Assembly: GCA_030837965.1 (NCBI GenBank)
Contig: JAUTXP010000046.1
Span: forward strand, 38,326 to 102,325
Direction: 5' to 3'
Length of the DNA stretch: 64,000 nucleotides
DNA from: Acidimicrobiaceae bacterium
GTDB lineage: Bacteria; Actinomycetota; Acidimicrobiia; Acidimicrobiales; JAUTXP01
Shown here: one piece after another, positions 1 to 64,000 of the stretch
Layout of the letters: the number at the start of each line of letters is the position of its first letter
How positions within the stretch are numbered: position 1 is the stretch's first letter
The notes under the pieces: model-generated
What the model was told of the DNA's origin: nothing
Database searches by the model: none
What the model saw: the letters and a program-made list of their open reading frames with translations, nothing else
Program-made: the position numbers and the translations under genes

Positions 1-455
1 TCGCCCCCGATCAGGCCCAACATGTCCTGGGCTTGCAGGTGTACAGCAAGACCCTGCCCAACGAGGACCTGCCCTCGACGTGGGCGCTGCGCGAGGCCAA
101 CCCGGCGGAGTACGGCGGTTACACCAACCACTGGATCTACGAGTCGCTGCTGGTGTTGGCGTCAGGGATTCAGATGGCTGGGCCGCGGCTGACGCCGGAG
201 ACCTTCCAAGCCGGGCTGTTCAAGACCCGCTTCCCCAACCCGGGCGCGGGCGCGGCGCCGTACTACCAGGCGACAGTGGGGTTCCCCGGCGTGCACTCGT
301 TCGTGCAGGACCTGGCGCCGGTGTGGTTGAGCTCGTCCGACAAGTCGGTGGCCACGGCGCGCGCGCCGTCGTACTGCTACGTCTTCCAGGGCAGGCGGTT
401 CAAGGCGGGCACGTTCCCTGACGCCCTGCCATTCCGCCAACAACCCTGCCGCTGA
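1..455 (+). CDS. C-terminal part of a periplasmic solute-binding protein (ABC-type, possibly amino-acid family); 5' end lies outside the window
   Basis: The ORF is open to the window start (frame 3) and stops at 455. High-GC codon usage. The function rests on general resemblance only. Confidence 0.45.
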   Translation, partial: APDQAQHVLGLQVYSKTLPNEDLPSTWALREANPAEYGGYTNHWIYESLLVLASGIQMAGPRLTPETFQAGLFKTRFPNPGAGAAPYYQATVGFPGVHSFVQDLAPVWLSSSDKSVATARAPSYCYVFQGRRFKAGTFPDALPFRQQPCR

Positions 456-564
456 AGCGGCGGCGGTGTGTCGCCCACAGCGGCCCGGCCGCGTTGCCCC
501 TTCTTGGCATGATCAGTTCGGCGCCCAGGCGTGGGCCCGGTGCCAAGAACGGAGAGCGCGGAAC

Positions 565-1602
565 TCAGCCGCCCGCGAGCTTGCGCTGCAAGACGTCGTA
601 GGCCGCGCCCCGCGCCCCTGACGGCTTGATCAGCCAGAACCCGCTGCAATCCTCGACCGCGTTCTCGTCACGCCACCCGTCCACGCAACTGTCGTCGAAC
701 ACCTGCCAGTACACGACCCACGGACAACCCCAGTCGAGCGCGGTCTGCGACACGTTCTCCACCAGGGCCGCGGTCACGCCCGGCCCGGCTCGGTTCTCGG
801 CGCACCCGAACTCGCCCAACATCACGTTGCGGTCGCCGAACGCGTCCGAAGGAGGCGCCATCGCCCCCAAGTGCGCCAGCGCGGCTGCGAACTGCTCTGG
901 CTCCAACGTCGTGTCCCATGCGCTGTACGAGTACAGGTCGCACCCGGCCTTGGGCACCACGTCGTTGGTCACGCACGGCCGCCCTTCGAGCGCCTGGCTC
1001 ACGATGTTGACCTCGAGCGCGTTGAACACGTTGACCCCGTCGGCGCCCACCCGGTCTCGGGCCCGGTCGACGGCCCGCTGTCGCACCTCCATCCACCGCA
1101 GCATCCCGTCGAACCCCTGCTGGGTCGGGAGCTGCTCGGGATCGGTGTGGCCCCGCACGGCCCAGTCGCCCTCCCAGTTCTGGAACACGAAGGTCTTCCC
1201 CGTCCCCGCGTACGTCGTCAGGAAGTGCGTGGCCAGAGCCTCGACCTGGCGCTCCTCCTCGGCGAACCAGACCGCCCGCGGGTCGTCGAGCCAGTAGTGA
1301 CGGGGGCTGCCCCACTGGTAGACCTCGAACACATACGTCGTGAAGGGGCGCTCGAACAAGGCCCGGTACGAGGGTGTCGACACCAGTTCCACCAACGAGT
1401 TCACCGGCGGCAGGGGCTTGCCGAAGCGATAGACGTTGCGCGGGTTGTCATCGAGCCAGCCCTTGAACACCCGGCTGCCGATGCCCAGGATCTCGTCCGC
1501 CCCTTCGAGCAGGAAGTCGTCGCCGCCGAGGGAGTAACGGCCCGCGGCGTGGGTGACGCCGAGCCGGTCGGGCACGGCCCACTGCGTGGCATCGATGGTC
1601 AT
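565..1602 (-). CDS. Clan GH-A (TIM-barrel) glycoside hydrolase-like protein
   Basis: Internal ATG at 1602 (MTIDATQW...) forms an ATGA overlap with the upstream gene's stop. 'FQNWEGDW' is an NE acid/base-type motif and 'MLGEFG' is a nucleophile-type motif. Confidence 0.6.
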   Translation of the reverse strand: MTIDATQWAVPDRLGVTHAAGRYSLGGDDFLLEGADEILGIGSRVFKGWLDDNPRNVYRFGKPLPPVNSLVELVSTPSYRALFERPFTTYVFEVYQWGSPRHYWLDDPRAVWFAEEERQVEALATHFLTTYAGTGKTFVFQNWEGDWAVRGHTDPEQLPTQQGFDGMLRWMEVRQRAVDRARDRVGADGVNVFNALEVNIVSQALEGRPCVTNDVVPKAGCDLYSYSAWDTTLEPEQFAAALAHLGAMAPPSDAFGDRNVMLGEFGCAENRAGPGVTAALVENVSQTALDWGCPWVVYWQVFDDSCVDGWRDENAVEDCSGFWLIKPSGARGAAYDVLQRKLAGG

Positions 1603-3026
1603 CGACCCGACCCCGTACCCGCGCCCGTGATCACCACTGGTCCGAACAGCGGAACGGGCAGGCCGCCCTTGTCCACCAGGGCCGCCCGCGGGCACAGACC
1701 CGGTCCGTAGACGATGGTCGCGCCCGCGGCCAACGGCTGGTCGACATGCACGACGAAGGCATCGCCCTCGGCCCGCACGTCGAGGACCGACGCGCCGTCG
1801 ACCACCACGTCACACGGCCCCGTCATCTCCAGCTCGCCGTCGACGCTGTCGAAGCGGCACACGACTGTCTGGCTGTCGACGGCCTCGACCGCCACCAGCC
1901 GGGGCGACGAGCGGCCGGTGTGGCCGGGCACGAACTGCTCGGCCACCATGGCCATCCGGCGACCCAGCACGTCGACCGCGGGCCGGTCGAGATGCACGCC
2001 GTCGCCCAACGTCAGGTCGGCCGCGGCCACGACGGCCACGTTGGCGATGGCGTCGGCCACTCGGCGCTGGGCATCGCGAACCAACGGCCACCCGGCCACG
2101 TCGGCCGGATCGACGTCCTCGTTCAGCACCCGCTTGAGTTGCGCGATGTCGTAGCGCGAGATCTGCACGGTGACGATCGGCAACTGCGGGTCTTCGAGGT
2201 CGGCCCGAAGCTCTTCCACGAAACCTGCGAAGCGTTCGAAGTACGACGGAGCAGGGTCGGGCCCGCTGTCGCCCTCGCCTTGGTACCAGGCCACGCCCCG
2301 CAGCGGCCCGGCATCGCGAGCGCGAAGCACGAGGTTGCCGTAGAGCGTGTCGGCGAAGGCCGCACCCGTCTTGCCCGCCCAATCGCGTCGCCAGTTGTAC
2401 AGCGACGTGGCGCCCAGCGCGCACGGCACCAAGCCCACCGGGACACCGGTCCGGGCTGCCAGTTCTCGGGCGAACGACGACCCAGGGCCGACGCCGCCGA
2501 TCGGCCCCTGTTGCTGTTGCGCGAAGTACGGCGCGCACACCTCGGCCCAGGCCTGGTCGCTCATTGGCGCGTGGACGTCCCGACGGGCCGAGCGCAGCAC
2601 GGGCGAGTGCGGGTTCTCCCACAAGCGGTGGAGCGGGTCGACCGCGGGCTGCCACCGCTCATCGAAACCGAGCATGCGGACGTTGTCGATCGGCGTCGGC
2701 TCGTCGTCCAGCGCGCCGCCGCCCATCATGTTCGACTGGCCTGCCAGCGCCCACACATCGCCCACCAGGACGTCGTTGGCCTGGTGGGCGATGGTGTCGC
2801 CGTCAGAGACGGTGATCGAGTACGGGCCGCCCGTGGGCAGCAGCAGCCGGTCGCCGTCCACTACGAACTGCTCCGCGGCGCGCCCGGTGCCGCGCACCTC
2901 CACCTGGCGCCGCCGGCCGGGCGGCAAGCCGATGGCCGCGGCACCGTTCTGGTCCGGCAACAACGTGAGGTCGCGGGGGAGGACGCGGTGGTCGCACACG
3001 GTCGGGAGGGGTGTCACTGGTGCCAT
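1599..3026 (-). CDS. Sialate O-acetylesterase-like carbohydrate esterase (SGNH/DUF303 type)
   Basis: 'GDVWALAGQSNMMG' is the GQSNM motif and 'WYQGEGD' is also present. ATG at 3026 (MAPVTPL). The gene is coupled to the downstream hydrolase. Confidence 0.7.
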   Translation of the reverse strand: MAPVTPLPTVCDHRVLPRDLTLLPDQNGAAAIGLPPGRRRQVEVRGTGRAAEQFVVDGDRLLLPTGGPYSITVSDGDTIAHQANDVLVGDVWALAGQSNMMGGGALDDEPTPIDNVRMLGFDERWQPAVDPLHRLWENPHSPVLRSARRDVHAPMSDQAWAEVCAPYFAQQQQGPIGGVGPGSSFARELAARTGVPVGLVPCALGATSLYNWRRDWAGKTGAAFADTLYGNLVLRARDAGPLRGVAWYQGEGDSGPDPAPSYFERFAGFVEELRADLEDPQLPIVTVQISRYDIAQLKRVLNEDVDPADVAGWPLVRDAQRRVADAIANVAVVAAADLTLGDGVHLDRPAVDVLGRRMAMVAEQFVPGHTGRSSPRLVAVEAVDSQTVVCRFDSVDGELEMTGPCDVVVDGASVLDVRAEGDAFVVHVDQPLAAGATIVYGPGLCPRAALVDKGGLPVPLFGPVVITGAGTGSGR

Positions 3027-3078
3027 GGTATACCAGCGGGGGACGGCAGGCGGGCGGCGGCCGAAAGGGCGGTGAGAA

Positions 3079-3495
3079 TCAGGTGGCGCGCATGCGGTTG
3101 CCGCGTGCTTCGTGCTCGACCTCGGCCATTCCGAGGGCTTCGAGCACCGGGGGCACGTAGCTGCCGAAGCGCCCCCGGAGGCCCTTCTTGAGGCCGTACC
3201 ATCCGCCCACCGGGTTGTCGTCCGAGCGGGCCCACGCCTCGACCGACCCGTCCGGCGCAGGCTTCTGCTCGTCGGCGTTGCCCAGTGCCACCCAGTCGCC
3301 CTGCTGGCGCAGCCACGCATGCAGGTCGTCAATGGCGCGCAGGTGGTACCGAAGCTGCGTCGAGCCGACTTGCACGACCAAGGCGGGCGGTTCGGCCTCG
3401 GGTTCGCGCCAGGCCTGGAACTCCGACTTGCCAGGCGGCGTGGTCAGCACCCACGGGTCCTCGGCCGTCCCTGCTCCAACTGGTTCGATCGCCAT
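3079..3495 (-). CDS. Hypothetical protein (138 aa)
   Basis: ATG at 3495 (MAIEPVGAG...) and a coherent ORF. No recognisable catalytic motif. Confidence 0.5.
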   Translation of the reverse strand: MAIEPVGAGTAEDPWVLTTPPGKSEFQAWREPEAEPPALVVQVGSTQLRYHLRAIDDLHAWLRQQGDWVALGNADEQKPAPDGSVEAWARSDDNPVGGWYGLKKGLRGRFGSYVPPVLEALGMAEVEHEARGNRMRAT

Positions 3496-3661
3496 CCCAG
3501 GATGATGGCACCACTGGGTGGCCGCTCGCCGAGCGTCGTGGCCGGGCTTCAGGCCGGGTGGGGCCCGCATTTGGGCGTACTTGCACACCGCCACGGTGGC
3601 CAACCGCGCCCAAATGCAGCATGCCGCAACTGGTTCACCTCTGAGCAACGCCCAGTCGGCG

Positions 3662-4180
3662 TCAGGGGCCGGGGCGCTGGCGGCTGTGCATGTCCACCTT
3701 GCTCCACGTCGCCTTGGCCCCCGCGTGCCCCACCTGAACGAGTCGGGCCGTGGCGGCCACGCCAGTCAGCAACGCGGCCACGGCGAACGCGGCGCCAAGG
3801 CGCCTCGTCCACAGGCTTCCACGGGCAGCCGGCCCGCCCTCGCCATCGGGTTCACGAACCGGCCGACGTTCGAAGGCGACGGCGCCGAGCACGAGCACGA
3901 GCACCAAGATCGAGAGCGGACGCAGACCGTCGGCCAGTTGCGTGTGCCTTTCGAGGAGCGTGCTCCGCGGCACGTGGTGTTCCAGGGCGTCCCCGCTGCT
4001 CACGGCCAGTTGCACCGAGACGACGGTCAGGGCGGCCAGCACTGCGGTGGGCAGGCCAAGGACTCGTCGCTTCGACGGCACCACCGCCCGCACCGCGACG
4101 AGGAGCGTCACGATCGGGATCGACAGGATGGGGAAGTGGACGAGGAAGGGGTGGGCGGGCAGCCCGAACACGGTTGACAT
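3662..4180 (-). CDS. DUF2231-like integral membrane protein
   Basis: 'HPFLVHFPI' N-terminal motif and four hydrophobic segments. ATG at 4180. Confidence 0.6.
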   Translation of the reverse strand: MSTVFGLPAHPFLVHFPILSIPIVTLLVAVRAVVPSKRRVLGLPTAVLAALTVVSVQLAVSSGDALEHHVPRSTLLERHTQLADGLRPLSILVLVLVLGAVAFERRPVREPDGEGGPAARGSLWTRRLGAAFAVAALLTGVAATARLVQVGHAGAKATWSKVDMHSRQRPGP

Positions 4181-4188
4181 CTGGCCCG

Positions 4189-4989
4189 CTACCGGTCGCC
4201 TGCCTCGATGACGATCTGGTCCTTCCGGGTCCGGGTCAGGTAGACGACGACGGCCAGGATGGCCGCGAGAAAGATCGCGCTCGTCCCCGTCGTGCCGAGG
4301 GCGAGCCCGCCGGCGTGCCGAGACTGCGACAGGTAGTCGCCGATGGACGCGCCCAGCGGGCGGGTGAGGATGTACGCGGCCCAGAACGCGAGGATGGCGT
4401 TGAGCCGGAGGTAGCGCCACGCCAGCGTGATCAGCGCGATCCCGGCCCCGAAGATCAGCGCTGACCGCCAGTAGCCGATCTTGAACTGCTCAGCGATGAG
4501 GTCGCCCGCGGCCGTGCCGAGAGCGAACGTGAACAGGATGGCGAGCCAGTAGTACGCCTCGCGCCTCGCGGTGAAGATCGAGTGGATCGAAAGCGTCCCC
4601 TCCTTGCGCTGCCAGACCCCGAAGGTGACAGCCAGCGCCAGCGCGAACAACGCGGTGCTCAGCTTGAGGCTGACGCCGAAGCGGTCCGTGAGGTTGTCGG
4701 TGATGAGAGTGCCGACCACGCTGATGGCGACGACGGCGAACCAGTAGTACCCGGGCACGTAGCGGCGCTCCCGGAACTGGAGGTAGAGGGCCACGGCGAG
4801 GACGCCAGTCATGGCGACGGTGGTCCACGTGAGCCCGAAGTGAAGGGTGTCGTTCAGGAAGTCGGCCGCCGTCTCCCCGATGGTCGTGGCCAGGATCTTG
4901 ATAATCCAGAAGTAGATGGTGACTTCCGGAACCTTGCTGAAGATCCTCCGGACGTCCTGGCGCGATGCGTGGTCGGCGGCGGTTGTCAA
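4189..4989 (-). CDS. Integral membrane protein (COG4705-like repeat membrane protein)
   Basis: Repeated TM pattern ('IYFWIIKILATTIGETAADFL', 'FWAAYILTRPLGASIGDYL'). TTG at 4989 is preceded by GGAAGG 7 nt upstream. Confidence 0.55.
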   Translation of the reverse strand: MTTAADHASRQDVRRIFSKVPEVTIYFWIIKILATTIGETAADFLNDTLHFGLTWTTVAMTGVLAVALYLQFRERRYVPGYYWFAVVAISVVGTLITDNLTDRFGVSLKLSTALFALALAVTFGVWQRKEGTLSIHSIFTARREAYYWLAILFTFALGTAAGDLIAEQFKIGYWRSALIFGAGIALITLAWRYLRLNAILAFWAAYILTRPLGASIGDYLSQSRHAGGLALGTTGTSAIFLAAILAVVVYLTRTRKDQIVIEAGDR

Positions 4990-5078
4990 CGTGTGACCTT
5001 CCTGTGTCGTGAGAGCAGTCGATGGCGACGGTAGGGCCGCCTTGGTTCGCGCCGGGCTGGTCTCAGGTTCGCGGACGG

Positions 5079-6383
5079 CTAAACGTGCGTGGACGCCGCA
5101 CGGGCGCTGGGGATGGCCACGCTGAAGATGGGCCGGGGCGCAGCCCTCGCCACCTCCACTCGGGCACCGTGGGCCTGAGCGAGGGAGCGGGCCAACGCCA
5201 GCCCGATGCCGTGTCCCGCGGCCTGCGGTGAGCGCCGGTTGAAGATGGCCGCGACATCGCCCCGAATCCCCTCGCCTTCGTCGCCGACGTCGACAACGAC
5301 GCCGCGGCCCGCGCCACGGGCGGCGATCGTGACAGTGCCCGATCCGTGGACGACCGCGTTGTCGACCAGGACGTTGAGAATCTCGCGCAGGACGTCGGCG
5401 GGGCAGGCGACGGGGGCGAGGACGCCCTCGATGTCGAGCCGCAGCGGCCGGCCCGACGCGCCGAGCTGGCCGTGCCATCGCTCGGCCACCTCGGCGCAGA
5501 CCCGACCGGCATCCGATGCGGAGCCCTCCCCGGCGGTCTCCCGGGCTACGGCGAGCAGGGTCGAGACGGTGGCTTGGAGGCGGTCCACCTCGTCGATGGC
5601 GTCGCCGATCGCGGCGACGGGGTCTGCTCCCGGCGTGACGAGCGCGCTCTCGAGCCCGAGGCGCAGGCTCGTCAGGGGCGTGTTGAGCTGGTGCGACACG
5701 TCAGCGGCGAAGGCGCGCTCCGCGGCCACGACCTCACCCAGCCGCTCGGCCGTGTGGTTGAGGGCGGCCGCCGTGCGGTCCACCTCGGCGATGCCTGAGG
5801 GGCGAAGACGCACGGCGAAGTCGCCGTCGCCCAGCCGCATGGCGAGGGCCGCCATGTCCTCGACGGGCGTCACCAGGCGCGACGACTGCCAGCGGGCCAG
5901 CATCCCCGCGAGGGCCACGGCACCGAGCGCGAACGCGGCCATCAGCAGCCAGCTCTCGCGGGTCTCATCCACGACCGCGGCCCACGGCACCGCGGCCCGG
6001 GCCGCGCCGACGACTTGCTCCTCGTCGTGGAGCGGGACGGCGACGGCGAGCCACCTGCCGTCACGGGCATCGCGGACGTGCGCCCCCAATGCCGAGCGCA
6101 CTTCGGCACCGCCGACACGGGGGCCGACGCCAGCGACGAGCCGACCGTGCTCGTCGTAGAGGGCGACCTGCATGCGCGCGGGCGTCGGGGGGAGGTCGAC
6201 GGGGTCGCCGCCGCGCAGGCCGGAGGCCGGAAGCGCGCCCGCCGCCCGCGTCGCCACCTGCTCCAGGCGGCTCACCTCGCGACTGCGATAGAGCCGGGCC
6301 GCGGCCACCGCGAGGGGCGCCCCGAACAGGACGACGGCAAGCGAGGTCACCGCGACCATCGACGCCAGGAGCCGGCGTCTCAC
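5079..6383 (-). CDS. Sensor histidine kinase (HAMP + HisKA + HATPase)
   Basis: H-box 'SHQLNTPLTSL', N-box 'LVDNAVVHG', G-boxes 'DEGEGI' and 'GHGIGLALA'. GTG at 6383 overlaps the response regulator's stop (GTGA). Confidence 0.85.
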   Translation of the reverse strand: MRRRLLASMVAVTSLAVVLFGAPLAVAAARLYRSREVSRLEQVATRAAGALPASGLRGGDPVDLPPTPARMQVALYDEHGRLVAGVGPRVGGAEVRSALGAHVRDARDGRWLAVAVPLHDEEQVVGAARAAVPWAAVVDETRESWLLMAAFALGAVALAGMLARWQSSRLVTPVEDMAALAMRLGDGDFAVRLRPSGIAEVDRTAAALNHTAERLGEVVAAERAFAADVSHQLNTPLTSLRLGLESALVTPGADPVAAIGDAIDEVDRLQATVSTLLAVARETAGEGSASDAGRVCAEVAERWHGQLGASGRPLRLDIEGVLAPVACPADVLREILNVLVDNAVVHGSGTVTIAARGAGRGVVVDVGDEGEGIRGDVAAIFNRRSPQAAGHGIGLALARSLAQAHGARVEVARAAPRPIFSVAIPSARAASTHV

Positions 6384-7051
6384 GGCAGGTCCATGCGGTA
6401 CCCGACCCCTCGGACGGTGCTGATCCGGCTGCGGCCGCCAGGCGCGTCGAGCTTGCGCCGGAGGGCCCAGATGTGGATGTCGAGCGTCTTCGTCGAACCG
6501 AACCAGTGCTCGTCCCACACCTCCTCGAGCAGTCGCTCCCGCCGCACGACGCGTCCAGCGTTGCGCGCCAGCGCGACCAGAAGGTCGAACTCCTTGGGCC
6601 GCAGCTCGACGGGGACGTCGTCGATCGTGACGGCGCGGGTGTCGAGGTCGACGACGAGGTCGCCCACGACGAAGCGGTCGCGCTCGCCGTCGGCCCGGCG
6701 GGTGCACGCCCGCACGCGCGCCAGCAACTCCGCCAGCCGGAAAGGCTTCACGAGGTAGTCGTCAGCCCCGGCGTCGAGCCCCAGCACCACGTCGGCCTCC
6801 TCGCCTCGGGCGGTGAGGATCAGGACCTGCGGCCGGGCCGCCTCGGCGTTGAGCATCCGGCAGACGTCGAGCCCGTCGCGGTCCGGGAGGCCGAGATCGA
6901 GGACGACCAGCGCGGTCGTCGGCCGGACCGCGCTCATCCCCTCTGCCGCGCTGGTCGACCACGAGACCTCGTACCCCTGTCCTTCGAGCGTCCGCTCCAG
7001 CGAGGAGCCGATGCCGGCGTCGTCTTCGATGACCACGATGTGGGCTGGCAC
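6380..7051 (-). CDS. OmpR-family response regulator
   Basis: Receiver domain 'LVVLDLGLPDRDG' and winged-helix C-terminus 'TVRGVGYRM'. Confidence 0.9.
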   Translation of the reverse strand: MPAHIVVIEDDAGIGSSLERTLEGQGYEVSWSTSAAEGMSAVRPTTALVVLDLGLPDRDGLDVCRMLNAEAARPQVLILTARGEEADVVLGLDAGADDYLVKPFRLAELLARVRACTRRADGERDRFVVGDLVVDLDTRAVTIDDVPVELRPKEFDLLVALARNAGRVVRRERLLEEVWDEHWFGSTKTLDIHIWALRRKLDAPGGRSRISTVRGVGYRMDLP

Positions 7052-7139
7052 GTGACGATGGTGGCACCTGCGTCGGGATTAACCCACCGCGAACCTTCGT
7101 CGGCGGCGTCGCGAACCGCCGGTTCCGTACGGTGACCGT

Positions 7140-7817
7140 GTGCCCAGCCGTCCTCTCGTCGCCGCAACGGCCCTGCTCGTCGCAGGCGCTTGTTCGTCGA
7201 GCGGCTCCGCCGGGCGCCCCCCGACCACGCACGTGGCAACGACCGCGACGAGCCTCGCGGCCACCCCGCAGACTGCTGCTGCCGCTGCCCCCTGCGCTTC
7301 GGGACCGAACGGTTCTGCGAGCCAGTCAGGCCAGTCAGGCAAGGAGACCAGCCCTCCGGGCGACATCCCCGACAACCAGGCGTTCGTCCTTTACAGCCCG
7401 CCGAGCGGGGGCTACTCGATCAAGGTGCCCGAGGGGTGGGCGCGAACCGACGAGCAGCAAGCCGTCACATTCACCGACAAGTTCAACGCCGTGAGGGTCG
7501 AGTTGACGCCTGCTTCACAGGCGCCGACCGTGGAGTCGGCGCGGGCGGCGGAGGTGCCGCCGCTGGCGGCGACCGTGCCCTGCTTTCGCGCCGGCAACGT
7601 AAGCACGGCGACTCGCCGGGCGGGCACCGCGGTCGTCGTCACCTACCAGGCCGACGGGCCGAGCGACCCGGTGACCGGCAAGGCAGTGCGCGAAGACGTC
7701 GAGCGCTTCGAGTTCTGGCGCAATGGGACGGAGGCGGTGATCACGTTGTCGGGACCAGCCGGCTCCGACAACGTCGACCCGTGGAGGATCGTCACCGACT
7801 CCTTCGCGTGGCGGTGA
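7140..7817 (+). CDS. Lipoprotein, unknown function
   Basis: Lipobox 'LLVAGAC' after a signal peptide. The stop overlaps the next start. Confidence 0.65.
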   Translation: MPSRPLVAATALLVAGACSSSGSAGRPPTTHVATTATSLAATPQTAAAAAPCASGPNGSASQSGQSGKETSPPGDIPDNQAFVLYSPPSGGYSIKVPEGWARTDEQQAVTFTDKFNAVRVELTPASQAPTVESARAAEVPPLAATVPCFRAGNVSTATRRAGTAVVVTYQADGPSDPVTGKAVREDVERFEFWRNGTEAVITLSGPAGSDNVDPWRIVTDSFAWR

Positions 7818-8479
7818 CAACGCCGGCGCTCGAGGCCGTCACCCTCTACCGGTTCTTCCACGCGGGCCACGACGAGGTGCTGGCGTTGCGGGGCGTGTCA
7901 CTCGAAGCGGCACCAGGGGAGGTGGTGGCCGTCGTGGGCCCGTCGGGCTCCGGGAAGTCGACGCTCCTCGCGTGCCTGTCTGGGGTGGATGAACCGGACG
8001 GCGGCCAGGTGCGGGTGGCCGGCCACGTGCTTACCAGGCGAGGCGAGGCGCGACGCGCCCAATTGCGCGCCCGCTACATCGGCGTCCTCTTCCAATCCGA
8101 CAACCTGGTCGGCCACCTCGGCGTCACTGAGAATGTGCGCCTCGCGCAGCGGCTCGCCGGTCGGGACGACGAGGCCAGGCGTGTGGCCCTGCTCGAAAGC
8201 GTCGGCCTGGCCGGGCGCGCCGCCGCGTTGCCGTCCCAGCTCTCGGGCGGTGAGGCGGTCCGGGCCGCCTTGGCCGTCGCCCTGGCCAACGATCCGGCTG
8301 TGGTGGTTGCCGACGAGCCGACCGGAGAGCTCGACTCCTCCACGGAGCAGACCGTCCTCGAGCTGCTCCTCGCCCAGGCGGGCTCCGGCACCGCGGTGGT
8401 CATCGCCACCCACAGCGACGCCGTCGCCTCGATCGCCGACCGGACCGTCCGCCTGGAGGACGGAAAGGTCCGAGCGTGA
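7814..8479 (+). CDS. ABC transporter ATP-binding protein
   Basis: Walker A 'GPSGSGKST', signature 'LSGGE', Walker B 'VVVADEPT'. GTGA overlap at 7814-7817. Confidence 0.85.
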   Translation: MTTPALEAVTLYRFFHAGHDEVLALRGVSLEAAPGEVVAVVGPSGSGKSTLLACLSGVDEPDGGQVRVAGHVLTRRGEARRAQLRARYIGVLFQSDNLVGHLGVTENVRLAQRLAGRDDEARRVALLESVGLAGRAAALPSQLSGGEAVRAALAVALANDPAVVVADEPTGELDSSTEQTVLELLLAQAGSGTAVVIATHSDAVASIADRTVRLEDGKVRA

Positions 8480-9150
8480 CCGCCGTCCCTATCGTGGTCG
8501 CTGAGCACGTGGGGCGCACGTACGGCCAGGGTCGCCAGGCCGTCGTCGCCGTGCACGACTTCTCGGGCGCGATCGAGCCGGGGCGGTCGGTCGCCGTCGT
8601 GGGCCCGTCGGGCTCGGGCAAGAGCACGCTCTTGCACCTCCTCGCGGGACTCGACGCGCCGACCGTGGGCCGCGTGAGCTGGCCCGGCCTGGGGACGTCG
8701 GCGCGCGCGTTGCCGGCGGGAACGATCGCCCTCGTATTCCAGGGGCCCAGCCTGCTGCCCGCGCTCGACGCGCGAGAGAACGTGGCCCTCCCGATCCTGC
8801 TCGCAGGCGGGCGCGACGCGGACGCGGGCCGGGCCGCGGACGCGGCACTCGCTCTGCTCGGCCTCTCCGGTGTGGGATCGGCCCTCCCCGAGGAGCTGTC
8901 CGGTGGCCAGGCCCAACGAGTCGCGGTGGCCAGGGCGCTGGCGTCGGGGCCTCGGCTGCTGATCGCTGACGAGCCGACGGGGCAGCTCGACCACGCCGCG
9001 GCCGGGCTTGTGATCGACGCCATCCTGGCGGTCGTCGACACAGGCGCGGCCGTGGTCGTGTCGACCCACGACGCCGCGGTGGCGGCCCGGTTCTCCAGTT
9101 CGTGGCGCATGGCCGACGGCGCCCTCTACCACGAGGACCCCGCGTGGTAG
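8476..9150 (+). CDS. ABC transporter ATP-binding protein (second ATPase)
   Basis: Walker A 'GPSGSGKST', signature 'LSGGQAQRVAVARAL', Walker B 'LLIADEPT'. Confidence 0.85.
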   Translation: MTAVPIVVAEHVGRTYGQGRQAVVAVHDFSGAIEPGRSVAVVGPSGSGKSTLLHLLAGLDAPTVGRVSWPGLGTSARALPAGTIALVFQGPSLLPALDARENVALPILLAGGRDADAGRAADAALALLGLSGVGSALPEELSGGQAQRVAVARALASGPRLLIADEPTGQLDHAAAGLVIDAILAVVDTGAAVVVSTHDAAVAARFSSSWRMADGALYHEDPAW

Positions 9151-11804
9151 CGCTGGGCTGGGCGGTCGCGCTCGTGCGGCGACGGCCCGGGCGCGTCTTC
9201 GGGGCCGCCGCCGGTGTCGCCCTGGCCGTCGCCCTCTTGGGCTCGCTCGGCGCTTTTCTCGCGACTGCGAAGAGCCAGATGACCACGCGGGCCGTTCGCC
9301 AGGTGCCCGTGGACTGGCAGGTAGAGGTGCAGCAGGGAGCGTCGAACGCCGATGTTGCCGGCGCCATCGCCCGCAGGCCCGGAGTCCGCGCATCCGTGTC
9401 GGTTGGCTACGGGCCTACGACTGGGATGGTCGCGACTACCGGCGGAACCACCCAGACCACCGGCCCTGGTGTCGTCCTCGGCTTGCCCGAGGGCTACCGC
9501 GCCTGGTTTCCGCAGGAGATCCGGACGCTCGTGGGCCGCGGCGATGGCGTCCTGCTCGCCCAGCAGGCCGCGGCCAATCTGCGTGCCCGCCCCGGTGACG
9601 TCGTCAGTGTCGAAGTGCCCGGGCGCGCGCCGGTGAGCGTCACCATCGACGGGGTGGTCGACCTCCCGGCCGCGGACTCGCTGTTCCAGCGGGTCGGGGC
9701 GCCGCCGGGGGCGGGCCCCGAAGCCCCGCCCGACAACGTGCTGCTGCTGCCGAAGGCGCGCTGGGACCAGCTCTATGCCGACGCCGCGTCTCCCGTGCAG
9801 GCGGTTCGCACGCAATTCCACGTCAGGCTGGACCATCACCTGCCTCCGGACCCGTCGGCCGCCTTCTCCCAGGCGGTGAGCGCGGGCCGGAGGCTCGAGG
9901 CCGACCTGGCGGGAAGCGTGCTCGTGGGGAACAACCTGGCCGCCATCCTCGACGCGGCCCGCTCCGACGCCCTCTACGCGCAGGTCCTGTTCATCGGGCT
10001 CGGCCTGCCCGGGTTGTTGCTGGCCGCGCTCCTCACGCGCGCCGTCGCCGGCTCGGGCGGCGCGGCCCGTCGCCGTGAGTTGGCGCTGCTGCGGACCCGC
10101 GGCGCGTCGCGGCCGCAACTGCAAGCGCTGGTGCTGTCCGAGGCGGTGGCCGTTGGGATCATCGGCGCGGTCGGCGGGCTGGCCGGCGCCGCCGCGGTCG
10201 GCCGGGCCGCGTTCGGCTCGTCGCCTTTCGGAGCCGGGCGGCTGGATCTCGGGTGGGCCGCGGTGTCTGCGGCCGCTGGGTTCGCCATCACCGCCGCCGC
10301 GGTCGCGGTACCCGCACAACGCGACGCCTCCACCGTCTCGGTGGCCGACGCCCGACGCGCACTTCGAGACGCGTCCGCGCCCGCCGCTCTGCGGTACGGG
10401 CTCGACGTGATCATGCTGGCCGTGGGCGGCGCCATCGTGTGGGCAACGAGCCGGGCCAGTTACAACTTGGTGGTCGCCCCTGAGGGCGTGCCCACCGTGT
10501 CGGTCGACTACTGGGCCCTCGCCGGCCCGCTGCTGCTCTGGGGTGGCCTCGGCCTGTTTGCCTGGCGTGTCGTGGTGCAATTCGTCGGGCGGGGTCGACG
10601 CGTCCTCGACGGCCTGCTTCGGCCGATGGCGCGAGGGCTGCACGCTCCGGTCGCTGCCACCGTGCACCGGCAGCGCCGTGCCATGGGAGCAGGCGTTGTG
10701 CTCTTGACGCTCACGGTCGCGTTCGCGGTGTCGGCGTCGGTGTTCAACACCACGTACCGCCGCCAGGTCGAGGTCGACGCCATCCTCACGAACGGAGCGG
10801 CGGTGACAGTCGCGGAGGCGCCCGCGGCCCAGGCCGGCCAGGCGAACGCCGCCCGTTTGGCGCAGGTCCCCGGCGTTTCCCGAGTCGAAGCGCTTCAGCA
10901 CCGATTCGCCTACGTGGGCGCCGACCTCCAGGACCTCTACGGCGTGGACCCGACAACCATCGGGCCCGCCGCCCATCTGCAGGACGCGTACTTCTCGGGC
11001 GGGACCGCCCGGCAGCTCCTCAGAGCGCTTTCGCTTCGTCCTGATTCGGTCCTGGTCAGCGCCGAGACTGTGACCGACTTCCAGTTGCGGCCGGGCGACC
11101 GCCTCCGGCTGCGCGTCCGCGACGCCCGGTCGGGCCAGCTCGTCGACGTCGACTTCCACTACGCGGGCATCGTCAAGGAGTTCCCGACCGCGCCCACCGA
11201 CAGCTTCCTCGTCGCCAACGCGCGCTACTTGGCCGAACGCACCGGTGACCCGTCTGTGTCGACGTTCCTGCTGTCCACCGCCGCGGGCGCCCGTCCCCGC
11301 GCCGTGGCCCGCGACGTGCGCAGGGCGGCGGGCAGCGACGCCACCGTCACCGACATCGAGGAGAGCCGCCGGGTCGTGGGCTCCAGCCTCACCGCGGTGG
11401 ACCTCAACGGATTGACCAAGGTCGAGCTCGGCTACGCCCTCTTGCTCGCCGTCGCCTCAACCGGCCTGGTGCTCGCGCTCGGCTTCGCCCAGCGTCGACG
11501 CGCCTTCGCCATTCTGGCCGCGCTCGGCGCCAAGCGGCACCAGATCGCGGTGTTCGCCAGTGCCGAGGCGGCCGTGTTCGCCGTGCTCGGAGCCGTTCTC
11601 GGCGTGGCCGGGGGATGGGTCCTCGCCGAGGTGCTGGTCAAGGTCCTCACTGGCGTCTTCGACCCGCCGCCCGCCAAGCTGGCCGTCCCGGGGGCGTACC
11701 TGCTCGGGTTCGCGGCGTGCGCCGCAGGTGGTGTTGTCGCCGCGGTCTGGATGCAGATCCATTCCCTGCGGCGGCCATTGATCGAGATGGTTCGAGACCT
11801 GTGA
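9144..11804 (+). CDS. FtsX/MacB-type ABC transporter permease (double FtsX module, about 886 aa)
   Basis: GTG at 9144 is in frame. An N-terminal TM is followed by a large extracytoplasmic region and two 4-TM FtsX-like blocks. Confidence 0.75.
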   Translation: MVALGWAVALVRRRPGRVFGAAAGVALAVALLGSLGAFLATAKSQMTTRAVRQVPVDWQVEVQQGASNADVAGAIARRPGVRASVSVGYGPTTGMVATTGGTTQTTGPGVVLGLPEGYRAWFPQEIRTLVGRGDGVLLAQQAAANLRARPGDVVSVEVPGRAPVSVTIDGVVDLPAADSLFQRVGAPPGAGPEAPPDNVLLLPKARWDQLYADAASPVQAVRTQFHVRLDHHLPPDPSAAFSQAVSAGRRLEADLAGSVLVGNNLAAILDAARSDALYAQVLFIGLGLPGLLLAALLTRAVAGSGGAARRRELALLRTRGASRPQLQALVLSEAVAVGIIGAVGGLAGAAAVGRAAFGSSPFGAGRLDLGWAAVSAAAGFAITAAAVAVPAQRDASTVSVADARRALRDASAPAALRYGLDVIMLAVGGAIVWATSRASYNLVVAPEGVPTVSVDYWALAGPLLLWGGLGLFAWRVVVQFVGRGRRVLDGLLRPMARGLHAPVAATVHRQRRAMGAGVVLLTLTVAFAVSASVFNTTYRRQVEVDAILTNGAAVTVAEAPAAQAGQANAARLAQVPGVSRVEALQHRFAYVGADLQDLYGVDPTTIGPAAHLQDAYFSGGTARQLLRALSLRPDSVLVSAETVTDFQLRPGDRLRLRVRDARSGQLVDVDFHYAGIVKEFPTAPTDSFLVANARYLAERTGDPSVSTFLLSTAAGARPRAVARDVRRAAGSDATVTDIEESRRVVGSSLTAVDLNGLTKVELGYALLLAVASTGLVLALGFAQRRRAFAILAALGAKRHQIAVFASAEAAVFAVLGAVLGVAGGWVLAEVLVKVLTGVFDPPPAKLAVPGAYLLGFAACAAGGVVAAVWMQIHSLRRPLIEMVRDL

Positions 11805-12589
11805 CCCCCACCCGGCGGCAGTTCCTCGTGGCCGTGCCCGCCCTCGTGCTGGCCGCGTGCACGGCGGCGCGGCGGGCCACGCGCGGTGCGGCCCGGCCGA
11901 CGACGACCTCCGTCACGGACCGGTCTTCGACGGGGCCGGCCCCCTCGCCGGCGACCTCGGCGCCGTTGCCCGGGAACGCCCGCGCGACGCTGCCCGCGTT
12001 CGTGGCGAACGGGTCGCGGGACCGCCCGATCGTCGCGTTGACCTTCCATGGGTCGGGTGACGTGGCGTTGCTCGACCGGCTGCTCGCGGTGGCGGCGACG
12101 CACCGTGCGCCGTTGACGATCTTCGCCGTCGGCCAGTGGCTCGACGCCAACCCGGCGATCGCGCGACGGGTACTCGACGCCGGGCACGAACTCGCCAACC
12201 ACACGTACACCCACCCTGCGCTGGGGCGCGTCGGAGCCGACGCGGCACGGCGTGAAGTCCAGCAGTGCCGAGACGCGCTCATCCGCCACGCGGCCGGGCC
12301 TGGCAAGTGGTTCCGGCCGAGCGGCGTCGAGGTCCCGAGCGCAACGATCCTGGCCGCGGCCGCCGCGGCGGGGTACTCGACGGTGGTGGGGTACGACGTC
12401 GACCCCCGCGACTACCAGGACCCCGGGGCGGCCGTCGTGCGCGCTCGCGTCGCGGCCGGCGTCCGGCCTGGCGCCATCGTCAGCCTCCACACCGGCCACC
12501 TCGGCACGGTGGACGCGCTGCCCGGCATCCTCGACGATCTGGACGCGAGGGGGCTGCGCCCGGTCACCGTCTCCGGGCTGCTGCTATGA
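11801..12589 (+). CDS. Polysaccharide deacetylase (CE4 / NodB-like) lipoprotein
   Basis: 'TFHGSG', 'ELANHTYTHP' and 'RPSG' NodB motifs. 'RRQFL...LAAC' is a Tat/lipobox-like N-terminus. GTGA overlap. Confidence 0.8.
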   Translation: MTPTRRQFLVAVPALVLAACTAARRATRGAARPTTTSVTDRSSTGPAPSPATSAPLPGNARATLPAFVANGSRDRPIVALTFHGSGDVALLDRLLAVAATHRAPLTIFAVGQWLDANPAIARRVLDAGHELANHTYTHPALGRVGADAARREVQQCRDALIRHAAGPGKWFRPSGVEVPSATILAAAAAAGYSTVVGYDVDPRDYQDPGAAVVRARVAAGVRPGAIVSLHTGHLGTVDALPGILDDLDARGLRPVTVSGLLL

Positions 12590-13758
12590 GGTCGGGGGTC
12601 CGGGCAATTGTGTTGGCGACGACACTGTCTTCGGCCGCGCTCGGCCTCGCCGGATGCGCGAAGTCGAACGCGCACCGGGCACCGAGCGCCGCCCGTCGTG
12701 GCGACGCCGCAGCCACCACCACCACGACCGTGCCGGCCCCGACCACGGGTGCGCCCACGGCGGGCGCGGCGGACGGCGCTGGGGTCTACGCCCACACCGG
12801 GGCGGGCGACGTGGCCGAGTCCGTCAGAGGCGACCGCCCTCTGGTGTACGTGCCCAACAGCGAGTCGGCGACGGTCGACGTCATCGACCCCACCACCTTT
12901 GCCGTCGTCGACCACTTCGCCGTCGGGCGACTGCCCCAGCACGTGACGCCGTCGTGGGACATGCGAGTGCTCTACGTCGACAACGACGAGGGCAACTCGC
13001 TGACTCCAATCGATCCCCGCACAGGGCGGCCTGGCGCACCTGTGCCCGTCGAAGACCCGTACAACCTGTACTTCTCGCCGGACGGCACGAAGGCCATCGT
13101 GGTGGCCGAGCGCCTACGCCGCCTCGACATCCGCGACCCTCACACGTGGCGCGTCATCGACAGCATCCCGGTGCCCTGCTCTGGGGTCGACCACGCTGAC
13201 TTCACGGCCGACGGCACGGCCATGGTCGCCAGTTGCGAGTTCTCAGGCGACCTCGTCCGAATCGACCTGGCCACCAACTCCGTGTCCGGAACGCTGCACG
13301 TTGGCGGCCAGCCCGTCGACGTGAAGCTCGGGCCCGACGGCTCCGTCTTCTATGTGGCCAACCAGAAGCGCAACGGCGTGTCCGTGATCGACGCGGCGAC
13401 GCTCAGCGAGCGGGGCTTCATCCCTACCGGCGCCGGCGCCCACGGGCTCTACCCGAGCCGCGATGCCCGCTGGCTCTACGTCACCAACCGCATCGGCGGA
13501 AGCGTGTCCGTCCTCGACTTCGCCACCGGAGCCGTCCACGACACCTGGGCCGTCGGCGGCAGCCCGGACATGGGAGGCGTCAGCGCCGACGGGACCCAAC
13601 TTTGGCTGTCGGGCCGCTACGACAGGGCGGTCTATGTCATCGACACCCGCACGGGCGGGCTCGTGCACACGATCGCTGTCGGCGCCGGGCCGCACGGTCT
13701 GTGCGTGTGGCCTCAGCCGGGCCGATACAGCCTCGGCCATACCGGGAACACGCGCTGA
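12586..13758 (+). CDS. YVTN-family beta-propeller repeat lipoprotein
   Basis: Lipobox 'LGLAGC' and repeated 'YV.N....VSVID' blades. ATGA overlap with the deacetylase. Confidence 0.75.
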   Translation: MRSGVRAIVLATTLSSAALGLAGCAKSNAHRAPSAARRGDAAATTTTTVPAPTTGAPTAGAADGAGVYAHTGAGDVAESVRGDRPLVYVPNSESATVDVIDPTTFAVVDHFAVGRLPQHVTPSWDMRVLYVDNDEGNSLTPIDPRTGRPGAPVPVEDPYNLYFSPDGTKAIVVAERLRRLDIRDPHTWRVIDSIPVPCSGVDHADFTADGTAMVASCEFSGDLVRIDLATNSVSGTLHVGGQPVDVKLGPDGSVFYVANQKRNGVSVIDAATLSERGFIPTGAGAHGLYPSRDARWLYVTNRIGGSVSVLDFATGAVHDTWAVGGSPDMGGVSADGTQLWLSGRYDRAVYVIDTRTGGLVHTIAVGAGPHGLCVWPQPGRYSLGHTGNTR

Positions 13759-13921
13759 CGCCCGCTCCGTAGACCCGTGGGCCCCGGCGGCGCGTCGCCG
13801 AGATCAACAGGCCGGAACGACTTGTCATTCGGCGTGCCGGCGGTCAGCTCATTCGGCGGGCCGTTGTCGATCGGCTGACCGAAACCACCTCAAACTTCGA
13901 GAAGTTCGGCGGGTCTGCGGG

Positions 13922-13974
13922 TAGTGCGCCCCTTGGGATTCGAACCCAGAACCTGCGGATGAAGAGTCCGTTGC
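13922..13974 (-). repeat. Orphan 3' half of tRNA-Lys (anticodon arm to 3' end); att-like direct repeat of 39109-39161
   Basis: 51 of 53 nt are identical to the intact tRNA-Lys 3' part. The 5' side cannot form an acceptor stem or D-arm, and one mismatch puts a pyrimidine at anticodon-loop position 37. Confidence 0.85.
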
Positions 13975-14246
13975 CGGCCGTCTACCGAGATCGCTGCAGG
14001 TCGCTGACCTGCAGTTGCGTCCCGAGCAACGTCCATGTGGTCCATCGAGAGAGCAGGTGTATCACGCCGATACGCGCCTGGATACGCGCCCGCGAACCGA
14101 CGTGAGTTCCGACCGGTGCTCGGCGTGCATGTGAACGACACGCGCCACCGAGACGGCGCGGCCACGGCGGCATTGAATGCACGGGCGCCATCAGCCTGTT
14201 GCAGGGGCGAGTCTGCGGAGGGCGCACACGGCACCAAATCGAAACC

Positions 14247-14873
14247 CTAGATCGCGACTCGCTCTGGGCCGCGGCCCGCGAAGGCACGGACGAAGCGGCG
14301 GATCTGACCGACGTCTACGGAGTCGCAGAGGAGCCGGCGGCCCCAAGCTGTCACCGCAATCCTGGCGGTCATCCCGGGGCGCGCTACTGCGATGATCCCG
14401 CGCTCCTGTCTTGCCAAGGCGCGCAGCTCCTCGACGGCGGAGTCGCCCGGGCTGTACCAGACCACGACAAATCCGTGCTCCATGGCGTGGACCAGCTCTC
14501 CGTCAGAGGGCGTCGCGGCGGGCTCTTTGAAACCAGGCGACGCCGGCCGTGCCGAGTGCGGTCCGCCGCTTGGGGGATCGACCGTGTACCGCGGCGACTC
14601 GACGTGCGTCCGGCCGGGGTCAGTTCTCCTGTCGTAGCTGCACCGGTCGCCGACGATCTCGTCGACGTCCACGCCGCGGCGCGCCTCTGCCCGATCTGTC
14701 GAATAAGCGAAGAGCGCCCCCCACCCGGCGAGCCCGACCGCGGCCACCGCCAAGAGACGCCTGAACAGGCGGCCGGCGCGCTGTACCCGCTCCTCGGGCG
14801 ATGGGAGGTCGTGGATGGAGCCGCCCCAACCGGAGGGGCTCTCGTTGCCCTGCGTAGGATCGGCTGATGCCAC
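14247..14873 (-). CDS. DUF3105-like membrane-anchored protein
   Basis: A single N-terminal TM segment and an 'AMEHGFVVVWYSP' motif. Confidence 0.6.
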   Translation of the reverse strand: MASADPTQGNESPSGWGGSIHDLPSPEERVQRAGRLFRRLLAVAAVGLAGWGALFAYSTDRAEARRGVDVDEIVGDRCSYDRRTDPGRTHVESPRYTVDPPSGGPHSARPASPGFKEPAATPSDGELVHAMEHGFVVVWYSPGDSAVEELRALARQERGIIAVARPGMTARIAVTAWGRRLLCDSVDVGQIRRFVRAFAGRGPERVAI

Positions 14874-15025
14874 AGCGAGGCATCGTAGATTTGTTCCGCA
14901 GGCGCGCCGCCCGCCCCGGGCTGTCCGGGGACGCGCTCGGTGCCCCGCTCAAGGCGAGGCGCGGGGGGGACGGCCGACGGGCACTCTTCGACGCGCTCCG
15001 CCTGGTGTCGCGAGCGGCAGCAGAG

Positions 15026-17158
15026 ATGCGCGGCGGGGCCAGGGTACCGTTCGTGGCGCAGACCGAGCTCGCCGACTGCGCGGCCGCTTCGCTGGCCATG
15101 GCCGCATTGGCCCAGGGCGTCGACCTCGACCTGGCTGGCGCCAAGCGGGTGCTGCCGCCGGGGCGGGGCGGGACGAGCGCCCGTGCGATCCTGGACGCGG
15201 CGCGGCTCGTCGGGCTGAGGGGCCGGGCCGTCAGGGCCGAGCTCGAGGATCTCCGCCACGTGCCCGTCGGCAGCGTCCTGCACTGGGACTTCAATCACTT
15301 CGTCGTCCTGCAGTCCGTCCGGCGCGACGGCGTCGTCGTGGTCGACCCGGCGCTGGGCCGACGGCTGGTCGACTGGGCGGCCGTCGACCGGTCGTTCACC
15401 GGGGTGGCGCTGGTCTTTGAGCCCGGCGAGGGCGGCGGGGCTCCGTCCGGCGGTCAATCCCGCGACCTGCGGTGGTCGTTCGTCAGATCCGTGCTGCGCC
15501 ACCGCTCTGCGTGGGCCCGGGTCGTCGCGGTGTCGGTGGCCCTTCAGGCGCTCGTGCTGCTCGTGCCGCTGGCATCAGCCTTCATGATCGACCGGGTCGT
15601 CCCCTTTGACGACGCCGACCTGCTCCGGAAGCTCGTCGCGGCAGGCGCGGCCGTCGCAGTGGGTCTCTTCCTGCTGTCGGCGGCGCGCTCGCTCGCACTG
15701 GCGTCGCTGCGCGCCCTGGTGGATGCCCGCCTGTCGGCCGACGTGCTGGAGCATCTGCTCGCGCTCCCGTACCCCTACTTCCAGACGCGCTCTGCAGGCG
15801 ACCTGCTGCTCCGGGTTCGGAGCGGCGCGGCGATCCGCCAGATCGTCACGACGGGCCTGCTCTCGAGCATCCTCGACGGGTGGGTCCTCGTCCTGTCGTT
15901 CGCCGCGCTCCTCCGAGTGGACCCCTTCCTCGCCATGCTCGTCGTCGGCGCGGCGGCGCTCCAGGTCGGGGTGGTGGCGCTGGCGTGGCCCACGCTGCGC
16001 GACCTAGCCCGGGCGGGAATGGAGGCGCAGAGCCGGACGCAGAACAACCTCGTGCAGGCGCTGGCTGGGATCGAGACGATCAAGGCCTCGGGGGGGGAGG
16101 CCCAGGCGTTCGAGCGATGGAGCGCCGTCTTCGTCGACGAGCTCAACCTTGACCTGGAGCGGGCGAGGGTAGGGGCGGTGGTCGAGTCGCTGCTGTCGGC
16201 TCTGCGATTCGCGGCGCCGTTCGCCGTGCTGTCGACGGCGATGTTCCAGGTGCTCGACCGCTCGCTGTCCGTCGGGTCCGCGGTGGCGGCCGGGATGCTC
16301 GCGGGCAACACCCTGGCGCCGGTGGCCTCCCTGCTGGGGAGCGGCGTGGCGCTCTCGGCGCTCGCCGGGTACTCCGCCCGCCTCGCCGACCTGCTGGGAG
16401 AGCCCCGAGAGGACGAGGGCCAGGGCGGCCGCCGCCTAGAGGGTTACCGCGGGGGCGTCGAGCTGGCGGGGGCGGAGTTCGCGTACCCGGGATCGCAGGC
16501 CCCGGCGCTGAGCGGCGCGAGCGTGCTCGTCGAGCCCTGCTCTTTCGTGGCCGTGGTGGGCCCGTCCGGCGCCGGCAAGTCGACGCTGGCGATGCTCGCC
16601 GCAGGGCTCCTGCGGCCCACGGCCGGCGAGGTCCTCTACGACGGCGTGCCCCGCTCGGAGCTCGACCTGTCCTCGCTCCGCCGCCGGATCGGGATCGTGA
16701 CCCAGAGGGCGTTCCTGTTCTCCGGGACCGTCCGGGAGAACCTGGCGCTGTGGGGCGCCGGCATCGACGACGAGCGAGTCGAGGAGGCGGCGAGGCTGGC
16801 GCGCATCCACGACGACGTCGAGGCGATGCCGCTCGGGTACGAGACGCGGCTGAGCGACGCCGCCGGGAACATCTCGGGCGGCCAGCGCCAGCGGCTCGCG
16901 ATCGCGCGGGCGCTCGTCAACCGGCCCGCGCTGGTGGTCCTCGACGAGGCCACCAGCGCGGTCGACGCCGCGATGGAGGCGCAGATCATCGACGACTTGA
17001 GGCGGCAGGCCTTCACGCTCGTGGTCGTCACCCACCGCCTGGACACGGTCAGCGGCGCCGACGCCGTGATCGTGGTCGAGGACGGGTGCGTGACGGCGTG
17101 CGGCCCGTACGACGCGGTCGTCCCGCGGCTGCGCAGCGGCTGGGGCGCTCAGGGGTAG
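15026..17158 (+). CDS. Bacteriocin/RiPP-type ABC exporter with an N-terminal C39 double-glycine peptidase domain
   Basis: C39 residues 'QTELADCAAASLAM' (Cys), 'NHFVVL' (His) and 'VVVDPA' (Asp). Six TM segments. Walker A 'GPSGAGKST', signature 'ISGGQRQRLAIARAL'. The start could instead be 14867. Confidence 0.85.
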   Translation: MRGGARVPFVAQTELADCAAASLAMAALAQGVDLDLAGAKRVLPPGRGGTSARAILDAARLVGLRGRAVRAELEDLRHVPVGSVLHWDFNHFVVLQSVRRDGVVVVDPALGRRLVDWAAVDRSFTGVALVFEPGEGGGAPSGGQSRDLRWSFVRSVLRHRSAWARVVAVSVALQALVLLVPLASAFMIDRVVPFDDADLLRKLVAAGAAVAVGLFLLSAARSLALASLRALVDARLSADVLEHLLALPYPYFQTRSAGDLLLRVRSGAAIRQIVTTGLLSSILDGWVLVLSFAALLRVDPFLAMLVVGAAALQVGVVALAWPTLRDLARAGMEAQSRTQNNLVQALAGIETIKASGGEAQAFERWSAVFVDELNLDLERARVGAVVESLLSALRFAAPFAVLSTAMFQVLDRSLSVGSAVAAGMLAGNTLAPVASLLGSGVALSALAGYSARLADLLGEPREDEGQGGRRLEGYRGGVELAGAEFAYPGSQAPALSGASVLVEPCSFVAVVGPSGAGKSTLAMLAAGLLRPTAGEVLYDGVPRSELDLSSLRRRIGIVTQRAFLFSGTVRENLALWGAGIDDERVEEAARLARIHDDVEAMPLGYETRLSDAAGNISGGQRQRLAIARALVNRPALVVLDEATSAVDAAMEAQIIDDLRRQAFTLVVVTHRLDTVSGADAVIVVEDGCVTACGPYDAVVPRLRSGWGAQG

Positions 17159-19437
17159 AGGGCCCGCAGCGCGAGCCGGTCGACCTTCCCGCTGGGCGTG
17201 CGCGGCAGCGCCTCCACCACATGCAGGCGGCGTGGCGCGTGCGTGACGGGCAAGACATCGCGTGCAGCGCGCAGGACCGACCGCTCCACGCCGGCGGCGT
17301 CCCCCACGGCGCCGACCTCCGCCCACGCGAAGACGCACTCGCCGAGCGTGGGGTGCTCCACCCCGACGGCCGCGGCGTCGATGACGGCGGGGTGCCGGCA
17401 GAGGACCTGCTCCACCTCGCGCGCGTGCACCTTCACGCCGCCCACCTTGATCACCTCCGCGTCCCTGCCGACGAGGAAGAGGAAGCCGTCATCGTCGAGG
17501 TAGCCGAGGTCGCCCGGCTCGGTGTATCCCTCGTGCGCAGATGTCCCGCCGCCGCCCAGTAGCGAGTAGCCGCCAGAGTTGACCGAGACGCGCCCCGCGT
17601 CGCCGGGCGGCAGGACGTCACCGCTTTCGCCGACGATCCGGATCGAGACGCCCGGCGACGCCCGGCCCACGGTCCCCGGCCGGCACAGCCAGTCCCGGGC
17701 GAGCACGAACGTCCCGCTCGCCTCGGCCGCGGCGTAGAACTCGTGGACCACGGGGCCGAGCCACTCGATCATCCGCCTCTTGAGCTCCGGCGGACAGGGG
17801 GTCGCCGCGTGGACGACAGCGGCGAGAGACGACACGTCCCGATGCGGGCCCGCATCGCGTGCGCGGAGGAGGCCCGCCATCATCGAGGGCAGAAGGAACA
17901 TCGACGTCGCCCCGAGGCGCTCGACCAGCTCCAGCGCCCGCTCGGGCGACCACGACCGCATCAGCGCGAGCGACTGCCCGCTGTGTAAGGCCGCGACCGC
18001 CACGCTGCGGAAGGCGCCCCCCGACAGCGGCCCCGTCACGAGGTGCGGGCCCGACGTCGGCATCTCCAGCCACCGCGACAGTGAAGCGTCCGTCAGCGCC
18101 CGCAGCGTGAGGTCGACCTGAGCGGCGTGGCGGCGCACCGCCTTGGGCACGCCGGTCGACCCGGAGCTGAGGGCGACGAGGAAGCCCGCCTGCGTGCGCT
18201 CGTCGACCGGAGCGTCAACAATGTCCGCCGTCAACTCGGCCACCGACGCCTCAGTCAGCCCGGGAACGCGCTGGCCGGCCGCGACCAGGAGTGCGGGCGA
18301 GTGCGCCGACAGAACCTCGCGAAGACGCGGCGGCGGCAGGTCGGTGCCGACGGCGAGGTAGCCGCAGCCGGCGGCGATGGCGCCCAGGTAGGCGACGATG
18401 GCGTCGGCCCCGTTCGGGAGGCAGCTCGCCACGACCGCCCCCGGCCCGAGCCCCCGCGTTCGGAGCGCGAGAGCCATCCTCCACGCCCGCGCCACGAGGT
18501 CACGCCTGGTGAGAACCGCGCCGTCCTCCTCTACGACCGCGAGCTCGTCCCCCGCTCCCGCGGCGAGCCGCCATACGCCGACGCGCCGATGCCGCTCGCC
18601 GGAAGCCGGGGCGGCCAGGCACCGCACGCCAGCGTTTGTATGTGACTCATAGACGACGGGGCCGAACCGCTGCTCGGCCGCCCGCCGCAGCTCGGCCGGG
18701 CACGGCCTGATCCCGACGACCACGGCGGCGAGGCCCGGAGGCGGACCGGCGGGCGCCGCCCCCTCGATGAGCGCGGCGAGGACGTCTGGCACGACGAACA
18801 ACGACACTGCCTCAGGCAGGCCCAGCTCACGGAGGATCTCCTCGCGGCCGAGCTCGGCCGCGAGGACGACGGAGTGGCCCGCGTTCACGGCCCCGAGGGC
18901 CACGCGGAGCGGCTCGGCGTGCCAGAAGGGGACGGCGGCCACGTGGGCGCCACGCGGCGGGAGGTCGTAGCGCGTCAGGAACGACGACGCGAGCGAGGAC
19001 ATCGCAGCGGCGAACGTGGTCGACCCAGGCCCCCCCGGACGCCTCGCCGCCTCCAGCAGCGCGCCGGCCGGCACGGAGCCGGGGACCGGATCTGCGACCA
19101 CCTCGCGAGCGCCGGCGTTCTCCAGCAGCACCGACCAGGGCAGCACGGGGGATCCCAACGCCCAGTCCTCAGCACCGACAGGGCCGCCGCCAAAGACGGC
19201 CACGGGCCGCAGCTGTGTCGCCACGCCCGCCAGCCGGTCTCCGCCCGCTGGGGGCAGGGGCAGGACGGACACGCCGAGCCGCAACGCCGCCGCGGCCACG
19301 GCGATCGCGACGCGCTGCGGCACCCCAGCCAGGACGACGCAGTCGCCCGGCACCGCGCCAAGGCGCCGCAGAGTCGACTCGGCACGTGCCGCATCCCGCT
19401 CGACGTCAGGCAGCTCGAGCCGGTCCGAACCCCCCAT
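17149..19437 (-). CDS. Adenylate-forming (ANL) enzyme with an extra degenerate N-terminal ANL half-domain (762 aa)
   Basis: The C-terminal unit has 'LSSGSTGVPKAV', 'YTEPGDLGYLDDDGFLFLVGRDAEVIKVGGVKV' and 'PRTPSGKVDR'. The N-terminal 330 aa or so look ANL-like, but the P-loop is replaced by 'GPGSTTFAAAMS'. ATG at 19437. Confidence 0.75.
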   Translation of the reverse strand: MGGSDRLELPDVERDAARAESTLRRLGAVPGDCVVLAGVPQRVAIAVAAAALRLGVSVLPLPPAGGDRLAGVATQLRPVAVFGGGPVGAEDWALGSPVLPWSVLLENAGAREVVADPVPGSVPAGALLEAARRPGGPGSTTFAAAMSSLASSFLTRYDLPPRGAHVAAVPFWHAEPLRVALGAVNAGHSVVLAAELGREEILRELGLPEAVSLFVVPDVLAALIEGAAPAGPPPGLAAVVVGIRPCPAELRRAAEQRFGPVVYESHTNAGVRCLAAPASGERHRRVGVWRLAAGAGDELAVVEEDGAVLTRRDLVARAWRMALALRTRGLGPGAVVASCLPNGADAIVAYLGAIAAGCGYLAVGTDLPPPRLREVLSAHSPALLVAAGQRVPGLTEASVAELTADIVDAPVDERTQAGFLVALSSGSTGVPKAVRRHAAQVDLTLRALTDASLSRWLEMPTSGPHLVTGPLSGGAFRSVAVAALHSGQSLALMRSWSPERALELVERLGATSMFLLPSMMAGLLRARDAGPHRDVSSLAAVVHAATPCPPELKRRMIEWLGPVVHEFYAAAEASGTFVLARDWLCRPGTVGRASPGVSIRIVGESGDVLPPGDAGRVSVNSGGYSLLGGGGTSAHEGYTEPGDLGYLDDDGFLFLVGRDAEVIKVGGVKVHAREVEQVLCRHPAVIDAAAVGVEHPTLGECVFAWAEVGAVGDAAGVERSVLRAARDVLPVTHAPRRLHVVEALPRTPSGKVDRLALRALYP

Positions 19438-19514
19438 GCGGACTGAACGTATCGCCCCGCACCCGCGGCGCGCCCATCCGCAGCCGGGCGGACAAAACGG
19501 GTATACACCACAAC

Positions 19515-19529
19515 ACATACCTGGTATGT
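19515..19529. promoter_or_regulatory. 15-bp palindrome ACATACC-T-GGTATGT in the divergent promoter region
   Basis: A perfect 7-bp inverted repeat read directly, lying 48 bp upstream of the peptide gene's ATG. Confidence 0.4.
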
Positions 19530-19576
19530 TTCCCTGCAACACGTCGGCGACCGGCCCGGCGGGAAGGAGCTGGGAG

Positions 19577-19795
19577 ATGAACGAGACCCACGGCCTCGGC
19601 GCCGCCGCGCTCACCGACATCAGCGACGAGCTTCTCGACGCCGTCGTCGGCGGCGGTTCCATCGTCGACCCGGTGCTCTGCCCGATCCTGGGGTCCCTCT
19701 CGCCGGGCGTGCCCGGCGTTGTGGACATCGACCCGACGGGCGACACCTCCATCGCCGGTCAGCCGACCTGGGACTGCGTGCCGTACGACGGCTAA
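19577..19795 (+). CDS. Double-glycine-leader precursor peptide (72 aa), bacteriocin/RiPP-like
   Basis: SD GGAAGGAG lies upstream of the ATG. The leader 'LTDISDELLDAVVGGG' is followed by a 45-aa acidic, Pro-rich core with 2 Cys and no basic residues. Confidence 0.75.
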   Translation: MNETHGLGAAALTDISDELLDAVVGGGSIVDPVLCPILGSLSPGVPGVVDIDPTGDTSIAGQPTWDCVPYDG

Positions 19796-19868
19796 ACGCC
19801 AAGTCCCGTCACCCTCGATCACGCCCAATCGCGCCACGGCCCCTAGCTGTAGTTCCTAGGAACGTTCT

Positions 19869-20100
19869 TCAGCTGTGCTCACCTCTCCAGTAGGTCGCCC
19901 CGTAGGACCACTCGCGCAGCATCGTCTGGATGAACCTGAACCGCCCCGGGTTTTGTGGAGGCTGTTGCTAAGTCTTGGCGGCTGCCAGCGCTGCGGGGCC
20001 ACGAGTTTCCCTCGCCCGCGAGGCCGTGAACCAGTCGGCCTCGAACTCGGCGATCGGCCACGTGCCGCCCGCCGAGTTCGAGGACGAGTGGCTGAGAGGC
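19869..20100. pseudogene. Convergent transposase C-terminal fragments (rve-type)
   Basis: The minus strand reads 'PQNPGRFRFIQTMLREWSYGATYW*' (compare GKAERFIQT..EW), preceded by an in-frame TAG. The plus strand reads 'SAIGHVPPAEFEDEW', an IS3-like C-terminal motif. Confidence 0.55.
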
Positions 20101-21159
20101 ACGGGCAGGGGAGAGACTCGCGTCGGGCGATCACCAGCGTTGGGCAGGCACGTAACAAACAGCCTCCGCCAAACCCGGGGCGGTTCAGTCCGTCAGGGGC
20201 ACGTCTCCCCGGGGCAATTACCCAGGGCGAGCCACGTCCCCGCCGTAATGCTGGCGCTCCCGTCCACGCCCGCTGCGGCCGCCGCGCCGTCGTGAACGAA
20301 CTCCAGGAGCAAATCTCGCCGGGCTCGCTCGGCCAGCGAGCGGCGGACACTGTCGAGCTGGCCTACGAGCACCCGGCAGACGCCGCCTTCGGCCCACGGC
20401 GCGCCGTTCAGCACCAAGGACAGGACGCTGGCTGTGACGCGGATAGGCGCGGTGTGGGCGGCAGCGAGTGGAGGGCGGGCGCTAGCGTCTCGGCCACCTT
20501 CTTCCACATGCTGGCCCGCGTCTCCGACTGGGCTGGGCCCCAGCCGGACAGGCGGATCGTCCGACGGTTCCCGACGCTCTCGGCGACGACCGTTTTTGAT
20601 CGCCGCGGGCCCCAGTCTGCTGCCACCGCACGGTCGCTGTCCTCCGGGGCCTGGCGACGGGCAACGCCGATCAGCCGCGCCAGTTCGGGATGGGGAGCGA
20701 GGAGGACCGGGACAGGGCGCAAGCATCGAGCCACGACGGGTTAGCGCCTCGTCTCGGACGAGCCCGCGCGCGCTGCGGAGGAGGCCCAGCTAAGCACACG
20801 CTGTCCACCTCGGGCCATCGGCCAGCCACGCGCGCCGCCATGGCGCGGCCGCTTGAGCGTCGGCCGTCCCCGGTCTCGGACGGCGACCAGCGCCCAGAGG
20901 CGCCGTACGTCCGTAGGGCCTCCGCGGCCCCATCAGCCGCCCCCGGGGTCGGGCGACGCCAGTGCGCACTAGGCCGTCCGACAATCGGTTCGGGCGCAGG
21001 CCGATAATGCCGATGCGCTCGGCGACGGCCTTCAGGGCGTCCCGTGAATAAGCGTCCTCGGCCCGAAGGCCAGCGCGTCACCTGCCTGCTCACGAGCACC
21101 ACGCTGTTCCCGGACGCGTCGCCTGGCAGTTCGACGAGCTCTAAGGCGTGAGGCATTCC

Positions 21160-21723
21160 TCAGCGGACAGGGGCGGCGTGCACCCCGGCCAGCACGGCGA
21201 GGATGGCCCGGGCGGCGGTCTCGGGCCCCCAGCCAGGGTCGATCACGAGGTTGGGCCGCAACGGCTCCTCGTACGGCGCCGAGACGCCAGTGAACTGTTC
21301 GAGCTCTCCCGAATGGGCCCGCCGGTAGAGTCCCTTCGGGTCGCGGCGGGCGCACTCCTGCACGGGCGTGGCGACGTGGCACTCGATGAACGGCACGCAC
21401 GCGTCGCGGTGCCTGCCGCGCACCAGCGCTCGCGCGTCCCTGTATGGGGAGACGATCGCCACGAGCGCAACAAAGCCCATCCGGGAGACCAACAGTGCGA
21501 CCTCGCCCACCCGGCGGATGTTCTCGCGGCGGTCCTCCGGCGTGAAGCCGAGGTCGGAGTTGAGGCCGTCTCGCAGCTCGTCGGCGTCCAGCCTGCACAC
21601 CGCGACCCCTTGCGAGCGGAGCCCCACCTCGACGGCACGCGCCAGTGTGGACTTGCCTGCCGCAGGCAGGCCCGTGAGCCACACGGTCGCGCCCAGTTGG
21701 TCATCCACGGGCCGGTCCGTCAT
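21160..21723 (-). CDS. cysC: Adenylyl-sulfate (APS) kinase
   Basis: 'VWLTGLPAAGKSTLA' P-loop, 'LDADELR', 'DRRENIRR', and 'PYEEP' near the C-terminus. ATG at 21723. Confidence 0.85.
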   Translation of the reverse strand: MTDRPVDDQLGATVWLTGLPAAGKSTLARAVEVGLRSQGVAVCRLDADELRDGLNSDLGFTPEDRRENIRRVGEVALLVSRMGFVALVAIVSPYRDARALVRGRHRDACVPFIECHVATPVQECARRDPKGLYRRAHSGELEQFTGVSAPYEEPLRPNLVIDPGWGPETAARAILAVLAGVHAAPVR

Positions 21724-22099
21724 GTGCCCGAGCCTTGGCGAGCTTTCCCAACGAATCCGCCCGACAGACGCCACCACGTCGAAGCGCGCCCGCCTGGCAG
21801 TTGGGGCGAGCAGTTCGCGTACGTGCTCGCGCACGCCACGGAGCCCAGCGGTTCGCTCGATGCCGTGCCGCACGGAGCCACCGGCGGCGACCCGTGCCCC
21901 GGGTTCGGGGCAGGCCACACGCGTGAGCGTCGCCTACCGCCCACGCTCGATGGACGGCAGTCGGACACACGTTGAGGCGGCCGAAGACAATCGACTCGTT
22001 CGACCGGGCAACCAGAAAGGTGCTGGGTCTCGTCATCGATTTGGCCGAGGTAGACCGGCTGGAAGCCCGTCCCCGGGACGGCGTCGCGCAACTGAACCT

Positions 22100-22140
<41 letters not shown>

Positions 22141-22249
22141 CCGGCGCCGCGGGCCGGCCGTCGACGTGGACGGCGAACTTGATGGCTCGACCGAGCGGCT
22201 CACGTTTGCCTGCTGGCGCTGCCAACTTCGCTGAGAAAATCAAAGATCC

Positions 22250-23190
22250 GGCGATGCCGCACTACTCGAAGACCGCGCGGCCGAGCCAGGAGCTCACGGG
22301 CAGTTTCACCGGCGCCGCCACACCTCATCGTCCGCCCCCCTTCGGTCCCGATGAAGAGCCAGATAGTAGCGAGGCACGGCTCCGAAGAGCTTGTCGAGAC
22401 CTCGGTCACCCCGATGAAGCCCCGCCGTCGCTGATGCTGGGACTGCTCACGCCAACCTTCGATGCGCCCGACGGCCTCGAACCGTCCCGATTGCCAAGAG
22501 CAATCGGCGTCGTCAGAGTTGTGGTCGGCGACCTCGCGGAGGGGTGTCCAGTATCGCAGGCGGGCCGTTGACGCGCAGCGTGATCCTTCCGCTCTTGTCG
22601 ACGGTGTCGTGTCGCACGCGGTCGCGCCTATCGCTGCGATCACCGGGTGTTGCTTGGGTCGCCAGTGATAGGCGTCGGCAGGGGGTGCATCGATTCGGTA
22701 GCGACCGGTGCGGTCGTTCGTGGTTGCAGTAGACGGCGAAGACGTTGAGGAGGGCTTGCTGCTCGCCGATCGTGTCGGGCTCCCCGGCTCGGGCCGCGAG
22801 CGAGCGCGTGAGGGTCTGGTAGAACCGCTCGACTTTTCCGGCATGTCGTCGGGTGGTTCGGTCTGGAGCTCTTGGGCGATGCCGAGGCGACGCAGCTCGG
22901 CATCGAGGGCGTTGCGGCCGCCCTTGCCGCCGGAGAGGCGGGTGGTGAATGGCATGCCGTGCCAGTCAGCGTCGACGCGGGAGCGCCGTGCTCGGCGATG
23001 GCAGCCCAGAGTTCGTTCAGCACGATCCGCCCGGTGTACGGTGAGCCGCAACGCGTAGCGGGCGTGAGTCGAGCCAGAACAACACCTCGACACCGTTGGC
23101 GAGGGGGTAGTGGACCCGTCATTTGCGACACACCATCCAGCTTCGTCTCTCGCGAGCGTCGTTCCTCAGCATGCGCTCCTTGGCGCTGAC
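22250..23190 (-). pseudogene. IS481-like (rve integrase-core) transposase, frameshifted and 5'-truncated
   Basis: Pieces are spread over three frames: 'HARYALRLTVHR', 'AAIAEHGAPASTLT', 'GMPFTTRLSGGKGGRNALDAELRRLGIAQ', 'SRPNHPTT', 'PADAYHWRPK'. Confidence 0.7.
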
Positions 23191-23351
23191 GCACAAGAGC
23201 CCGGAAAGTGCGCGACCTGAGAACCGTGGCGCGTGGCCAGGGGAGCCATTCGAAGCCGGGCGTCGGGCGCCGCCAATGAGCCCGTAGCAGGTGTCAGCCA
23301 GCCGAGGCGCTTGTGCCCGTCAGCCCGAATGGCTGCGAAAGCGACCTTGCT

Positions 23352-24254
23352 CTATCGCTCCTCCAGCAGGTCGCGATACACCGAGCTGAGAAGTGCGCGG
23401 AGACGTAAGTCTCCACTGCTGTGTGGTGAAAGGAAGATCCCGACCGCGAGGTCCCCGGCCGGATCGCAAAATCCCATGAGGTGACGGGAACTGGTCCTCG
23501 GCAACATCGCGGTGTGACCGAACGCTTCGTCGCTACAGAACCGACCGGTCAGCGGCGAGATCACGTTGTGCGTTTCGAAGCCCAGACTAAACATTCCACA
23601 GTCGCATCGATTGCGCCGGCACTCTGCGGCCGTACTCGCGGCAGCCGGCACGGGGAGCCGTCGGCGAGAATCCGAGCCGGACTTCGACCAGCGCGAGCAT
23701 GCCTCGAAGAAGCGACACAGGTCTTCGGCGGGGCCCACGCACCTTTGAGAGGCATCGAGCGCCGCGCGAGAGGAACCGACGACGCGGGTCGACCTGCACC
23801 CGGCCTCGGACAAGATCGCACCGAGGATCTCTTCCGCGGGTTCGCCGGCAGCGCTTTCGAGGACGCGCTCCAAGACCTGCCAGATCTGCGTCGACGTATA
23901 ACGAGCATGCAGCTGTCCGTCTGACCGTGGTTCGGACCGAATGGAGCCGATGTGGGCGAGGCAGTCACGGACGGACGCTCCGGGCCGCACCCAGGGTCCG
24001 ACATTACCGACGACGTCGGCGACCTTCGCATCGAGCGAAAGCGTTCCCGTGTTCGCTAGCCGGGCCAACGCCATGGCCAAGAGCGGCTTGCCGGCGCACG
24101 ACCACGGGATCGCGCGCTGTCGAGGCAGTCCGTTTGCAAGTGAAAGCTCGAGGGCAGGCGATGTCAAGGCAATCTGAATGTACGCCGTCGACTGCCGAAG
24201 CTTTTGCAGGTAGGCCGCGGTGCGGGGCAGATCCGAGAGTCGCTCGGCGGGCAT
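23352..24254 (-). CDS. Beta-lactamase-related serine-hydrolase-like protein (possibly degenerate)
   Basis: The ORF is coherent and its GC looks lower by eye. 'WSCAGKPL' stands in place of the SxxK motif. ATG at 24254. Confidence 0.4.
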   Translation of the reverse strand: MPAERLSDLPRTAAYLQKLRQSTAYIQIALTSPALELSLANGLPRQRAIPWSCAGKPLLAMALARLANTGTLSLDAKVADVVGNVGPWVRPGASVRDCLAHIGSIRSEPRSDGQLHARYTSTQIWQVLERVLESAAGEPAEEILGAILSEAGCRSTRVVGSSRAALDASQRCVGPAEDLCRFFEACSRWSKSGSDSRRRLPVPAAASTAAECRRNRCDCGMFSLGFETHNVISPLTGRFCSDEAFGHTAMLPRTSSRHLMGFCDPAGDLAVGIFLSPHSSGDLRLRALLSSVYRDLLEER

Positions 24255-24443
24255 CGCTCCTCCAGTGGTGCTCCACTTGACCACATGCGGCGGGATCTCC
24301 CGGCTACTCTACTGGCCGCGCGTGCTTCGCCGGCTGAGGGAGATTGAGCCATCGACAAGCTTGCCTGGGTTCCTTCCGGGGTGCCGTTGCGTTGGCTGCG
24401 GGCAGGCCATGCGTGCCGATCGACTTGCCGCGGGTGAGCGTGC

Positions 24444-25481
24444 ATGCTTGTGAGGTCGCACAACGAATGGGATCCCCTCGAAGAGGTCGTCGTCGGGACG
24501 GCGAGAACGGCCCGCGTCCCTCGCGACGGTCCCGATGTGCGCGCCATTGACTACCCGGACGTCCCGGCCGACGAGCCGTTGCCGTGCGGGCCGCTTCCCG
24601 AGGTGGTGCGCGGCGAGGCGGAAGACGACCTCGACGACCTCGCCGAGGTGCTGGCATCGCTCGGCGTCCGGGTAAGGCGACCGGCACCAGCCGAGGCGCC
24701 TGCACCGTTCTCGAACGGCTGGTGGACGACCGACGGCTATCACGCCGCCTGCCCGCGCGACTCCGTACTCGTCGTTGGTGACCGCCTGATCGAGGCGCCT
24801 ATGGTGTTGCGGTCCCGCCAGTTCGAGGTCCAGGCGCTGCGTCCGTTGTTGCTGGAGTACGAAGCGGCCGGTGCTCGATGGATCTCGGCGCCGCGGCCGC
24901 TCCTGGCCGATGACCTCTACGACCTCGATGCCGCTCCGGGTGCTCGGCTTCGCGATCACGAGCCGGTGTTCGACGCAGCCAACGTCGTTCGACTGGGACG
25001 CGACCTGCTGTACCTCGTCTCGGACTCCGGCAACGGCCGGGGCGCGGCGTGGCTCGAGCGCGCCCTGGACGGTGAGTACCGCGTCCACCGCTGTGCCGGC
25101 ATCTACGCCCGCACGCATGTCGACAGCACGATCGTGCCGATCCGTCCGGGCCTCGTCCTGCTCAATCCTGAGCGGGTGAACGACGCCAACATGCCTGAAT
25201 ACCTCGAGAAGTGGGACAAGCTCTGGTGCCCTCCACTCGTCGACATCGGGTACGCGGGGGATCGCCCCGCCTGTTCGATCTGGATCGGCATGAACCTCCT
25301 CATGGTGCGCCCGGACCTCGCGCTCGTCGACGACCGGCAGCTCGAGCTGGCTCGACACCTCGAGCGGGCCGGCGTCGGCGTGCAGCCGTGCCGACTGCGT
25401 CATGCGCGCACGATCGGCGGCGGGCTGCACTGCTGCACGCTGGACATCCGCCGTGGCGGCGAGTTGGAGGACTACGGGTGA
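24444..25481 (+). CDS. Amidinotransferase (StrB1 / inosamine-phosphate or glycine amidinotransferase family)
   Basis: N-terminus 'SHNEWDPLEEVVVG', 'VDSTIVPIRPG', and a C-terminal catalytic-Cys region 'GGGLHCCTLDIRR'. Confidence 0.85.
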   Translation: MLVRSHNEWDPLEEVVVGTARTARVPRDGPDVRAIDYPDVPADEPLPCGPLPEVVRGEAEDDLDDLAEVLASLGVRVRRPAPAEAPAPFSNGWWTTDGYHAACPRDSVLVVGDRLIEAPMVLRSRQFEVQALRPLLLEYEAAGARWISAPRPLLADDLYDLDAAPGARLRDHEPVFDAANVVRLGRDLLYLVSDSGNGRGAAWLERALDGEYRVHRCAGIYARTHVDSTIVPIRPGLVLLNPERVNDANMPEYLEKWDKLWCPPLVDIGYAGDRPACSIWIGMNLLMVRPDLALVDDRQLELARHLERAGVGVQPCRLRHARTIGGGLHCCTLDIRRGGELEDYG

Positions 25482-26404
25482 GGGTCGTCGTCGAGACGCC
25501 CCGCGGTGCAAGCGGGACCGGGTACGCGTTCGCCGTGTGCGTCGGCCACGGTGGCCATTTCGAATCGGTGTGTCGCCCCGCCCTCCATCGGTTCATGCGG
25601 CCGCAGGACGCGCTGATTGCGGTGTACGACTCCACCTCCATGTTCGAGGCGTACGACGAGATCTTCCGAGCCGCGACTGACCTCGCCAACTGCTGCGGCA
25701 TCCTCGCGATCCACGACGACGTCGAGGTGCGATCCGATCCGATCGCCGAGATGAGCGTCCTGGCCGAAATCGCCGACGTCGGTCTGGCAGGCGCTCTCGG
25801 CGGTGCCGCGGGCACGAGCTTGGCATGGTGGCGGGAGAAGCCTGAGCGACGGGGTCTGCTTGTCGATCGTCGGAAGGTCCACGACCATGGCGGGCGTCGC
25901 CACCTCGTCGACGTCGTCGACGACGTCGTGCTATTCGTTCCCCGTCCTACGTTCGAGTCGACCCGCTTCGAGCAGACCCCATACCGCGGCTACGAGGGTC
26001 TCGGCGTGATCCTGTCGTCGATGGTGCATCGGGCCGGCGCGCTCGTCGCGGTCGGTCAGTTCGACATGTTCCATCACAACGACTGTGTCGGGTTCAACAA
26101 TGTCGTCGACTGGCGGTGGAACGAGTTGGCATGGCAGCTCGACTTCTTCGAGGTCGATGCGCGGCGGCGTCTGCGCTCGATGCTTCAGTCGCGGCTGTCG
26201 GCCCTGGTGCCGGCGCGGATCGCCCTCAACCGTGCCGTTGCAATGGTGCGAGGAAACGCCGGGAGCCCGAGCGACGGCGAAGCGCAGGACCCCGCAGTGG
26301 ACTCCTTGGTCGAGCGATGGTTCAGGGACGGCAAGGCGTTGCGGGGCCGCTCCCGTCCGCCGTTCACCGGCTCATCGCGGCCACTCGAGGTGGCTCGTGT
26401 ATGA
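25478..26404 (+). CDS. Hypothetical protein, possible glycosyltransferase-like (acidic 'DVVDDVV' motif)
   Basis: GTG at 25478 overlaps the upstream stop. The ORF is coherent but has no firm motif. Confidence 0.5.
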   Translation: MRVVVETPRGASGTGYAFAVCVGHGGHFESVCRPALHRFMRPQDALIAVYDSTSMFEAYDEIFRAATDLANCCGILAIHDDVEVRSDPIAEMSVLAEIADVGLAGALGGAAGTSLAWWREKPERRGLLVDRRKVHDHGGRRHLVDVVDDVVLFVPRPTFESTRFEQTPYRGYEGLGVILSSMVHRAGALVAVGQFDMFHHNDCVGFNNVVDWRWNELAWQLDFFEVDARRRLRSMLQSRLSALVPARIALNRAVAMVRGNAGSPSDGEAQDPAVDSLVERWFRDGKALRGRSRPPFTGSSRPLEVARV

Positions 26405-27047
26405 GCTTGACCCGACCGTGACGTCGTCGGTCCAGAGGTTCGAGAGGCTCCGGTACGACGCGACGGCCATCCCGCTCGTGAGCGTCGTCGCCGCGATGCT
26501 CGAAGTCGAAGACCTCACCACGCTGACCTGCGACACGCTGGTCACGCGGCAGATGGACGATCAGCGGTCGGTCTTCCATCGGAGGTACTTCGATCACGTC
26601 GATCAGCTCCACGAGCCGTATTGCGGTCTCCTCGACGCGCTCGGCCTCAGCCCGGACGAGGTTCTCGTTCAGAGGATTCCGACGCTGCGCGTCCAGTCGC
26701 CGGGATCGCTGGCCGTCGGGGCGTGGCACCGCGACATGGACTACGGCCACCATCCGGCCGAAATCAACTACTGGGTGCCGCTCACGCCGTTGTGTCCCGA
26801 CAACACGTTGTGGATCGAGGACGAGCCGGTCCTGGTCGATGTCGGCGAGGTCGTTCGGTTCCGCGGCGCGACCGCCCGCCATGGCAACGTCGTCAACCGT
26901 GCCAATCGGTCGAGGGTGAGCATCGACTTCCGAACGCTCGACCCGACGTACTACTCGCCAGGCGTGCGGTCCGTGTCGCACGGGGTCGAGTTCCGTGTCG
27001 GGAAGTATTGGTGGTACTCCGGAAGGCACGTCCGTGACGACGCGTGA
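26397..27047 (+). CDS. Fe(II)/2-oxoglutarate-oxygenase-like protein (StrG-like)
   Basis: The pattern 'WHRD' ... 'ARHGN' ... 'RVSIDFR' fits HxD...H...RxS. The GTG start overlaps the upstream gene by 8 nt. Confidence 0.55.
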   Translation: MYELDPTVTSSVQRFERLRYDATAIPLVSVVAAMLEVEDLTTLTCDTLVTRQMDDQRSVFHRRYFDHVDQLHEPYCGLLDALGLSPDEVLVQRIPTLRVQSPGSLAVGAWHRDMDYGHHPAEINYWVPLTPLCPDNTLWIEDEPVLVDVGEVVRFRGATARHGNVVNRANRSRVSIDFRTLDPTYYSPGVRSVSHGVEFRVGKYWWYSGRHVRDDA

Positions 27048-28197
27048 GCTGCCAGACGCGGAGACCGTTCAACTTCTCGCTCACCCCGAGGCGGCCAACG
27101 CGATCCTGCACGGGCTGCGCACGATCACCGAGGACGTACAGCCGACGCCGTCATCGTCCCGGTCGGTGGTAGATGTCCTCACCGCGGTCCTGCGAGGTAA
27201 TCGTCGCACGAGGACCGACCCGAGACCGGACCCGTTGGTGCTCCGTGACCAGGTCGCCCGTCAGTACGTCGAAGACGCTCCCTTGCGGTTGCTCACGATG
27301 TGGGGGGCGGTGAAGCACTACGTGGAACCTTCCGAGCAGGGCGTTGACCTCGCCGAGTTGTGGGCAGGCGTGCGCATGGCGGCCATCTGCGACGCGATCG
27401 GCTCTGTGCACGGGCCAGGAGGCGAGACGTCGGTTCTGGTCGAAGACCTGGGGGTCTGGTATCAGGATGGCTTCGGCGAGCCACCGGAGATCGCCGACTG
27501 CGTCGAGAGATCCATCGCGTCGTACGTGTCGTCGCTTCGATCACTCCTCGCCATCATCGACCCGCGCTTGCGACCGGTGACGTTTCTCGACGTCTTCGGA
27601 GGCTGCGTTGATGACTACATCGAGGCGCTCGAGCGCAACACATCGCTCATCGAGCGCCATCTCGACGGGCTCCAGTCGGGCGCTCGGGCTCCCGACCGTG
27701 ACCTGCTCGACGCAGGGTGGCGGGGCGACTTGAGCAGCCAGACGTTGGATCATTATCTCGGTCGGGTCCGGTCTCTCCACCCTGGCGAGCCTCACCGTAA
27801 GCAGCTCGAGCGGGTGAGCCGATTCCTCGGAACCGTGTTGCTCTATGAGCAGTACGGATGGCAGCAGGCAGCCTCGCCGAACGCGATTCGGCTCGCATTC
27901 TACAAGCCACCGCCCGCGATGCCCGTCCACCGCCTCCACGGCCGCGTCCACGTGCGGGGACTGCCGCGTTCGTGCTGCTCCACTATGATGCCGCCCTGGA
28001 CGTCGTGCGGATGCGTCGTCACCGAGCCGGACGGCCGCACCCGCTCCCACCTCGAGAGCTTCCGCGAGCTCGCCCAAACGACAGCAAACCGCTCGGACGT
28101 CGTCGCCGCGCTGACACGAGACCAGCTCGAGATGTCCTTCCGGGTGCGGTGGATCAGCAGGAGTACAAGAGTGCGGTCGACCGGCGCACCACAATGA
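27034..28197 (+). CDS. Hypothetical biosynthetic protein (387 aa)
   Basis: Translationally coupled on both sides. No confident motif. Confidence 0.55.
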   Translation: MTTRELPDAETVQLLAHPEAANAILHGLRTITEDVQPTPSSSRSVVDVLTAVLRGNRRTRTDPRPDPLVLRDQVARQYVEDAPLRLLTMWGAVKHYVEPSEQGVDLAELWAGVRMAAICDAIGSVHGPGGETSVLVEDLGVWYQDGFGEPPEIADCVERSIASYVSSLRSLLAIIDPRLRPVTFLDVFGGCVDDYIEALERNTSLIERHLDGLQSGARAPDRDLLDAGWRGDLSSQTLDHYLGRVRSLHPGEPHRKQLERVSRFLGTVLLYEQYGWQQAASPNAIRLAFYKPPPAMPVHRLHGRVHVRGLPRSCCSTMMPPWTSCGCVVTEPDGRTRSHLESFRELAQTTANRSDVVAALTRDQLEMSFRVRWISRSTRVRSTGAPQ

Positions 28198-29210
28198 CCG
28201 TCCTGCGCATCGCGATCGTGGGCTATGGCCGCATGGGACGGCGCCACGCCGCGACCATCGCTCGGCTCCCGCACGTCGAGATCCGAGCGATCGTCGACCC
28301 AGTTGTCCGATCGTCCGACCCCCACGACCTCCCGATCCGAGAGTTGGATGCGGTGTTGGAAGACCCGTCGATCGATGCCGCCATCGTCGCGTCGTCGACT
28401 GACGCGCACGCCCGTCTCATCGACCGTCTGATCGCCGCTGGCAAGCCGACCTTCTGCGAGAAGCCGTTGGCCGCGTCGACGACCGATGCCGAGCAGCTTG
28501 TCGCGGCTGCGTCCGATGCCGGCGTGCCGCTCACCGTCGGCTTCAATCGTCGGTTCGACCCCGACGTGGCCGAACTGCGGCAGCGGATCGCCGAGGGCGA
28601 GGTAGGTCGCGTCGAATCCCTGCACTTCATATCGCACGACGCCACGCCGCCTTCCGCCGACTACGCAGCCGCGTCGGGCGGTCTGTTCCACGACATGTCG
28701 ATTCACGACTTCGACCTCGCCCGCTTCCTGACGGGTGGGGAGGTCGCACAGGTCTCGGCTTTTGCCGGCCGCTCGAGCGACGCGGCCCCTGCAACTGAGG
28801 TCGACGTGGCCGTCACCACTCTCCTGATGGACGACGACACGATCGTGCAAATCAACAACTCGCGGCACTGCGCCGCCGGCTACGACCAGCGGATCGAAGC
28901 CTTCGGCTCTCGCGGGTCGCTGGCGATGGCGAGCCGGCCCACCTCCGCCGTTCGTGTGGCGAACGAGGCAGGGTTTCGGTACGGACCGCTGAGTCCGGGG
29001 TTCCTGCAGCGGTACGACACGGCCTACGGGATCGAGATCGAGGCTTGGGTCCGCTCGGTCCGCGAGCAGGCCGAGCCATGGCCGAGCGGGTGGGACGCGC
29101 TCGAGGCGTCGCGCGTCGCGGACGCTGCCGCGGCGTGTGCGGCGACGCGCACGACGACGACCCCGTCACGGCCCGACAGAAGGGAATCGCCGCGTGCCCC
29201 CGTCCACTGA
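28194..29210 (+). CDS. Gfo/Idh/MocA-family NAD-dependent oxidoreductase (myo-inositol 2-dehydrogenase-like)
   Basis: 'IAIVGYGRMGRRHA' Rossmann motif, 'CEKP' and 'GFNRRFDP'. ATGA overlap. Confidence 0.8.
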   Translation: MTVLRIAIVGYGRMGRRHAATIARLPHVEIRAIVDPVVRSSDPHDLPIRELDAVLEDPSIDAAIVASSTDAHARLIDRLIAAGKPTFCEKPLAASTTDAEQLVAAASDAGVPLTVGFNRRFDPDVAELRQRIAEGEVGRVESLHFISHDATPPSADYAAASGGLFHDMSIHDFDLARFLTGGEVAQVSAFAGRSSDAAPATEVDVAVTTLLMDDDTIVQINNSRHCAAGYDQRIEAFGSRGSLAMASRPTSAVRVANEAGFRYGPLSPGFLQRYDTAYGIEIEAWVRSVREQAEPWPSGWDALEASRVADAAAACAATRTTTTPSRPDRRESPRAPVH

Positions 29211-30303
29211 GACGACGGCGGCGTTCGAGACATTCGTGCTCGAGCACGCCATGCCGAACCCGTGGGTCGTCTTCCTGACCGGCAACCTGATTCACGTCTT
29301 CGACCACTTCATCCACTTCCAGCCACCGGACCTTCGGCTGCTGGTTGTCGTGTCCGACATGACACCAGACGAGGCGGACACGGTGCGGTCGCTCACCTCC
29401 GCACCAGTCTTTTCGATCGAACCGAGGATTGACTCCAAGGCCGTGTACGAGCTGCTGTTCGCGGTGATGGACCAGCCGTGGGCATGGGTGGACGTCGACT
29501 GCTACGTCCTCGATCGCTCGCTTTACGACGAGTGGGACAAGCTCAATGGCACGGCCCCCGTCGCCGGCCCGTTCCTCTACGGACCGATCCCGCTCTGCGC
29601 GGCGCCGCTCGTGTATTTCGATCCCCAGGTCCACCGGCGCGTCGAGGACGCGATCGGCGAGCCGGTCTCGCCGTCGGCCTATTCCTTCGTTCCGACAGCG
29701 CACGGTCGTGAAATGGAGGCAGCCTGCACGTACCTGGTGACGGACGGGCAACGGCGGGCGCTCGAGCGTGTCCTCGCATTCGAGCGGCCCGACATCCCGT
29801 ACCCGCAGGGCGGCATCAGCGACGTCCTGTCGGACGGCAACGAATCGCGGAGCCACGAGCGGTCGGCGCGACGGGCGGCGGGGCTCGACGTCGATCACGT
29901 CTTCTTCGACGGGCTGATGCTGTACCAGCTGTTGGCCATCGCCTTCGGGATGTGGCCCGCCCAACTGCGACACATTCCTGGCTCGAAGATCATCTCGCCA
30001 GACCTCGTGCACACCGGCGGGATCTCGTACTGGCAACAGCTCAGTCCGCACGACGCCCGTACCGTCTCATCGGCAGACGGCCAACTGCCGCTCGCCGCGC
30101 ATCTCGACGCCGCCGTGCTGCGGCGGTTCGTCTTCGACCATCCGGACCTCGACCGGCCGAAGGAGCGACAGCAGGCGATCGACCAGTACCTCGGCCAGAT
30201 GGGACGGACGTCTACCGAGCTCGCGGACGATCTGCTGGCACGACTACACGATGCCGGCGTCGACTGCGGCCCGAACTCTCCATGGGCGCGGATCGCCCCG
30301 TGA
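29194..30303 (+). CDS. Hypothetical protein (369 aa)
   Basis: GTG at 29194 overlaps the upstream gene. Contains 'WVDVDCYVLD'. Function unknown. Confidence 0.5.
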   Translation: MPPSTETTAAFETFVLEHAMPNPWVVFLTGNLIHVFDHFIHFQPPDLRLLVVVSDMTPDEADTVRSLTSAPVFSIEPRIDSKAVYELLFAVMDQPWAWVDVDCYVLDRSLYDEWDKLNGTAPVAGPFLYGPIPLCAAPLVYFDPQVHRRVEDAIGEPVSPSAYSFVPTAHGREMEAACTYLVTDGQRRALERVLAFERPDIPYPQGGISDVLSDGNESRSHERSARRAAGLDVDHVFFDGLMLYQLLAIAFGMWPAQLRHIPGSKIISPDLVHTGGISYWQQLSPHDARTVSSADGQLPLAAHLDAAVLRRFVFDHPDLDRPKERQQAIDQYLGQMGRTSTELADDLLARLHDAGVDCGPNSPWARIAP

Positions 30304-30335
30304 GGCCGATCGACACTTGGTGAGATGATCGAACG

Positions 30336-31271
30336 ATGCACTGCCGAAACCCCGCCATCGACGAAGCCGCCGTGGAGCGGACCGTCAGCGACCGGTACGA
30401 CGGACGCGGATCCCTGACGTTCGTTCCAGCTGGACGCGACAGCTGGTGCTTCGTGATGGGCGACCTGTGGGTCAGCGTCCGGCGCGACCATCTCGGCCAC
30501 CGGCCGGAGGCGTACGCGGCGGCTTGCGACCTGCGGGACAGCGGTCTCGACTTCCTGCTGTGCCCGCTGCGCGGTGACGACGGCCAGTTGACCCGTCGGG
30601 TCGGCGGCTTTCCGGTCGTCGTGTTCCCGCTCGTCACCGGCGCAAGGGAGGTCGCTGCGGACGACCCTCGCGACGTCGAGCTGGCATTGCAGCATCTCGA
30701 CCGCTTCCACCATGCGATCCCACCACGCGACCTGCCCATGGAAGAAGCCGACGAAGGTTTCGACGAGGCGCTGCTCGCGTTGCTCGAACAACCAGCACCG
30801 CAACCGAGCACCGGTCCTCACGCAACTGCCGTCGCGACGGCACTGGCTGGAGCGCACAGCACGCTCGAATGGTGCGCTCGTCGTCTCGGCCGTGCCGCGC
30901 TGGCCTACGCGAGCGCTTCACCGCGACGCACGGTGACGCACGGCGACGCCAGCGCGCAGAACATGATGATCACGAGGGAGGGACGAATGCTGCTCGGCGA
31001 CCTGGGCGCTCTGGCGATGGCTCCGCCCGAGCGAGACTGGTTCCATGTCGACCGATCGTTGGGAACGAGTCACGAGTCGGATCCGTCGATCCGTGACTTC
31101 TACCGACTCCGGTGGCTCGTGACCGAAATCCTGGAGTACGGCTCCGCGTTGCAGCGTCCCCACGCCGACGATGAGGACGCAGCCCAGATGTGGCGCGAGT
31201 TGCAGGCGCTCCTCGCCGACGCGAGCTCGCTCTGGGCCCGTGAGGGCGCGACCCGGGAATTGCTCACGTGA
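30336..31271 (+). CDS. Aminoglycoside-phosphotransferase (APH) family kinase
   Basis: Brenner-type catalytic motif 'VTHGDASAQNMM' followed by 'GDLG'. Confidence 0.75.
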   Translation: MHCRNPAIDEAAVERTVSDRYDGRGSLTFVPAGRDSWCFVMGDLWVSVRRDHLGHRPEAYAAACDLRDSGLDFLLCPLRGDDGQLTRRVGGFPVVVFPLVTGAREVAADDPRDVELALQHLDRFHHAIPPRDLPMEEADEGFDEALLALLEQPAPQPSTGPHATAVATALAGAHSTLEWCARRLGRAALAYASASPRRTVTHGDASAQNMMITREGRMLLGDLGALAMAPPERDWFHVDRSLGTSHESDPSIRDFYRLRWLVTEILEYGSALQRPHADDEDAAQMWRELQALLADASSLWAREGATRELLT

Positions 31272-32026
31272 GCGGCCCTGCGTCGGCCGCCGTCGAGTCG
31301 CTGGCCGCTGGCCTCCTGGAGGTTCTCGCCTTGAACCTGATCGGCCTGTACGTCCACGGCTCGCTCGTCAGCGGCGCCTTCGTCCCGGACAGGAGCGATC
31401 TCGACCTCCTCGCGGTGGTCAACCGCGACCTCGATGACTCAGAGGCCGACGCGCTGCTGATGCTCTTCGAGTCGAACCCGTTCGCGCACGACTTCGAGAT
31501 CGACTTCCGTGCGGTCACCACGGTTGTCGCAGCGGAGCCGAGTGCCGCGGGCTGGAAGCCGACGCTGGCTTTCGAGATCGAAATACGACCCTGGAGCGGT
31601 GGTCGGGCGCGGCCGCGGCGCGGCCCGGTCGACGAGCCGGATCTCGTCATCGAGCTGTCCCAGGTGCGGGAGCGGAGTCACACCCTCTTCGGACCCGACG
31701 CCTCGACTGTGGTCGGTCCCGTCCCGGCAGAACGGGTGGTCGAGGTCGGCGACGGCCACCTCGCCATGTGGCAAGACCTTCCGTTCAACCCAGACGTCGC
31801 CGAGCTCATGGTCTTCACCGCATGTCGGGCGTGGAGGTTCGCGGTGACCGGCACGCATACGAGCAAGGACGACGCCGCGAACTGGGTGCTCAGTCGCCGC
31901 CCCGACCTCGACGTCGTCGCAGAGGCGCTGGCGATCCGCCACGGCGCCGAAGGCGTCATCGAGGCCGAGCCGGTCTTTGCGCTCCTCCGCATCGCCCGCG
32001 AAGAGATCGCGCGGCGGAGGATGTGA
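31268..32026 (+). CDS. ANT(3'')/AadA-like nucleotidyltransferase
   Basis: 'GLYVHGSLVSGAFVPDRSDLDLLAV' is an NTase G-S...D.D motif, followed by a DUF4111-like C-terminal half. GTGA overlap. Confidence 0.75.
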   Translation: MSGPASAAVESLAAGLLEVLALNLIGLYVHGSLVSGAFVPDRSDLDLLAVVNRDLDDSEADALLMLFESNPFAHDFEIDFRAVTTVVAAEPSAAGWKPTLAFEIEIRPWSGGRARPRRGPVDEPDLVIELSQVRERSHTLFGPDASTVVGPVPAERVVEVGDGHLAMWQDLPFNPDVAELMVFTACRAWRFAVTGTHTSKDDAANWVLSRRPDLDVVAEALAIRHGAEGVIEAEPVFALLRIAREEIARRRM

Positions 32027-32047
32027 TCACTGGCCCCCACGAGATCG

Positions 32048-32917
32048 TCAGGCACGTCTCAGGCATTGCTTCAGCGTGGCCTCGAGAGCCGCCGCGTGGC
32101 GGATCGGCGGCGGGAACCCCGACAGCAGGTCGATCAGGAGCACGATGTCGACCCAGCGATCGAAGCGGCGCCCGGATTGCCGGACCCAGCTCCCGCGGAA
32201 GAACGTTGCCTCCTCCGGTCCGCATCGAGCGAGCAGTTGGAGGCTGCACCACGACGCGTCGACCGAGAGCGGGCCGACGCAGGCGGCTTGCCAGTCGACG
32301 ATTCCGCTCACGTGCGCACCGGTCCAGAGGACGTTCGCTGTGTGGAAGTCGCGGTGCAGCAGAGCCGCGTCCGGCGACGGCGGCGGCGCGTCGAACACTG
32401 CGACGGCTTCTGCCCAGGCACCGCGGTCAGTCAGCCACCCGGGCGGCTCCCACGAGCGCGGCGGGTAGGGCTGGAAGGGAGGCAGGTCTGCTCCTGTCGG
32501 CGCGGTCTCCTGGAATCGGACGAGCGCGGCGGCGAGCTCGTCGAGCGAGCCGGTCGGGGTGCGAGGGCAGACCCGGTGCACCCCCTTCACCCGGGACATC
32601 ACGAGGGCTGGGACATCCGCGTGCGAGGCCGATGCGTCGAACGCTAAGAGCTCTGGCGTGGGCACGCCGACCCCACGGATCAAAGCGAGCGCGTTGGCCT
32701 CGTGCTCCACGGCGCGGCGGCCTACGGCGGTCGCGACCGTGACGTATCGGCGAAGGACCACACGACGGACGGCGTCGCCCGACTCGAGCCGAAGGGCGTG
32801 CACGGCCGACGACCAACCCCCGGTGAGCATTCGCACACCGCCGACACGCCCGCCGAGGACGCTCTCGACCCACCGCAACGTGGCAGGCGGCGGATCGTCG
32901 GAGTCGCGGGTGTGCAC
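32048..32917 (-). CDS. Aminoglycoside-phosphotransferase (APH) family kinase
   Basis: 'LLHRDFHTANVLW' and 'GIVDW' motifs. Confidence 0.75.
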   Translation of the reverse strand: MHTRDSDDPPPATLRWVESVLGGRVGGVRMLTGGWSSAVHALRLESGDAVRRVVLRRYVTVATAVGRRAVEHEANALALIRGVGVPTPELLAFDASASHADVPALVMSRVKGVHRVCPRTPTGSLDELAAALVRFQETAPTGADLPPFQPYPPRSWEPPGWLTDRGAWAEAVAVFDAPPPSPDAALLHRDFHTANVLWTGAHVSGIVDWQAACVGPLSVDASWCSLQLLARCGPEEATFFRGSWVRQSGRRFDRWVDIVLLIDLLSGFPPPIRHAAALEATLKQCLRRA

Positions 32918-32925
32918 CGGTCGCG

Positions 32926-34236
32926 CTATGAGTAGCTGACCGCTCGGCCCTCGACACCCGATGTGTTGCGGAGCGCGACGACATTGGCGAGAACCTTTTG
33001 GAACGCGTGCACGAAGTCGTCGATGTCATCCTCGCCGCCGAGGAGGGCCGCGTGATGCGTCAGCAGCGTCGAGCGCCGGTAGGCGTCGGCGCCGGGAAAC
33101 GATCGGCCGACTGACCGCATCGCACCGTCCTTCGTCCACTGGTTCCGGAACCTCGGCCGGGTGGAGGGACTGAAGTACGGACTCCGATGCAACGGGTCGT
33201 GAGGCGGGTAGACGGGTCGTTCCAGCTCTGCCGTCAGCGCGGTGGCGAGCGTGTCGACCGGAACGCCGATGGCATCGACGTCGACTCGCAACGCGAGCTC
33301 GTAGATGGATCGCCGGGTGACGCATGCGTGGCTCGACAATCCGCGGATCCCAAGGGCCTCTGCCGCGAGCCGCCGCTCGAGCTCGTCCGCCTGCGTTGTC
33401 CGCCGGTCGTGCTGCGCCTCCAGCTGCGCCAGGCGGTCGAGAGCGACCGCTGCGAGCACTTCGGGCATGCAGTGGTTCGCGCCCATCACCGTGCCGTCGA
33501 CGACCAGCTCCATCGAGCCGGGAGCGACGTCGTCGGCGTACGTCCGGCCGTCGGCTCGAAGCTGCTGCAGCGTTCGGAACGCCGATGGAGACGACGTGGT
33601 GACGGCGCCGCCCTCGCCGGCTGCGAGGACCTTGCCGCTCTGGAAGCTGAAGGCGCCGAAGTCTCCCAACGTCCCGACTTGGCGGTTCCGCCACTCTGCT
33701 CCGTGTGCTTGCGCGCAGTCCTCGACGACGGCGAGGTCGAAGCGGGTGGCGATGGCGAGGAGGGCGTCGAGGTCGGCCACCGTGCAGGCCAGGTGGACGA
33801 CGATGACGGCGCGGGTCGCACTGGTGACCGCCTGCTCCGCTGCCCGGGCGTCGATGCACCCGGTCTCCGGGTCCACGTCGACGAGCACGGGCAGTGCCCC
33901 CGCGCGGAGGACTGCGCTGGCGCTGGCCACCCACGTCATCGCGGGCACGAGGACCTCGTCCCCGGCGCCGACGCCGGCCGCCTCGAGCGCGAGAAGGACC
34001 GCGGTCGACCCGTGGTCGACGGCAACGGCAAACGCAGCGCTGACGTATGTCGCGAACGCCGACGCGAAACGAAGTTCGTACGATGGCGCACCGGACGAGG
34101 GCCAACTGGCGGCCCAACGCCGTTCGTGGATGGCGGCCAGAGCGGCACGCTCGGTGCCCTCGTCGAAGGAAGGCCACAACGGCCACGGCTTGCCGCGCCG
34201 AACCGAGTTCCCGCCATGGAGCGCGAGCCGGAGCAC
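32926..34236 (-). CDS. DegT/DnrJ/EryC1/StrS-family PLP aminotransferase
   Basis: 'LALHGG..VR', 'GDEVLVPAMTW', 'EDCAQAHGA' and 'FSFQSGKVL' (the PLP lysine). GTG at 34236. Confidence 0.85.
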   Translation of the reverse strand: MLRLALHGGNSVRRGKPWPLWPSFDEGTERAALAAIHERRWAASWPSSGAPSYELRFASAFATYVSAAFAVAVDHGSTAVLLALEAAGVGAGDEVLVPAMTWVASASAVLRAGALPVLVDVDPETGCIDARAAEQAVTSATRAVIVVHLACTVADLDALLAIATRFDLAVVEDCAQAHGAEWRNRQVGTLGDFGAFSFQSGKVLAAGEGGAVTTSSPSAFRTLQQLRADGRTYADDVAPGSMELVVDGTVMGANHCMPEVLAAVALDRLAQLEAQHDRRTTQADELERRLAAEALGIRGLSSHACVTRRSIYELALRVDVDAIGVPVDTLATALTAELERPVYPPHDPLHRSPYFSPSTRPRFRNQWTKDGAMRSVGRSFPGADAYRRSTLLTHHAALLGGEDDIDDFVHAFQKVLANVVALRNTSGVEGRAVSYS

Positions 34237-34264
34237 CCGAACAGCGTATGGCAAGATCGGCGGC

Positions 34265-35407
34265 GTGACTGACCAGACCGGATTGGTTGCGTTGGATCTT
34301 CCGCGGTGGCCGAACATCACCGATGAAGACATCGCCGCGGCCGAGGATGTCCTGCGTTCTGGCGTGCTCAACATGCGGTCGTCGGCGGTCGTGCGAGCGT
34401 TCGAGGCCAAGTTCGGCGGCTACCACGGAGGTCACAAGGCGGTCGTCGTCGCCAATGGAACCGCGGCGATCCACCTCGCGCTTATTGCGTGTGACATCGG
34501 GCCGGGCGACGAGGTGATCGTGCCGACGCACACCTTCGTCGGTGCGGCCGCGCCCGTGCTGTACGCCGGGGCCACGCCAGTGTTCGCAGACGTCGACGAG
34601 GTGACGCACTGCGTCTCGGTCGCCACCGTCGAGCCACTCATCACGCCGCAGACGCGGGCCGTGACGGTCGTGCACCTGAACGGCTATCCCGTCGACATCG
34701 ATCCATTGCTGTCGATCCTTGCTCCGCAGGGGATCGTCGTCATCGAGGATTGCGCGCAGGCCCTCGGGTCCACGAGCCGGGGCATCCCCGTCGGCACGTT
34801 CGGCCGGGTGTCTACGTTCAGCTTCTTCGAGCAGAAGGTGATTACGGCCGGCGGCGAGGGCGGTGCGGTCGTGACCAACGACGGAGCGCTCGCGGACCGG
34901 CTCGACCTGTTGCGTCAGCACGCGGAGGCGTCGAGAACGGCTGATGATGCCCGGTTCTGGAGCCACGAGCTCGGCTACAACTACCGGCTCTCGCCGGTGC
35001 AGACGGCAATCGTCTCATCCCAGTTCGATCGGCTTGGGGATCTCGTACGCCGGCAGCGGCGCAACGCGCACCTCTATGCGGAGGTGCTCCGTGACGAGAC
35101 GCGACTCGTCCTTCCCGTCGAGCCCCAGGCCGGCCAGCACTCCTTCTGGCGGTACGCCGTCCGCGTCACCCGCGAGGCAGGAGTGCCGGCGGGCGAGATT
35201 GCGGATCGGCTGCAGCGACGTGGTATCCCGTCACGCCTCCGCTATCCCTTCCCCGTTCACGTCCAGCCGCCATTCGACGATCGCTCATGCTTGTCAATGG
35301 CCGAGCGGCTGTCCCACGAGTTGATCACGTTGCCAGTTCACGCCACGATGGACGCGTGCCACGTCGAGCGCGTCGCCGAGGCCGTGATCCAGGTGTTGGA
35401 CGAGTAA
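34265..35407 (+). CDS. DegT/DnrJ/EryC1/StrS-family PLP aminotransferase (second copy)
   Basis: 'GDEVIVPTHTF', 'EDCAQALGS', 'FSFFEQKVI', 'LGYNYRLS'. The start codon is uncertain (GTG at 34265). Confidence 0.85.
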   Translation: MTDQTGLVALDLPRWPNITDEDIAAAEDVLRSGVLNMRSSAVVRAFEAKFGGYHGGHKAVVVANGTAAIHLALIACDIGPGDEVIVPTHTFVGAAAPVLYAGATPVFADVDEVTHCVSVATVEPLITPQTRAVTVVHLNGYPVDIDPLLSILAPQGIVVIEDCAQALGSTSRGIPVGTFGRVSTFSFFEQKVITAGGEGGAVVTNDGALADRLDLLRQHAEASRTADDARFWSHELGYNYRLSPVQTAIVSSQFDRLGDLVRRQRRNAHLYAEVLRDETRLVLPVEPQAGQHSFWRYAVRVTREAGVPAGEIADRLQRRGIPSRLRYPFPVHVQPPFDDRSCLSMAERLSHELITLPVHATMDACHVERVAEAVIQVLDE

Positions 35408-35410
35408 ACG

Positions 35411-36355
35411 GTGGCGGGGATGTCAGGATCCGGATCAGCGCCCCCGACGGCGCCGCCCGTCACGGCAGCGGCGTTGATGCTCGGGACGTCGTCGTTCGGG
35501 ACGACAGCTCGCGGGTTCCCGGTGTACGACGAGTACTGGGAGCGCGGTGGTCGGGCCTTCGACACCGCGTGGATCTACGGCTTCGCGTTCGGCCCCGGGT
35601 GCTGTGAGCGTGTGCTCGGTGAATGGCTCGGACGACGAGCCGTTTCGAACGAGGCGTTCGTGCTCGTAAAGGGTGCGCACACGCCCGAGTGCCGGCCCGA
35701 CCGCATCGAAAAACAGCTGACTGAGAGCCTCGACCGCTTGGGTCTGGGCTCGTGCAGCCTGTACATGCTGCACCGCGACGACCCTGCCGTCCCCGTTGCC
35801 GAGTTCGTGTCGGTACTCGAGTCGCTCCGGCGAGCTGGTTGCATTCAGGCGTACGGGTTCTCGAACTGGTCACGGCCCCGCTTCGCCGAGGCACTCGATG
35901 CTGCCCGGTCGCAGGGGCTGCCGACGCCGACGAGCGTCAGCAACCACGCGAGCCTGATGGAGATGACCTCGCCGATCTACGAAGGCACCGTCGACGCGAA
36001 CGATTCCGAGTGGTGGAGCTGGTTGCGACGCGAGGATCTCGTGCTCATGCCGTGGGCCAGCCAGGGGCGCGGATCGCTCGCGGTCACGCCGGACGACTGG
36101 GTGTCGGATGAGGGGCTGAGGAACCACTGGTCATCCGACGCCAACAACCAGCGATGGCGGCGCGCAGACCAGCTCGCGACAGAACGCGAGGTCTCCCGAA
36201 CTGCCCTCGGGCTCGCCTGGGTGCTGCGACTGCCGTGTCGGGTGCGCCCGATCATCGGCCCGCGCACGGTCGACGAGCTCACCGACTCGCTGACCGGCCT
36301 CGAGATCACGCTGTCGTCGGACGAGTGGCGCTGGCTCCGAGACGGGGCTGTCTGA
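35411..36355 (+). CDS. Aldo/keto reductase
   Basis: 'FDTAWIYG', 'MLHRDD' and 'YGFSNW' motifs. Confidence 0.8.
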   Translation: MAGMSGSGSAPPTAPPVTAAALMLGTSSFGTTARGFPVYDEYWERGGRAFDTAWIYGFAFGPGCCERVLGEWLGRRAVSNEAFVLVKGAHTPECRPDRIEKQLTESLDRLGLGSCSLYMLHRDDPAVPVAEFVSVLESLRRAGCIQAYGFSNWSRPRFAEALDAARSQGLPTPTSVSNHASLMEMTSPIYEGTVDANDSEWWSWLRREDLVLMPWASQGRGSLAVTPDDWVSDEGLRNHWSSDANNQRWRRADQLATEREVSRTALGLAWVLRLPCRVRPIIGPRTVDELTDSLTGLEITLSSDEWRWLRDGAV

Positions 36356-36375
36356 GGAGGACGACGTCATGCACG

Positions 36376-36972
36376 ATGCGAGCGCGGCCCCGTGCGATGC
36401 CCCGTGAGGCCGAGTGGTTCGTGCGCTCGGACGCGCAGCTGGAGCGGTCAGTCTTGTTCGATCGACTGCCGAAGCACTCGAGGGGCGCGGAGGTCGGGGT
36501 GTGGACGGGTGAGTTCTCGGCCCAACTGCTCGCAATGGTCGAGCCGAGGGAGCTGCACCTCGTGGACCCCTGGCGGTACCGGACCGAGGACGAGTTCAAG
36601 GGCGCGAGCTACGCCGGTGGCATGGCGCGGGACCAGTCCGACATGGACCAGCTCCACGAGTTGGTCCTGACCCGTTTCGCGGGTGACCAACGCGTCCACG
36701 TGCATCGGCTGGACTCGGTGTCCGCGGCGGGTGAGTTCGCTCCCGGCTCTCTCGACTGGGTCTACCTCGACGGGGACCACCGCTACGAAACGGTGCTCGC
36801 GGATCTTCATGCCTGGCGACCGCGGATTGCTCCTGGAGGAATCTGCAGTGGAGACGACTACGGTGAAACAGGGTGGTGGGGCAACGGCGTCACAGAGGCG
36901 GTCGACCGGTTCGCCTCGGAGCTCGACGTCGCGTTAACCATCCTCGGGCACCAGTTCGTGATGCAGCTCTGA
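36376..36972 (+). CDS. Class I SAM-dependent methyltransferase (Methyltransf_24/TylF-like)
   Basis: 'EVGVWTGEFS', 'VYLDGDHRYE' and 'GGICSGDDY'. An alternative ATG is at 36397. Confidence 0.65.
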   Translation: MRARPRAMPREAEWFVRSDAQLERSVLFDRLPKHSRGAEVGVWTGEFSAQLLAMVEPRELHLVDPWRYRTEDEFKGASYAGGMARDQSDMDQLHELVLTRFAGDQRVHVHRLDSVSAAGEFAPGSLDWVYLDGDHRYETVLADLHAWRPRIAPGGICSGDDYGETGWWGNGVTEAVDRFASELDVALTILGHQFVMQL

Positions 36973-37003
36973 GGACAGCGGTGACCGCATTGGCGCTACC
37001 GCG

Positions 37004-37957
37004 ATGATCTTCGTCGGGGGCATGCCCCGTTCGGGGACGACACTGCTGACCCAACTCGTCGGCACTCACCCGGAAATCTATTCCGTGCCCGAGGAGACGC
37101 GGTTTATCGTCGACCCGGACGGCGTCGGTGAACTCCTCGAGTCGTTGACGAGCGGTTGGGCCGGACCCAGCGTCGCCGGCGTGCGAATCCAACGGTTCCG
37201 AAAGTTGATGCTCACGCACCTCGTCGATCGCGACACCGATCCGTACATTGACTTCTGCATGTACGACTATTTTGACGAGACCCTGTACAGGAACGCCGTC
37301 GAGGACTTTATCGGGCAGTTGGCCTGTTGCACGTTCGAAGGCAAGGCAGCCGCGTCGACGGAGCCGGGCCGGTACGTGCCCCGGTGGTTCCCGGAAGAGA
37401 CGCTCGTCGGGCTGGCCCGGCAATTCGTCTCAACGCTGTTCGGTGGCCAAGCCCAGTTCGACGACAAGGCGATCTGGTGCGAGAAGACGCCCCACAACCT
37501 CGTCTCGCCCTACCCGCGGAAGCTCTTTCCCGACGCCCACTTCCTGCACGCTGTCCGCGACCCACGTGATGTCGCAGCCTCGATCGCGTCCGACCAGACC
37601 GCACACGGTTCGGGTGCGCCTGGCATCTGGGGCACGGGCTCGGTCGGAGCTGCTCTCGACTGGATTCACGAGTACTGCCGGCGGTGGGAGGCGCTCGCTG
37701 CCGGCGGTCGGTTCGACGGGATCAGGATGCTGCAGGTCGACTACGAGGACCTGGTCCGGGACCCGGACGCCACGATGGCGCGGGTCTTCGCCTTCGTCGG
37801 CGTCGACCCGGTCGAACCGGACCGGTGGACCGAGCCGCTGGATGCATCGGCGATCGGCCGGCACACAACCAGCTTCTCGAAGGACGACCACGTCCTGTTC
37901 GAGGCCCGCGTGGCGCCACTCTGGCGTCGGCTATTCGCTACGGCCGACGACTCATGA
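37004..37957 (+). CDS. PAPS-dependent sulfotransferase
   Basis: 5'-PSB loop 'GMPRSGTTLL' and a 3'-PB region 'HAVRDPRDVAAS'. Confidence 0.8.
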   Translation: MIFVGGMPRSGTTLLTQLVGTHPEIYSVPEETRFIVDPDGVGELLESLTSGWAGPSVAGVRIQRFRKLMLTHLVDRDTDPYIDFCMYDYFDETLYRNAVEDFIGQLACCTFEGKAAASTEPGRYVPRWFPEETLVGLARQFVSTLFGGQAQFDDKAIWCEKTPHNLVSPYPRKLFPDAHFLHAVRDPRDVAASIASDQTAHGSGAPGIWGTGSVGAALDWIHEYCRRWEALAAGGRFDGIRMLQVDYEDLVRDPDATMARVFAFVGVDPVEPDRWTEPLDASAIGRHTTSFSKDDHVLFEARVAPLWRRLFATADDS

Positions 37958-38713
37958 GCGGTACGCGAGCACCCGCAGGCGTCGACTCAGAACCGTGAAT
38001 GGCTCACCGGCGTCACCGGTGACCTGTACCTCGGCGAAACCGGCGTCTCGAAGCCACGAGGTGATCTCCGGAACGGTGAACGCTCGGACGCTGTAGCGAC
38101 TGGTGCTGACCCCCGAGCCGACGATCGCGATGCGTTCACCGAAGTATCGACTCGTGATCGGATCGAGCGTCGTCGTGTCGAAGAGGATGTCCTCACCGAC
38201 GCGCTGGACGTCGGTCTTCGCACCACCGCCTGCGACGAGCGAAGGAATCATGCGGTATGGCGACTGGAGGTCGACGACGAGGACACCGCCGGGATCCAGG
38301 GCCCGGTGATAGGACGTCAGCACCCGCTTGTCCTCGTCGTCACCGAAATAGCCGAACGATCCGTACCAACAGATCGCCACGTCGAAGCCTCCGCGGAACG
38401 GCAGGTCGGCCAGATCCGCCTGGCAGAGTGTGATGTCGACCAACGCTTCGTCGGAGGCGCGGCGGGCGAGCTCGAGGAATCGCCGGCTGCGGTCCGCGCC
38501 GGTGACGCGCAGACCCCGCGACGCCAGGGCAACGGCGTGCCGACCGTGCCCGCACGGCGCGTCGAGCAGTCGCTGCCCGGAGCGCTCGCCGAGGAGGAGG
38601 AGGATCTCGTCGACGTCTGCACGGGTGGCTGCCGCGGTGAGGATCGGGAACTCGAAGCGCTCGTAGTCCTCCCCGAACATCGCCGCTAACGCCTGACGGT
38701 CAGGCACGTCCAT
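37952..38713 (-). CDS. Class I SAM-dependent methyltransferase
   Basis: 'LLDAPCGHGRHAVALA' motif I. ATG at 38713. Confidence 0.75.
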   Translation of the reverse strand: MDVPDRQALAAMFGEDYERFEFPILTAAATRADVDEILLLLGERSGQRLLDAPCGHGRHAVALASRGLRVTGADRSRRFLELARRASDEALVDITLCQADLADLPFRGGFDVAICWYGSFGYFGDDEDKRVLTSYHRALDPGGVLVVDLQSPYRMIPSLVAGGGAKTDVQRVGEDILFDTTTLDPITSRYFGERIAIVGSGVSTSRYSVRAFTVPEITSWLRDAGFAEVQVTGDAGEPFTVLSRRLRVLAYRS

Positions 38714-39006
38714 CGCGGCCTGATCCCTCCGCCCGGGCGACGAGCGTGGCCGACTCCTGCGCCAGCCCCGCGTCACGACACCGTTCAAGCACCATGGTCC
38801 ATCGGGCGCGCTGCGGCCGAGTCATCCGCAATTATGGCCATTGCGTGACGGTGCCGGCCGACTTCGTCGTGACGTCGTCGGTACCATGCCGCATTGGCGC
38901 AAGTCCTGCATTGCTCGTCTCCTTCATCGGACCCAACAGGGGTGGATGGAAGGACGGCAGGAACGATGCGGAGGCGTCGACCGCGGTCGGACACTTCGGG
39001 CCGAAA

Positions 39007-39060
39007 GGTGTACCAAGCAGGTGTACCGGGCCTGGGGCGCGTATTTCCGCCCGGTACACC
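39007..39060. repeat. GGTGTACC direct repeat plus a 12-bp inverted repeat (GGTGTACCGGGC / GCCCGGTACACC)
   Basis: Copies at 39007-39014 and 39020-39031, with the inverted partner at 39049-39060. The set lies about 50 bp from the tRNA-Lys 3' end. Confidence 0.6.
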
Positions 39061-39111
39061 AGACGATCTGATAGCTCCGGAGAAAGCCCTGCTCCCGGCG
39101 GTGCTGCTTAG

Positions 39112-39183
39112 TGCGCCCCCTGGGATTCGAACCCAGAACCTGCGGATTAAGAGTCCGTTGCTCTGCCATTGAGCTAGAGGCGC
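39112..39183 (-). tRNA. tRNA-Lys (anticodon CTT)
   Basis: A hand-folded cloverleaf: acceptor GCGCCTC/GGGGCGC, T-loop TTCGAAT, anticodon loop CTCTTAA. 72 nt, with no encoded CCA. Confidence 0.9.
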
Positions 39184-39217
39184 ATTGGCGGTCGTTTTCG
39201 GGAGTCGACCGCTGGCG

Positions 39218-39292
39218 GGTGACCGAGGGGACTCGAACCCCCGACCTCCAGGGCCACAACCTGGCGCTCTAACCGACTGAGCTACGGCCACC
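39218..39292 (-). tRNA. tRNA-His (anticodon GTG)
   Basis: An extra G at position -1, anticodon loop TTGTGGC, T-loop TTCGAGT. 75 nt. Confidence 0.9.
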
Positions 39293-39410
39293 AAGCGGCG
39301 GACAGCATTGCACAGTCGAGGCAACCGCCGAACCGGCAGTGTACCGACACCGGCGGACCCGCTCCCCGAGTTCGACCCGTTGTGCGATCAGCGTTCAGCC
39401 AATTGTGCGA

Positions 39411-39641
39411 TCAGCGATCGGCGTCGGCCTCCAGACGACGAGCCACCTGGATCCACCGCAGCCCAGCGACCCGGTCTTCGAGATTGCCCGCCAGGTCAGT
39501 CTGACCTGCATACCGGGCCGCGGCGGCCGCCTCGGCCAGTTCATGCACCAGGGCCTGGGCCGACTCGTCCGCCGCTCGCCGGACATCCCGGTCATAAGCC
39601 ACGACGCCATCTTGCCAGCAGCGCCCGTGCCGTGCGGCCAT
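39411..39641 (-). CDS. Small hypothetical protein (76 aa)
   Basis: ATG at 39641 and an alpha-helical, Ala-rich sequence. The support is weak. Confidence 0.3.
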   Translation of the reverse strand: MAARHGRCWQDGVVAYDRDVRRAADESAQALVHELAEAAAAARYAGQTDLAGNLEDRVAGLRWIQVARRLEADADR

Positions 39642-39690
39642 GCTCCCATGCCCGGTCTGCCGTCGGGCCGGGCGGTACCCTCGCCCCACG

Positions 39691-42600
39691 ATGGAGGAGA
39701 CGCCCGCCGTCACCAGGGAGCGTGTGCGGAAGGCGTTGTGGCGGGACGTGCTCCCGGCCGTCTACGGGCCGACTGCGCCGCTTGCCGTGTCGGCCCATCA
39801 CGTCGGGGGCGAGCCGATTTCTGTGGCCGCGGCCATGCCTGCTTCGTACGAGCCCTTCGAGGTGGGCGGCGAATGGGGCGCAGCGTGGGACACGACGTGG
39901 TTCCGCCTGCACGGGCGCATCCCGGACGACTGGCGCGGCGCCGAGGTGGTGGTGCGAGTCGGGCTCGGTTATCAGGGCATGGTCGGGTTCGGCGCCGAGG
40001 CAATCGTGTGGGAGGACGGTGTGCCCGCGCAGGGCTTGTCGCCGAAGCACTCGACATACCGCATCACGGAGAAGGCCGCTGGCGGAGACGTGGTCGACGT
40101 CTTGTTGGAGGCGGCCGCCAACCCCATCGCCGATCTCGACGCCCGGCCCGCTCCGTCGCTGCGACCGGACTACGGCGGCGCGCCGCGCTTCCGACTGGAC
40201 CGGGCCGAGTTGGCCGTGTGCAACCGCGAAGTCGAGGGACTGGTCTTGGACATGGACGTCCTGTTGGACCTGTACGACCATCTTCCTCACGACGAGCCGA
40301 GGGCCAGTCGCATCCTGCGCTGTCTGGTGCGGGCCCTCAACGTCCTCGACTTCGACAACGTGGCCGACACGTCGGCCGCGGCGCGAGACGTGCTGGTTGA
40401 GGCGATGTCGGTACGCGCTCCATCGAGCGCGCATCGGCTGGCGGCCGTGGGCAACGCCCACATCGACACGGCCTGGCTCTGGCCCTTCCGGGAAACGGTG
40501 CGCAAGTGCGCGCGCACCTTCAGCACAGCGCTGCGCCTCATGGACGAGTATCCCGACTACCGCTTCGCCTGCTCGCAGCCGCAGCAGCTCGCGTGGATGA
40601 AGGAGCAGTACCCCGAGCTGTTCGAGCGCATCAAGGACCGGGTGCGCGAGGGACGCTTCGAGTTGGTGGGCGCCATGTGGGTGGAGGCCGACTGCAACGT
40701 GCCTTCGGGCGAGTCGTTGGTGCGCCAGATCGCGCACGGATGCAGGTTCCTGGAGGACGAGTTCGGGGTCACACCGGGCGAGGTGTGGCTGCCCGACGTG
40801 TTCGGCTACTCGGCCTCACTGCCGCAGATCATGCGCCGGGCCGGGATCACCCGCTTCCTCACGCAGAAGCTGTCGTGGAGCACGGTCAACCGGGTTCCCC
40901 ATCACACGTTCTGGTGGGAGGGGATCGACGGGTCTCGCGTGCTGACCCACTTCCCGCCTGCGGACACGTACAACGGCGACTTCAGCATGGACCAGCTCGA
41001 GCACAACGTGCGCAGCTTCAAGGACCACGACGTGTCGGGGCGGTCGCTCTACCTCTTCGGCTACGGCGACGGCGGCGGTGGCCCCACCCGGGAGCTGTTG
41101 GAGAAGGCGGCGCGCTATCGCGACATCGAGGGCGCGCCGCGCGTCGAGATGTCGAGCGTCGAGGAGTTCTGGGAGGCAGCCCAGGCCGAACTGTTGGCCG
41201 CGGGCGACAGGGCGGGCGTCTGGGTGGGAGAGCTTTACCTGGAGTTCCACCGCGGCACGTACACGACGTCCGCCATGTCCAAGCGCGAGAACCGCTCGCT
41301 CGAATTGCTGTTGCGGGAGGCCGAGCTTTGGTCCGCGGTCCGGCCCGACGGGCTGTCCCACTATCCCAGCGCGGGTTTGGACAAAGCATGGAAGGACGTC
41401 CTGCTGCTTCAGTTTCACGACGTGCTCCCGGGGACCAGCATCGCCTGGGTCTACGACGACAGCCGTTCGATGTACGCGTCGGCGCGAGCCGCGGCCGACT
41501 CGGCCATCAGTGCGGCTGTGCACGCCTTGCTTGACGGCGTCGACACTTCGGGGATGGAGTCGCCGGTGGCCATCCTCAACTCGTCACCGGCGCGTCGGCG
41601 TGAGGTGGTAAGCGTGTTCGGCGAGCCCCACTTGGTCGACGTTCCCGCGCTCGGCTATGTCGTCATCGACGGGGCCCACGCGGGCGGGGCCGACGGCGTC
41701 GTCGTGGGCGATCGCACCTTGGAGAACGAGCATCTGCGGGTGACCTTGGCGGACGACGGCACGCTGTCCTCCGTCTGGGACAAGGACGCAGGCCGGGAGG
41801 TCTTGGCCGCCGCCTCGCAGCCGGCGGACGGTGCCCGCGGCAACCTCTTGCAACTCCACGAGGACCGCCCGCCCAACTGGGACGCGTGGGACATCGACGC
41901 GTCGTACATGGACAAGGCTGATGACCTCGACGCCGTCGAGTCGATCACCGTCGTCGAGGGCGGCGGCCTGGTCGGGTCACTGCGAGTCGCTCGGGCATTC
42001 GGCCGTTCCCGACTGGCCCAAGACGTGGTCTTGCGCGCAGGCTCACGTCGGATCGACTTCGTCACGGAGGTCGACTGGCAGGAGAGTCACAAGCTGTTGA
42101 AGGCGTCGTTCCCTGTCGACGTTCATGCTCGCCGGGCGACGTATGAGATCCAGTACGGACATGTCGAGCGGCCCACGCACCGCAACACGAGTTGGGACTG
42201 GGCCCGGTTCGAGGTGTGCGCACAGAAGTGGGTCGACCTGAGCGAGCCCGGCTACGGCGTTGCGCTGTTGAATGACGGCAAGTACGGACACGACGTGTTC
42301 GGCAACGTCATGCGTCTCTCGCTGCTGCGGGCGTCGTCGTCACCCGCTCCCGACATCGACCGCGGGGTGCACCGGTTCACGTATGCGCTGTTCCCCCACG
42401 TTGGCGACCTCCGCGAGGCGGGGGTGATCGAGGAGGCGTACGCCCTGAACCTGCCGTTGCGGGTGGTGCCGCTGACTGGGCATGGAGGGTCGGCGGGCGC
42501 TGCCTCTGCCCGGTCGTGGGCCCCGTTCGCCGTGTCCGCCCCCGGTGTCTTCGTCGAAGTCGTCAAGCGAGCCGAGCGGACAGACGCTGTCGTTGTGCGG

Positions 42601-42786
42601 CTTTACGAGGCATGGGGCAGGCGCACGCGCGCCAGGCTGTCGACCGTCTTGCCATTTGCAACGGCCGCGGTCACCGATCTGTTGGAGCGCAGCCGCACGC
42701 CGCTGCCCCTTGTCGATGGTGCACTCTCGCTCGACCTGCACCCGTTCGAGATCACGACCCTCGTGTTCGAGCTCACGCCGGAGTAG
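39691..42786 (+). CDS. GH38 alpha-mannosidase
   Basis: 'GNAHIDTAWLWPFRET', 'FACSQPQQLAWM' and 'GAMWVEADCNVPSGESLVRQ' motifs. 1031 aa counted from the ATG at 39691. Confidence 0.9.
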   Translation: MEETPAVTRERVRKALWRDVLPAVYGPTAPLAVSAHHVGGEPISVAAAMPASYEPFEVGGEWGAAWDTTWFRLHGRIPDDWRGAEVVVRVGLGYQGMVGFGAEAIVWEDGVPAQGLSPKHSTYRITEKAAGGDVVDVLLEAAANPIADLDARPAPSLRPDYGGAPRFRLDRAELAVCNREVEGLVLDMDVLLDLYDHLPHDEPRASRILRCLVRALNVLDFDNVADTSAAARDVLVEAMSVRAPSSAHRLAAVGNAHIDTAWLWPFRETVRKCARTFSTALRLMDEYPDYRFACSQPQQLAWMKEQYPELFERIKDRVREGRFELVGAMWVEADCNVPSGESLVRQIAHGCRFLEDEFGVTPGEVWLPDVFGYSASLPQIMRRAGITRFLTQKLSWSTVNRVPHHTFWWEGIDGSRVLTHFPPADTYNGDFSMDQLEHNVRSFKDHDVSGRSLYLFGYGDGGGGPTRELLEKAARYRDIEGAPRVEMSSVEEFWEAAQAELLAAGDRAGVWVGELYLEFHRGTYTTSAMSKRENRSLELLLREAELWSAVRPDGLSHYPSAGLDKAWKDVLLLQFHDVLPGTSIAWVYDDSRSMYASARAAADSAISAAVHALLDGVDTSGMESPVAILNSSPARRREVVSVFGEPHLVDVPALGYVVIDGAHAGGADGVVVGDRTLENEHLRVTLADDGTLSSVWDKDAGREVLAAASQPADGARGNLLQLHEDRPPNWDAWDIDASYMDKADDLDAVESITVVEGGGLVGSLRVARAFGRSRLAQDVVLRAGSRRIDFVTEVDWQESHKLLKASFPVDVHARRATYEIQYGHVERPTHRNTSWDWARFEVCAQKWVDLSEPGYGVALLNDGKYGHDVFGNVMRLSLLRASSSPAPDIDRGVHRFTYALFPHVGDLREAGVIEEAYALNLPLRVVPLTGHGGSAGAASARSWAPFAVSAPGVFVEVVKRAERTDAVVVRLYEAWGRRTRARLSTVLPFATAAVTDLLERSRTPLPLVDGALSLDLHPFEITTLVFELTPE

Positions 42787-44405
42787 AGCGAGGTGGGCCT
42801 GCGCCTACCCTGGATCGTCTTGCCCTGGTAGCTCAGATGGATAGAGCACCGGACTTCTAATCCGATGGTCGCAGGTTCGAGTCCTGCCCAGGGCGCTGTC
42901 TGCGCCAGCGCGCGAACCAGCTTCGGCCCTGTGCTGCCGGTCGGGACGCGGAAGGTCGGGACGATGGGCTGGCGGCTGGTGACCTTGATCTCGGCGATCA
43001 GGGCCTGCATGAGGGCCTTGCGCTCCGGCCACCCGCCCTTGGTCAGCGCGGTGCGGACATGGCTCGTGAGGGCCTTCATGGTCTTGGCATCCGGCACCGC
43101 GAAGTCGCCGTCGCCGTCACGTGCCGCTGCGTCCTCCAGGGCTTGCGCGATTGCCGCTCGTCGGGTGCGGAGGTCTGCCGCCCGCTCGCCCAGGTCGCGG
43201 ATGCGCTTGACGAGCGTGTCCTCCTTGAGCCCGCCGCTCTCGAAGGAGTCCATGTAGCGCTCGATGCCGGCTTCCGTCTTGGCCAGCTCCGTGTCGACGG
43301 CGGTCAGCTCCTTGCGCTGCTGGTCCTTGACCTCCTCGGCCCGCTTGCGGATGGCCTCGATGGCCCGCTCGAACAGGTCCGTGCGCTCGTAGGTCCGAAG
43401 GAGGCTGTCGACCACCTGGCGGTCGAGCTCCTCGCTGGGGACGCGGTCGGTGGCGCAGACCTTGGAGCCGTAGCGGACCTTGGTGCCGCAGGTGTAGTAG
43501 CGGTACTGGTAGCCCGCCCGCCCGTTGGCCACGCCGCCCACGAAGTGCGCCCCGCATTTGGCGCACACTACGAGGCCGCTCAGCAGGTAGGGCGACGAGT
43601 TCGCCCCGAGGCGGCGGGAGTTGTAGGCCCGCTCGCTGCGGATGGCCTGGGCCGCGTCGAAGACGTCCTTGGCCACCAGCGACGGGTGCTTGCCCTGGTG
43701 CCACTGGTCCCGCCAGTTCACCTCGCCGACGTAGACCCGGTTGCGGAGGATGCGGATGACGTTGGTGTAGGTCCACAGTCGCCCCGCCGAGTTCCGGTGC
43801 CCGTTGGCGTTGAGCCAGTCGGCCACGCCGTGCCCGCCCAGGCGGCGCTTCACGTAGAGGTCGAAGATGATCGGGATGAGCGCGGCCTGGTCCTCGTTCA
43901 CCACGAGGTTGCCGTCGTCGCCCCGCACGTAGCCGAACGGCGCGGACCCGACCGGCCACTCGCCGCGTGCCGCCTTGCGCTCCAGCCCTGCCACGATGCG
44001 GTCGACGATGGTGGCCCGCTCGAACTCGGCGAACACGCCGAGCATCTGCACCATCATCCGCCCGGCTGGGGTCGTCGTGTCGAACGGCTCCGTCGCTGAG
44101 CGGAAGGCGACGCCGGCCTTGTCGAGCTCTTCGAGCAGGTGCGCCAGGCCCCGGACTGAGCGGGCGAAGCGGTCGACCCGGTAGACGAGCAAGAGGTCGA
44201 AGCGCTTGGCCTTCGCCTCCCCGATGGCCCGCTGGAGGCCCGGGCGGTCGGTGGTTGCGCCGGACTTCTGGTCGGTGAAGCTCTTCACCAGTTCCCAGTC
44301 CGGCTGGCTGTCGATGTAGGACTGGAGGCGGGTGGCCTGGGCCTCCAGCGAGTACGGCTGGTGCGCCTCGTCCGTCGAGGTGCGGGTGTAGGTGGCGACC
44401 CTCAT
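42603..44405 (-). CDS. Large serine recombinase (resolvase domain + recombinase domain + zinc ribbon + coiled coil)
   Basis: 'VATYTRTSTDE' (catalytic Ser region), 'LLVYRVDRFARS' and 'CAKCG...YYTCG'. SD GGAAGGAG precedes the ATG at 44405. The ORF has no stop before the tRNA, so the last 97 codons or so (42603-42895) are antisense read-through of tRNA-Arg and the GH38 3' end. Confidence 0.85.
   Translation of the reverse strand: MRVATYTRTSTDEAHQPYSLEAQATRLQSYIDSQPDWELVKSFTDQKSGATTDRPGLQRAIGEAKAKRFDLLLVYRVDRFARSVRGLAHLLEELDKAGVAFRSATEPFDTTTPAGRMMVQMLGVFAEFERATIVDRIVAGLERKAARGEWPVGSAPFGYVRGDDGNLVVNEDQAALIPIIFDLYVKRRLGGHGVADWLNANGHRNSAGRLWTYTNVIRILRNRVYVGEVNWRDQWHQGKHPSLVAKDVFDAAQAIRSERAYNSRRLGANSSPYLLSGLVVCAKCGAHFVGGVANGRAGYQYRYYTCGTKVRYGSKVCATDRVPSEELDRQVVDSLLRTYERTDLFERAIEAIRKRAEEVKDQQRKELTAVDTELAKTEAGIERYMDSFESGGLKEDTLVKRIRDLGERAADLRTRRAAIAQALEDAAARDGDGDFAVPDAKTMKALTSHVRTALTKGGWPERKALMQALIAEIKVTSRQPIVPTFRVPTGSTGPKLVRALAQTAPWAGLEPATIGLEVRCSIHLSYQGKTIQGRRRPTSLYSGVSSNTRVVISNGCRSSESAPSTRGSGVRLRSNRSVTAAVANGKTVDSLARVRLPHAS
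42822..42895 (+). tRNA. tRNA-Arg (anticodon TCT)
   Basis: Acceptor GCCCTGG/CCAGGGC, anticodon loop CTTCTAA, T-loop TTCGAGT. 74 nt. Confidence 0.9.
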
Positions 44406-44920
44406 AGGTCGGCTTCTCCTTCCTGGCCGGTCACGGCCTGGTCGTGGTTGTCGTCGGTTGCTGCCGGTGTGCTGTCGCCGGCGTCGGAGGCGCTGGCCGG
44501 TGCGAGCAGCACGGCCAGGGCGATGAGCGCGGCGCGCTCGTTCTCGGGGTCGAGCGGGACGAGCAGCGGGTCGAAGATCTGGACCCGCTTTCACGGCCTG
44601 CCCCCGAGGTTCGGGCGGGGCCGGTCGTGCGGTCGGTGGTTGGGCGGGTGTGCTCCCTTTCACCGGCGTCCTCCGGGTCGCGAAGTGGCACCTATAAACG
44701 GGGTCTCGACCCCGCGAATGTCACAAGGTTTTTCGCGCGGTCGGCTTCTCACGCCCTCTAAACCGCGATTTCGAGGCCCAATGTCACGGGATTCCTCGAA
44801 CCTGCTACCGATGATCTGCATGGCGGCGCTCCATGGGGCGGGGACGGGTCCATCCCGTATATGGCGGCGAAATGCCTGAAAAGTCACAACAAGCCCGCGC
44901 GGTGCTCGAAACTCGGGGGC

Positions 44921-45292
44921 TCAGACGTCGCCGATGAGCTCGGTGTCGTTCCCGTCCACCCGCACGCCCCAGCGGACCTCGCCGCCGGGCTCGCACAGCA
45001 GGACGAACGGCCCGGGCAGCCGCACCTCCGGGTTCCCCCGGTCGGCCACGCCAAGCTCAAGTACGACGTTCCCCTCGGCCGCGAACGACAGCAGCGGCCC
45101 AATGTCCGTGAGCACCAGGCTCACCCGCTCGTGCCCGCCCTCGTCCAGCAGGGCGACGCCGGGGAAGTACCCCTCGGCGTTGCCCTTCAGGTCGCCCATC
45201 ACGACGCGCACCCGCCCAAGCGGGTCTACGACCGCGAACGGTCTCGCCACAACGAGGTCGGCCACATCTTCAAGTTCCGTAAAGTTCTCCAC
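44921..45292 (-). CDS. Hypothetical protein (123 aa)
   Basis: GTG at 45292 has GGAGGA 6 nt upstream. The ORF is coherent and co-oriented downstream of the deaminase. Confidence 0.5.
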   Translation of the reverse strand: MENFTELEDVADLVVARPFAVVDPLGRVRVVMGDLKGNAEGYFPGVALLDEGGHERVSLVLTDIGPLLSFAAEGNVVLELGVADRGNPEVRLPGPFVLLCEPGGEVRWGVRVDGNDTELIGDV

Positions 45293-45444
45293 GTCGGTTC
45301 CTCCAGTTACGAATCGGCCAGGCCGGGGGGTGTTGCTGCACCGCCCCGGCCACTGTCGGTTGTCAACCGGCCACACGACCGGCCCGACGTGGATAGGTCA
45401 CCTCCGCCGCGAACTTCAACAACCAGCGCCGCGTGACCGTCTAG

Positions 45445-45696
45445 TTAGAGCAGTTCAGAGGAGACCACGTGCATCAGCGGAGCCTGACTTGGTTCCCGCA
45501 CGCCGCCGGCTGACCGCGCTGGCAACCCGGTGGGACGCTGGCCTTGTAGCGTGGGTCGACCCCAGTCGACGGCGTCAAGGATCAAGACTTGCGCCGCCGG
45601 ACTCAGAGCGCTTGGCGGGAGGGATCTGAGATATTCCGCCGCGTGCTTTGCGCACTCGTCCAGCCAGCTCGCCTCACGGCGATTCGGCAAGGACAT
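45445..45696 (-). CDS. Hypothetical small protein (83 aa)
   Basis: ATG at 45696 has AGGAG 8 nt upstream. It lies between the deaminase and the 123-aa ORF. Confidence 0.4.
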   Translation of the reverse strand: MSLPNRREASWLDECAKHAAEYLRSLPPSALSPAAQVLILDAVDWGRPTLQGQRPTGLPARSAGGVREPSQAPLMHVVSSELL

Positions 45697-45765
45697 GTTT
45701 GATGCTCCTGGGGACTGGTCGGCCACGATCGAGACGATACGGGGTGGGTGTAACAACAACGCGCA

Positions 45766-47529
45766 TCATGTGGCGGGCTGCCCTTCTCCGCTCGCACGAA
45801 GAGCGTCTCCGCCCGCGTCGGCACTGGCGCCTGCGTCTAGCACTGGAGGCGGGCCTGTCTCGGTGGCGGGGGCACTGCCAACGGCGTCTTCTGGTTCGGC
45901 CCGCGCCGCGATTGGAACGTAGACCGGTTCGATTGCTCCCGACGCAAGACCGTTGAGGACCTGTGAGATCGACGTGACTACCGTCGACTCACGCTCTCGA
46001 ACGCCATTCTCATTCCAGCCAGCCGTCTGCGGCCATGCCTTCATCCGGTCCCACTCGATGATCTGATCGCCAACCCTACGTTCGCCCGCACGAAACGCGG
46101 TCGCATACAGCCGAGGCGCGATGCCGAAGAATTGATGAAAAGGCACGCGTCTACCACTCAATCCAGAGGTCCCGTACAACTCGGGCTCGGTGTCAATGAG
46201 ATCTCGGTACAGGCGGCTCACGAGACTTTTTGGATAGGGCTCGACGTAGTGAACCTCGGTGATCCCGGCGCCAATGATCATCTTGGCGCATTCGTGGCAC
46301 GGGAAGGTCGTCGTATACATCATTGCATCGGTGGTAGCGATGCCAGCCCGAGCAGCATTGACGATCGCCGATTGCTCTGCATGGAGACACCTGGTGAACT
46401 CGATGAGCGCCGACGCCCTAGCGCCTTCGAGGACTGACTCTCCCTCATCAGACGACTCGGTCGCCCTTGCCAGGAGTTGCGGGCCGGTCAGCGAGCGGAG
46501 CTCATCTACGAGCCATCCGCGCCTGGCAAGCCGCTCAAGCATCTCCTGGATCACCCGTTTCGTGTAAACCGGATTTGGATCCGAGCCCACCTGGAAGTCC
46601 CGGTAGTCCGGAACATCGCCACTCCAGTACTGGCCACCGCCAGGCTTCGGAACCTCGTTAGTCCCTACGATCATCGGTGTTCCGATACGCGGGACGATTG
46701 TTGCCCCCACTTGACGGCCAGCCGCTGCCGATCGCAGGCTTGCGTCGAATGCAAGGCGCATCGCTTCTTCAGCTGGCCGGGGCGTGGCAAAGGGAGCGCC
46801 GAACACGGCGTCGATAAAACGATCTACTTCGTGCGCGACGATCAACCCCCTGCCGCTGGGCAAATAGACATCCGCCATCGAGTACACGGCGCGGACGTTC
46901 TGGCCAAAGTCTTGCTCTTCCGAGTCGGATTCATCGCGGGCAATGAGGTTCTCCGCCTCCGAGCGAGGGTTCTCAAAGAGCGAGAGATGGTCCGCCAAGG
47001 CTTGCCGGCGTTCTTCGATGCTGCTCGCAACTGCAACCAACAGAAACGCGTCGCCGTAGACATGCCGCAGAAGGTGTACTTCCGATGGGTTCTTGAGGCT
47101 GCGAAGAACAAAGGCAGATTCCTTGGGTTTCGGTCCGCGCCGCTTGACGATTGCGGTCACAGCCAAGGCTGCGAGGGCTGCGGCGTTGCCTACGGCACCC
47201 CGGAGCTCATCGCCTGCGTTCATCCGTAGGCGGTAGTACTCACGCTCGCCGCGTTTCGGCAGCGTCCCCCACGGCGCAAAGGGAGTCGTATCCAGTAGGT
47301 CCGACAGCCTGACGGACTCGTACCCGTAGCCGAACCGGCGCAGCGAGTCGCGCAGTGCCGTCTCCACGTCGTCGAGCGGAGTCCCGACAGGTGCTACCAG
47401 AGCAAGGATCAGGGGGTGGCGTTCCGGGTCGCGCCTGATGACCTTGCCAAGGGACTCGCGCGCGCGAGTCGCGACGGTCGTTGGGTCGGCCTGTGACTTC
47501 GTCCCCTTCTTGCCCGGTTTTGTCGGCAT
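45766..47529 (-). CDS. Anti-phage dCTP deaminase-type protein (AvcD/DCD-like): N-terminal kinase/NTPase-like domain + C-terminal CMP/dCMP-type zinc deaminase
   Basis: Deaminase zinc motifs 'CLHAEQSAI' (HAE) and 'FPCHECAKMI' (PCxxC). An N-terminal region of about 250 aa carries a degenerate P-loop ('LVAPVGTPLD'). Confidence 0.75.
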   Translation of the reverse strand: MPTKPGKKGTKSQADPTTVATRARESLGKVIRRDPERHPLILALVAPVGTPLDDVETALRDSLRRFGYGYESVRLSDLLDTTPFAPWGTLPKRGEREYYRLRMNAGDELRGAVGNAAALAALAVTAIVKRRGPKPKESAFVLRSLKNPSEVHLLRHVYGDAFLLVAVASSIEERRQALADHLSLFENPRSEAENLIARDESDSEEQDFGQNVRAVYSMADVYLPSGRGLIVAHEVDRFIDAVFGAPFATPRPAEEAMRLAFDASLRSAAAGRQVGATIVPRIGTPMIVGTNEVPKPGGGQYWSGDVPDYRDFQVGSDPNPVYTKRVIQEMLERLARRGWLVDELRSLTGPQLLARATESSDEGESVLEGARASALIEFTRCLHAEQSAIVNAARAGIATTDAMMYTTTFPCHECAKMIIGAGITEVHYVEPYPKSLVSRLYRDLIDTEPELYGTSGLSGRRVPFHQFFGIAPRLYATAFRAGERRVGDQIIEWDRMKAWPQTAGWNENGVRERESTVVTSISQVLNGLASGAIEPVYVPIAARAEPEDAVGSAPATETGPPPVLDAGASADAGGDALRASGEGQPAT

Positions 47530-47597
47530 GGCGTCGCGACAGGATAGAGGTGTGCGCGGCAGCGCTGCGGCGGTGAGGGGGCAATTCCCTCCTCTGT

Positions 47598-47636
47598 TCC
47601 CGCCATGGGCATCCCGCGTCCCGCCATGGGCATCCC
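47598..47636. promoter_or_regulatory. Two perfect 18-bp direct repeats (TCCCGCCATGGGCATCCC), 21-bp period
   Basis: Copies at 47598-47615 and 47619-47636, in the divergent region between the deaminase and the TGT-like gene. Confidence 0.5.
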
Positions 47637-47670
47637 CGCAAATGCGGCAGCCGACGGAGAAAATGATGGG

Positions 47671-48741
47671 ATGGCATCAGTCTCTACTCGAACGCCCGAG
47701 GCCAAAGCACGTGTTCGCCGGGCGCAGTTGCTCGTCTACGCGGGCCGCAATGAGGTTGCAGCGAGGCAGGACGTACATTTGAGGCGCGGCATCATCTTTC
47801 ACGGTCGGCTCGGCGCGGTCGAGGCCGCAGGCTTGAGGAGCCGCGGGTTCACTGGGGCGCTTGCGGTGGACCCCGAGCGCTATACCAAACTCAACGAGCA
47901 GCCGCCGCGCTTGATCAGCGATGCCGATCTCTGCGCCACCGAGCAGGCGACGCTTGGGGTTTCCGCATACTTTGCGCCTTCATTCGCCACTCAACGAACC
48001 CAAGCGTCATTGCTCTCTGTGCTCGAAGATGGTGCCTCCTTTCTCTCCGCCGTGGAACGAACGGGAGCTTCGGCGCCTGCTTACGTATCCGTTGTTGTCA
48101 CTCCGTTCTGGCTCTCGGAGGGCCTCGACGTCTTAGAGACGGCCGTTCGAGATTTCGCACGACCTATCGCCTTCGTGTTCGCAGCACCATTCGATCCCCT
48201 GGGATCTCAAGCTGCCGTCGAAGGCGCACTTCGGTTGATCCAGGCCTCGGCCGGGGCCTTCATCCTTCGGTGTGACCTCTCGGCGATCGGGCTCGTGGCC
48301 GGTGGAGCGATGGGCGGTTCGGTGGGTGCATCCGCTACCACAAGACACCTCGGCATGCCGCTTCGGAATGCTCGGCGTGACAGATCGAGCAGGGACAACT
48401 CGTTGCACGTCTTTGTTCCTCGCCTCCTGAGCTGGCCTCGCGGGTCGACGCTGGAGCACCTCGCTGACGATCTCGACGTCTTTGTGTGTCGATGCGGCGT
48501 TTGCCAGGGAGATTCGCTGCTTCGGTTCCGTGAGGCTTCGCGGGCCGTCGAGGCAGAGCGTCACGCTGTGGCAGCTTGGGCCGCGATCGCTGACGCAGTG
48601 CTTGGTGACAATGACCCGATCGCTCGGTGGCGAAGCGTTCTCGAGAGTGCCGACAACGCTTACGGCGAGCTCGAGGCTGACGGCGTAGCCCTCGGTCGGC
48701 CTGGATTCATTCGCGCGTGGCTTTCAGTGCTCCCTGCGTGA
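47671..48741 (+). CDS. tRNA-guanine-transglycosylase (TGT)/DpdA-like protein, tentative
   Basis: 'CRCGVCQG...(16 aa)...RH' fits the TGT CxCxxC...H zinc motif, and 'VAGGAMGGSVGAS' resembles the TGT GGLAVGE strand. The start may instead be 47605. Confidence 0.4.
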   Translation: MASVSTRTPEAKARVRRAQLLVYAGRNEVAARQDVHLRRGIIFHGRLGAVEAAGLRSRGFTGALAVDPERYTKLNEQPPRLISDADLCATEQATLGVSAYFAPSFATQRTQASLLSVLEDGASFLSAVERTGASAPAYVSVVVTPFWLSEGLDVLETAVRDFARPIAFVFAAPFDPLGSQAAVEGALRLIQASAGAFILRCDLSAIGLVAGGAMGGSVGASATTRHLGMPLRNARRDRSSRDNSLHVFVPRLLSWPRGSTLEHLADDLDVFVCRCGVCQGDSLLRFREASRAVEAERHAVAAWAAIADAVLGDNDPIARWRSVLESADNAYGELEADGVALGRPGFIRAWLSVLPA

Positions 48742-49324
48742 CCATCGCGTTCCAGACCCGTTCCTGAACAAGCCACCTCCTCGGACCCGGCCGCACGTGT
48801 TCCCGTGTTGATGGCGAGAGCGTTGCACCGTCTCGCACAAGGCCAACTCCGACCCGTTCGGCTCTGGCGCTCCACGATGGCGCCCGGTTAACCACGAGAC
48901 CGCGTTCGGCGTCTGCAGCCAGTACGGAGATCGCCTCGAGGTCTCGCTCGCCTCGCGTTGCGCACCGGAGGACGCCGGTTAACTCGACGACTGGCCTGAA
49001 TATCCGGGTGACCGCGTCCTGGCTCCAGCTCAATGCCCATCGGGGCACTGACTCGAGAACTGCACGGTGGGCGAGTTCGAGAGATCGGAGCGGAACGGCG
49101 ATCTCCTCGGGCAGGGAGCCAAACGCCCGGAGTATGTCGCGGTCGAGAAGTGCGCCTGCTCCTGAGCGCCGGCCAGCCTCCGCCGCGTCCACTAGGCCGA
49201 TGGCCCACACGTTCACGTTGGCGAGTTGGATTTCAACGAGAGGCCTTCCCGCCCAGCCGAAGGCCTCAGCGAGCGAGGTGGCGTCGGCCCGTGTCAACCC
49301 GGTCTCGCTTGTGGCTGTCCTCAT
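48707..49324 (-). CDS. Hypothetical protein (205 aa)
   Basis: A coherent ORF whose 3' end overlaps the TGT-like gene by 35 nt (convergent). No motif recognised. Confidence 0.5.
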   Translation of the reverse strand: MRTATSETGLTRADATSLAEAFGWAGRPLVEIQLANVNVWAIGLVDAAEAGRRSGAGALLDRDILRAFGSLPEEIAVPLRSLELAHRAVLESVPRWALSWSQDAVTRIFRPVVELTGVLRCATRGERDLEAISVLAADAERGLVVNRAPSWSARAERVGVGLVRDGATLSPSTREHVRPGPRRWLVQERVWNAMVTQGALKATRE

Positions 49325-49326
49325 AC

Positions 49327-49344
49327 AGTGAAAAGCTTTTCACT
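49327..49344. promoter_or_regulatory. Perfect 18-bp palindrome AGTGAAAAGCTTTTCACT
   Basis: Read directly in an AT-rich 50-bp divergent intergenic region, with an extra half-site TTCAC at 49352-49356. Confidence 0.6.
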
Positions 49345-49374
49345 AATTAACTTCACAAGCGTGGATGGGGTTGG

Positions 49375-49638
49375 ATGACGGCAGACGGCCGAGTCTCGAA
49401 GGCCCTCTTTGGTAACGCCAACCTGCTCTCGGTCGCGGAAGCGGCGGCAGGGTTCGCTGGCGCCTTCACCGGTCGCGCGCTTGCTGCAGGCGCCGACCTT
49501 CCGGACCCGGTTGTTACCCCCATCGTTAGGCGTCTGAGCGAAGGCCGCGTCATCGTGCTGAAGCGCGAAGTCGGTCGCAGCCGCGAGTACGAGGTGGTGG
49601 ACGGTCCGTTCTGGGATCTGATTCGCTCCCTCGCCTAG
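49375..49638 (+). CDS. Small winged-helix DNA-binding protein (87 aa), tentative
   Basis: Its size, the 'IVRRLSEGRVIVLKREVGRSREYEV' wing-like segment, and its divergent position next to the palindrome. Confidence 0.5.
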   Translation: MTADGRVSKALFGNANLLSVAEAAAGFAGAFTGRALAAGADLPDPVVTPIVRRLSEGRVIVLKREVGRSREYEVVDGPFWDLIRSLA

Positions 49639-49650
49639 GGACAGGTGGGG

Positions 49651-50760
49651 CTACGAACCGCCCTCACCGGCGGGCAGGCGGTTGTACAGCCAACCTCGGC
49701 CTTGTTCTCGCCACGGACAATCGTTTTCGCCTGGAGTCAGTAGCCCTCCGGGATCGACGGTCGGCCCGAGCACTCGATATCGGTTGTGGAGCGTCTTGCC
49801 GTCCTTCTCCACCAGGCCGTCGCGGTCGGCGCGGCGCTGGGTGATGCTCACCTGGTCGGCTCGTTGCCACGACGTGCAAACGAGGATCACGTGGGCGTGA
49901 TCACCTCGCTCCTCCTCGAAGCGGTCGTAGCGGTAGAGCTCATCGAGCAGCTTCTCGACTGAGCCGCCGGGGTCGGGGACGAGAAAGAACTGCTCGACCC
50001 GGCTCTCCTCCTGCCACTCGCCGAACCAGGCCTCCCGGATGATCCCCTGAGTCCACTTCTCGACTTCCTCGGGCCGCATCCAGTCCAGCAGCTTGCAGCG
50101 TGGGTTGACCCGCTGGGTCGCCACGAGGCGGGCGTAGAACGCGCTAACGGCCACGCTGCGGGCCAGGACGGCCCGACGGGCCAAGGCGATGCCGAACGCG
50201 CCCCGGTAGCGGCGGACGGCCTGGTCGACGTTGGCACCAGTCCACGCCGCGACCACCGCCGCTCCTTCACGCCCGAGCACGTAGTGGTACGGCTCCGAGC
50301 CGCCGCCCTCCCGGTAGGGGCGGAAGCGGTCGAGGACGCCCATCTCGTAGAGCTGCTTCAACCGGACGAGCCCGCGGCCGCGGGTGTCGAAGAACATCTC
50401 GCAGATGTGGTTGGCCGTCAGCACGTTCAGCCTCCACACGGCGCGCACGATCTCCAGGTCTCGGTCGGTGAGGCGGGGGAGCAGTCGATAGCGGTAGTCG
50501 CCTGAGTGTGGGCGGGGACGGGACTGAGGGGACGCTGGTCCCCTCAGGAGTCGGGTTTCCGACTTCGCGCCCGTGACCCGCCGACGACCAGCGCCTTTGC
50601 GGCTGTCCTCCGCGAAGTCGAGCGCGGATGCGGTCACCACCGACTCCGCGAGCGACTTCGCGCCCGATGTTGCGCCCGACTCTGCGGGCCACAGCGGGGC
50701 CGTCACTTGCCCGGCTCCGACTCGACGCGGGGCTTGCGCGAGTACGGCCGACTCAGGCAC
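49651..50760 (-). CDS. Replication-relaxation family protein
   Basis: 'LTDRDLEIVRAVWRLNVLTANHICEMFF' and 'RLKQLYEMGVLDRFRP', typical of actinobacterial plasmid/AICE replication-relaxation proteins. Confidence 0.65.
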   Translation of the reverse strand: MPESAVLAQAPRRVGAGQVTAPLWPAESGATSGAKSLAESVVTASALDFAEDSRKGAGRRRVTGAKSETRLLRGPASPQSRPRPHSGDYRYRLLPRLTDRDLEIVRAVWRLNVLTANHICEMFFDTRGRGLVRLKQLYEMGVLDRFRPYREGGGSEPYHYVLGREGAAVVAAWTGANVDQAVRRYRGAFGIALARRAVLARSVAVSAFYARLVATQRVNPRCKLLDWMRPEEVEKWTQGIIREAWFGEWQEESRVEQFFLVPDPGGSVEKLLDELYRYDRFEEERGDHAHVILVCTSWQRADQVSITQRRADRDGLVEKDGKTLHNRYRVLGPTVDPGGLLTPGENDCPWREQGRGWLYNRLPAGEGGS

Positions 50761-50818
50761 AGAGGCTCGGCCTCGATGAGCGGCGGGGGGTTTCCGCCAT
50801 CAGTTAGGTGCAAGTGCC
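50759..50818. repeat. Copy A of a 60-nt repeat (extended similarity from 50737)
   Basis: 58 of 60 nt are identical to 51570-51629. It contains GGCGG-N7-CCGCC. Confidence 0.85.
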
Positions 50819-50912
50819 AAGCATGAAATACATCGAGACTTCTCAGAACTCAGAGAAGAATGCATACGTGAAGACCACGGCCGCCGACCGCGCATCGCGA
50901 TATCGTGATGTC

Positions 50913-51122
50913 ATGACGAAGCAGACGACCGTGCGACTCCCGGACGAGCTGGCCGACGAGGCCGAGGCGGTCGCGCGCGTCAAGGGCACGAGCGTCAACG
51001 CGCTCATCGTGGAGTCGCTTGCCGCCGAGATCCAGCGCGTCCGGGCCGACAAGGACTTCACCAAGCGGGCCCGCAAGCTCTTGGAGCGGGACAAGGAGCT
51101 GCTCGACCGCCTCGCCCGTTGA
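50913..51122 (+). CDS. Ribbon-helix-helix antitoxin
   Basis: 'TTVRLPDELADEAEAVARVKGTSVNALIVESL' RHH pattern. Its stop overlaps the Doc start. Confidence 0.7.
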   Translation: MTKQTTVRLPDELADEAEAVARVKGTSVNALIVESLAAEIQRVRADKDFTKRARKLLERDKELLDRLAR

Positions 51123-51517
51123 CGCGCTACATCACCCTCGCCGAGTACGTCTGGCTCGCGGAGCAGGTGACTGACGTGGAGACCGCGGTGCTTGCTAAGG
51201 CGTCCCGGCTCGACCTGGCCGACTCGGCCCTCCACGCGCCGCAGGCCGGCTTCGGCGACGACGACTTCTACCCGGACGCGATCGACAAGGCTGCGGTGCT
51301 CACGTGTCGGCTTTCGTGGAACCACTCCCTGCCCGACGGCAACAAGCGGGCGGCCTGGGCCGCCCTGGTCGTGTTCCTCGACCTCAACGACTGGGTCTGG
51401 GAGCCGGACCCGCCGGACGTCGACGAGGCCGAGGCCGCCATACAGGCGGTCGCCGCGGGCGAGGTCGATGAGGCATGGCTCGCGGACTGGCTCCGTGCCC
51501 GCGTCCGGCGGGCTTGA
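51119..51517 (+). CDS. Doc (death-on-curing, Fic-fold) toxin
   Basis: 'NHSLPDGNKRAAWAA' is a Fic/Doc-type motif (compare H.F.DGNKR). The TTG start overlaps the upstream stop. Confidence 0.75.
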   Translation: MTRYITLAEYVWLAEQVTDVETAVLAKASRLDLADSALHAPQAGFGDDDFYPDAIDKAAVLTCRLSWNHSLPDGNKRAAWAALVVFLDLNDWVWEPDPPDVDEAEAAIQAVAAGEVDEAWLADWLRARVRRA

Positions 51518-51569
51518 CGCGCTCACTTCTCGACCCCCGAACGTCGTCGCGAGTAGGGCCTCGACAGAT

Positions 51570-51629
51570 ACAGAGGTTCGGCCTCGATCAGCGGCGGGGG
51601 GTTTCCGCCATCAGTTAGGTGCAAGTGCC
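51570..51629. repeat. Copy B of the 60-nt repeat (extended similarity from 51547)
   Basis: 58 of 60 nt are identical to 50759-50818. It lies 41 bp upstream of the Phd-like antitoxin start. Confidence 0.85.
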
Positions 51630-51670
51630 TTGGCGTGGGCAGATCCAAATCACTCTGATAATCTGATCCC

Positions 51671-51859
51671 GTGAAAGAGATCTCCGCCACCGAGGCAGCT
51701 CGCGGATTCTCCGACATCCTCGACGCAGTCGAGCATCGACGACAGTCGTTCGTCGTCGTCCGGGGCGGGCACGCCGTGGCCAGACTGGAGCCGGTCGCCG
51801 CTGTTGACGGCAAGGCTCTCAAGACGCTGCTCGCCAAGCACAAGCCCGACAGGGCATGA
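51671..51859 (+). CDS. Phd/YefM-type antitoxin
   Basis: 'ISATEAARGFSDILDAVEHRRQSFVVVRGGHAVARLEP'. ATGA overlap with the PIN gene. Confidence 0.7.
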   Translation: MKEISATEAARGFSDILDAVEHRRQSFVVVRGGHAVARLEPVAAVDGKALKTLLAKHKPDRA

Positions 51860-52308
51860 CTCAAGGAACTGACCGAGATGCGCGAGGCGCTGCCCGTCGA
51901 GGAGCGGTCCTGGCCAGCCTGATCCTCGACGCGTCGGTTCTTGTCGATGCAGAGCGGCAGGGCACGAAGCTTGCGCAGATCGTCGCTGACGACGACGACG
52001 TGGCGATCGCCGCTATCACGGTCGCCGAGCTTCTCGTCGGGGTCGAGCTTGCTAACGGGAAGCGCCGTGTCGCAAGGCAGAAGCTTGTCGACGCCATCAT
52101 CGACACGCTGCCGATCGAGGACTACGACCTCAACGTCGCCCGGCGGCACGGCGAGTTACTCGCGCACGCCCGACTCGCCGGGCAACCCCGCGGCGCGCAC
52201 GAACTCGTCATCGCCGCCACAGCGGTTGCTCGCCGCCGGATTGTTGTGACCGCCGATGCCCGAGGCTTCGACGGTCTGCCCGGCGTGACCTACCGTGCCA
52301 TCCGCTGA
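51856..52308 (+). CDS. VapC-type PIN-domain toxin
   Basis: 'LILDASVLV', 'ITVAEL' and 'VVTADARGF' supply the PIN acidic residues. Confidence 0.75.
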   Translation: MTQGTDRDARGAARRGAVLASLILDASVLVDAERQGTKLAQIVADDDDVAIAAITVAELLVGVELANGKRRVARQKLVDAIIDTLPIEDYDLNVARRHGELLAHARLAGQPRGAHELVIAATAVARRRIVVTADARGFDGLPGVTYRAIR

Positions 52309-52363
52309 CCTCTCCGGGCGCACCACCATGTGTAAGGCGGGACGACCGAGATCGGAGCTGTTT

Positions 52364-52530
52364 CGCTGTCCGCATCACCGCGCGGAACCAACTTCGGGCC
52401 TGTGCTGCCAGTCGGGCCGCGGAAGGTCGGGACGATCTGCTGGCTCGACTCGCCCTTCACTTCGCGGATCAGGCCTTGCGTGGGCCTCACCCGTGACGGG
52501 CTGCGGGCCTTTGTGATGGTGCGGTCGCGG
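52364..52530 (-). pseudogene. 3' remnant of a second, diverged large serine recombinase
   Basis: 'TQGLIREVKGESSQQIVPTFRGPTGSTGPKLV' aligns with the intact 'MQALIAEIKVTSRQPIVPTFRVPTGSTGPKLV'. 46 of 50 nt are identical between 52387-52436 and 42916-42965. Confidence 0.7.
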
Positions 52531-52537
52531 CCCCACG

Positions 52538-53026
52538 CTACGGCTGACGGGCCTGGTCGACGAGGGCGGCCACGTCGTCGGTGGTCTCCACCACGATGTG
52601 GTCGAAGCGGTGGCCGGCCAGCTCGATGACGGTGGCCGGGTGCCCGCGCCGGGCTAGCACGAAGTTCTTGTCGCCGCGCCAGCGAAAGGTGCCGGCGGCG
52701 AACAGCCCGGGAATGCTGGTGCCGGGCGCCCTGATCCCTCTCGCATAGCGGAACGCCTCGCGGCCCGACACCACCGTGACAGCGGTGACCGAGGCGACGG
52801 GCACGTCGATCGTCCCGTGACACGCCCACAAGACGTTGAGACCACGCGGCGCCACCACTAATCCCTTGCCCCGACGGGTCGCTCGAGCACCGGGGGCCGC
52901 TGCCGCCGCTACCAGTATGAATACGACCAACATGACCGCGACCGCTATGTAGTACGCCGAGCCTCGCCGTATTTCGTAAGCAGCCGCGCCCAGCACGAGC
53001 AACAAGAGCAACGTCCATCGGATCAT
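52538..53026 (-). CDS. Membrane protein with a bacterial PH-like (bPH) domain
   Basis: ATG at 53026 (MIRWTLLLLL...), two N-terminal TM segments, then a soluble domain of about 100 aa. Confidence 0.5.
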   Translation of the reverse strand: MIRWTLLLLLVLGAAAYEIRRGSAYYIAVAVMLVVFILVAAAAAPGARATRRGKGLVVAPRGLNVLWACHGTIDVPVASVTAVTVVSGREAFRYARGIRAPGTSIPGLFAAGTFRWRGDKNFVLARRGHPATVIELAGHRFDHIVVETTDDVAALVDQARQP

Positions 53027-53250
53027 GTGGTAGATGTCTCCTTCGTGAGGCAGGGGCAGCTCGTTGCTCACGTTCGCACGGCCGGGCTGCGGCGGGGCGC
53101 GCACCCCTGGTGCTGGCCGCCACGGCGTGGGCACGACGGCGGATTGTCACGGCCGACAGCCGCGGCTCGAAGGACCTGCCCGGCACCACCTACCGCGGCT
53201 CGCTCAGCTCACCGACAGGGGATGCCTCGCGCACGTTGAATTATTAGGAC

Positions 53251-53967
53251 GTGCGCTCTCGTATCTCAACACCTTCGTCCGCTGTACCTGCCGCAGGCAC
53301 CGCTCGACTCGCTGCCGCCGTCGTGCTGGCCGCAGCCGTGGGTCTCGTGGCGGCCGGGCCGTCGCAGGCGGACGGGCTGCTGGCACCGGCGGGCGCCCAC
53401 GGCCACGGTGATGTTGCCGACGCGCCGCCGGGCGCGCTGCCGATGATGGCGGGGGCCTTTTTGAACGCTCCCGTGCTCGCCGTCGGCGCGGCCGACTTCC
53501 CGGGTGGCGTGCGGGTCAGGTATGCGGCGTACACCGTCACCACCGCCGACGGCCGCCCGACGGCAGCGCGGGTGTTCGCGGTCAAGCAGCAGTTGTCCGC
53601 CACGGGCGGCGAGAACACGGCGGTCGCTGCGGCCGACGTGGCCGTCCCGGTAAGCGACCTCGGATACGGGCACACGGGCGACGAGGCTGTCGGCAGCCTG
53701 CACGCGGTACTGCCGTCGCTCGGCACCCTCGACGTGCGCCTGACGGCGCCGGTCACGGGGCACGGTTCCATCACCAGCCTTCATGCCGTCCAGTGGAACT
53801 ACAACCTCACGATCGACGAGGGCCACCAGAAGACCGACGTCATCGCGGCCCACTCATACGTGCGCCTCGATGGGGTGGCGGGCGTCGTGTACGAGGCGGC
53901 CTGGGGGCGGGGAGCCAGCGGGTATGTGCGCTCGGCCTATCCCGTGGTGCCCACCGCTCCGGCCTGA
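53251..53967 (+). CDS. Secreted hypothetical protein
   Basis: Signal peptide 'AAAVVLAAAVGLVAAGPSQADG'. Confidence 0.55.
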   Translation: MRSRISTPSSAVPAAGTARLAAAVVLAAAVGLVAAGPSQADGLLAPAGAHGHGDVADAPPGALPMMAGAFLNAPVLAVGAADFPGGVRVRYAAYTVTTADGRPTAARVFAVKQQLSATGGENTAVAAADVAVPVSDLGYGHTGDEAVGSLHAVLPSLGTLDVRLTAPVTGHGSITSLHAVQWNYNLTIDEGHQKTDVIAAHSYVRLDGVAGVVYEAAWGRGASGYVRSAYPVVPTAPA

Positions 53968-53986
53968 TCTCCGGCGAGCGAACCGC

Positions 53987-54199
53987 TCAACGATCGAGTC
54001 GACGCCACAGGCGGCCCGCTTCGAAGCCGACGGCGCTCAACGCCAGCAGCACCGTCGCCACCGCGGTGGCTTGCGCGGGGAACACCGCCGCAGCCACCAG
54101 GGCCAAGGCCCCTACCGCGCCGATGCCCACGCCGATCACCAGCGCACGGACCGACTCCTTCGAGTCATGGCCCGTCACCTGTGCATCCGGCTGGCGCAA
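53987..54199 (-). CDS. Small two-TM membrane protein
   Basis: Hydrophobic stretches 'LVIGVGIGAVGALALVAAAVF' and 'VATVLLALSAVGF'. Confidence 0.35.
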   Translation of the reverse strand: MRQPDAQVTGHDSKESVRALVIGVGIGAVGALALVAAAVFPAQATAVATVLLALSAVGFEAGRLWRRLDR

Positions 54200-54647
54200 A
54201 GCTGGTAGGCAGACGCGACAATGCGCGGGCCGCGACTTCCTCGGTGACGTCGAACTCGGCAGCCACGTCGGCAGGAGTCACTCCGATCTCGAGGTCGGCC
54301 AGACGCAGGCAGAGCGCCTGAAGCTCGGCGGGCGGAACCAGCCGGTCGGCGACGATGTCGTTCACCCAACCCTCCTCCCGGCTCACGACCGCGTCCCACG
54401 AGTCGGGCATGAAGTCGGCGTCGCAGCCGCCCAGGCGCTCGTCGTGCACCAACTCGTGGGCCAGCAGACACCGACGTCGCACCCGCCGCTCGCGACGATC
54501 GATGAGCACAGCGACGTAACGCCCCAGCGGCCAGTACACGGCCCCGCCCAGCAGGGCAGGCAGGTCGGCCCGGCCGTACACCAGATGCGGCCGAGCCCCC
54601 AACGCGGCCCACGGGTCCCAGGTGAGTGCCATGCGGAGAGCATGCAT
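54165..54647 (-). CDS. ImmA/IrrE-family zinc metallopeptidase
   Basis: 'LLAHELVHDE' is an HExxH motif. The gene lies downstream of an HTH gene. Confidence 0.65.
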   Translation of the reverse strand: MHALRMALTWDPWAALGARPHLVYGRADLPALLGGAVYWPLGRYVAVLIDRRERRVRRRCLLAHELVHDERLGGCDADFMPDSWDAVVSREEGWVNDIVADRLVPPAELQALCLRLADLEIGVTPADVAAEFDVTEEVAARALSRLPTSFAPAGCTGDGP

Positions 54648-54661
54648 GGGCGGTGTAACGC

Positions 54662-55174
54662 TTACTTGGGCCGCGCCTTGACGTCGCCGCCGTCATCGGC
54701 GCCGGGCGAGATGTGGTGGCCGCTGGCTTCGATCTCCGCTACCTGCCCGGGCGTGAGCGGCGCCGTCTTCCCGCCCGACGCCGCCTCTCGTTCCACCCGC
54801 TCGGCATCGACGGGCCGAAGCCGCCGGGCCTTGGCCTTCCTGCGGTAGTGGTCGAACAGCACCAGCACCGCCTCCTTGCCCTCCAAGCTCAGTCCGGCCT
54901 CGCTGCGGATGCCCTCCCGCACCGACTCTGGCGTCTTGGCGAAGCCCATCACCCGCACTATCTCGCCGTGCGGCAGCCCGAGTTTGGCCTCGATGACGGA
55001 GAACCGTTTCAGCATCTCCAAGGTCATCGTGAGGGACGTGCCCTTGAACATGGCGTTGAGCATGCTGTCCGAAATATGGAGCTCGTCGGCCAAGGCCGTC
55101 TTGAACAGCCCGTTCCGCTCCAACGCCTCTTCGACCAAGTCCCTGAACGCCGAGACAGGGTCGGGGGCGGCCAC
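54662..55174 (-). CDS. XRE-like helix-turn-helix regulator
   Basis: 'KTALADELHISDSMLNAMFKG' HTH segment, paired with the ImmA-like gene. Confidence 0.6.
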   Translation of the reverse strand: MAAPDPVSAFRDLVEEALERNGLFKTALADELHISDSMLNAMFKGTSLTMTLEMLKRFSVIEAKLGLPHGEIVRVMGFAKTPESVREGIRSEAGLSLEGKEAVLVLFDHYRRKAKARRLRPVDAERVEREAASGGKTAPLTPGQVAEIEASGHHISPGADDGGDVKARPK

Positions 55175-55293
55175 AAATCCGCATCGTATTCATCGGTATC
55201 CCATGTACTTATAGGCGGGCTACCTAAAGAGTGCAAGCACGGTTTGCTGGAATTCCGATATCAGCAATTGAGCCGCCGAATATCAGAATCTAT

Positions 55294-56454
55294 TTAGCCG
55301 CCAGAGACGAACTCCTCAGCCCCCCTTGGCGGCCTCGGGTCCATCGGATCGTCCATCCATCCAGCGGGCACGACGACGCGCCGAGGACCGTTGACGGGGC
55401 CGCGGGGGAGCACGGCGTCCGCGGCCAGCGACGGGTCGAGTCGGTCGAGCAGCCCGTCCAACTCGGCCGGGCTCGACACCGCCACCATGGCCCGCCTGGT
55501 CTCGCGGCCAACGGCGTACCCGGTGAGGTACCAGCCCACGTGTTTGCGGAAGTCGCGGGCCCCGTGGTCGTCGCCCAACAAGTCGCACAGCAGGGCCATG
55601 TGCCTGCGCATCACCGAGGCAACCTCGCCCAGCGGCGGCAACATGGCCCGGCCGGGAACCGCCGGCGCCGGTCCAGCCGCCAGCGCCGACCCGGCGGCCA
55701 ACAACGCACGCGCGCTCAACGCCGCGTCCAGCTCGCGAAACAGCCACGGTCGCCCCAGGCAGCCCCGTCCGACCACGACCCCGTCGCAGCCCGTCTCGGC
55801 CATCATCCGCACCGCGTCGTCGGCCGTCCAGATGTCGCCGTTGCCCAGCACCGGGATGGACGTGACCTCCTGCTTGAGCCGGGCGATGGCGTCCCAGTCG
55901 GCCTGTCCGGAGTAGAGCTGCTCGGCCGTTCGGGCGTGCAGCGTCACGGCCGCCGCGCCCTCGTCCTCGGCCCGACGGGCCACGTCGAAGGCGGTGATCC
56001 GCTCCCCGTCGATCCCGATCCGCATCTTGACCGTCACCGGCACCGTGCCCGCGGCCCGCACCGCGGCCCGCACGATGGAGGCGAACAGCACCGGATGGGC
56101 GGGCAGCGCAGCACCGCCGCCCTTGCGAGTGACCTTGGGCGCCGGGCACCCGAAGTTGAGGTCGACGTGGTCGACCCCGACGTCGTCCACCAAATGGCGC
56201 ACGGCCGCGTCCATCACCCGCGGGTCCACGCCGTAGAGCTGCACGCTGCGAACCGGCGCGTCGTCCTCGAAGGCGATCATGCGCGCCGTCTTCTCGCCGC
56301 CGCCGACCAACGCCCGCGCCATCACCATCTCGCTCACGTACAGCCCGCCGCCGTATGACCGGCACAGGCTTCGGAAGGCCACGTTGGTGACGCCGGCCAT
56401 GGGCGCCAAGACCACGGGCGGGTCGACGACGAGGGGCCCGATCTTCAGCGCCAC
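55294..56454 (-). CDS. dus: tRNA-dihydrouridine synthase
   Basis: 'VVLAPMAGVTNVAFR', 'VDLNFGCP' and 'TLHARTAEQLYSG' motifs. Confidence 0.9.
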   Translation of the reverse strand: MALKIGPLVVDPPVVLAPMAGVTNVAFRSLCRSYGGGLYVSEMVMARALVGGGEKTARMIAFEDDAPVRSVQLYGVDPRVMDAAVRHLVDDVGVDHVDLNFGCPAPKVTRKGGGAALPAHPVLFASIVRAAVRAAGTVPVTVKMRIGIDGERITAFDVARRAEDEGAAAVTLHARTAEQLYSGQADWDAIARLKQEVTSIPVLGNGDIWTADDAVRMMAETGCDGVVVGRGCLGRPWLFRELDAALSARALLAAGSALAAGPAPAVPGRAMLPPLGEVASVMRRHMALLCDLLGDDHGARDFRKHVGWYLTGYAVGRETRRAMVAVSSPAELDGLLDRLDPSLAADAVLPRGPVNGPRRVVVPAGWMDDPMDPRPPRGAEEFVSGG

Positions 56455-57050
56455 AGGTCCGTGATCCCCACGTCCAGCTTGGCCAGCAGCCTGCGCAGCA
56501 ACGGGAGCGACAGCCCGATGACCGTCCCTGGATTCCCTTGCACCGACTCCACGAACGGAGAGGCCAACCCGTCCAGTGTGAACCCGCCCGCCACAGCCAT
56601 GGGCTCCGCAGTGGCGACGTACGCGTCGACCTCGGCGTCAGTGGGGTCGCCGAAGCGCACGACACATGCGTCCACCGCCTCGGCCGACGCGTTCGACGCA
56701 GTGTCGATCACGCAGTGCCCGGTGAGCAGCGTGCCCTCGTGGCCGCGCATGGCTCGCCACCTCTGACGAGCGGCCTCGGCCGACGCGGGCTTGCCGTGCA
56801 CCACGCCGTCGAAGACGAACATCGAGTCACAGCCCAGCACCACGATCCCGCCCGTGCGCTCGTCGCCAAGCAGCGCGGCCACCGCGCCGGCCTTGCGTCG
56901 AGCCAACTCCACCACAAGCGCCTCGGGCGACTGGCCGTCGGCGCCGGACTCGTCCACGCCGCTCACCATCACCTCGAAAGCCAGACCGGCCTGTTCGAGC
57001 AGCCGGGCGCGCGCCGGTGACGCAGAGGCCAGCACCAGACGACGAGGCAT
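56445..57050 (-). CDS. maf: Maf-family nucleoside triphosphate pyrophosphatase
   Basis: 'LVLASASPARARLL', 'VLGCDS' and 'GKP' motifs. Confidence 0.85.
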   Translation of the reverse strand: MPRRLVLASASPARARLLEQAGLAFEVMVSGVDESGADGQSPEALVVELARRKAGAVAALLGDERTGGIVVLGCDSMFVFDGVVHGKPASAEAARQRWRAMRGHEGTLLTGHCVIDTASNASAEAVDACVVRFGDPTDAEVDAYVATAEPMAVAGGFTLDGLASPFVESVQGNPGTVIGLSLPLLRRLLAKLDVGITDLWR

Positions 57051-57059
57051 CCGACCAGG

Positions 57060-57833
57060 CTACGACGGGGCCTGGTCGCGGCCCGACCGGCCCGACCCAC
57101 GGGGCCAGACAGGGAGCGGTCGCAGCAGGACCACCGACACGGCAATGGCCCAGAGCGCGCCCAGCGCGCTGCCGCCCGCCACGTCGCTGGGCCAGTGCAC
57201 GCCGAGGTAGACGCGCGACATGGCCACGCCGAGCACGATCGCCATTCCCGCGCCCAAGGCCAAGGCCCGGTGCCACCAACGACGGGACAGGCCGACGGCC
57301 AACAAGACGACCACGCACCACACGGCTGCGGCCTGGGTGGCATGGCCGGAGGGGAACGACTCGCCCCCGATGGGCACCACGCGATAGGCGACCGGTGGCC
57401 GAGGTCGGGCCACCGCCTGCTTGATGGCGTGGGTGATCAACGAGCTGCCGACCAACGCCGCGGCCAGCGCGGCCATGGGCCGCCACGATCGGGCGACGAA
57501 GAGCCAGATACCCCCCAGGACGACGACGAGCAGGGCCAGTTCGGCCACGCCCCCAAACAGGGTCAGACCCCGAAAGGCGGTGGTCAACAACGGCGTGCGA
57601 TGGCGCAGGACCAGGCGCATGACCGGCTTGTCGAAGCGCAGGGCGCCCCCGCCGTCGAGGACGTCCTCCGTGATGTCGCCGAACACCAGGCCCAGCGCGG
57701 CCACCACGCCCAGCACCACCAACACCATGGGCGGCGGGGCCCACATGCGCGGGCGCGGTCCGGCAGTCTCGATCCCTCCACGTTGCCATCCCCGCTCCCG
57801 CCCACGGAAATCCCCGTTGCGGGCAGGCGTCAT
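57060..57833 (-). CDS. PAP2-family phosphatase
   Basis: 'KQAVARPRPP', 'FPSGHA' and 'SRVYLGVHWPSDV'. ATGA overlap with the upstream permease's stop. Confidence 0.8.
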   Translation of the reverse strand: MTPARNGDFRGRERGWQRGGIETAGPRPRMWAPPPMVLVVLGVVAALGLVFGDITEDVLDGGGALRFDKPVMRLVLRHRTPLLTTAFRGLTLFGGVAELALLVVVLGGIWLFVARSWRPMAALAAALVGSSLITHAIKQAVARPRPPVAYRVVPIGGESFPSGHATQAAAVWCVVVLLAVGLSRRWWHRALALGAGMAIVLGVAMSRVYLGVHWPSDVAGGSALGALWAIAVSVVLLRPLPVWPRGSGRSGRDQAPS

Positions 57834-58711
57834 GACAGGTGGAGCGGCTCGAGGCCGCGGCGGGTTCCACGCAGCCTGCTCATGCCTCGCAGTCCGGTGG
57901 CGGCGAAGACGGCGGCGAACAACGCCGATCCGGTGAGGACGATGGTGGGTCCCGAGGCGATGTCCAAGTGGTAGCTCAGGTTCATGCCCACGAACCCGCA
58001 GACGGCGCCGATGGCGGTGGACAGCCACAGCATGCGGGCGAACGAGTCGGTCAGCATGCGAGCCACCACCGCGGGCACGACGATGGCGGCTGCGATCAGG
58101 GTCACGCCCATCACGCTCATGGTGGCCAGGATCGAAGCGGCCAACACGAGCATCAGCAGCGCGTCGACCCGCGCCGTGTTGATGCCGGACACCTCGGCCA
58201 CCTCCGGGTCGAACGTCGTGAACAGCAGGGCCCGGTAGCGCAACACGATGACGGCCACGGCGAAGACGGACACGCCGACGACGATCCACACGTCCTGCGA
58301 GGCCACGCCCAACACGTTGCCGAACAAGGCCGCGTCGGGGTTGCGCCCGGGCGATCCGTAGAGCTGGATGAGGGCCAGTCCGAGTGCGAACGACGCGGTG
58401 GTGATGACGCCGATGGCCGCGTCCGACCCGATGCTCTTTCGCCTCGTCACTGCGCTCACCATCAACGCCGATGCCAATCCCCACACGCCCGCGCCCAGGA
58501 AGAAGTTCACGCCCACCAGGCCGCTGGCTGCGAACCCGCCGAAGATGGCGTGGGACAGGCCGTGTCCGATGTAGCTCATCCCCCGCAGCACCACGTACAC
58601 GCCGATGAGGCCGCACAGCGCGCCCGCGATGGTGGCGACCAGCAGGCCGTTGCGGAAGAACTGGAAGTGGAAGGGGTGGACGAGGTCGCCCCACGCCATC
58701 GCGCCTGTCAT
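57830..58711 (-). CDS. Metal (Zn/Mn-type) ABC transporter permease
   Basis: A polytopic ZnuB/MntB-like sequence, in an operon with an ATPase and a TroA-like binding protein. Confidence 0.8.
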   Translation of the reverse strand: MTGAMAWGDLVHPFHFQFFRNGLLVATIAGALCGLIGVYVVLRGMSYIGHGLSHAIFGGFAASGLVGVNFFLGAGVWGLASALMVSAVTRRKSIGSDAAIGVITTASFALGLALIQLYGSPGRNPDAALFGNVLGVASQDVWIVVGVSVFAVAVIVLRYRALLFTTFDPEVAEVSGINTARVDALLMLVLAASILATMSVMGVTLIAAAIVVPAVVARMLTDSFARMLWLSTAIGAVCGFVGMNLSYHLDIASGPTIVLTGSALFAAVFAATGLRGMSRLRGTRRGLEPLHLS

Positions 58712-58736
58712 CGCGTCATGCCCTTGGCGCCGCCCA

Positions 58737-59519
58737 TCACTGGGCCCGCCGTCGCAGCCGGATCACATTGGAAGCCGACATCCGGTCGACAACCACCGGC
58801 ATGCCCCCATGCTCCAACACGTCCATGGGCGCGCCATACGTGCGCTCCAGCACGTCGGCGGTCAGCACTTCTTCGGGTGGTCCTTGGGCGATCACCTCGC
58901 GGTTGAGGCAGACGAGATGGGGGAGGTGGGCGGCGATGCCGTTGAGGTCGTGGGTGGTGACGACCACGGCCAAGCCGTCGGCGTTGAGGTCGCTCAGCAG
59001 GTGGAGGATGTCGTGGCGGGTGCGCACGTCGACCCCCGATGTGGGCTCGTCCATCAACAGGAGCTGGGGGCGGTTGAGCAGGGCCCGGGCGATGAACACC
59101 CGCTGCTGCTGCCCGCCGGAGAGGGCACGGATGTGGCGGTGCTCCAAGCCCGCGATGCCGAGCCGGTCGAGCACGTCGGCCACCTCCGACCGCTCGCTTG
59201 GCGTCGACCACGGTGCCCAACGCCCGCCCGCTCGGGCCATGAGAACGCACTCGCCAACGGTGATGGGAAACGACCAGTTCACCGTCTCCACTTGCGGTAC
59301 GTAGCCCACTCGCACTCGACGGGCCCTGGTCACCGTGCCCGCCGCGGGGCGCACGGCGCCGAGCACCACCCGCAACAGCGTGGTCTTGCCCGAGCCCGAA
59401 GGGCCGACGATGCCCACGAAGTCGCCTGGGCTGACGGCCAGGTCGGCGTGCACGAGCACCGGGTCGCGGTCATAGACGACGGTGGCGTCGCTGACCTCGA
59501 CCAAGTGGCGGTCCGTCAT
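58737..59519 (-). CDS. Metal ABC transporter ATP-binding protein
   Basis: Walker A 'GPSGSGKTT', signature 'LSGGQQQRVFIARAL', Walker B 'LLLMDEPT'. ATG at 59519. Confidence 0.85.
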   Translation of the reverse strand: MTDRHLVEVSDATVVYDRDPVLVHADLAVSPGDFVGIVGPSGSGKTTLLRVVLGAVRPAAGTVTRARRVRVGYVPQVETVNWSFPITVGECVLMARAGGRWAPWSTPSERSEVADVLDRLGIAGLEHRHIRALSGGQQQRVFIARALLNRPQLLLMDEPTSGVDVRTRHDILHLLSDLNADGLAVVVTTHDLNGIAAHLPHLVCLNREVIAQGPPEEVLTADVLERTYGAPMDVLEHGGMPVVVDRMSASNVIRLRRRAQ

Positions 59520-60550
59520 TGCGGGTACACGGCCTTGTCGACCGCCACGTTGTCGACGGGAACGTCCCGCAACGCGGAAGCGTCGCCGCCCATGGCCTCG
59601 GTGATGGTCAGGTAGTCGGCCCGCATGAGGCCGAGCCACGAATGCTCAGGGTCGCCCGGGCGGCCCGGCAGGTCGTCGTCGCGGAGCTGGTCGACATAGC
59701 GGACGTGGGCCTCCCTGCCGATCTGTTCGAGCACGGGGCTGGGAAAGACCTCGGAGCCGAAGATGGCAGGGACACGCTCGGCCCGGACCTGCTCGATGAG
59801 GGCCGCCACCTCCTTGGGCGTGGGGTCCTCGAAGTCCGAGACCTGGATGGCGCCGATCACGGTCCAGCCGTAGTCGTCGGCGAAGTAGGCGTAGGCATCG
59901 TGGTAGGTGAGCAGCTTGCGCCGATCGCGGGGGATGGTGGCGAAGGCGGTCCGCAGGGCCTGGTCGAACCGGTCGACGCGTGCCGCGAAGGCGGCCTCGT
60001 TGGCCGCGTACTCGCGTCCATGGGCCGGATCGGCCTTGGCCATGGCGTCCCTGACGACCTCGGCATAGCGCTTGGCCAGAAGCGGGTCGGTCCACAGGTG
60101 CGGGTTGGGCTTGCCGCCCGACCTGGGGAACGAGAAGTCGTACTTGTACTGCGCAGGCTCGAGGACTTGTTCGCCGATCGACACCAGTACGGCCTTGCTG
60201 GACATGTTCTTGGCCGCCAGCTTCTTGGTCGGCTCCTCGAGCTTGAGCCCGTTGACGAACACGATGTCGGCCCGCTCCAGCACCTCGGCCATGCTGGGGG
60301 CCGGGTCGAAGGTGTGCGAGTTCGTGCCCTCGGGCACCACGCCGCGCACGTCGGCCAGGTCGCCGATCACATTGGCCGCGATGCTGGTGATGGGCGAGAC
60401 CGTGGTCACGACTTGCAGTCGCCCCGCTGCATGCGTTGACAGGGGATCGCCCGCAGCTCCGCTGTTTGCGCAGGCTCCGGTGACGGCGGCGAGCGCCGCC
60501 ATGGCCGCGAGCGACAGAAGCACCCCAGGCTTCCCACTCCGACCGGCCAC
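59516..60550 (-). CDS. Metal ABC transporter substrate-binding lipoprotein (TroA/ZnuA-like)
   Basis: Lipobox 'AAVTGAC', plus 'HTFDP', 'HLWTDP' and 'YHDAYAYF' motifs. The GTG at 60550 is a tentative start. Confidence 0.8.
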   Translation of the reverse strand: MAGRSGKPGVLLSLAAMAALAAVTGACANSGAAGDPLSTHAAGRLQVVTTVSPITSIAANVIGDLADVRGVVPEGTNSHTFDPAPSMAEVLERADIVFVNGLKLEEPTKKLAAKNMSSKAVLVSIGEQVLEPAQYKYDFSFPRSGGKPNPHLWTDPLLAKRYAEVVRDAMAKADPAHGREYAANEAAFAARVDRFDQALRTAFATIPRDRRKLLTYHDAYAYFADDYGWTVIGAIQVSDFEDPTPKEVAALIEQVRAERVPAIFGSEVFPSPVLEQIGREAHVRYVDQLRDDDLPGRPGDPEHSWLGLMRADYLTITEAMGGDASALRDVPVDNVAVDKAVYPQ

Positions 60551-60581
60551 GTCGTCCGAACGTAGCGCAACCTGGACGTTC

Positions 60582-60598
60582 TTGCGATCAGGTCGCAA
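60582..60598. promoter_or_regulatory. Inverted repeat TTGCGA-N5-TCGCAA between the metal-importer operon and the Fur-family gene
   Basis: Read directly from the sequence. It is a candidate operator and does not match the AT-rich Zur consensus. Confidence 0.3.
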
Positions 60599-60623
60599 TC
60601 GCCCCGCTGTTACGCTCGCCCGG

Positions 60624-61055
60624 GTGGCCGACGACCGACTGGAGCGCATCCTCGAGCTCCTGCGGACGCAGGGCGGCAGACTCACCACGTCGCGCCGGGC
60701 CATCGTGGCCGCCCTCTTGGAGTCAGGCCTGCATGTGACGGCTGAGGACTTGGCCGAGCACGTCCAAGCCGCCCACCCGGACATTCACCGGTCCACGATC
60801 TATCGCACGCTCGACACGCTGGCCGGGCTGGGCGTGGTCGACCACGTGCACTTGGGCCACGGGCCTGCCGTGTACCACCTCACCGACCAGCCCCATCACC
60901 ACTTGGTGTGCGACGCGTGCGGGGCTGTGGTCGAGCTTCCGGCCCGGGCCCTGTCCGCCCTGCGCCGGCGCGTCGAGCGGGACTATGGCTTTCAACTCGA
61001 CCCGGGGCACTTCGCCTTGGCGGGCCGCTGCGCGGCCTGCGCGCCTGTTGGCTGA
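60624..61055 (+). CDS. Fur-family metalloregulator (Zur-like by context)
   Basis: 'STIYRTLDTLAGLG' HTH segment, 'HHHLVCDACG' and a C-terminal 'CAAC'. Divergent from the metal ABC operon. Confidence 0.8.
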   Translation: MADDRLERILELLRTQGGRLTTSRRAIVAALLESGLHVTAEDLAEHVQAAHPDIHRSTIYRTLDTLAGLGVVDHVHLGHGPAVYHLTDQPHHHLVCDACGAVVELPARALSALRRRVERDYGFQLDPGHFALAGRCAACAPVG

Positions 61056-61070
61056 GCGGGCCTGCCCGGC

Positions 61071-62711
61071 CTACTTGTTGAGCGCGTCCAGCATCGACAG
61101 CGTGGTCATCAGGGCCTTGTCGCCGAAGCAGCGGTCGATCGAGTAGGCGTCTTCGTACTCGAAGAAGCCCGCGCCCGCGAAGCCCCCGCCCTGCCGAGCC
61201 GAGTCGTCGGTCTCGAAGGACTGCGGCATGTAGCCCAGGGCGTCGTTGGCCTGGCCGATGGCGAGGGTCGTGATGGGCGAGCGCTCCTCGAGGGTGTTGG
61301 TCCAGTTCGAGAAGATCTCGCCGGGCGAGGCGGTGATGATCATCTGGCCGACCTTGGCCGCGGTGGCCTGGGTCCGCACGCTGATGGCCGACGCGCTGGC
61401 GCACGGGCGGTTCCATCCGGGCTTGGCCACTTGCAGCGTGGCGGGCGTGGGCTGGAAGGCCCGGTCGAAAAAGCCCATGGCGCCGAGCGTCTGGAGCGGG
61501 GCGTTGGTCACCGGCTGGTCCCAGAACGTCTGGGCCACCTTCACGTCCGGCGACTTGACCGGCGTGCCCGCGCCCAGCGGCGGCAGCAGCGAGGCGAGGG
61601 TCGCGCCCATGGAGCCGTGGTTGTTGCCCCGGGCAGACATGTTGCCCAGGCCCGCTTCGAACACGACCGCCATGCCGCCGTACTGCTGCTCGACCGTCTT
61701 GTCGAAGACACCCGGCCAGTCGGCGTGGGCGATGGTGGCCGATCCTCCGAACGAGGTGGCGTGGGCCGCGAACGTGCCCACCGTGGCGATGACGTTGCCG
61801 GTCCTGCCCACGGCCCGGAACCAGTTCAGGGTCGGGTCCTCGGCCGAGTAGTAGCTGTCCCGCCGCTCGCTGTTGTTGCCGCGGGCGAGCGTGTCACCGG
61901 CTTCGAGGGTGGCGGGGGCCAGGCTGGCCACGGCCTGTCGAATGGACTGGCGGATGGACTCGGCCACTTGGCGCATGTACCACTCGGGCACGCCGCCCCA
62001 GCCCCCGATGAAGTCCATGGCCGAGTGGGCGTGGGTCGAGGCGATGACCACGCCGGCCGGGTCGATGCCGAGCTCGTCGTGCATCTGCTTGGCGATGTCG
62101 ATGGCGCCGCAGGCCTTCTCGGCCGGGCACATCTTGTTGTAGAGGCCGTTGTAGCCCTCGGCGTCGAGCAGCGAGAGGGTGAGGGTCTGGCCGCCGCGGC
62201 GCAGGGCCACGGTGCGGACCCACAGGCCGTACTCCTTGTCGAAGTCGAGGATGGGCTCCGACGGGCCCAGGCCGAAGCCGCCCATGTAGAGGCAGTTCGA
62301 GTTCTCGATCCACGGCGAGCGCCAGTCGGCCACGTGGTCCTGGGCCTCGGGGTCGACGCCCTTGGTCCCCGCCGGGATGCACTTGCCCAGGTCCCTGACC
62401 CACACCTCGCCCTTGGTCGCGTCGGGCCGGGGATACAGGTCGACCTTGGCCGCGCCCACCTCGACCTCGTCCGCGCCCAGGGTGGCTCCCGTGCCGACGG
62501 CCAGTCGGTGCATGGCGGCCAAGCTCTGGCCTGCGGCCGCGTCGGTGTTGGCGTTGGCTGCCGCGCCCGTGTTGGCCTTGGCGTTGGTGCCGTTGCCGGC
62601 GTTGCCGGTCTTGGCCCCGCCGGTCACGGGCGCCAGGCCCACGCCCGCCCACGCCGAGCCGACCAGGAGGGCACCACCGATGCCTGCCGCGATGAGGTTC
62701 TTTATGCGCAC
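61071..62711 (-). CDS. Secreted hydrolase, neutral-ceramidase-like (tentative)
   Basis: A signal peptide and 'IASTHAHSAMDFIGGWG', which resembles the ceramidase THTHSGPGG region. Confidence 0.4.
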   Translation of the reverse strand: MRIKNLIAAGIGGALLVGSAWAGVGLAPVTGGAKTGNAGNGTNAKANTGAAANANTDAAAGQSLAAMHRLAVGTGATLGADEVEVGAAKVDLYPRPDATKGEVWVRDLGKCIPAGTKGVDPEAQDHVADWRSPWIENSNCLYMGGFGLGPSEPILDFDKEYGLWVRTVALRRGGQTLTLSLLDAEGYNGLYNKMCPAEKACGAIDIAKQMHDELGIDPAGVVIASTHAHSAMDFIGGWGGVPEWYMRQVAESIRQSIRQAVASLAPATLEAGDTLARGNNSERRDSYYSAEDPTLNWFRAVGRTGNVIATVGTFAAHATSFGGSATIAHADWPGVFDKTVEQQYGGMAVVFEAGLGNMSARGNNHGSMGATLASLLPPLGAGTPVKSPDVKVAQTFWDQPVTNAPLQTLGAMGFFDRAFQPTPATLQVAKPGWNRPCASASAISVRTQATAAKVGQMIITASPGEIFSNWTNTLEERSPITTLAIGQANDALGYMPQSFETDDSARQGGGFAGAGFFEYEDAYSIDRCFGDKALMTTLSMLDALNK

Positions 62712-63097
62712 GTCAGATTGGGTTCGGCGCCGAGGCCGTCGGCCCCTTTGTGCTCAGTGCCAACGTCTGCCCGGGCCGTTTGGGCTCCGTCACGTGCCGG
62801 CCGGATCTGGGCCTGCCCTGGCCGCCCCCCGGCCCCCCGTCCCCGCCCGCCCCCGCTCGGACTGGAGGACATGCCCTGCGGAAACCGCGGGCTATGTCCT
62901 CCAGACGTGCTTGGGGTGGGTGGGGGTACAGTGCAGGGCGATCCAGTCGATCACCGACGGGAGTGAAGGGAGGTGCTGTTGCGATGACTGTTGACACGGC
63001 CACTCGAGTGCTTCGCCGTCCATCCGCCTCGGCGCCTCTGCCTGCGTGCCGCCACTGAGCCGAGCACGCCGGGCGCCTTCATCCAAGGAGCCCTTCC

Positions 63098-64000
63098 TTG
63101 CTGCCACCTTTGTCACCTGATTCACCGTCTTCACCTGACTCACCGTCGTCACCCCACGCACCGTTTGCTCCACGCTCGTCGCTGGCCGTTCTCGGCTGGG
63201 ACGAGGACTGGGCCGCGGCCTTGGCCGACGCCGCGCCCCACGCCACTCCGGCCCGTGTGGCCCGGGTCGACAAGGGCCAGTGCACGCTGCTCGCGGCCGA
63301 CGGCCCGATGCGGGCCACCACGTCCCGGCACGCCGAGGTGGCGGTGGGCGACTGGGCCGCGGTCGAGCCGCCCCTTCCCCACGGCCCCGACGACCTGCCG
63401 CGCGTCACCCACGTGCTGCCCCGGCGCAGCGCCTTCCTTCGCTCGTCGGCGGGGGAGGAGACCCGCGCCCAAGTGGTGGCCACCAACGTCGACCACGTGC
63501 TCATCGTCAACGGCCTCGATGTGCGCCTGAGCCTGCGCCGCATCGAGCGCTACCTGGCCATGGCCTGGCAGAGCGGGGCCAGCCCGGTGATCGTGTTGAC
63601 CAAGGCCGACCTGGTCGAGCGGGCCGAGCTGCTCGACATGGTGGCCGCGGTCGAGTCGGTCGCCTTGGGCGTCCCCGTGCACGTCGTGGCCGCCGACGAC
63701 GCCCACAGCCTCGAGGTCTTGGACGAGTACGTGCGGCCGGGTCGAACCATGGCCTTGCTGGGCTCGTCGGGCGCGGGCAAGTCGACCCTCGTCAACCGGC
63801 TGGCGGGATCGGACGTGGCCGTGACCGGGGAGGTCCGCAGCGACGGCAAGGGTCGGCACACCACCACCCATCGCGAGCTGCTCGTCCTGCCCGCAGGCGG
63901 CCTGGTGATCGACACGCCGGGCATGCGGGGCATCGCCTTGTGGGGGGCGGACGAAGGCGTCGAGCAGGCCTTCACCGACGTGGCCGACCTGGCCGGTCAG
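63098..64000 (+). CDS. rsgA: Ribosome small-subunit-dependent GTPase A (3' end lies outside the window)
   Basis: 'VATNVDHVLIV', 'VLTKADL', 'GSSGAGKSTLVNRL' and 'GRHTTTHRELL..GG.VIDTPG'. The TTG at 63098 lies 7 nt after AAGGAG. The gene is absent from the ORF track because there is no stop in the window. Confidence 0.85.
   Translation, partial: MLPPLSPDSPSSPDSPSSPHAPFAPRSSLAVLGWDEDWAAALADAAPHATPARVARVDKGQCTLLAADGPMRATTSRHAEVAVGDWAAVEPPLPHGPDDLPRVTHVLPRRSAFLRSSAGEETRAQVVATNVDHVLIVNGLDVRLSLRRIERYLAMAWQSGASPVIVLTKADLVERAELLDMVAAVESVALGVPVHVVAADDAHSLEVLDEYVRPGRTMALLGSSGAGKSTLVNRLAGSDVAVTGEVRSDGKGRHTTTHRELLVLPAGGLVIDTPGMRGIALWGADEGVEQAFTDVADLAGQ

Follow-up and report, generated by a model that had tools for sequence, protein, structure and literature searches.

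A divergent tRNA-guanine transglycosylase-fold protein in a conserved convergent gene cassette: a candidate for an undescribed defence module

Catalysis by tRNA-guanine transglycosylases (TGTs) depends on an Asp nucleophile (D280 in the Z. mobilis enzyme) together with the base-contacting or base-reading Asp102 and Asp156, while a zinc subdomain helps hold the nucleic acid. The E. coli tgt gene adjoins queA/yajC. To our knowledge, TGT-fold enzymes have so far been placed in immunity in three settings only, namely Dpd, type IV CBASS and, by prediction, the BRC systems, all of which are tied to 7-deazaguanine. In Dpd, a system of 7-deazaguanine DNA modification and restriction, the TGT-superfamily protein DpdA is a DNA-modifying TGT homologue (PMC10164549; PDB 7ui4). 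In type IV CBASS, Cap10 has turned the TGT fold to anti-phage use via a tight protein partner rather than tRNA; it is devoid of a zinc site, with the catalytic Asp retained (bioRxiv 10.1101/2025.04.06.647259). In the BRC (BREX-related capture) systems, a TGT homologue is predicted to act in a defence locus without DpdB or DpdC, the core of these loci being formed by HerA/FtsK, PglZ, a STAND NTPase, DUF4007 and GNAT (PMC12839542).

Here we analyse a cassette from a window of 64,000 nucleotides of an Acidimicrobiaceae genome, in which a protein with a predicted TGT fold occurs in a distinct gene context. Its features are as follows (positions in the window):

47598..47636: two perfect copies of the 18-nt element TCCCGCCATGGGCATCCC, with starts 21 nt apart, a candidate regulatory site
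47671..48741, plus strand: TGT-fold gene, 356 aa, predicted (beta/alpha)8 barrel with a C-terminal zinc subdomain
48707..48741: 35-nt 3'-3' overlap of the TGT-fold gene and the partner gene (strand not applicable)
48707..49324, minus strand: partner gene, 205 aa, no recognised fold, convergent with the TGT-fold gene
49327..49344: candidate operator, the 18-nt sequence AGTGAAAAGCTTTTCACT, a perfect palindrome located in the AT-rich 50 nt that separate the 87-aa gene from the partner gene
49352-49356: third half-site, TTCAC, beside the palindrome
49375..49638, plus strand: 87-aa gene for a putative winged-helix regulator, transcribed divergently from the partner gene

On re-reading, all that had been stated at the level of the sequence was confirmed, namely an ORF of 356-378 aa, its 35-nt convergent overlap with the 205-aa gene, the divergent 87-aa gene and the palindrome. 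The range of lengths reflects two starts: read from its first ATG, the ORF at 47605-48741 encodes 378 aa, and initiation at the ATG of 47671 gives 356 aa. The second start is the one used in the NCBI annotation (P0001, 100% identity) and by the homologues. The palindrome occurs once in the window (0 expected by chance), and the repeat pair, located in the spacer of 141 nt that precedes the TGT-fold gene, represents two matches where 0.01 would be expected by chance. An Rfam scan of the cassette returned nothing beyond tRNA, and scans for tandem repeats and for promoters and terminators made no addition.

An AF2 model of the 356-aa protein built from a 67-sequence alignment attains a pLDDT of 91.7 and a pTM of 0.90, remedying an unusable model from a two-sequence alignment (pLDDT 42), and comprises eight strands with C-terminal helices. 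Its best Foldseek matches are TGT and QTRT1 structures, aligned over 360-395 columns with probability 1.0, E-values of 3e-5 to 1e-3 and moderate TM-scores (0.50-0.55), at a sequence identity to TGT of 9-14%. Among the matches listed, only TGT and QTRT1 match the model over its full length in the PDB, other TIM barrels covering just ~230-270 columns. Profile comparisons point in the same direction: an HMM of the TGT-like family retrieved ~40 TGT chains from the PDB at E 0.3-0.6, every time on the CxCxxC...H(N) motif, and hhalign aligned residues 247-322 with residues 277-359 of E. coli Tgt in a six-sequence TGT alignment (E 0.0027 vs 0.14 for the reversed control). The profile against the single E. 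coli Tgt sequence was uninformative.

The CRCGVC stretch of the window's protein corresponds to C273, C275 and C278, and H298 lies exactly 20 residues past C278. Across 67 sequences, 22-40% identical to the window's protein, these ligands are conserved in 67, 54, 64 and 67 members, respectively, and the C.C..C...H pattern recurs in 115 of the 132 full-length members of the family. Because the motif is conserved across the family and in register with the TGT zinc site, it is not a chance match, and the original prediction of a TGT-type zinc site is upheld. Taking the modelled structure and the profile comparison together, the TGT-type fold holds, with the protein predicted to be a very divergent member of the superfamily that has a conserved zinc site. 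The equation of the segment GGAMGGSVGAS (residues 211-221) with the GGLAVGE strand of TGT holds only approximately: in a profile alignment of low confidence, it is AIGLVAGGA (205-213) that falls at this strand. The proposed link to the DpdA branch is not borne out, since the DpdA structure 7ui4, though present in the PDB set, was found neither among the profile matches (E<=10) nor among the best 50 Foldseek matches.

Sequence models do not recognise these proteins. The 356-aa protein has no Pfam match at E<=1 and the 67 family members have none at E<=0.1, the curated TGT family PF01702 being matched by neither; NCBIfam, the 2023 PADLOC set and PHROGs likewise gave no match for the TGT-like protein. 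Direct searches of these four collections and a phmmer search of the PDB returned nothing for the three core proteins, and the viral structures of BFVD gave no significant match. Accordingly, the module is undescribed in Pfam, NCBIfam, PADLOC and PHROGs, and a full-text literature search found no description of it, bearing out the initial view that it is not a described system.

We then considered what the conserved residues might say about the chemistry. In the 67-sequence alignment there is no variation at D67, R200, D202, G219, R225, C273, H298 and W350, and very little at H226 and C278; by the strand positions of the model, the residues D67, D175, R200, D202, R225 and H226 form a polar ring that follows strands 3, 6, 7 and 8, with D67 falling after strand 3, the likely place of TGT Asp102. 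Outside the zinc region the mapping onto TGT residues is statistically weak (hhalign probability 11%, with the segment 87-128 no better than the reversed control). On this low-confidence mapping, greedy hhalign pairs D67 with the equivalent of Asp102 and H226 with that of Asp280, P230 would stand four residues past H226 as does the Pro of the TGT 'PTR' past the nucleophile, and no Asp of the family aligns at the Asp156 position. Thus, the TGT nucleophile Asp appears to have been replaced by an invariant Arg-His, as far as an alignment of low confidence can indicate. Base exchange, which had been put forward as an activity of the protein, is doubtful because an invariant His seems to align with the nucleophile Asp, and the protein is unlikely to be a canonical transglycosylase.

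While a word-indexed search found only 2-11 homologous proteins, an exhaustive one gave 492 representatives of the TGT-like family at 50% clustering, all with a high-GC amino-acid composition; no homologue was detected in the plasmid collection, the phage collection or the viral contigs. High-GC bacteria, Mycolicibacterium and Acidimicrobiia among them, seem to be the typical carriers of the cassette. Apparent domain fusions in longer members of the family were rejected as unreal, the extensions being of low complexity or frameshifted. A survey of gene neighbourhoods revealed a convergent partner after the TGT-like gene in 20 of 21 loci, distant members included, with a 3'-3' overlap of 11-80 nt or, in two loci (L023 and L033), a 20-nt gap. 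The exception is from Amycolatopsis (L017), where the TGT-like gene is found without a partner between a phosphoesterase and an alpha/beta hydrolase gene.

A small HTH gene is present at the 5' side of the partner gene in all loci for which this flank was covered. The 87-aa protein of the window has homologues in the same position in two loci (L018 and L020; 41% identity, E 3e-10), which show weak MarR_2/HTH_24 matches (E 0.03-0.09); hence, its position and divergence are as first described, and its designation as a winged-helix protein is only partly verified, these matches being below threshold. In other loci an XRE-type, HTH_17-like or winged-helix-like small gene takes this place. For instance, the partner's start is overlapped by an XRE-type or XRE-like gene in four loci (L012, L014, L015 and that of P0090), and in L016 an XRE gene lies just upstream of the partner. 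On the other side of the cassette, six loci have an XRE-M78 peptidase gene, which runs into the start of the TGT-like gene in five of them (L002, L006, L007, L023 and L033) and in L022 ends shortly before it. Together with the recurrent partner, this pattern supports the original view that the TGT-fold gene belongs in one conserved module with the 205-aa gene and the gene of the small regulator.

The partner is a fast-evolving protein of 190-250 aa, as delimited across loci, whose families are interlinked by BLAST chains, an hhalign comparison (E 2.4e-4) and an HMM match (E 4e-14). Only G26, R53 and E188 are invariant in it, and the version in the window has a single Lys, at the C-terminus. 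It has no match in Pfam, the PDB, PADLOC or PHROGs, and none of the nuclease motif signatures looked for was found. Its identification as a PD-(D/E)xK, HNH or GIY-YIG nuclease, or as a RES/ART toxin, is unsupported on motif grounds.

The wider setting of the cassette in the window is marked by the following features:

42822-42896: tRNA-Arg
42914-42973 and 52385-52444: direct repeat of 60 nt, 90% identical
45766-47529, minus strand: anti-phage dCTP deaminase gene (PADLOC dCTPase, E 4.5e-127)

Along with the tRNA and the repeats, the presence of a large serine recombinase gene and a Replic_Relax gene, and a G+C content that falls to 0.63-0.64 vs ~0.70 elsewhere, agree with the mobile-element setting suggested at the outset; the best reading of the sequence is a small integrative element of 9.5 kb. 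The neighbours of the cassette in the window are the dCTP deaminase and two toxin-antitoxin pairs, the latter read from motifs. In related loci, catalogued defence neighbours include GajA/GajB of Gabija, JetA/JetC of Wadjet, a Lamassu-type LmuB, PD-Lambda-1, Tmn and HerA, and further neighbours are a type ISP restriction enzyme, HEPN_AbiU2 and, in L005, Tn7-like cargo. Such recurrent adjacency to known systems in unrelated genomes, as expected of defence-island cargo, was seen in the ~10 loci with adequate flanks that were sampled, a set that is not a genome-wide statistic, and marks these neighbourhoods as defence islands.

On the strength of these associations, the cassette is a good candidate defence module, of a kind so far undescribed. 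The reading that we tentatively place first, at somewhat less than an even chance, is that of a self-contained conflict module, most likely directed against phages, carried as cargo on the small integrative element. Its core would be the two convergent genes with overlapping 3' ends, encoding a TGT-superfamily enzyme and the fast-evolving partner of ~200 aa. The TGT-fold protein, which retains the barrel, the zinc subdomain and the invariant polar ring, is proposed to be the catalytic effector, one whose target would be a base or nucleotide in tRNA or DNA and whose active site would be remodelled, with Arg-His in place of Asp. It would then be a base-removing hydrolase, or some other enzyme directed at nucleotides, and not an exchanger of 7-deazaguanine. 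The partner, as it is without a recognisable catalytic signature, may be the cognate controller of this protein, acting as an inhibitor or immunity protein or as a sensor of the trigger, though this role is no more than a guess. Expression would be gated by the HTH regulators, along with the XRE-M78 protease in some loci, and mutual antisense interference between the convergent transcripts could be a further layer of control.

Several observations weigh against this reading: the TM-scores to TGT are moderate, the identity is low (9-14%), the residue mapping outside the zinc region is weak, and the L017 member has no partner. A convergent arrangement is also uncommon among pairs of toxin and immunity genes. 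Toxin and restriction genes are typically preceded by an overlapping XRE gene, and the presence of such a gene before the partner in several loci counts against a controller role.

A more specific version of the conflict-module reading, which we regard as rather unlikely in this full form, is that the TGT scaffold has been rebuilt as a new type of effector, in which the zinc subdomain holds tRNA or DNA, an Arg-His pair stands in for the Asp nucleophile, the enzyme removes or chemically alters a base or nucleotide, for example the tRNA wobble base, without exchanging it, and the fast-evolving partner restrains the enzyme until infection. If true, an effector of this kind would be a defence mechanism without a described counterpart.

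In C-protein restriction-modification systems such as Esp1396I, a C-R operon is convergent to M, an order mirrored by this cassette. It is conceivable, if improbable on the present evidence, that the TGT-fold enzyme exchanges or alters a base so as to mark the host DNA, with the partner as the restricting component and the small HTH protein as a C protein by which the partner's expression is delayed. This is consistent with the XRE gene that overlaps the partner's start in four loci or lies just upstream of it in L016, and with the palindromic candidate operator at the partner's 5' end in the window. DNA-modifying TGT homologues also exist in DpdA (PMC10164549) and, by prediction, in BRC (PMC12839542). 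However, the partner has neither a nuclease signature nor a Pfam or PDB match, with three invariant residues and, in the window, the lone C-terminal Lys. Moreover, the annotated loci have no preQ0 synthesis genes or helper of the DpdB/DpdC type, the Asp nucleophile and perhaps the Asp156 equivalent are apparently missing (on the low-confidence mapping), and DpdA is not among the fold or profile matches.

An equally improbable alternative is that the cassette serves to stabilise mobile elements, as a toxin-antitoxin or addiction module, and has no direct anti-phage role, one protein being the toxin and the other its neutraliser. The cassette is found on an integrative element here and within the Tn7-like cargo of L005, other toxin-antitoxin pairs adjoin it by motif reading, the partner is fast-evolving, and both XRE-M78 and XRE genes are well-known companions of such modules, as antitoxins or regulators. 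Yet the core genes are convergent, unlike those of type II systems, which are co-transcribed, and the immediate neighbours are mostly dedicated defence systems. The contrast with defence is also largely semantic, as many such modules are abortive-infection systems.

It is still less probable that the protein is a small-molecule TIM-barrel enzyme that only resembles TGT and occurs in variable regions by chance, or a non-catalytic scaffold. Such a reading would account for the failure of every sequence model to recognise it, for the member in L017 that lies without a partner among hydrolase and transporter genes, and for a putative nucleophile that is not conserved (by the low-confidence alignment). 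It is countered by a zinc subdomain conserved in the TGT register, by full-length matches to TGTs only, and by a close linkage to the partner, to HTH regulators and to defence systems, while the invariant polar residues speak against a dead scaffold. Finally, the original pairing of the TGT-fold gene with the dCTP deaminase as one system is very improbable and is rejected on comparative context: the two are divergent neighbours that have in common the 141-nt spacer with its two 18-nt repeats, but the deaminase is a complete, known single-gene system and, because none of the related loci with annotated flanks has a deaminase beside the cassette, it is best seen as a chance neighbour in the island.

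If the cassette is a defence system, as the conflict-module reading holds, it would be a compact two-gene system typical of high-GC bacteria, in which defence repertoires are poorly charted. The TGT-like family, with its ~490 representatives at 50% clustering, would then constitute a fourth immunity-associated branch of TGTs, invisible at the sequence level and distinguished by a different partner, no deazaguanine genes and a catalytic centre that seems to have been remodelled. As such, it would be a natural experiment in the re-tooling of a base-exchange scaffold. The 9.5-kb element of the window is a dense carrier of defence and addiction cargo.

Comparison with the known systems brings out both shared and distinct aspects. 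With Tgt/QTRT1 (PF01702), the family shares a barrel followed by the CxCxxC...H(N) zinc subdomain, aligned in register; it differs in its 9-14% identity, the absence of a Pfam match, the Arg-His at the nucleophile position and the unconserved Asp156 (the last two at low confidence), and in the location of its gene in a mobile defence-island cassette rather than beside queA/yajC as in E. coli. The likeness to C-protein type II restriction-modification systems lies in the small HTH gene at or over a gene start, the convergent second gene and the palindromic operator; in contrast, neither core protein here is a methyltransferase or a recognisable nuclease. With Dpd it shares a TGT-superfamily protein in a defence context, apart from tRNA housekeeping, but the cassette has two or three genes against more than 10 in Dpd. 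None of dpdB, dpdC, dpdD-K or the preQ0 synthesis genes is present in the island or in the annotated related loci, and the original statement to this effect stands for the scope covered, the island and 16 related loci. The BRC systems likewise have a TGT homologue, known by prediction only, in a defence locus without DpdB/DpdC, although their HerA/FtsK, PglZ, STAND NTPase, DUF4007 and GNAT components are not conserved parts of this cassette. Cap10 is an earlier case of a TGT scaffold whose role is directed at a protein; while no CD-NTase, QueC-like Cap9 or CBASS effector gene was seen in any locus examined, the two proteins show opposite patterns, with the zinc site present and the catalytic Asp apparently lost in the family described here.

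The module lies in the high-G+C DNA of an Acidimicrobiaceae metagenome-assembled genome and comprises three genes:

47671-48741, + strand: TGT-fold (tRNA-guanine transglycosylase) protein, 356 aa (378 aa from an upstream ATG)
48707-49324, - strand: partner protein, 205 aa, the last 35 nt of its gene overlapping the end of the 356-aa gene
49327-49344: perfect 18-nt palindrome, unique, within the 50-nt AT-rich spacer between the 205-aa and 87-aa genes
49375-49638, + strand: 87-aa protein

The start at 47671 agrees with the NCBI call and with the starts of homologues, and the 356-aa product matches 'MAG: hypothetical protein QOK43_2199' at 100% identity. Sequence searches of Pfam, NCBIfam, PADLOC, PHROG and PDB returned no matches for it, and a word-indexed search recovered a single homologue (40% identity) that keeps C273, C275, C278 and H298. 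An exhaustive profile search retrieved 492 cluster representatives at E<=1e-3 (327 at E<=1e-10), all with the Gly/Ala/Arg/Pro-rich composition typical of high-G+C organisms.

The motifs from which the original prediction had proposed a TGT/DpdA-like protein are all present, namely C273-x-C275-x-x-C278, H298 twenty residues on, and GGAMGGSVGAS at 211-221. The AlphaFold2 model, built from a 67-sequence alignment, is confident (pLDDT 91.7, pTM 0.90) and shows eight beta strands with helices between them, then a helical region at the C-terminus. When it was compared with the PDB using Foldseek, eight of the nine matches at E<=0.001 were bacterial TGT or mammalian QTRT1 (360-395 columns, E from 3e-5, probability 1.0, TM 0.46-0.55); the ninth, and the generic TIM barrels after it, cover only about 230-270 columns. 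The family HMM in turn matches about 40 TGT chains at E 0.3-0.6, invariably at the zinc motif, pairing 'dCdCsvCeG...eaHn' with 'ECHCAVCQ...EHN', while hhalign with a six-sequence TGT alignment matched residues 247-322 to E. coli Tgt 277-359 (E 0.0027, versus 0.14 for a reversed-sequence control). The alignment shows the zinc ligands to be conserved (C273 in 67/67, C275 in 54/67, C278 in 64/67 and H298 in 67/67), and 115 of 132 full-length family members possess the CxCxxC...H pattern. The modeled structure and these sequence comparisons thus indicate that the protein has a TGT fold; since the fold matches TGT and the ligands are conserved family-wide, a chance motif does not account for them.

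Nevertheless, the protein is neither an ordinary TGT nor a DpdA. The suggested link to the DpdA branch did not hold up, as the solved DpdA structure 7ui4 is absent from the profile hits and the top 50 fold hits, though it is in the PDB copy searched. Polar residues invariant in the family are D67, R200, D202, R225 and H226, which in the model follow strands 3, 7 and 8; of the nearly invariant ones, D175 follows strand 6 and Q92 sits in the helix that leads into strand 4. A greedy alignment by hhalign follows TGT co-linearly along the full length, but is statistically unsupported outside the zinc region (probability 11%). With this low support, it pairs D67 with the Asp102-type residue ('DPxxY' versus 'TDSGGFQ'), AIGLVAGGA (205-213) with 'AVGGLAVGE', and 'RH-LGMPLRNAR' with 'FD-CVMPTRNAR'. 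Through the last of these pairs, H226 (invariant) would fall opposite the catalytic Asp (Z. mobilis D280) and P230 (conserved) opposite the Pro of 'PTR'; no Asp would stand at the Asp156 position. Because that stretch of the alignment lacks statistical support, we go no further than to infer a replacement of the nucleophilic Asp by Arg-His; if true, canonical covalent-Asp base exchange with 7-deazaguanines would be unlikely.

That the gene belongs to a module, as had been proposed, gained support from a survey of 21 distinct loci assembled from exact-protein look-ups and collection scans, in which the neighbors proved conserved: 20 of them have a homologous, convergent ORF directly against the 3' end of the TGT-like gene. 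For their taxonomic spread the analysis drew on three named genomes (Acidimicrobiaceae, Mycolicibacterium, Amycolatopsis) and on amino-acid composition. The two genes overlap 3' to 3' by 11-80 nt in most loci and are separated by a 20-nt gap in two. Complete partners are called at 192-211 aa, or were delimited by us at up to about 250 aa. They are homologous to the 205-aa protein, with 35-44% identity in the close clade; across clades homology is traced by BLAST chains, hhalign connects the two main groups at E 2.4e-4, and the partner of a distant family member matches by HMM at E 4e-14. The partner is fast-evolving, only G26, R53 and E188 being invariant, and it has no match in Pfam, PDB, PADLOC or PHROGs. 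The one locus lacking a partner encodes a 'solo' paralogue (L017 5821-6969, Amycolatopsis sp. NPDC051903, 26% identity), which may belong to a branch that serves a different role, or be a cassette that has decayed; it is flanked by a phospholipase-C-type phosphoesterase and an alpha/beta hydrolase.

A small HTH gene occurs at the 5' side of the partner in every locus where that side was examined. The 87-aa type, with weak MarR_2/HTH_24 matches, is shared with L018 and L020 (41% identity). An XRE-type or XRE-like gene overlaps the partner start in L012, L014, L015 and the P0090 locus, and an XRE gene lies just upstream in L016; L033 has a winged-helix-like 99-aa gene, and in the Mycolicibacterium group the gene product is HTH_17-like, is ~180 aa long and includes a coiled coil. 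At the other end, L002, L006, L007, L023 and L033 have a fused XRE-HTH/M78-peptidase gene that overlaps the TGT-like gene at its start; in L022 the fused gene stops 8 nt upstream of that start, and in L005 (7819-8004) no more than 61 aa of its C-terminus remain ('...PHDPKAVQR'). In the spacer separating the dCTP deaminase from the TGT-fold gene, TCCCGCCATGGGCATCCC occurs in two perfect copies (47598-47615 and 47619-47636, 21 nt apart start to start, 0.01 expected by chance), which probably form a regulator-binding site. The closest relatives from soil metagenomes have small genes immediately upstream of the cassette (L010 1981-2735, including a weak DUF6036-type nucleotidyltransferase match, and L018 3319-3822); these may be a further toxin-antitoxin-like pair.

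Association with defense islands was assessed in about ten loci with adequate flanks. Neighbors of the cassette include Gabija (GajA E 2.6e-181, GajB 2.9e-115), Wadjet JetA and JetC, Lamassu-type LmuB, PD-Lambda-1, Tmn, a HerA-type ATPase, a type ISP restriction enzyme and HEPN_AbiU2. In L005 (1-4223) a Tn7-like transposon with TnsA-like, TniB and TniQ domains and a 729-aa HTH protein carries the cassette as cargo. The three genes in the window lie in an island of ~9.5 kb adjoining tRNA-Arg(TCT) at 42822-42896, where G+C drops to 0.63-0.64 against about 0.70 elsewhere in the window. Besides a Replic_Relax protein (domain match), the island has:

42603-44663, - strand: large serine recombinase with Resolvase, Recombinase and Zn_ribbon_recom domains
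42914-42973 and 52385-52444: 60-nt direct repeat (90%) bracketing the island
44921-45376, - strand: 151-aa ORF between recombinase and deaminase, with a coding signal that is good (GC3 0.86), unmatched in Pfam and PHROG
45766-47529, - strand: anti-phage dCTP deaminase, 587 aa (PADLOC dCTPase E 4.5e-127, 423 bits)
50808-51517: RHH/Doc toxin-antitoxin pair, from motif reading
51671-52308: Phd/VapC toxin-antitoxin pair, from motif reading

From this setting and the genes carried, the description as a mobile element with defense cargo is correct. The repeats may mark the two ends of the element, attL and attR, or else have been left behind by a previous recombinase gene occupying this site. The first copy is found a short way downstream of the tRNA gene and the second at 52.4 kb, the minus-strand translation of both reads '..IVPTFRxPTGSTGPKLV', and the recombinase frame continues without a stop across tRNA-Arg, on its antisense strand. 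Ahead of each toxin-antitoxin pair stands one copy of an 82-nt direct repeat (89% identity; 50737-50818, 51548-51629), and the two pairs, themselves unrelated, seem to have one promoter/operator region in common. The deaminase scores strongly in PADLOC yet falls just below the NCBIfam antiphage_deaminase equivalog cut-off of 400 (E 1.9e-107; 359.8 bits), and is hence a divergent actinobacterial-type member.

The constant elements, i.e. a TGT-scaffold enzyme, a fast-evolving partner, the tail-to-tail overlap and dedicated regulators, lead us to propose, tentatively and at somewhat less than an even chance, a two-protein conflict cassette. Here the TGT-fold effector would use a remodeled center (Asp67, Asp202, Arg200, Arg225-His226) to target a base or nucleotide in tRNA or DNA, and the partner, which has no recognizable catalytic signature, would control it as an inhibitor/immunity protein or trigger sensor. 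Expression would be gated by the HTH proteins and, where present, the XRE-M78 protease, with convergent-transcript interference possibly adding to this. The gene order would also suit a restriction-modification-like system with the TGT-like protein as modifier, the partner as restriction component and the HTH protein as C protein; however, nuclease motifs, base-precursor genes and, apparently, the Asp nucleophile are lacking, making this unlikely. We give a pure addiction module an equally low chance, and a metabolic enzyme or dead scaffold appears quite improbable. The proposed coupling to the dCTP deaminase has next to no likelihood: none of the other loci has this gene, which is therefore an independent, known neighbor outside the module.

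With a low but real probability, the chemistry may be categorically new. Full-text literature searches found no description of the cassette. The TGT-fold proteins known from defense are DpdA (PMC10164549), Cap10 of type IV CBASS (bioRxiv 10.1101/2025.04.06.647259) and a predicted component of BRC systems (PMC12839542). Each stands beside its own partner genes, none of which accompanies the cassette in the window. Moreover, Cap10 has no zinc site but retains the Asp (bioRxiv 10.1101/2025.04.06.647259), whereas the present family shows the opposite, keeping the zinc site with the Asp apparently replaced. We rate TGT-superfamily proteins in defense as already known, and the present one as a new family with a new architecture.
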